Assembly (NCBI GenBank): GCA_965662175.1
Contig: CBFIGT010000024.1
Span: 1 to 25,586, forward strand
Direction: 5' to 3'
From: Arcobacter sp.
Lineage (GTDB): Bacteria; Campylobacterota; Campylobacteria; Campylobacterales; Arcobacteraceae
Length of the DNA stretch: 25,586 nucleotides
The translations under genes were made by a program, and so were the position numbers. Shown piece by piece: positions 1 through 25,586 of the stretch (position 1 is its first letter; each line of letters begins with the position of its first letter). A model generated the notes under the pieces. That model ran no database searches and was not told the origin of the DNA. It was given only the letters and a program-made list of their open reading frames with translations.

Positions 1-166
1 TTGCTTTAATAGCTTTTTTTAATACTACATAATTTACATTTGATTTTGTTATTTCTTTAGAAGTGGAAGCACTATCTTTAGTTTCCTCTTTTGCTAGTTT
101 AAATGTTGTTAATGTTAACAGGTGAATAGATATTGATAATATAAGGGCAAAAATAATGTATTTCAT
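1..166 (-). CDS. Partial ORF (runs off window start), probable TonB-family energy transducer N-terminus
   Basis: Not in the ORF track. Manual translation from ATG at 166 gives MKYIIFALILSISIHLLTLTTFKLAKEETKDSAST..., a single N-terminal TM helix with the S-x3-H pattern (SISIH) typical of TonB/TolA anchors, then a polar linker. Confidence 0.55.
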   Translation of the reverse strand, partial: MKYIIFALILSISIHLLTLTTFKLAKEETKDSASTSKEITKSNVNYVVLKKAIKA

Positions 167-227
167 AATGTCATTATAGTATAATATTTCTTTTAAATTT
201 TAAAATAAACAATAGTTAGGATTATAT

Positions 228-1508
228 ATGTTTGAAAAATCAATAAATGCTTATGAAGATGCAAAAAAAGTAATACCAGGTGGAGTTGATTCTCCTGTTC
301 GTGCTTTTAATAGTGTTGGAGGAACTCCTCCTTTTATAGATAGAGGGGAGGGTGCTTATTTATTTGATATTGATGGAAATAAGTATTTAGATTTTGTTCA
401 AAGTTGGGGACCACTTATTTTTGGTCATTGTGACGCTGATATTGAAAAATCTGTGATTGAAACTGTTAAAAAAGGTTTATCATTTGGAGCACCAACGCTA
501 CTAGAGACACAACTTGCAAATGAAATAGTTGAAATGTATGATAATATAGATAAAGTTAGATTTGTAAGTTCAGGAACAGAAGCTGTAATGAGTGCAATTA
601 GACTTGCTCGTGGTGTTACAGGAAACGATGATATTGTAAAGCTTGAGGGTTGTTATCATGGACACTCTGATTCATTATTAGTACAAGCAGGTTCTGGAAT
701 GGCTACATTTGGAGCGCCAAGCTCTCCTGGAGTTCCAGCTGATTTGACAAAACATACATTACTTTGTGAATATAACAATATTGAAAATCTTAAAAAATGT
801 TTTGAAGATAGTAGTGATATTTCTTGTATTATAATTGAGCCAATTGCTGGAAATATGGGATTAGTTCCTGCAAGTGATGAGTTTTTGAAAACTTGTAGAG
901 AGTTATGTGATGCAAATGGTGCCTTACTTATTTATGATGAAGTTATGACAGGATTTAGAGCCTCTTTAAAAGGTGCTAGTGGAATTTTAGAAACTCAAGC
1001 TGATATTATTACTTTTGGAAAAGTAATAGGTGCAGGTATGCCTGTTGGTGCTTTTGCTTCAAGTAAAGAGATTATGGGACATTTATCTCCTGATGGTGCT
1101 GTTTATCAAGCTGGAACTTTAAGTGGAAACCCAGTTGCAATGGCAGCTGGACTTACAAGTTTAAGAAAACTAAAATCAAATCCATCTATTTATAATGAAT
1201 TAAATGAAAAAGCTTTAAGATTAGTAAATGGCTTAAAAGCTGTAGCAAACAGATATAATATTGGCTTTCAAATAAATACAAGAGGATCTATGTTTGGCTT
1301 TTTCTTTTGTGAAAATGAGCCTAAAAACTTTAAAGAGGTTGGAAAATGTGATTTTAAAAGATTTGCAACTTTTCACCATGAGATGATAAAAAGAGGTTTC
1401 TATTTTGCTTGTAGCCAATATGAAGCAGGATTTATGTGTACAGCAATTACAAATGAAGATATCGATGCATGTATAAATGCAGCTGATGATATTATGAAAA
1501 ATTTATAA
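228..1508 (+). CDS. hemL: Glutamate-1-semialdehyde 2,1-aminomutase
   Basis: [30 protein letters not shown]-lysine motif [23 protein letters not shown]. Confidence 0.98.
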
Positions 1509-1519
1509 AAGGAAAATCT

Positions 1520-1837
1520 GTGGAAGTTTTAAAAAATGTTGAATTAGTAAAAGCAGCTAACATCTATTTTGATGGAAATGTTACAAGTAGAAGTTATACA
1601 GATAGTGAGGGAAACTCAAAATCTTTAGGTGTTATGTTACCAGGACAATACACTTTTGGTACAAATAGTGCTGAACATATGGAGATTATTTCTGGAAAAG
1701 TTGATGTTTTATTAAGCGGATTAGAGAGTAATTGGGAAACTTATGAAGATGGTGAGTATTTTGAAGTTCCTGCTAACTCTAGTTTTGAAATTAAAGTTGA
1801 AAAAATTACAGATTATTGCTGTACATATTTAGATTAG
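1520..1837 (+). CDS. ppnP: Pyrimidine/purine nucleoside phosphorylase (YaiE/DUF1255 cupin)
   Basis: ANIYFDGNVTSR, SLGVMLPGQYTFGT, FEVPANSSF, C-terminal DYCC; GTG start after AAGGA. Confidence 0.9.
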   Translation: MEVLKNVELVKAANIYFDGNVTSRSYTDSEGNSKSLGVMLPGQYTFGTNSAEHMEIISGKVDVLLSGLESNWETYEDGEYFEVPANSSFEIKVEKITDYCCTYLD

Positions 1838-1846
1838 TTGTAAGTT

Positions 1847-2146
1847 ATGAGTGAAAATAATAATAAACCAAAACATTTAGGAAAACTGCAAGCACTTGAT
1901 AATTTATCACTTGGTATCTCAATTGTTGCAGCCGTTGTTATAGGTTTTGGTATTGGATATGGTTTAAAAACATGGACAGGTTATAATTGGACTTTATGGT
2001 TAGGTATTTTTTGGGGAATTGCAGCTGCTGGATTAAATATCTATAAAGCTTATCAAAGAGCTCAAAAAGAGTTTGAGGGAATGGAAAATGACCCAAGATA
2101 CTCTTATAGAGCTAAACATGGTGATAAAACAGAAGATGATGATTAA
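1847..2146 (+). CDS. AtpZ/AtpI-family small membrane protein
   Basis: Two TM helices with LSLGISIVAAVVIGFGIGYGL...WLGIFWGIAAAGLN pattern; located near hemL as in other Campylobacterota. Confidence 0.8.
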   Translation: MSENNNKPKHLGKLQALDNLSLGISIVAAVVIGFGIGYGLKTWTGYNWTLWLGIFWGIAAAGLNIYKAYQRAQKEFEGMENDPRYSYRAKHGDKTEDDD

Positions 2147-2666
2147 AAAGTTTGCCAAAATCTTTTTGATAATAGATTTTGGCTTAATTATATTTTGTGT
2201 TTTATCAAATAACTATATTTGGCTTATAAATACTCAAGTTGCCTTTATCTCTTCTATGATTATTTCAATTGCTACATTTCTATCATATAAAAGAAATGTA
2301 GCTAAAAGAGTGCAAAATATTGATTATGATGCAAAACTATCTGATGATAGAGATAAAATTGATGAAATTGATGACCCTTTTGATTTATATAGTGAAAACG
2401 AGATTAATAATCAAACAGAGTTCACAAGTGAAGAGATTAAAACTATAATCAAAGATGAAAAATCAAAAATCAAACAAAATAGCCTTAAAAATACATTTTT
2501 AAGTGCACCTAGTTTTGTATCTGTATACAGAATCATTGCTTATGGTATTTTAGTTTTTGGTTTTTTCGCTTTAAATAATAATGGATTATTTCAAACAATT
2601 CCATACTTAGTAGGACTTTTTGTAGTCCCACTTTCTATGCTAAGTATGAAATTTATTTTAAGATAA
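2136..2666 (+). CDS. Hypothetical integral membrane protein (about 4 TM helices, acidic central loop)
   Basis: ORF track 2073..2666. ATG at 2136/2139, overlapping the upstream stop, is the more plausible start. Two hydrophobic pairs flank DEIDDPFDLY. Confidence 0.7.
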   Translation: MMIKKFAKIFLIIDFGLIIFCVLSNNYIWLINTQVAFISSMIISIATFLSYKRNVAKRVQNIDYDAKLSDDRDKIDEIDDPFDLYSENEINNQTEFTSEEIKTIIKDEKSKIKQNSLKNTFLSAPSFVSVYRIIAYGILVFGFFALNNNGLFQTIPYLVGLFVVPLSMLSMKFILR

Positions 2667-3348
2667 GTGGTAAGTCTATTATCGCTTTATCTTTTTGAAG
2701 TGTTAAAATCATAGAACATTTGTTTTTATCATGTCTTATTATTTCACTATTATAGTGTACAAAATCATCCCCACCATAAATCTCAATAGTAACTAAAGAG
2801 TACTTCTTATCCTCAATTTTAATATATTCACCTGTTTTTAATTTTACTGATGTATTTATAATACTTGTTTTATTAAAGGCATCATATATATTGTTTAAAA
2901 GTTTTAAAAAGTCTGAGGCAACCATCATAAAGTCAGGAATAGATGGGTCATAATTTTTTATAAATTTAATTTCTGATTTTGTTTTTCTAGTTGAAATTGT
3001 CAAATCAACTAGAGTAAAAATATTAGTTTTTGTTATATTTTTTAAAGAGTATTTTTTTTCTTGTTTAACAGATGTACTTTTATAAAGTTTTAAATGTATT
3101 TCATCATCATTTTCATATGTAACAGAAACAGCATAAAAAAGATAGTTATGCATAGATAGATTTATATAACTTGTTTCAAAACCATAGTTTGCAGGAGCAT
3201 ATTTTAAAGCTAAATTATATAGTTCATTTTTTCCTACTCTATTTAGTAAAAATTGTGCTTCGTTGTTTGTGTATAGGATTTTCCCTTGAGAAGAGAAAGA
3301 TAAAATAGGATTTAAATCTTGCTCTACCCAATTTTCATAGATATTCAT
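2653..3348 (-). CDS. Hypothetical protein: PAS-like N-terminus plus degenerate HATPase-like C-terminus
   Basis: PILSFSSQGKILYTNNEAQFLL is PAS-like; NYDPSIPDF resembles the NtrB-type DYDPSLP segment. Starts 6 nt after the rpoD stop. Confidence 0.55.
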   Translation of the reverse strand: MNIYENWVEQDLNPILSFSSQGKILYTNNEAQFLLNRVGKNELYNLALKYAPANYGFETSYINLSMHNYLFYAVSVTYENDDEIHLKLYKSTSVKQEKKYSLKNITKTNIFTLVDLTISTRKTKSEIKFIKNYDPSIPDFMMVASDFLKLLNNIYDAFNKTSIINTSVKLKTGEYIKIEDKKYSLVTIEIYGGDDFVHYNSEIIRHDKNKCSMILTLQKDKAIIDLPLILK

Positions 3349-3354
3349 TTATAA

Positions 3355-5238
3355 TTAACTCTCTACGTAGTTCTTTAAGTTTTTACCAACTTTTGGATGT
3401 TTAAGTTTTTTAATAGCACTTGATTCGATTTGTCTAACTCTCTCTCTTGTAACAGAAAGCTCTTTTCCAATCTCTTCTAGTGTTCTATCACTTGCATCAT
3501 CCATAAGACCAAATCTCATTCTAACAACAGCTTGTTCTCTCTCATTTAGTTGAGCTAGTATTTGATCAATTTGATTTTGTAAATCCTCTTTCATAATATT
3601 ATCAACAGGAGTTGGAGCTTTTTCATCAGGAACAAAGTCACCAAATTTACCATCTTCATCAGAACCAATTGGAGCTTCAAGAGATACAGGCTCTTTTGTG
3701 ATTTTAATTACTTGTTTTACTTTATCAACAGGTAGTCCAACTTCTTTTGCGATTTCATCCACATTTGGCTCTTTCCCATTTTCTTGAATACCTTTTCTAA
3801 TGATTTTATTAATTCTATTAATAGTTTCAATCATATGAATTGGAATTCTAATAGTTCTAGCTTGGTCAGCAATTGCTCTTGAAATTGCTTGTCTAATCCA
3901 CCATGTTGCATAAGTAGAGAATTTATAACCTTTTTTATACTCAAACTTATCAACAGCTTTCATTAAACCAATATTTCCCTCTTGGATTAAATCTAAGAAA
4001 GGTAAACCTCTATTTGTATATCTTTTTGCAATAGACACAACAAGTCTAAGGTTTGATTTTGCCATTCTTGTTTTAGCTTGATCAGTGATTTGTTTACCAC
4101 GTTTAATCTGCTCTAAAACATCTTTTAACTCTTCAGGTTCTAAATCAAATCCACCTTTTGAAGCCTCTTTTGTTTGGAAAAGCTTTTTGATTTCCATATA
4201 AGTAGAAACCATAGTAGCTTCAGGCACCATAGCTGTAATTTGGATTTTAGAAAGATTAATAATATTCTCTAAAAGTTTTTCGTGGTTTTTCTTTAGTGTA
4301 TCATTAAAAAGAGGTAATCTATACTCTAATCTTTTTAATTCACTATCAAAACCTGTATCTGATTTAAGTGCTGTTTCCATAGCTTTTACAATCTCTGTAA
4401 TAAGTTTAGAAGTTGGTCCTAAATCAATTAAAGCTTGTTTTAAAAGTTTTTTCTTAAAAGCAGCTGCTAAATTAAAAGTCATAACATCAAGTTCTGAATC
4501 AGATTTTGCTGTCTCTTTTGATTGGAATTTTAACCAATCTTTTTTTGCTTTTTCTAAGATTTTAAAAGCTTCAATTATAGTTTCAGCTCTTTTATCAAGT
4601 TTTTTCTGTTTTTTTCCACCAACGCTATCATCTGAATCACTGCTAGAATCATCATCTGAATCATCTTCTGTTTCAGTGTCATCATCTGAATCATTATCAA
4701 CAGAATCACTATCTTCATCATCAAAGTTTCTAAAAAGCTCTTTAACTTTTCTTTCTCTATTAACTAAAGGCTCTTTATACTCTAAGATAAAATCAATTAA
4801 ATATGGAACAAAACAGATAGCATCAAGGATAATATCCTCACCCATCTCTATTCTTTTAGAAATCTCTATCTCTTCTTCTTTTGTAAGAAGTGGAATTTGT
4901 CCCATTTCTCTTAAGTACATTCTAACAGGTGAATCAGAACGTGACCACTCTAATAACTCTTTGTTTTTTAATAAATCGTAAACATTCTCTTCACCATCTA
5001 TTAATTTATTTCGTAGATCTTCTCTTTTTTTTGCCTCAGCGGCATTCATAACTTTTGCTTGTTCTTGAGAAGTCATCAGTTGTACATTGTACAGTTGCAT
5101 TAAAGCAATTAGCTTTTTTACATTTGGAGTAGAAGGTGCTTTTGGAAAAATTTTAATAATTTTTTCAAACGTTAGCGTAGAGTCTTTGTACTCTTTAGCT
5201 ATCTTCTCTATAGTTTTATTTAAATCTTTTGCACTCAT
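3355..5238 (-). CDS. rpoD: RNA polymerase primary sigma factor
   Basis: DSPVRMYLREMG, NLRLVVSIAKRY, DLIQEGNIGLMKAVDKF, KFSTYATWWIRQAI, TLEEIG...TRERVRQIE. ATG at 5238 (MSAKDL) has an AAGGA SD and is preferred over the track start at 5286. Confidence 0.98.
   Translation of the reverse strand: MSAKDLNKTIEKIAKEYKDSTLTFEKIIKIFPKAPSTPNVKKLIALMQLYNVQLMTSQEQAKVMNAAEAKKREDLRNKLIDGEENVYDLLKNKELLEWSRSDSPVRMYLREMGQIPLLTKEEEIEISKRIEMGEDIILDAICFVPYLIDFILEYKEPLVNRERKVKELFRNFDDEDSDSVDNDSDDDTETEDDSDDDSSSDSDDSVGGKKQKKLDKRAETIIEAFKILEKAKKDWLKFQSKETAKSDSELDVMTFNLAAAFKKKLLKQALIDLGPTSKLITEIVKAMETALKSDTGFDSELKRLEYRLPLFNDTLKKNHEKLLENIINLSKIQITAMVPEATMVSTYMEIKKLFQTKEASKGGFDLEPEELKDVLEQIKRGKQITDQAKTRMAKSNLRLVVSIAKRYTNRGLPFLDLIQEGNIGLMKAVDKFEYKKGYKFSTYATWWIRQAISRAIADQARTIRIPIHMIETINRINKIIRKGIQENGKEPNVDEIAKEVGLPVDKVKQVIKITKEPVSLEAPIGSDEDGKFGDFVPDEKAPTPVDNIMKEDLQNQIDQILAQLNEREQAVVRMRFGLMDDASDRTLEEIGKELSVTRERVRQIESSAIKKLKHPKVGKNLKNYVES
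4627..4693. repeat. Three copies of ATCATCTGAATCA within the acidic non-conserved region of rpoD
   Basis: 13-mer at 4627, 4651 and 4681, encoding the Asp/Ser-rich DSDD linker. Confidence 0.7.
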
Positions 5239-5440
5239 ATTTTTTGAAAGTCCTTGCTTGAAAGATAAGTCAGATATTATACCCAAATTAGTTAATATAA
5301 TGATTAATTTTTGACGTTTAATCTATTATTTCTAAAATTTTAGATAAAATTCGACTTTGTTTAAAATATTAACAGTTAACAAAATAGTAAATTCTAATAG
5401 TTTTTTATAGTTTATTTTTTTGTTTTAAAGGATTAAAAAT

Positions 5441-5941
5441 ATGAGTAAAATTACTGGAAAAGTATGGAATTTTGGGGCTAATATAGATACAGATGTTATA
5501 ATTGCAGCACGTTATTTAAATAGTTCAGACCCTGAACATTTAGCTAAATATGTTATGGAAGATGCAGATCCTGAATTTCCAAAAAAGTTACAAAGAGGTG
5601 ACATCATTGTTGCTGGAGAGAATTTTGGATGTGGTAGTTCTAGAGAACATGCACCAATTGCACTAAAAGCTGCCGGAGTTGCTGCTGTTGTTGCACCATC
5701 TTTTGCTAGAATTTTTTATAGAAACGCATTTAATATGGGATTACCAATTTTTGAATTACCTGAATCTTTAGAGATTAAAGAGGGTGAAGAAATCTCTATT
5801 GATTTAGATAATGGTGAAATCACAAATAATACAACAAATACAACTTATAAGTTTGTTCCAATTCCTCCTTTTATGCAAGAGTTAATTGCAACAGGTGGAT
5901 TAATAAACTATGCAAAAGCTGAAATGGCTAAGGGAAAATAA
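5441..5941 (+). CDS. leuD: 3-isopropylmalate dehydratase small subunit (short type)
   Basis: [36 protein letters not shown]; coupled to leuB by TAATG overlap. Confidence 0.95.
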
Positions 5942-7008
5942 TGAAAACATATAATATATCAGTAATCAAAGGTGATGGAATTGGTCCTGAGATAGTAGAT
6001 GAAGCAATAAAAGTATTAGATGCTGTATCTTATAACTGTGGATTTAACTTAGAGTATAAAGAGTACTTAATGGGTGGAATTGCTATTGATGTTACAGGTA
6101 AACCACTTCCTGAAGAGACAGTAACAGGAGTTTTAAACTCAGATGCATGTTTGTTTGGAGCAATTGGTGGAGAAAAATGGGATACATTACCAAGAGAGCT
6201 TAGACCTGAAACTGGACTTTTAAACTTTAGAGAAGCTATGGGTGTTTATGCAAACTTAAGACCTGCAATTATTTATGATGAACTTGTAAATGCATCAACA
6301 CTTAAACCTGAAGTTATTGAGGGTGTTGATATTATGGTTGTAAGAGAGTTAATTGGTGGAATTTATTTTGGGAAACCAAGAGCAAATGATGGATTTAAAG
6401 CTTATAACACAATGGTATATACAAAACCTGAAATTGAAAGAATTGGTAAAACAGCATTTGAATTAGCTATGAAAAGAGATAAAAGAGTTTGTTCAGTTGA
6501 TAAAGCAAATGTTTTAGAAGTATCTCAATTATGGAGAGATACTATGGAAGAGATTTCAAAAGATTATCCAGAAGTTCAACTTTCTCATATGTATGTAGAT
6601 AATGCAGCAATGCAACTTGTTAGAAATCCAAAACAGTTTGATGTAATAGTTACTGGAAATATTTTTGGAGATATTTTATCTGATACTGCTTCAATGGTTG
6701 TGGGTTCTATTGGATTATTACCAAGTGCCTCAACAGGAGATAAAACAGCAATTTATGAGCCAATTCATGGTTCAGCTCCTGATATTGCAGGTCAAGGAAT
6801 AGCAAATCCAATAGCAACAATAGAGAGTGCTGCTATGATGCTTAGATACTCACTAGGTGAAGATAAAGCTGCTGATATGATTGAAAATGCAATTAAAAAA
6901 GCACTTAAAGATGGTTATAGAACAAAAGACTTAGCTTCATTTGATGCTAAGGAGGTTGTTACAACTGCTGAAATGGGTGATATAATCGCTAATAACTTAT
7001 CAAAATAG
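5941..7008 (+). CDS. leuB: 3-isopropylmalate dehydrogenase
   Basis: [47 protein letters not shown]. Confidence 0.97.
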
Positions 7009-7034
7009 TGAAAATAGCTTAGGCTATTTTTACT
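7007..7034 (+). terminator. Probable intrinsic terminator after leuB
   Basis: AGTGAAAATAGC-TTAG-GCTATTTTTACT hairpin followed by T-rich sequence. Confidence 0.65.
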
Positions 7035-7138
7035 ACTTTTCTTCTAGAATTCTATTTTAAATTAAATAATTACAAATAAATTATTTTCTCTTTATTAATT
7101 TAATGTTAATATGTTCCATTAAATTTTTTGAGGAAAAT

Positions 7139-8068
7139 ATGGAAAATAAAAAATATAGATTAATTACAAGAAGTGATATGGATGGTTTAGTTTGTGGAAC
7201 TTTACTCTCCTATCTTGACTTAATCGATGATATTCTATTTGTACATCCAAAAGATATGCAAGATGGTTTAATTGAGGTTAATAAAAAGGATATCACTACA
7301 AACCTTCCTTATGTAGATGGAGTATATCTAGCCTTTGACCATCATTTTAGTGAAACCTTACGAAATGAAAAAAAAGAGAATCATATAATAGATGCCCAAG
7401 CCCCAAGTGCAGCTCAAGTTGTATATGATTATTATGGTGGTGATAATAAATTTCCTATGAGATTTAAATATATGATGGATGGAGCAAATAAAGCTGATAG
7501 TGCTAATTTTTCTCAAGATGATATTTTAAATCCACGTGCTTGGGACTTATTGAGTTTTATTATGGATTCAAGAACAGGCCTTGGACGATTTAAAGATTTT
7601 GATGTTTCAAATAAACAGTTAATGAAAAACTTGATTCAATACTGTGCTCAGTTTAATATAGATGAAATTTTAGAAATAAATGAAGTTAAACAGAGGGTTG
7701 ATTTATATTTTAAGTATGAAAAAGAGTTTAATGAGCAGTTAAAGCGTTGTACTAAAATATATAATAATGTAGCTGTAATAGATTATAAAGATGAATCAAT
7801 TATTTATCCTGGAAATAGATTTTTAGTTTATGCAATGTTTCCAAAGATTAGTGTATCTATTCATATAAGTTATACATATGATAGGGATAAAGTAGTATAT
7901 TCAACAGGAAAATCAATTATTAATAAGACATCAAAAACTAATATTGGTGAACTAATGCTTAAATATGGTGGTGGTGGCCATAAGGCAGCAGGTGGTTGCC
8001 AAATAGTTTTATCTGAGGCAAGTAGAGTTTTAGATGAGATTATAAAAAAACTAAATCAAGATGATTGA
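7139..8068 (+). CDS. DHH/DHHA1-family phosphoesterase (nanoRNase/exopolyphosphatase-like)
   Basis: SDMDGLVC, FDHH and GGGHKAAGG motifs. ATG at 7139 follows GAGGA and is preferred over 7103. Confidence 0.85.
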   Translation: MENKKYRLITRSDMDGLVCGTLLSYLDLIDDILFVHPKDMQDGLIEVNKKDITTNLPYVDGVYLAFDHHFSETLRNEKKENHIIDAQAPSAAQVVYDYYGGDNKFPMRFKYMMDGANKADSANFSQDDILNPRAWDLLSFIMDSRTGLGRFKDFDVSNKQLMKNLIQYCAQFNIDEILEINEVKQRVDLYFKYEKEFNEQLKRCTKIYNNVAVIDYKDESIIYPGNRFLVYAMFPKISVSIHISYTYDRDKVVYSTGKSIINKTSKTNIGELMLKYGGGGHKAAGGCQIVLSEASRVLDEIIKKLNQDD

Positions 8069-8430
8069 TTTAGTTTTTCAGTTATTAGTTTAAAGAAATT
8101 TTCAAATGAAGGTAAATCTAATTTACTTTCCCTTTGTTTTTTACCCCACATTGGTTCAGGAAAATATGAATCCTCTTTAAATCTAGCCATAATATGAAAA
8201 TGTACATGGGGAACATAGTTTCCAAAAGATGCTATATTTATCTTTTCAGGTTTAAAATAACTTAACATCTCTTTTTCAATAATGTCTAAACTATTCCAAA
8301 TATTCTCTTTAGTTTTTAAATCACACTCACTAAACTCTTTTAGTGGCTTTTGGGTAAAAATCTTTAACCAAGGAATTTCACTCTTTTCAATTTCAACTTT
8401 TATTAAATCATTTTCATATATAATACTCAA
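8056..8430 (-). CDS. HIT-family hydrolase
   Basis: KINIASFGNYVPHVHFHI histidine triad; TTG start after AAGGA. Confidence 0.9.
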   Translation of the reverse strand: MSIIYENDLIKVEIEKSEIPWLKIFTQKPLKEFSECDLKTKENIWNSLDIIEKEMLSYFKPEKINIASFGNYVPHVHFHIMARFKEDSYFPEPMWGKKQRESKLDLPSFENFFKLITEKLNQSS

Positions 8431-8515
8431 CTTATATCCTTTTTATTAAAATCTAATTCTACAATTTATTTCATTAAAAATTATTATCTACAAAGAGTAT
8501 ACTCTTTCAACATAC

Positions 8516-8538
8516 TTTAAGCTAAAATTAAATATAAT
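8516..8538 (+). promoter_or_regulatory. Putative sigma70 promoter of the rpmJ-rplQ operon
   Basis: TATAAT at 8533-8538 with an upstream TTTAAG at 8516-8521, a Campylobacterota-style AT-periodic promoter. Confidence 0.6.
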
Positions 8539-8542
8539 CACA

Positions 8543-8770
8543 ATCCATTTTTCAACCATTAAAGAAGTTTTTATAAAATATTTGTGTTTTATAAAGAGTT
8601 GGGCAGAACAAGAAAAAAGCAAATAAATCTTACTCAAAGTGTCGTAGGGTGGTTTTGACTTGGCTCCGCCGATTTTTTATTGCAAAGCAATAATAAAAAT
8701 CGGGGCGAACTACAAAAAAGCAAAGCAGTTTGCTTTTTTCAAATGTAGTTCTTCCCTGTTGAAAGTGGAT
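8543..8770 (+). ncRNA. Structured 5' leader upstream of rpmJ (candidate cis-regulatory RNA)
   Basis: Closing helix 8543-8556 with 8758-8770; internal hairpins at 8570-8595, 8667-8707 and 8707-8751. Confidence 0.6.
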
Positions 8771-8793
8771 AAAAAACACAAAGGAAAGCAACT

Positions 8794-8907
8794 ATGAAAG
8801 TTAGAGCTTCAGTAAAAAAGATGTGTGACAAATGTAAAATTGTCAAAAGAAGAGGAATCGTAAGAGTAATTTGCGAAACTAAAAAACACAAACAAAGACA
8901 AGGATAA
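8794..8907 (+). CDS. rpmJ: 50S ribosomal protein L36 (zinc-ribbon type)
   Basis: Not in the ORF track. Manual translation [44 protein letters not shown] at 8781-8785. Confidence 0.98.
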
Positions 8908-8909
8908 TC

Positions 8910-9272
8910 ATGGCTAGAATTGCAGGTGTTGATTTACCAAACAAAAAAAGAATGGAATACGCTTTAACGTATATCTTTGGAATTGGGTTATATAACTCAA
9001 GATTAATTCTTGATGCAACAGGTATCTCATATGACAAAAGAGCTCATGAATTAACAGAAGATGAAGCAGCAACAATTAGACAAGAGTTACAAAAAAACTA
9101 TGTTGTTGAGGGTGATTTAAGAAAAAAAGTTGCTATGGATATTAAAGCGCTTATGGATTTAGGTTCATATAGAGGATTAAGACATAGAAAAGGTTTACCA
9201 TGTAGAGGGCAAAAGACTAAGACTAATGCTCGAACTAGAAAAGGTAAAAAAAGAACTGTTGGTGCAGCGTAA
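8910..9272 (+). CDS. rpsM: 30S ribosomal protein S13
   Basis: [36 protein letters not shown]. Confidence 0.99.
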
Positions 9273-9281
9273 GGATAAACA

Positions 9282-9674
9282 ATGGCAAAAAGAAAAGTAA
9301 CTAGAAAAAAAATAGTAAAAAAGAATATTGCTGATGGTATCGTACATATTGCGGCATCATTTAACAACACTATGGTAACAGTAACTGATAAAGCTGGAAA
9401 TGCTATTGCTTGGAGTTCTGCTGGAAACTTAGGTTTCAAAGGTAGTAAAAAATCTACTCCATTTGCTGCTCAAGCTGCAGTTGAAGATGCAATGCAAAAA
9501 GCTGTTGAACACGGAATTAAAAACGTTGGTATCAAAATTCAAGGACCAGGTTCAGGTAGAGATACAGCTGTAAAAGCTGTTGGAGCTATGGACGGTATCA
9601 GAGTTACTTGGTTAAAGGACGTTACACCATTACCTCATAATGGTTGTAGAGCTCCTAAGAGAAGAAGAGTGTAA
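9282..9674 (+). CDS. rpsK: 30S ribosomal protein S11
   Basis: [37 protein letters not shown]. Confidence 0.99.
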
Positions 9675-9684
9675 GGAGTAGTAC

Positions 9685-10311
9685 ATGGCAAGATATAGAG
9701 GACCAGTAGAAAAAATCGAGAGAAGACTTGATGCAGACCTTGGATTAAAAGGTGAAAGAAGACTTAACGGAAAATCTGCGTTAGAAAAAAGACCATTCGC
9801 TCCTGGACAACATGGACAAAGAAGAGCTAAGCTTTCTGAGTACGGTTTACAATTAAGAGAGAAACAAAAAGCTAAATTTATGTATGGTGTTTCTGAAAAA
9901 CAATTCAGAAAATACTTCAAAGAAGCTGTAAGAAGAGAAGGTAATACAGGGGAAAACCTTATTACATTAATCGAGCAAAGATTAGATAACGTTGTATTTA
10001 GAATGGGATTTGCTACAACTAGAGCAAATGCAAGACAATTTACAACTCACGGTCACATCTTAGTAGATGGTCAAAAAGTTGATATTCCTTCATACGTAGT
10101 TAAACCAGGTCAAAAGATTGAGGTTAAAGAGAAATCTAAAACTAATCCTCAAATTCTTAGAGCTTTAGAGTTAACTAACCAAACAGGTATTGTTGAGTGG
10201 GTTGACGTTGATAAAGATAAAGCATTTGGTATTTTTACTAGAATTCCTACAAGAGAAGAAGTAGTTATTCCTGTTGAAGAAAGATTAATAGTTGAGTTAT
10301 ATTCTAAATAA
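9685..10311 (+). CDS. rpsD: 30S ribosomal protein S4
   Basis: [43 protein letters not shown]. Confidence 0.99.
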
Positions 10312-10330
10312 TAAAAAAAGGTAGCAGCGT

Positions 10331-11329
10331 ATGAAAAAATTTGCAGACACTCCATTTTTACCAACAGAAGTTGAAATTGAAGCAATCAGTGAAACTGAAG
10401 CGAAGATTTCTGCATATCCATTTGAAAGTGGTTTTGCAATTACATTAGCGCACCCTTTAAGAAGACTTCTTCTTTCTAGCTCAGTTGGATACTCTCCAAT
10501 TGCTGTTAAGATTGAGGGAGCAAGCCATGAGTTTGATTCTTTAAGAGGTATGCTTGAAGATATTGCTATATTTATTATCAATCTTAAAAATATTAAATTT
10601 AAAATTGTAGGTAATGAAGAACAAGTTGAAGTAGAATATTCTTTCAATGGACCAAAAGAGATTAAAGGTTCTGACCTTGTAAACTCTGATGTAGAAGTTG
10701 TTAGTCCTGAAGCTCACTTAGCTACAATCAATTCTGATTGTAACTTAACTTTCTCTGTTATTATTCAAAAAGGTATTGGTTATATGCCGTCTGAAGATAT
10801 TAGAGATATGGTTGCTGCTGATTATATTCCACTAGATGCTTTCTTTACTCCTGTAAAAAAAGTTGTTTACGATATTGAAAAAATGTTAGTTGAAGATAAT
10901 CCTAACTATGAAAAAGCTGTATTTACAGTTTTAACTAATGGACAAATTACTCCAATAAACGCTTTTAAAGAAGCTGTTTCTGTTATGTACTCTCAAATGT
11001 CAGTATTTAACAAAGTATTTGATTTATCAGAAGTTACAGTTAGTGATTCATCTGAAGAGCCAGTTGAATTAAAAGACTTAATCGTAAAGATTGACGATTT
11101 AAATTTAAGTGCTAGAAGCTTTAACTCTTTAGATAGAGCAGGGTTAAAATACCTTGGTGAACTAGTACTTATGAGTGAAGTAGAAGTTAAAAATATTAAG
11201 AATTTAGGAAAAAAATCATTTGATGAGATCGCTGAGAAATTAGGATCTTTAGGTTTCCCTATTGAAAATACACTTCCAGAAAACATTGCATCAGCTTTAA
11301 GAAGAAAGCTAGAGCAGTTCAAAGCATAA
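10331..11329 (+). CDS. rpoA: RNA polymerase alpha subunit
   Basis: PFESGFAITLAHPLRRLLLSS, alpha-CTD LSARSFNSL and NLGKKSFDEI; position in the alpha operon. Confidence 0.98.
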   Translation: MKKFADTPFLPTEVEIEAISETEAKISAYPFESGFAITLAHPLRRLLLSSSVGYSPIAVKIEGASHEFDSLRGMLEDIAIFIINLKNIKFKIVGNEEQVEVEYSFNGPKEIKGSDLVNSDVEVVSPEAHLATINSDCNLTFSVIIQKGIGYMPSEDIRDMVAADYIPLDAFFTPVKKVVYDIEKMLVEDNPNYEKAVFTVLTNGQITPINAFKEAVSVMYSQMSVFNKVFDLSEVTVSDSSEEPVELKDLIVKIDDLNLSARSFNSLDRAGLKYLGELVLMSEVEVKNIKNLGKKSFDEIAEKLGSLGFPIENTLPENIASALRRKLEQFKA

Positions 11330-11341
11330 TAAAGGTTAAAT

Positions 11342-11692
11342 ATGAGACATAAGCACGGATATAGAAAGTTAAATAGAACTTCTTCTCATAGAAAAGCATT
11401 GTTAAAAAATATGGCAATTGCTTTAATTGAAAGAGAAAAAATTGAGACTACAGTTCCAAAAGCAAAAGAACTTAGAAGATATATTGAAAGATTAGTAACA
11501 GTTTCAAGAGATGCTGATTTAAATACTCATAGACAAGTATTTGCTGCATTACAATCTAAAGAAGCTACTAAAAAATTAATTAATGAAGTTGCACCAAAAT
11601 ACGTAGGTAGAAATGGTGGATATACATCAATTATCAAAACTAGAATTAGAAGAGGTGATGCTACTCAAATGGCATTCATTTCATTCGTATAA
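11342..11692 (+). CDS. rplQ: 50S ribosomal protein L17
   Basis: [46 protein letters not shown]. Confidence 0.99.
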
Positions 11693-11715
11693 TAATTAAT
11701 AATTTAATTATTTCC

Positions 11716-11751
11716 AAAAAGGAGAGGTGTTTTAACACTTCTCCTTTTTTT
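11716..11751 (+). terminator. Intrinsic terminator of the alpha operon
   Basis: AAAAAGGAGAGGTGTT-TT-AACACTTCTCCTTTTTTT. Confidence 0.9.
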
Positions 11752-11859
11752 ATTTTAAATACTCAAAATATAATAATAAAATCATAATATAATTTTTAGA
11801 ATTTAATTAACTTTGTTGTATAATCACGATTATTTTTACAATTGAATCAGGAGCTATAA

Positions 11860-13221
11860 TTGATTACATTAAAAGAAGCACTATCCTTAAATGGTGATGA
11901 AATAAAACAACTTAGAGACGAACTTTGCGAAAAAATTACGAACAATAAAATTGGTGCATATGTAGAACAATTAACTAATAAAGATTTAAATACTTCAGGT
12001 TCTGGTATTCCAATAGCAATTAAAGATAATATAAATGTAAAAAATTGGAATATAACTTGTGCAAGTAATATTTTACAAGGATACATTTCTCCTTATAACG
12101 CAAGTGTAATTAATAACTTAGAAAAAGCTGGATTAAGTCCATTTGGTAGAACAAATATGGATGAGTTTGCTATGGGAAGTTCTACTGAATCTTCTTGTTA
12201 TGGTAAAACATTAAATCCAGTTGATAATACAAAAATCCCAGGTGGAAGTAGTGGTGGAAGTGCTGCTGCTGTTGCTGCTGGTATTGCTATTGCTGCACTT
12301 GGTACTGATACAGGTGGAAGTATTAGACAACCAGCTGCATTTTGTGGATGTGTTGGTATGAAACCAACTTATGGAAGAGTTTCAAGATATGGAATTACAG
12401 CTTACTCTTCATCACTTGACCAGTGTGGACCTATTACTCAAAATGTTGAAGATGCTGCTATTTTATATGATATTATTTCAGGATATGACCCTATGGATTC
12501 AACATCAGCAGATGTTGAATATAAAGCGGTAACTCCAAAATTAAATAGTGATAGAAAACTAACGATAGCTGTTATTGATAATTTTATAGAACAAGCAAGT
12601 GATGAGATAAAAGATGGTTTTGAAAAAGCTGTAAAAGCTTTAGAAGATGCAGGACATAAAATTGTTCATAAAAACATGGTTGACACTTCTAAAATAGTTT
12701 CGACTTATTATATCGTTGCAACAGCTGAAGCTAGTGCAAACTTAGCTAGATTTGACGGTGTTAGATATGGAAATAGAAAAGGTGATGCAGGACTTAAAGA
12801 TATGTATGTTCAAACAAAATCTCAAGGTTTTGGAGATGAAGTACAAAAAAGAATTATGCTTGGTTCTTTTGTATTAAGTTCAGGATATTATGACGCTTAT
12901 TATATAAAAGCTCAAAAAGTAAGACATTTAATAAAAGATGAATATGAAAGAATTTTTGAAGATGCTGATTTGATTTTATCACCAGTAGCTCCAACAACAG
13001 CTCCAAAATTTGGAAGCTTTAAAACATCACTTGAAATGTATTTAAGTGATATTTATACAATATCTGTAAATTTAGCTGGATTACCTGCAATTTCATTACC
13101 TATTTGTAATGATAGTGAGGGAATGCCTGTTGGATTACAGCTTATAGGAAAAGCATATGACGAGCAAACTATGTTCGATGGTGCTTTAAGTTTAGAAAAA
13201 CAAATTAATTATAAAAAATAG
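11860..13221 (+). CDS. gatA: Asp/Glu-tRNA amidotransferase subunit A
   Basis: PIAIKDNI, TNMDEFAMGSS, PGGSSGGSAAAV, GTDTGGSIRQPA, RIMLGSFVLSSGYYDAYY; TTG start after AGGAG. Confidence 0.98.
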   Translation: MITLKEALSLNGDEIKQLRDELCEKITNNKIGAYVEQLTNKDLNTSGSGIPIAIKDNINVKNWNITCASNILQGYISPYNASVINNLEKAGLSPFGRTNMDEFAMGSSTESSCYGKTLNPVDNTKIPGGSSGGSAAAVAAGIAIAALGTDTGGSIRQPAAFCGCVGMKPTYGRVSRYGITAYSSSLDQCGPITQNVEDAAILYDIISGYDPMDSTSADVEYKAVTPKLNSDRKLTIAVIDNFIEQASDEIKDGFEKAVKALEDAGHKIVHKNMVDTSKIVSTYYIVATAEASANLARFDGVRYGNRKGDAGLKDMYVQTKSQGFGDEVQKRIMLGSFVLSSGYYDAYYIKAQKVRHLIKDEYERIFEDADLILSPVAPTTAPKFGSFKTSLEMYLSDIYTISVNLAGLPAISLPICNDSEGMPVGLQLIGKAYDEQTMFDGALSLEKQINYKK

Positions 13222-14679
<1,458 letters not shown>

Positions 14680-14687
14680 TATTGAGT

Positions 14688-14718
14688 AAAAAAGAGGTTT
14701 ATAACAGCCTCTTTTTTT
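14688..14718 (+). terminator. Intrinsic (possibly bidirectional) terminator after guaB
   Basis: AAAAAAGAGGTT...AGCCTCTTTTTTT hairpin with flanking A and T tracts. Confidence 0.85.
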
Positions 14719-14823
14719 AAATTTCTATGTTTCTCATAAAATCTTTTCACTCATTTACTTTTTGTAAACTTCTTTTAAAAATTTTATTTATGCTTTAAAC
14801 TTTATAAAATATAAACTAATATA

Positions 14824-14950
14824 AACCTCTTTCTTTTCCATAGTATTAGGATGTCTTTTATAATGAAATAAAATATTTTATTTAACCATAATATTTTCTA
14901 AAATATAAAAATGTAATTTTAAAGTTAAATTTTTTACCTTTAACAATATT
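14824..14950 (-). pseudogene. intI: Eroded integron-integrase N-terminal remnant
   Basis: Minus strand 14886-14824 reads VK*NILFHYKRHPNTMEKKEV, resembling the IntI N-terminal pattern W-x-K-x-Y-I-x-F-H-x-K-R-H-P-x-x-M-G-x-x-E-V/I. It is oriented divergently from the attC array, as intI usually is. Confidence 0.65.
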
Positions 14951-15055
14951 ATGTATAAAAAAGTCTAAATATCAACATAAAATAAACTTTTTAATAAATA
15001 TATAATAATAAGTTTATTTAAATACTTTGTTTATATAATATATATTCAATTAATT

Positions 15056-15062
15056 GTTATAT
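15056..15062 (+). other. Candidate attI (or relic attC) recombination core GTTATAT starting cassette 1
   Basis: GTT core 47 bp upstream of the first cassette ATG, between the intI remnant and the array. The region is very AT-rich, so a chance match is possible. Confidence 0.4.
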
Positions 15063-15102
15063 ATAAATTTACAGAGTAAAAATATAAAAGTAAGGAGTTC
15101 GT

Positions 15103-15619
15103 ATGAGCAAAAAAATAACATTAGTACTTGGACTAATTTTAACATTGTTAGCATCACCAATTTATGCTGATTGGAGTACATCTACAGATAAAAATGAAAT
15201 GACTGGTGAAAAATCAACATATGCCAGTTCTTCTTTAGTAAGTTCAACTAAAAACTATGGATTTTCCATACAGTGATACAGTAGCTTGGATTGGGGTAGG
15301 TTTTAAAAACAATAGAGAATGGATATATATAGGTTTTAGTGTATCACCAAACTTAAATGATACAAGAACAGAAGATTGGTATAATGTAATAAAAACAAAA
15401 ATAAAAATAAATGATAAAATTAATGATGTAACATTAACTCAAGATTGGGGTGATAAATTTTTAAGTTTTCTTTATGGAGAACAAACAATTAAAGATATAG
15501 AATCAGGTGATAAATTATTAATTACATTAAATTGGCATGGGAATGGCACAGTATATTTTAATTTTGATTTAAAAGGTTCTTCAAAAGCATTAAAAATAAT
15601 GAGAAAAGAATGTAAATAA
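15103..15619 (+). pseudogene. Frameshifted exported hypothetical protein (cassette 1)
   Basis: AAGGAG SD and ATG at 15103 give signal peptide MSKKITLVLGLILTLLASPIYA then DWSTSTDKNEMTG. Removing one A from the A5 run at 15250-15254 joins it to ORF 15257..15619 (…SSTKTMDFPY…), giving 171 aa. Confidence 0.8.
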
Positions 15620-15626
15620 AATTCTT

Positions 15627-15695
15627 ACATAAGAAATCATTTGAGAAAAATAATTGACCCTGCGGCTCAAATATTTCTCAATTCAAACGTTATAT
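15627..15695 (+). repeat. attC-like site, damaged R'' box
   Basis: ACATAAG...TTGAGAAAAATAATTGA-CCCTGCGGC-TCAAATATTTCTCAA...GTTATAT: an imperfect hairpin just after a stop codon, with the conserved AAC reading AAG. Confidence 0.7.
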
Positions 15696-15800
15696 ATAAA
15701 AGGACATTATTATATTAATAAAAGCAAAGAGAGATTATAGTAAAATCATCAGCAAGTATTAGAGTACATGAAAAAAGAAAGTTTTTATGAATGAAAAATC

Positions 15801-16223
15801 ATGATGAAAAAAAATTCTAAAATATTATTTGAAGCTAATAGAAATCATACTAGTGTATATTTGGCAGGATATGTATTAGAAGGGTATGTAAAAATTTTAC
15901 TTATTGACAATGGAGCAACTACATATCAAGGTAACAGTTCCTCATCTTATGGTGGTCACATAAATAATTCAAACTTTATAAATAGATTAAATACTATAGA
16001 TCCTGTCATATTTAGTAATAGTATTTTGAATCAAACTAATATGAACTATCCTCAATATTTATTAAATGGGGATGGTGTAGTGAATTCAAAAGATGAATGG
16101 AATATAAATTATAGATACGAAATCCAAAGATGGACAGATAGAAATTTTGCACAAAACATTCAAAATGAAATAGAAAAGATAGAAATAGCATTAACCAACT
16201 TAAGAATAGATGGAGTCGTATAA
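15801..16223 (+). CDS. HEPN-domain protein (possibly 5'-truncated)
   Basis: VYLAGYVLEGYVK helix, GGHI and C-terminal WNINYRY resemble the HEPN pattern AGY-x-x-E-x-x-L/V-K...H...W-x4-RY; TAATG overlap with the next gene. Confidence 0.7.
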   Translation: MMKKNSKILFEANRNHTSVYLAGYVLEGYVKILLIDNGATTYQGNSSSSYGGHINNSNFINRLNTIDPVIFSNSILNQTNMNYPQYLLNGDGVVNSKDEWNINYRYEIQRWTDRNFAQNIQNEIEKIEIALTNLRIDGVV

Positions 16224-18784
16224 TGATAGTTACACAACAACTAGAAAAAATTAAAAATATTATTGAACAATATAAAAATGTTGAATTTAGAATTATTAAT
16301 AATACATTAGGTAAAAACTTAATTCTTTTAAGTGAAGAAAATGAAAATTTATTAAAAGAACTAGATGAATATAAAAAATATATTCAAGAAGTAATTTTAG
16401 AACCAAATGAAGATGAAAATAATCCTATTATCAAAGAAATAAAAAATATTTGTGAAAAAAATAGTGTTATTCATAGAAATATTAGTTACATTAATTGGTC
16501 TAATAGAAAAATAAAAGTAGAAAAACAAAAAAAAGTTATTGCAGGATATTCATTTAAGGGAGGAATGGGTAGAAGTACAACATTAGCCTATCTATCATAC
16601 TTCTACTATCTTTTAGGTAAAAAAATTGTTGTTTTAGATTGTGACTTTGAAGCACCTGGTATTGCAAGTATCTTTTTTGATAAAGATAAAAGAGAACAAA
16701 AAGCTGGAATTTTAGATTATATAGTTGACTTAAATATAGATGAAAATCCAAAATTAGATAACTATTTTTTACAAAGTAAAGTAAGTGATAACTCTGGAAA
16801 TCTATTTGTTTTTCCATCTGGAATTGATTTTGATACAAAAAACTATATTAATAAAATATCAAAAATTGATTTTAACAGTAGTGGATATACAGATAGTTTT
16901 AATAAGTTATTACAAAAAATAGATGAATTTTTAAAACCTGATTTGATTTTTGTAGATTTACGAGCTGGAATTAATGAGTCTAATGGATTAATTTTAAAGC
17001 AAATATCTAATACTAACTTACTATTTTTTAATAGTGAAGAGCAAAATGAAGATGGATTAAAAGTTATTTCTACTCTATTTGATAATTTTCATACCAATTA
17101 TATAATGAATAGTACAATTAGATTTTCAAATCAAGAACTTAGGAAAATAAAAGAAAAACAGTTAAATGAGTTTTTAAATAGTGAATTTAAATTTAAAAAA
17201 GATAATATCATATCAATTCCATATAATGCATTTATGCTTGAGAATAATGATACTGAAGAATATGAAAAATTTATTATTAAAGAATACAAAGCTTATAAAA
17301 CATCAAGTCCAACATACTTATATCCACTAATTACTAAAATAGATAAAATATACTTTAATGATATAGTTGTAAAAATAAGAGATAATGAATTAATTGATAA
17401 AAGTAGTTTAAAAGATATATTGGAAAAATTAAAAAATGTATTTTCATCTCTAACAGGGACGGAACAGTTTAAAGGAGATGAAGACTTAAAATATTTTTAT
17501 CTTAAAGACGATATTTCAAAAATTGTAAATGAACAAATATTTTTAATATTAGGTGCTAAAGGTAGTGGTAAATCTACCTTATTTGAAGTTTTCACCAAGC
17601 ATCATAAAGATATATTAAGTAGATTAAATATTGGTAACAACAAATATATTGCTGGATTTTCAAAAAATATTATGAGGGAAATTTCAAAGGATTACATATC
17701 ATACATATTTAATAAAGCAAATAAAAATAGCGATGATATAGAGCGATTTTGGAAATGCTTAACACTTTTTAAAATAGAAAAAAATATAAGTAGTCAAGAG
17801 TTGTTTTTTACAAATATTGAAGAAATAAGTGAGAAATTCATTGACTTGAGAATTGGACTAGAAGTAGATAAGCGATTAAAAAATATAAATATAGAACTGC
17901 TACAAAAAGATGAAGTTATAACACTAGTTTATGATGAATTAGATATTGGCTTTACACAAGAATCAACAAAAACCTTTATAACGACACTTGTATCTTTTTG
18001 GCAAGATAATATATATAAATATAGTCAAATTAGGTCAAAGATACTATTAAGAAATGATATTTTTGATACTTTAAATATTGAAAATAAAACACATTTAGAA
18101 CTTAATATGTATGAGTTAAAATGGAATGAAAAAGAGATATTGTCACTTATATTGAAAATTTTTATTTCAGAACTTTCTGATGAAGAACTTGAAAAAATTA
18201 ATCTTTTATTCATTATTAAGAATAGAAAGAATAATGAAGTCGTAGAAGATATGAGTAAAATACGAGAAGCAATATATTTAATATTTAATAAAAAAGCTCC
18301 TTATAGTTCAACAATGGATAAATGGTTACCTGCAAGACTAGAAGACTCAAAAGGTCTTATAACTCCTAGAACTATATATAAACTAATGTATGAGAGTATC
18401 AAAAACGAATTGAAATACGATACAGAAACAAAACGTAATGCATTATTAAATTCATTTGATAAAAATAAAGATGATTGGAAAGAGATTTTCAAGGAAGTTT
18501 CAAAACAGAAACTTGTTGAATACGATGCTGAGTATAAAGATTACAAAACTATATATAATAAAATTGTTAAAATAGGTCAAAGAAGCTTTACAAAAGATGA
18601 GTTTAAAGAACAATTTCCTAATAAAACAAATATTAAAACTATTGATGATAATTTGAAAAAATTACAAGAAAGTGGTTTTTTAGGTTATGATGAAAAGCAA
18701 AAAAAGTATCAAGTTGCATTTATTTATGTTTATTCTTTAGGACTAAAAATTAATAGAAGCAAAACAGGAAAAGGAGAAAAATAA
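16223..18784 (+). CDS. 853-aa double P-loop protein: ParA/MinD-like KGGxGR-variant ATPase fused to a second NTPase and a probable C-terminal winged helix
   Basis: SFKGGMGRST (16556-16579), LDCDFEAPG, VDLRAG; second Walker A GAKGSGKST (17552-17578), Walker B LVYDELD, KILLRNDIF, TPR; C-terminal LKKLQESGFL. Confidence 0.85.
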   Translation: MIVTQQLEKIKNIIEQYKNVEFRIINNTLGKNLILLSEENENLLKELDEYKKYIQEVILEPNEDENNPIIKEIKNICEKNSVIHRNISYINWSNRKIKVEKQKKVIAGYSFKGGMGRSTTLAYLSYFYYLLGKKIVVLDCDFEAPGIASIFFDKDKREQKAGILDYIVDLNIDENPKLDNYFLQSKVSDNSGNLFVFPSGIDFDTKNYINKISKIDFNSSGYTDSFNKLLQKIDEFLKPDLIFVDLRAGINESNGLILKQISNTNLLFFNSEEQNEDGLKVISTLFDNFHTNYIMNSTIRFSNQELRKIKEKQLNEFLNSEFKFKKDNIISIPYNAFMLENNDTEEYEKFIIKEYKAYKTSSPTYLYPLITKIDKIYFNDIVVKIRDNELIDKSSLKDILEKLKNVFSSLTGTEQFKGDEDLKYFYLKDDISKIVNEQIFLILGAKGSGKSTLFEVFTKHHKDILSRLNIGNNKYIAGFSKNIMREISKDYISYIFNKANKNSDDIERFWKCLTLFKIEKNISSQELFFTNIEEISEKFIDLRIGLEVDKRLKNINIELLQKDEVITLVYDELDIGFTQESTKTFITTLVSFWQDNIYKYSQIRSKILLRNDIFDTLNIENKTHLELNMYELKWNEKEILSLILKIFISELSDEELEKINLLFIIKNRKNNEVVEDMSKIREAIYLIFNKKAPYSSTMDKWLPARLEDSKGLITPRTIYKLMYESIKNELKYDTETKRNALLNSFDKNKDDWKEIFKEVSKQKLVEYDAEYKDYKTIYNKIVKIGQRSFTKDEFKEQFPNKTNIKTIDDNLKKLQESGFLGYDEKQKKYQVAFIYVYSLGLKINRSKTGKGEK

Positions 18785-18838
18785 TATAACAAAATTTAGC
18801 AACGAACACTTGGGCGTCGTTGTAGTAAACTGTTAGTA
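18784..18838 (+). repeat. attC site with canonical architecture (55 bp)
   Basis: R'' ATATAAC, 5-nt spacer, L'' TTA(G)CAAC with an extra G, short stem-loop, L' GTTGTAG, 6-nt spacer, R' GTTAGTA. R'' overlaps the stop codon. Confidence 0.85.
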
Positions 18839-18883
18839 TGTCAAAAACTAGTTGCTTGATTTATATATAAGTTAAATATTTTA

Positions 18884-18892
18884 TGCTAAAAT
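18884..18892 (+). promoter_or_regulatory. Putative extended -10 promoter internal to cassette 3
   Basis: TGCTAAAAT (TGn-TAAAAT) 24 nt before the ATG at 18917; AAGGGA SD. Confidence 0.45.
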
Positions 18893-18916
18893 AATATAAT
18901 TTTAGAAAGGGATAAT

Positions 18917-19639
18917 ATGGTTGTAAATGATTTTAAGATTATTATAAAAGCAAAGAAAGTCCCAGTTAATATTAATAATGAAATCATTAAGTATACACAA
19001 GATACTACAATCCAAAATAATCATTTACAATGTGAAGTTTTTTTCCAAAATACTCTAATTGCACAAGGTATTATCTTAGATTTTTACAAAGAGTTTGAGA
19101 TACTTCAAGACTTTAATCAAAATCCTTTTACCCATATTTTAACTTTTGAATATAACGGTCGAGAATATCAAAAATACACATATTTTGGGAAAAAGTTGTA
19201 TGAGATGAAATATTTAAAAAGTCCACCATTACAACAAGTAACAAGGGAATCTTATATTGATGAAATAATTTCTTACTTTCATGGATATATTAAATATTTA
19301 AAAGAAAACTATTCTAATTTAAATATGACATTTATACCTTCAAGTTCGCAAATGCCTGATGATATTGCGAATAAACTATCAGTGATAAATTCTATACCGT
19401 TAAACACTATTATTTTCAAACACAGTTCAATCGCAAGTAAAGCCATAACAAACTTATCAACACAACAATTTAATAAATATACTATAGATTTAAGCCAATC
19501 AAATATTAATGATACTTTTATCGTTATTGATGATGTAATGGGTACGACAGCCTCAATATGTGAAACCATGTATAAGCTATATGATTTTAATAAAAAAGTG
19601 AACTTTTTCTTTATCCCTGTGAAGGATGTAAAAAGATGA
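18917..19639 (+). CDS. Type I phosphoribosyltransferase-domain protein (ComF-like C-terminus, unknown N-terminal domain)
   Basis: PRPP-binding loop FIVIDDVMGTTASI and upstream FIPSS; ATGA overlap with the next gene. Confidence 0.75.
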   Translation: MVVNDFKIIIKAKKVPVNINNEIIKYTQDTTIQNNHLQCEVFFQNTLIAQGIILDFYKEFEILQDFNQNPFTHILTFEYNGREYQKYTYFGKKLYEMKYLKSPPLQQVTRESYIDEIISYFHGYIKYLKENYSNLNMTFIPSSSQMPDDIANKLSVINSIPLNTIIFKHSSIASKAITNLSTQQFNKYTIDLSQSNINDTFIVIDDVMGTTASICETMYKLYDFNKKVNFFFIPVKDVKR

Positions 19640-20391
19640 AAAATAAAGTTTTTATTAGCGGTTCAATATCATTTAAAAAACTACCTCAAGAGGTTATAAA
19701 TAGTATTAATAAAATCATAAGTCAAAACTTTGAAATATTGGTTGGCGATGCTAGTGGTATTGATACATTAGTTCAAGAGTATTGTTTATCTTTAAACTAT
19801 TTTAATGTAACTGTTTATTCAATTTCTATAGTTCCAAGATATAAAGCAAGTGAAAATTTTAAGACAAAATATATTGAAGTTTCAAATAGTATTAAAAAAG
19901 AGAGAGAAAGACAACAAGAAAAAGATAAATCTATGACTATAGATAGTGAATTTACTTTTGCTATATGGGATGGTAAAAGTAAAGGGACTTATAACAATAT
20001 ACTTCGGGGCTTAGAGAATAATAAAAAAATAAAAGTTTATTTATCTAAAAAAGATTTATTTCTTGAGCAAAACAAAATTACAAAAGATGAAATAGATTTT
20101 ATTTATCGAGAAGATAACGGTTATACAGCTTCTGAAGTAGTACAACACTTAAAAGATGAAGCGAAAGATTTTTTTCAAAAAACACAAGATTTGAATAAAT
20201 ATCTATTGCATGAACTAGTAATAGAAAAAGAGGATAAAACATATAAGCCAACAAGCAAGTATAAAGATTTATTTATTATTGATAAATACCATGGAAAAAT
20301 CAAAGGTATTAAGTTTAAAAATGAATTTATATCTTGGATTGAAAAGCATATTAAAGAAGAGAGAAAACCACAACAAGCTAGTTTATTTTAG
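19636..20391 (+). CDS. SLOG-superfamily (DprA/YspA-like fold) protein with a probable C-terminal DNA-binding domain
   Basis: VFISGS, LVGDASGIDTLVQEY, KDKSM, AIWDGKSKGTYNNI are SLOG-fold motifs; the C-terminal YTASEV...DLNKYL...YKPT looks winged-helix/antirepressor-like. Confidence 0.7.
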   Translation: MKNKVFISGSISFKKLPQEVINSINKIISQNFEILVGDASGIDTLVQEYCLSLNYFNVTVYSISIVPRYKASENFKTKYIEVSNSIKKERERQQEKDKSMTIDSEFTFAIWDGKSKGTYNNILRGLENNKKIKVYLSKKDLFLEQNKITKDEIDFIYREDNGYTASEVVQHLKDEAKDFFQKTQDLNKYLLHELVIEKEDKTYKPTSKYKDLFIIDKYHGKIKGIKFKNEFISWIEKHIKEERKPQQASLF

Positions 20392-20394
20392 TTT

Positions 20395-20496
20395 TTATAA
20401 TAGGAAGAGTAATGAATCCTAGCACTGAATAGATAAATCTATCAGTGAAGTTAAAATTTAGGGGCAGAATACTTAATTATATTCTAATAGTTAGGT
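20395..20496 (+). repeat. Doubtful degenerate attC-like hairpin closing cassette 3
   Basis: Ends in GTTAGGT (GTTRRRY, 20490-20496). TAGGAAGAGTAAT pairs imperfectly with ATTATATTCTA and there is an inner CACTGA/TCAGTG stem, but no AAC box. Confidence 0.3.
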
Positions 20497-20521
20497 AAAT
20501 TCGTAATTTGAGAACGAATAT

Positions 20522-20857
20522 CTAAAATATAATACTCTTTGTAATTCCCAATACTTGGTTCAAAATTTCATTATCAACTTTTTCTACAAATTTAACTTTT
20601 CTAGCATTGTAATCTATTGATTTAATTTGTTCTGTCATGATAAAACCTGTAAGTTTTTCGCTTTCAATTTTTACATGAAAAGGGAAGTTTCTATCTGTAT
20701 TTGTTATTGGACAAGCTATTGCTAGACCTAAGGCTTTATTAAATGCTTCATTGCTTATTATTAGTGCTGGTCTTCGTCCTTTTTGCTCATCTCCTGATGA
20801 TGGGTCGAATGTAAGTATTACTAAATCTCCTTTTTTAGGAATATAATTACCTACCAT
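20522..20857 (-). CDS. mazF: MazF/PemK-family endoribonuclease toxin
   Basis: GDLVILTFDPSSGDEQKGRRPALIIS, ACPIT, EQIKSID. Confidence 0.93.
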   Translation of the reverse strand: MVGNYIPKKGDLVILTFDPSSGDEQKGRRPALIISNEAFNKALGLAIACPITNTDRNFPFHVKIESEKLTGFIMTEQIKSIDYNARKVKFVEKVDNEILNQVLGITKSIIF

Positions 20858-21096
20858 TCTTCTTTACCTATTTTTTCATCGAATTCCTCATTTGCTTTAT
20901 AATCTTTTGGTATTTTTGATAATAATTCATTTAAATCATATTTTGGAAGTTCTTTTTTTATAGGTTCTAAAATAGCTTTTCCATCTTTTATACTAATATT
21001 GACACTATCACCAACATTTAAGTGTAAATCATCCATTAGATCTTTTGGTACTCTAATTCCATGTGAGTTTCCCCATTTTGATATTTTAGCAGTCAT
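20851..21096 (-). CDS. mazE: MazE/AbrB-family antitoxin
   Basis: KWGNSHGIRVPK, YDLNELL, C-terminal GKEEW; overlaps the toxin start; GAGGAG SD. Confidence 0.93.
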   Translation of the reverse strand: MTAKISKWGNSHGIRVPKDLMDDLHLNVGDSVNISIKDGKAILEPIKKELPKYDLNELLSKIPKDYKANEEFDEKIGKEEW

Positions 21097-21110
21097 TTTA
21101 ACTCCTCGTT

Positions 21111-21149
21111 GTATATCCGAAGTATATCTATAATTTAGATTATTGTCAA
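21111..21149 (-). promoter_or_regulatory. mazEF promoter with operator-like repeats
   Basis: TTGACA (21149-21144), 17-nt spacer, TATACT (21126-21121); GATATAC twice (21128-21122, 21117-21111) over the -10 and start site. Confidence 0.8.
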
Positions 21150-21294
21150 TTTATAAAGCTTTGTATAAAGAGTAAAATAAAATAGAGTGATAATTTATAA
21201 CAAATTGTAATACTTTTCCTTAGTTATTCTTTTTTTCTGTATACTTCATATAATTAAAACAGAGGTTATTACAATCGAAGATAAGGAAAAAACT

Positions 21295-21624
21295 GTGAAT
21301 GGAAATATTGAGGTTACATATAAAGTTGTTAATCAAAATGATTTAAACTTAGCTATTAGTCTAAATGAGCTTTTAAAAAATGAAAAAATTGTTAAACTAA
21401 TTAAGAGTGAATTTGCGAAAGGTTATCGTAATATTGATTTAAAAATTGATTCTGAATTAAGTGATAAATTTAAACTTGAAACTATAAAAGAGCTTTACTC
21501 TTTTACTATTTTAAAAGATGATTTTGCAGATATTATTAGCTTAGCTGAAGAGGATGCTAATAATAAAAAACTACTAAAGAAAGATTGTTTTATTGAACTT
21601 GTTGATATAAAAACTATAGAGTAA
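21295..21624 (+). CDS. Hypothetical protein
   Basis: 109-aa ORF, GTG start after AAGGA; no recognised motif. Confidence 0.7.
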   Translation: MNGNIEVTYKVVNQNDLNLAISLNELLKNEKIVKLIKSEFAKGYRNIDLKIDSELSDKFKLETIKELYSFTILKDDFADIISLAEEDANNKKLLKKDCFIELVDIKTIE

Positions 21625-21640
21625 TTTGTTTGAAAATATT

Positions 21641-21669
21641 ATATTCATCCCCTTTGGGGGAATGAATAT
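21641..21669. terminator. Hairpin between convergent genes (probable bidirectional terminator)
   Basis: ATATTCAT-CCCC-TTT-GGGG-GA-ATGAATAT. Confidence 0.65.
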
Positions 21670-22163
21670 TAAAATTTTGTTTCAACTAATTTTACCCAAT
21701 TTTCAATTCTAGCTTTTGTTAAATTCTCTTGATTAACATCATCAAGAACTAAACCAATAAACTCATCATTTACTACAGCTGTTGAATCTTCAAATTCATA
21801 CCCATCTGTTGATGTTTGTCCAATAATATTTGCATTTTTTACATACTTATATAGATGTCCTAAGGCATTACAAAATGTATCAGAATAATCTTCTTGATCA
21901 CCAAGTCCAATTAGGGCAACTGTTTTATTTGAAAAATCAATATTCTCAAGGTTATTTTCAAAATCTTCCCAATCAGATTGTAAATCTCCATCTCCCCAAG
22001 TAGGTGAAGCTAATATTAGCTTATCATAAGATTCAATATCCTCTTTTTTTGAATTTGAAATATTAAAAATATCTATTTCTAATGTAAAACTCTCTTTTAA
22101 TATTTTTATAATCTCTTCTGTAGTTCCTGTATCACTACCATAAAATAGTCCAATTTTTTCCAT
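21669..22163 (-). CDS. fldA: Long-chain flavodoxin
   Basis: GLFYGSDTGTT, PTWGDGDLQSDW, GLGDQEDYSDTF, FIGLVLD. Confidence 0.93.
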   Translation of the reverse strand: MEKIGLFYGSDTGTTEEIIKILKESFTLEIDIFNISNSKKEDIESYDKLILASPTWGDGDLQSDWEDFENNLENIDFSNKTVALIGLGDQEDYSDTFCNALGHLYKYVKNANIIGQTSTDGYEFEDSTAVVNDEFIGLVLDDVNQENLTKARIENWVKLVETKF

Positions 22164-22206
22164 AAAAAATCCTTTATATTTATTTTAAAATGAAAATATA
22201 ACATAA

Positions 22207-22249
22207 AAATTCTTTAAATAGGACAAAAATAGTCCTATTTAAAGAATTT
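22207..22249. repeat. Perfect 18-bp inverted repeat with a 7-nt spacer in a divergent promoter region
   Basis: AAATTCTTTAAATAGGAC-AAAAATA-GTCCTATTTAAAGAATTT. Confidence 0.9.
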
Positions 22250-22342
22250 AAGAACTAATCTTTTTTTATATCTAAATAAAAGATGAAAAATTTATTATAT
22301 TTTGCTACTATATAGATTAGTTTTTATTTACTAGGAGTGTTT

Positions 22343-22600
22343 ATGTCATATTTTGTTTATATTCTTAAATGCAATGATGGAAGTTTATATACAGGAATTG
22401 CAAAAGATTTAGAGAAACGTTTAGATGAGCATAATAGTAAAGATTGTGGTGCAAAATATACAAAGGCTAGGCGACCTGTAAAACTTATATATAAAGAATC
22501 ATCAATAAATAGAAGTAGTGCATCAAAAAGAGAGTATGAGATTAAAAAGCTTAGTAGATTAAAAAAATTAGAACTAATAGAAACAAAGAGCCTTATTTGA
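22343..22600 (+). CDS. Small GIY-YIG nuclease (YhbQ/YazA-like)
   Basis: YFVYILKCNDGSLYTGI, RLDEHN, GAKYTKARRP, REYEIK; ATG at 22343 is 5 nt after AGGAG. Confidence 0.9.
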   Translation: MSYFVYILKCNDGSLYTGIAKDLEKRLDEHNSKDCGAKYTKARRPVKLIYKESSINRSSASKREYEIKKLSRLKKLELIETKSLI

Positions 22601-22660
22601 TATGATATAATAATTGATTGCTTAGAGTTTGATTTTTTATTTAAAAGAGAAAGGAAAAGT

Positions 22661-22921
22661 ATGTTTTACGAAAAAATAAAAGAGTATTATAAATTACTAA
22701 AAGAGAAAAAAATTGATAAATACTTAATAATAACAGGTATTGTAGGTGTAATTATTGGCTTTGTATTTTCTGTTTCTATTATTAATCAGATATTTGTGTG
22801 GCCTATTTTATTTGGTATTTGTATAAAATTATATGATTTTACTGAAAAAATAGAGAGGGATATTGTTCCTTATGATTTTAATAATTTATTGCCACCACCC
22901 AAAAAAAATAAAAAAGTATAA
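22661..22921 (+). CDS. Hypothetical two-TM membrane protein
   Basis: Two hydrophobic segments; AAGGA SD. Confidence 0.7.
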   Translation: MFYEKIKEYYKLLKEKKIDKYLIITGIVGVIIGFVFSVSIINQIFVWPILFGICIKLYDFTEKIERDIVPYDFNNLLPPPKKNKKV

Positions 22922-22930
22922 AGGATAGAA

Positions 22931-23296
22931 GTGATTAAAAAGATAAATAATGAAATAAACGATTTTACAAGTGCTATAAAAGAAGTTAAGGGTTGTGATG
23001 ATATGTTAAATTATATAAATAGTAATATTTATGCAAGTATCAAACTTCTTATGTTTGCTTCAAAAACTTTTTCTACTTATGCTAGAGTTTTACTCTTTTT
23101 TATTATATCACTTACAGGTTTACTTACTTTATCAAGTATTAGTACAGGTGGAGTTAATACGGGCTTATTAGCTATAAATATTGCTTTATTTGCTTTAATA
23201 CTATTTTTTATTATGCAGTGTAAAAGTTATTTGATTTTAAGTATAAAAAATAAAAGAACTTCAATGGAAGAGAGTAAAAAAGAGTCTATGAAATGA
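22931..23296 (+). CDS. Hypothetical two-TM membrane protein
   Basis: GTG start after AAGGA; two hydrophobic helices. Confidence 0.7.
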   Translation: MIKKINNEINDFTSAIKEVKGCDDMLNYINSNIYASIKLLMFASKTFSTYARVLLFFIISLTGLLTLSSISTGGVNTGLLAINIALFALILFFIMQCKSYLILSIKNKRTSMEESKKESMK

Positions 23297-23298
23297 TT

Positions 23299-23529
23299 TT
23301 AAATCTTTTTATAGACTTTTCCATTAAAGGATAAGATGCTCTCTAAGGCAATCTCTTCTTTTGTTTTTAGAACTAAATACTCTTTATGATTTTTTAGTTT
23401 AAGCTCTATAACTAGAGCTTTTATCTCTTTTTTTTCTTCATCTTTTATATAAATAATAGTTGAGGGAATTTTCCTTTGAATAGCTACTTCTAATTGGTCA
23501 AAAAACTCTAATGATATTGGATTATACAT
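23299..23529 (-). CDS. Rof/YaeO-like Rho-binding antiterminator family protein
   Basis: MYNPISLEFFDQLEVA...KEYLVL...IALESILSF resembles Rof (YQPI..YD.LE...EYL...RLD.I.SF). ATG at 23529 overlaps the upstream stop. Confidence 0.6.
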   Translation of the reverse strand: MYNPISLEFFDQLEVAIQRKIPSTIIYIKDEEKKEIKALVIELKLKNHKEYLVLKTKEEIALESILSFNGKVYKKI

Positions 23530-23812
23530 TTTTGTTTTTAGAAAAATCATAAGATGCTATATGATTATTTATATGCTCTTCTAAAGCTAATTTATACTCT
23601 TTAGCAAAATACTCAATAACATCTTTTTTTGCATCTTCCATATCTCCTGCTGTTTCAAAAGAAGAAGCTGCCATCCATGTACTAAATCTTGTTGAAGCAT
23701 ACATAAGTGATGCACTAACTTCACCTAAAGTTAAGTTACTATTTAATTGATTATTAGCAAGCTCTATATGTTCATCTGCTCTTTGTAAAAACTCATTTGT
23801 TTTTTCACTCAT
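23522..23812 (-). CDS. DUF3144-like protein
   Basis: FLQRADEHIELANNQ...GEVSASLMYASTRF pattern. Confidence 0.7.
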   Translation of the reverse strand: MSEKTNEFLQRADEHIELANNQLNSNLTLGEVSASLMYASTRFSTWMAASSFETAGDMEDAKKDVIEYFAKEYKLALEEHINNHIASYDFSKNKNV

Positions 23813-23978
23813 TATTATTTCCTTAAAATTTTTTAAATTATAGTAAAATAAAACTTCTAATATAATTTTTGGTAAAGTTTATTTTACTATTTTAAAGAGA
23901 TTTTAAATAATACTCTTTTTAGTTGAAAAGTTTTGCAAGTTTAATTCATATTAAAAAGATATTTATATAAAATAACCA

Positions 23979-24914
23979 ATGATTTTAAAAATATTACTAC
24001 TAACTATAACTCTCTTAACATCATCAATTGCCTCTTTTCAAAAGGTAAAAATTGGCAAAATTGATACTTACTACCATGATAAAATAACATTAATACAGTT
24101 AGAAAATATTGTAAAAGAGGTAGAACAGACCTTTGAAACACAATTAGGTTTTGATGTTTTTGATTTATCATATGATGGAAAACCTATTGATATTCTTTAT
24201 TTACCTGCTTCTACACTTGAAAAAAAGATTAATAGAAAGATAGAAAGATTTGATAATAAAAGAGCAAAAATCGAGAAAATAAAAGACTCTTTTCCCCAAA
24301 AAAAAGCTGAAGTAGACTCTTTACAAGCTCAATATGATTTAAAATCAAAATATCTAAATGATAAAATTTCAGAGTTAAATAAGTTTATTGAAGATGCAAA
24401 TAAAAAGAGTTATTCAAGACAAAAATATGATGAGATAAAAAATTACATTAGACTAAAAAAAGAGGATATTAAAAAAGATACAAAAGAAAAAAAATCTTTA
24501 GAAAGAGAGCTTCGAAGAGCAATATTAAAATATAACAATAATATTTTAAAATTTAATAATCTCATAAGAGATGCAAAGTTTTTGTCAGCTGAAATTGAGT
24601 CTTTAAGTAGAAATAATAAAGTTGTAAAAGGTAGAACATTTGGAGAGCAAGAGATTGTAATGAAAACATATTTCAAAGATGGCAAAAAAGTTAGTGAAAA
24701 AGATGTAATTAGTAGTATGAACAAGATTGAGATTTATAATTTTGAATCAATAAATCAATTAAAAGCTGTAATTGCCCATGAAATAGGACATTTAGTTGGT
24801 ATTCCCCATATAAATGAAAAGGGCGCTTTGATGCATCCTTTACTGCAAAAAGAGCAATTAAAAGAGCTTTATCTTAGTAATGAAGATTTAATAAATTTTA
24901 GAAATAATTTTTAA
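23979..24914 (+). CDS. Exported matrixin-like (metzincin) metalloprotease with a coiled-coil region
   Basis: Signal peptide, long K/E-rich helical region, HEIGHLVGIPH zinc motif and ALM Met-turn. Confidence 0.85.
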   Translation: MILKILLLTITLLTSSIASFQKVKIGKIDTYYHDKITLIQLENIVKEVEQTFETQLGFDVFDLSYDGKPIDILYLPASTLEKKINRKIERFDNKRAKIEKIKDSFPQKKAEVDSLQAQYDLKSKYLNDKISELNKFIEDANKKSYSRQKYDEIKNYIRLKKEDIKKDTKEKKSLERELRRAILKYNNNILKFNNLIRDAKFLSAEIESLSRNNKVVKGRTFGEQEIVMKTYFKDGKKVSEKDVISSMNKIEIYNFESINQLKAVIAHEIGHLVGIPHINEKGALMHPLLQKEQLKELYLSNEDLINFRNNF

Positions 24915-24979
24915 ATAATCAGTAATTTACTCTTTATTAAAATTTTAATACAATACAAAAAAATAAATAAGGTAAGAGT

Positions 24980-25192
24980 ATGGGGAATGCAGATAATAGT
25001 AGTGTAAAATCAAATGATGGTAAAAAACTAGCTAGTAAAGGAAGTCAAGATAGAGTTGGATTTTCTCAAGAAAGATATGAAAATGAGCAGATTTTAAATG
25101 CTAGAAAAGCAGAACATCTTAGATTAGCTAGGGAAAAAGCTAGAAAAAAAGCTAAAATGGCTAAGGCTTCAAGAAAGAAAAATAAAAAATAA
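24980..25192 (+). CDS. Small basic hypothetical protein
   Basis: 70-aa ORF with a Lys/Arg/Ala-rich C-terminus and AAGG SD. Confidence 0.6.
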   Translation: MGNADNSSVKSNDGKKLASKGSQDRVGFSQERYENEQILNARKAEHLRLAREKARKKAKMAKASRKKNKK

Positions 25193-25220
25193 AAAACTTA
25201 TTTATCTTTTAAGCTATGGT

Positions 25221-25259
25221 TTAGAACATTTGCTCTAAAATTTAGAATAAATGTTCTAG
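25221..25259. promoter_or_regulatory. Tandem palindromic operator-like sites upstream of the TetR gene
   Basis: TTAGAACATTTGCTCTAA (25221-25238) and TTAGAATAAATGTTCTAG (25242-25259); consensus TAGAACA-N2-TGTTCTA. Confidence 0.7.
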
Positions 25260-25266
25260 GATATAA

Positions 25267-25586
25267 ATGGCTACTACAAAAGATAAAATATTAGAAACTT
25301 CAATTGACCTTTTTAATGAAAAAGGTTGTCTAAATACTTCAACAAGGCATATTTCAGAAAAACTTGGTATTAGTGTTGGTAATTTGTATTATCACTTTAA
25401 AAATAAAGAAGAGATATTAATAGAGATTTTTATTAATTATGTAAATACTATTTTTAAAGAGGTAAAGGCAATAAACTATGATAAAGATGAGATTTTTTTA
25501 TTAAAAGATTTTTTACTTAATAATCTTGAAACAGATATAAGATATAGATTTTTACATCTTGAGTTAAATTTACTACTAATTACTTT
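25267..25586 (+). CDS. TetR/AcrR-family regulator, partial (runs off window end)
   Basis: Not in the ORF track. Manual translation MATTKDKILETSIDLFNEKGCLNTSTRHISEKLGISVGNLYYHFKNKEEIL. Confidence 0.93.
   Translation, partial: MATTKDKILETSIDLFNEKGCLNTSTRHISEKLGISVGNLYYHFKNKEEILIEIFINYVNTIFKEVKAINYDKDEIFLLKDFLLNNLETDIRYRFLHLELNLLLIT

Follow-up and report, generated by a model that had tools for sequence, protein, structure and literature searches.

An integron cassette of Arcobacter sp. with a HEPN gene and a fused ParA–ORC/Cdc6-type ATPase gene: a very probable two-gene member of the HINPO/PDC-M28 family with an early stop in the HEPN gene

Introduction

Two overlapping genes of an Arcobacter sp., one for a small HEPN-like protein and the other for a long protein with two ATPase modules, raise the question of what kind of system is carried here as a single integron cassette, and whether this copy still possesses its effector. 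The locus belongs to contig CBFIGT010000024.1 of assembly GCA_965662175.1, of which positions 1 to 25,586 of the forward strand were analysed; this whole stretch of 25,586 nucleotides is referred to as the window.

The Cassette and the Remains of the Integron

The preliminary description of this DNA had placed two translationally coupled genes between attC-like sites, which holds to the base. The ORFs at 15801-16223 (140 aa) and 16223-18784 (853 aa), both on the + strand, overlap in the TAATG at 16221-16225 and fill a single cassette with an attC site on each side, whose borders at 15689/15690 and 18832/18833 (G|TT) delimit precisely the interval 15690-18832 (+ strand). A simple attC pattern scan lacked specificity and overlooked the site downstream, and a covariance model was used instead. 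It was built from eight sites of the same-genus genome G402 and three from the homologous loci L019 and L020, without sequence of the window; its E-values are rough, and the L019/L020 training sites belong to homologous cassettes. The best three of the 13 model matches in the window lie on the + strand, each just 3' of a gene. The site at 15627-15695 (61.7 bits) ends the previous cassette and belongs to one family with the attC repeats of G402, with AAG in place of AAC in the first core box. The site of the HEPN/ATPase cassette itself, at 18784-18839 (23.1 bits, E 0.007 on this rough scale), has intact AAC and GTT cores, and the third match, at 20407-20463 (29.4 bits), has degenerate cores. 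No attC family was seen in a direct-repeat search, and Rfam gave no match in 14600-21300.

Since these are the best three of the 13 matches and no intI stands beside the array, the window comprises three cassettes without an adjacent integrase; as the interval from guaB to the first cassette is devoid of intI, it does not hold a complete integron. An intI scoring above the TIGR02249 cut-off lies beside guaA on contig C130, where it is cut by the contig end, and three further attC sites are located on contigs C164 and C184. Six genomes of the same genus were examined downstream of guaB. In one of them, G402, the same site holds an array of eight attC repeats together with an integrase-like ORF that is intact, and two others have only a piece that matches the integrase 3' end. 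The array in the window is in decay, as seen from the AAG in the first attC, the degenerate cores of the third and the frameshifted gene of the first cassette. The A+T-rich stretch after guaB has a GC content of 0.20-0.25 vs about 0.30 upstream.

Homologous cassettes with other attC sites were found in L018, L019 and L020. The cassette of L019 is flanked by attC sites at both ends and that of L020 by one downstream, all of them training sites and thus matched by construction; in both loci, sites similar to the one at 18784-18839 follow the stop codon. L018 has an upstream G|TT junction, after which the bases match the window from 15710 on, and a weakly scoring model match downstream (20.4 bits, E 0.3). 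The model was run on 30 other loci besides that of G402: location in a cassette is found in a minority of the homologues, most of which lie elsewhere.

The HEPN Protein and Its Early Stop

The small protein has 29 homologues besides itself, and another search gave 81 representatives. Its earlier description as a HEPN-like protein of 140 residues stands with regard to the fold, which is supported by Pfam and by AF0298, whereas the ORF proved to be the remainder of a 151-codon gene beginning at 15768. Pfam and NCBIfam return nothing for the window's own protein, and a PDB sequence search with the HEPN alignment gave only two chance rows; among the 53 aligned family members, 20 match Pfam HEPN at E ≤ 0.05 (best 1.6e-7). 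For the predicted model (pLDDT 84.5), Foldseek returned nothing at E ≤ 0.001, seven of its eight weak rows being HEPN-bearing entries. The top VIA match is AF0298 (2hsb; Z 8.4, rmsd 3.5, 110 residues aligned), tied with other HEPN proteins, although generic helical bundles reach Z values of this order as well.

The classical HEPN RNase motif Rx4-6H is absent from the 53-member alignment, in which Y20, E27, H53, R105 and Y106 are invariant; the last four are found in 53 of 53 sequences down to 22% identity. In AF0298 and AbiV, a basic residue together with an earlier His was put forward as a possible alternative site (PMC3710099), and the small protein may likewise carry an alternative His-type site, E27/H53/R105, in place of Rx4-6H. 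That the protein is no nuclease but regulates the ATPases by binding RNA or nucleotides would fit the missing motif and the wording of PMC3710099, which calls activity of the alternative site only possible. Nevertheless, invariance of E27, H53, R105 and Y106 over such distances is the pattern of a catalytic site, and the regulatory role appears improbable.

The eight closest homologues of the HEPN protein are 151-152 residues long and start 11 codons upstream of the 140-aa ORF. In the window, the full-length gene of 151 codons spans 15768-16223 (+ strand) and is interrupted at codon 9 by a TGA at 15792-15794; the residual ORF at 15801-16223 keeps all five invariant residues. This stop was likely created by a micro-inversion of the eight bases 15791-15798, which are enclosed by four-base inverted arms (15787-15802 in all). 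Reading the segment on the opposite strand removes the stop and yields 32 additional matches over 11 homologues, the best result of 959 segments tested, and along the whole HEPN gene the inversion score against three close homologues is 7-8 for this segment vs at most 3 elsewhere. That the inverted segment serves as a phase-variable switch is unlikely, its arms being only four bases long and the second state absent in 11 homologues.

A restart at 15801 or 15804 would cost about three turns of the first helix. As three of 28 aligned homologues (P0011, P0025 and P0030) are annotated from a later Met, a working short form is conceivable, and its production by such a restart is regarded as unlikely; an assembly error as the source of the stop is rated lower still. 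There is a good probability that the HEPN effector of this copy is broken, and in this genome it has probably been lost or weakened. The HEPN gene evolves faster than its partner: compared with L018, it features 30 nonsynonymous and 32 synonymous codon differences, and the ATPase gene 57 and 127, respectively.

The Long ATPase Protein

The ATPase gene is intact, is preceded by a Shine-Dalgarno-like GGAG at 16212-16215 (+ strand) within the HEPN 3' end, and departs from the consensus at three of 282 conserved columns, each time with Val for Ile. Two nucleotide-binding modules and a probable winged-helix tail had been noticed in its product beforehand, and both were corroborated. The predicted model (pLDDT 81.8, pTM 0.55) consists of three parts. 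Following the N-terminal domain, residues 102-379 (16526-17359, + strand) form a ParA/MinD-type ATPase with the Walker A motif SFKGGMGRS, DCDFEAPG and DLIFVD; residues 104-282 score above the cut-off of the NCBIfam KGGVGR-variant ATPase NF047398, and the module aligns with MinD (4v02; Z 19.9, rmsd 3.4, 228 residues aligned). Residues 400-842 (17420-18748, + strand) form an ORC/Cdc6-STAND-type ATPase with lid and winged-helix tail, which carries GAKGSGKS, YDELD, R610 and TPR and exceeds, with residues 422-835, the cut-off of the Sll1717-family ATPase NF047389. This module aligns near full length with the archaeal Cdc6/Orc1 and AAA+ structures 2qby, 2fna and 2qen (Z 12.8-13.7, rmsd 5.4-6.6; for 2qby residues 17-381, Z 12.8, rmsd 6.6, 326 aligned), and its top Foldseek match is Cdc6 1fnn (E 4.1e-6). 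Both results support the winged-helix tail, which aligns with the C-terminal part of the Cdc6/Orc1 structures. None of the Walker and sensor residues varies among the 49 proteins that were aligned out of 82 matches.

Family Membership

The pair had initially been taken for an undescribed defence system without a counterpart among named ones. This part of the preliminary description had to be given up: profiles of PDC-M28 match both proteins, and the architecture, including the fusion, is that of HINPO. The pair is thus already catalogued twice and is not a new system. HINPO was delineated by Li, Burroughs and Aravind (bioRxiv 10.64898/2026.10.19.760177) as a HEPN, an inactive nucleotidyltransferase joined to a ConB2 ParA, and an ORC-CDC6/STAND component, fused “in several cases.” This layout is recognised in the cassette because an upstream HEPN gene is followed by the N-terminal domain, the ParA module and the ORC/Cdc6-type ATPase with its winged-helix tail, here likewise in fused form. 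The HEPN of HINPO is assigned to the PA-HEPN1 family, to which the small protein may belong. The marks of a ConB2 ParA given in the same preprint, i.e., Ser before Walker A, Arg for the second Lys and PG after DxD, are all present in S110-F-K-G-G-M-G-R117 and D139-C-D-F-E-A-P145-G146, with S, K, R, D, D, P and G invariant in 49 of 49 sequences; this assignment is a comparison of motifs.

The N-terminal domain (residues 1-92; 16223-16498, + strand) occupies the position of the inactive nucleotidyltransferase of HINPO. In the whole-protein model it follows the order helix-strand-strand-helix-strand-helix-strand, and its size, place and order of secondary structures fit that domain, with no catalytic Asp. 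It features no GS/DxD motif. Comparison with nucleotidyltransferases gave no Pfam match for 14 N-terminal pieces, no NCBIfam match and no usable Atlas match, and hhalign against 24 MNT sequences reached at most 1.1% probability. Among shorter proteins, the domain was found in none of 176 candidates. The earlier statement that an MNT partner is missing accordingly applies to a separate gene, an active MNT with GS and DxD motifs being absent from the cassette, whereas the 92-residue domain of the long protein takes the place of the one that the HINPO preprint classes as an inactive nucleotidyltransferase.

The PADLOC profiles PDC-M28A (E 5.5e-6), M28B (1.8e-35) and M28C (1.2e-14) are matched in order, A by the HEPN and B and C by the long protein. 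PDC-M28 consists of three separate profiles, whereas here B and C fall on one protein and the matches are distant, with partial profile coverage; membership is therefore stated in terms of profile matches, and the fused B and C may fail the three-gene PADLOC rule. The match to PDC-M28A is weak, and five of 13 partner HEPN ORFs match this profile. Payne et al. (bioRxiv 10.1101/2024.01.29.577857) defined the PDCs as a set of 145 predictions located within BREX, DISARM or type I RM, and embedding in RM or BREX loci also applies to homologues of the pair; the passages of that preprint considered here do not name PDC-M28. Eight candidates were tested in PMC12881386, PDC-M28 not being one of them, and no data on phage protection or toxicity were found in the literature for HINPO or PDC-M28. 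HINPO, too, is presented in the accessible text of its preprint as a product of computational prediction. Overall, the cassette is very probably a two-gene, fused member of the HINPO/PDC-M28 family.

Differences from the published picture are nevertheless evident. The main text of the HINPO preprint mentions neither “integron” nor “PDC,” whereas the member described here is cassette-borne and matches PDC-M28. An enrichment of HINPO was reported for multicellular bacteria, whereas most of the close homologues with a name found here belong to Campylobacterota. Other HEPN systems are less similar. In the HEPN family MAE_18760, ParA was proposed to act as antitoxin in the place of MNT (PMC3710099), and this dyad with ParA/Soj likewise pairs HEPN with a ParA-like ATPase. 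However, MAE_18760 keeps Rx4-6H, unlike the HEPN-T/AF0298-like protein of the cassette, and the passages of PMC3710099 considered here describe no ORC/Cdc6 module for it. HEPN-MNT pairs (HEPN-T, AF0298) provide the closest solved structures of the small protein and share the alternative His site, yet they differ by their separate active MNT. The Salmonella ParA-HeH subtype 4, a ParA with a HEPN tRNA nuclease for which anti-phage activity was reported (cited in 10.64898/2026.10.19.760177), resembles the cassette in this combination; as outlined there, it differs by a ConB1 ParA with a HeH partner gene, the lack of ORC/Cdc6 and a HEPN of family PHEPN1.

Linkage and Genomic Context

Scans led to 31 loci, 21 of them close (at least 43% identity) and 10 distant; among the close ones, L010 and L031 are one place and L029 and L033 are near-identical. 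The homologues of both genes are linked elsewhere: in 20 of the 21 close loci the HEPN gene immediately precedes the ATPase gene, and in the remaining one, L009, this stretch is masked by N. In distant loci, a HEPN was recognised by profile in L035 and L036 (94.9% for L036) and by inspection of motifs in L012, L034 and L037, and the upstream ORF of L016 is doubtful (5.6% against the HEPN profile). This comparison covered the distant loci apart from L014, L015 and L017, and L013 starts inside the ATPase.

At some loci the pair lies in a defence context. In L026 and L030 it separates mod from res of a type III RM (L025 retains a mod remnant), in L027 it separates the MTase from the REase of a type II RM (L028 retains an MTase remnant), and in L010 it precedes pglZ and brxL of BREX. 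Its neighbours include AbiL-like genes in L035 and, in L037, a JetD-like gene as well as an MNT-HEPN gene. Locus-by-locus inspection revealed only housekeeping neighbours in many others, e.g., L008, L021, L023 and L024. From this context, the function of the pair is likely defence. The close clade is rare, being present in two of the 401 genomes of the phylum sample, its own genome included. Among the named homologues, the closest four belong to Sulfurovum, Campylobacteraceae, Campylobacterales and one unnamed bacterium. Fused ParA-ATPase proteins of such size are widespread, since the Atlas clusters of the distant homologue in L036 hold 50-671 members, several of them mostly cyanobacterial.

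Toxin-antitoxin cassettes are common in integron arrays, and in the usual order of decay the toxin is lost and its partner retained. Two coupled genes, together with the antitoxin role proposed for ParA in PMC3710099, would therefore also suit an addiction module which stabilises the cassette array or RM island without sensing infection. Still, a protein of 853 residues that combines a winged helix with two ATPase sites, both of them fully conserved, far exceeds the needs of an antitoxin, the toxin gene comes first, and homologues are embedded in RM loci; an addiction module is accordingly considered rather improbable.

Relatives without the ORC module were found among 16 shorter homologues. 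In nine of them (P0096-P0101, P0104, P0105 and P0107), the N-terminal and ParA parts are followed by a conserved 120-residue domain instead of the ORC module. Four (P0095, P0102, P0106 and P0109) have seeming internal deletions, and P0093, P0103 and P0108 were left outside these classes. The loci L027-L029 show the same swap, with the HEPN and the N-terminal and ParA parts remaining linked. The 120-residue domain has no match in Pfam, NCBIfam or PADLOC. In two of the 401 genomes it is encoded on its own, flanked by the MTase and the REase of a type II system; its presence in the relatives may reflect an exchange of sensors, or else a side effect of insertion into that RM locus. No ORC-less forms with another C-terminal domain are mentioned in the sections of the HINPO preprint considered here. 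These relatives and the carriage as a cassette may be additions to HINPO, although its supplements may list both, as well as the close clade itself.

This linkage also bears on the model favoured by Li, Burroughs and Aravind (10.64898/2026.10.19.760177), who predicted that the ORC component senses DNA, that ParA multimers block the invader and that HEPN serves as a back-up. For the cassette, this would mean that the ORC/Cdc6 module finds invader DNA which is then coated or trapped by ParA multimers as the main effector, with the N-terminal domain sensing nucleotides. The intact ATPase gene, with its own Shine-Dalgarno-like site and few departures from consensus, would suit such a model, and the copy in the window could keep some activity without HEPN. 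However, an intact ATPase may merely reflect a recent lesion in HEPN, and the HEPN gene is kept in nearly all close loci, including those where the ORC module is gone. Because HEPN persists with the N-terminal and ParA parts even after the loss of ORC, it would be more than a back-up, and ParA as the main effector is held to be unlikely.

Proposed Mechanism

The reading that is somewhat favoured is that of a likely anti-phage, ATPase-gated HEPN RNase, which is held or gated by the long protein and whose effector gene is stopped at codon 9 in this copy. Every functional step of it is conditional and is proposed on the basis of the architecture and the tight linkage described above. The ORC/Cdc6 module with its winged helix would detect invader DNA, and the ParA module would assemble in an ATP-driven manner and relay the signal. 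The N-terminal domain, likely a dead nucleotidyltransferase derived from a HEPN-MNT pair, would dock the HEPN dimer and then free it or switch it on. The HEPN with its putative E27/H53/R105 site would in turn cleave RNA, resulting in growth arrest or dormancy upon infection.

A broader and tentative interpretation is that HINPO represents a HEPN-MNT pair rebuilt as an alarm, in which a non-catalytic MNT docks HEPN on a ParA switch with an exchangeable C-terminal sensor slot, and which moves both by way of integron cassettes and by insertion into RM loci. The slot would be filled by ORC/Cdc6 here and, in relatives, by the 120-residue domain, acquired from an RM locus of type II.

Conclusion

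The cassette offers a compact, two-gene and naturally mobile version of a predicted immune family, and it joins PDC-M28 and HINPO, which so far were two separate catalogue names. L018, L019, L020 and L026 contain intact close homologues and are better test subjects than the interrupted copy of the window. In addition, the relatives without the ORC module represent a natural control for the question of which module senses and which one kills.

Cassette Array and Integron Context

The first cassette of the array carries a gene (window 15103-15619) with a signal-peptide-like start at 15103 and a frameshift near 15250, the listed 120-aa ORF representing its second half; a family search with this gene gave no match. 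The cassette following the HEPN-ATPase pair (window 18917-20391, attC at 20407-20463) encodes a PRTase-like (240 aa) and a DprA-like (251 aa) protein, for which PADLOC returned weak matches to ShosT (E 0.0013) and ShosA (E 0.01), respectively. These genes likely form a ShosTA-type toxin-antitoxin defence pair. After the array, a mazEF (PemK/MazE) pair is located on the minus strand (window 20522-21096), and was found at the same position in four of the six same-genus genomes read.

In one same-genus genome (G402), the orthologous site after guaB (locus L051, 1702-10014) harbors a complete integron comprising an integrase-like ORF, eight attC sites and varied cassettes, followed by a TA-like pair. 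The window's own genome features an intI adjoining guaA, which is truncated by the contig end (C130:5283-6062). Further cassettes of this genome, with attC sites at C164:3438-3505, C184:1333-1388 and C184:2707-2775, lie on small contigs and include, by inspection, an ATPase and HNH-like pair.

HEPN-ATPase Cassette and Variant Partners of ParA

Relative to the homologous cassette of locus L018, the window cassette has 20 additional bases (15690-15709) right after the attC crossover, ahead of the position at which the L018 cassette starts. At the gene junction, both in the window (16210-16218) and in homologues, the codons for a conserved DG(V/I) at the C-terminus of HEPN share bases with the SD-like site (GGAG/GGGG) that precedes the ATPase gene, and thus this motif may be conserved at the RNA level.

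In a distantly homologous Desulfobacterales locus (L012:6460-8990) with HEPN and ParA genes, HEPN is preceded by another HEPN-like gene, in which inspection showed an RxxxxH motif, the ParA protein comprises 441 aa, and no ORC gene was seen directly after the ParA gene. An uncharacterised 123-aa protein, encoded between type II MTase and REase genes (L083:1492-1863, L084:1486-1863), also occurs fused to the ParA of ORC-less variants resembling HINPO, the predicted HEPN-ParA-ORC defence family (L027:1832-2182). This protein is itself a candidate for a separate defence.
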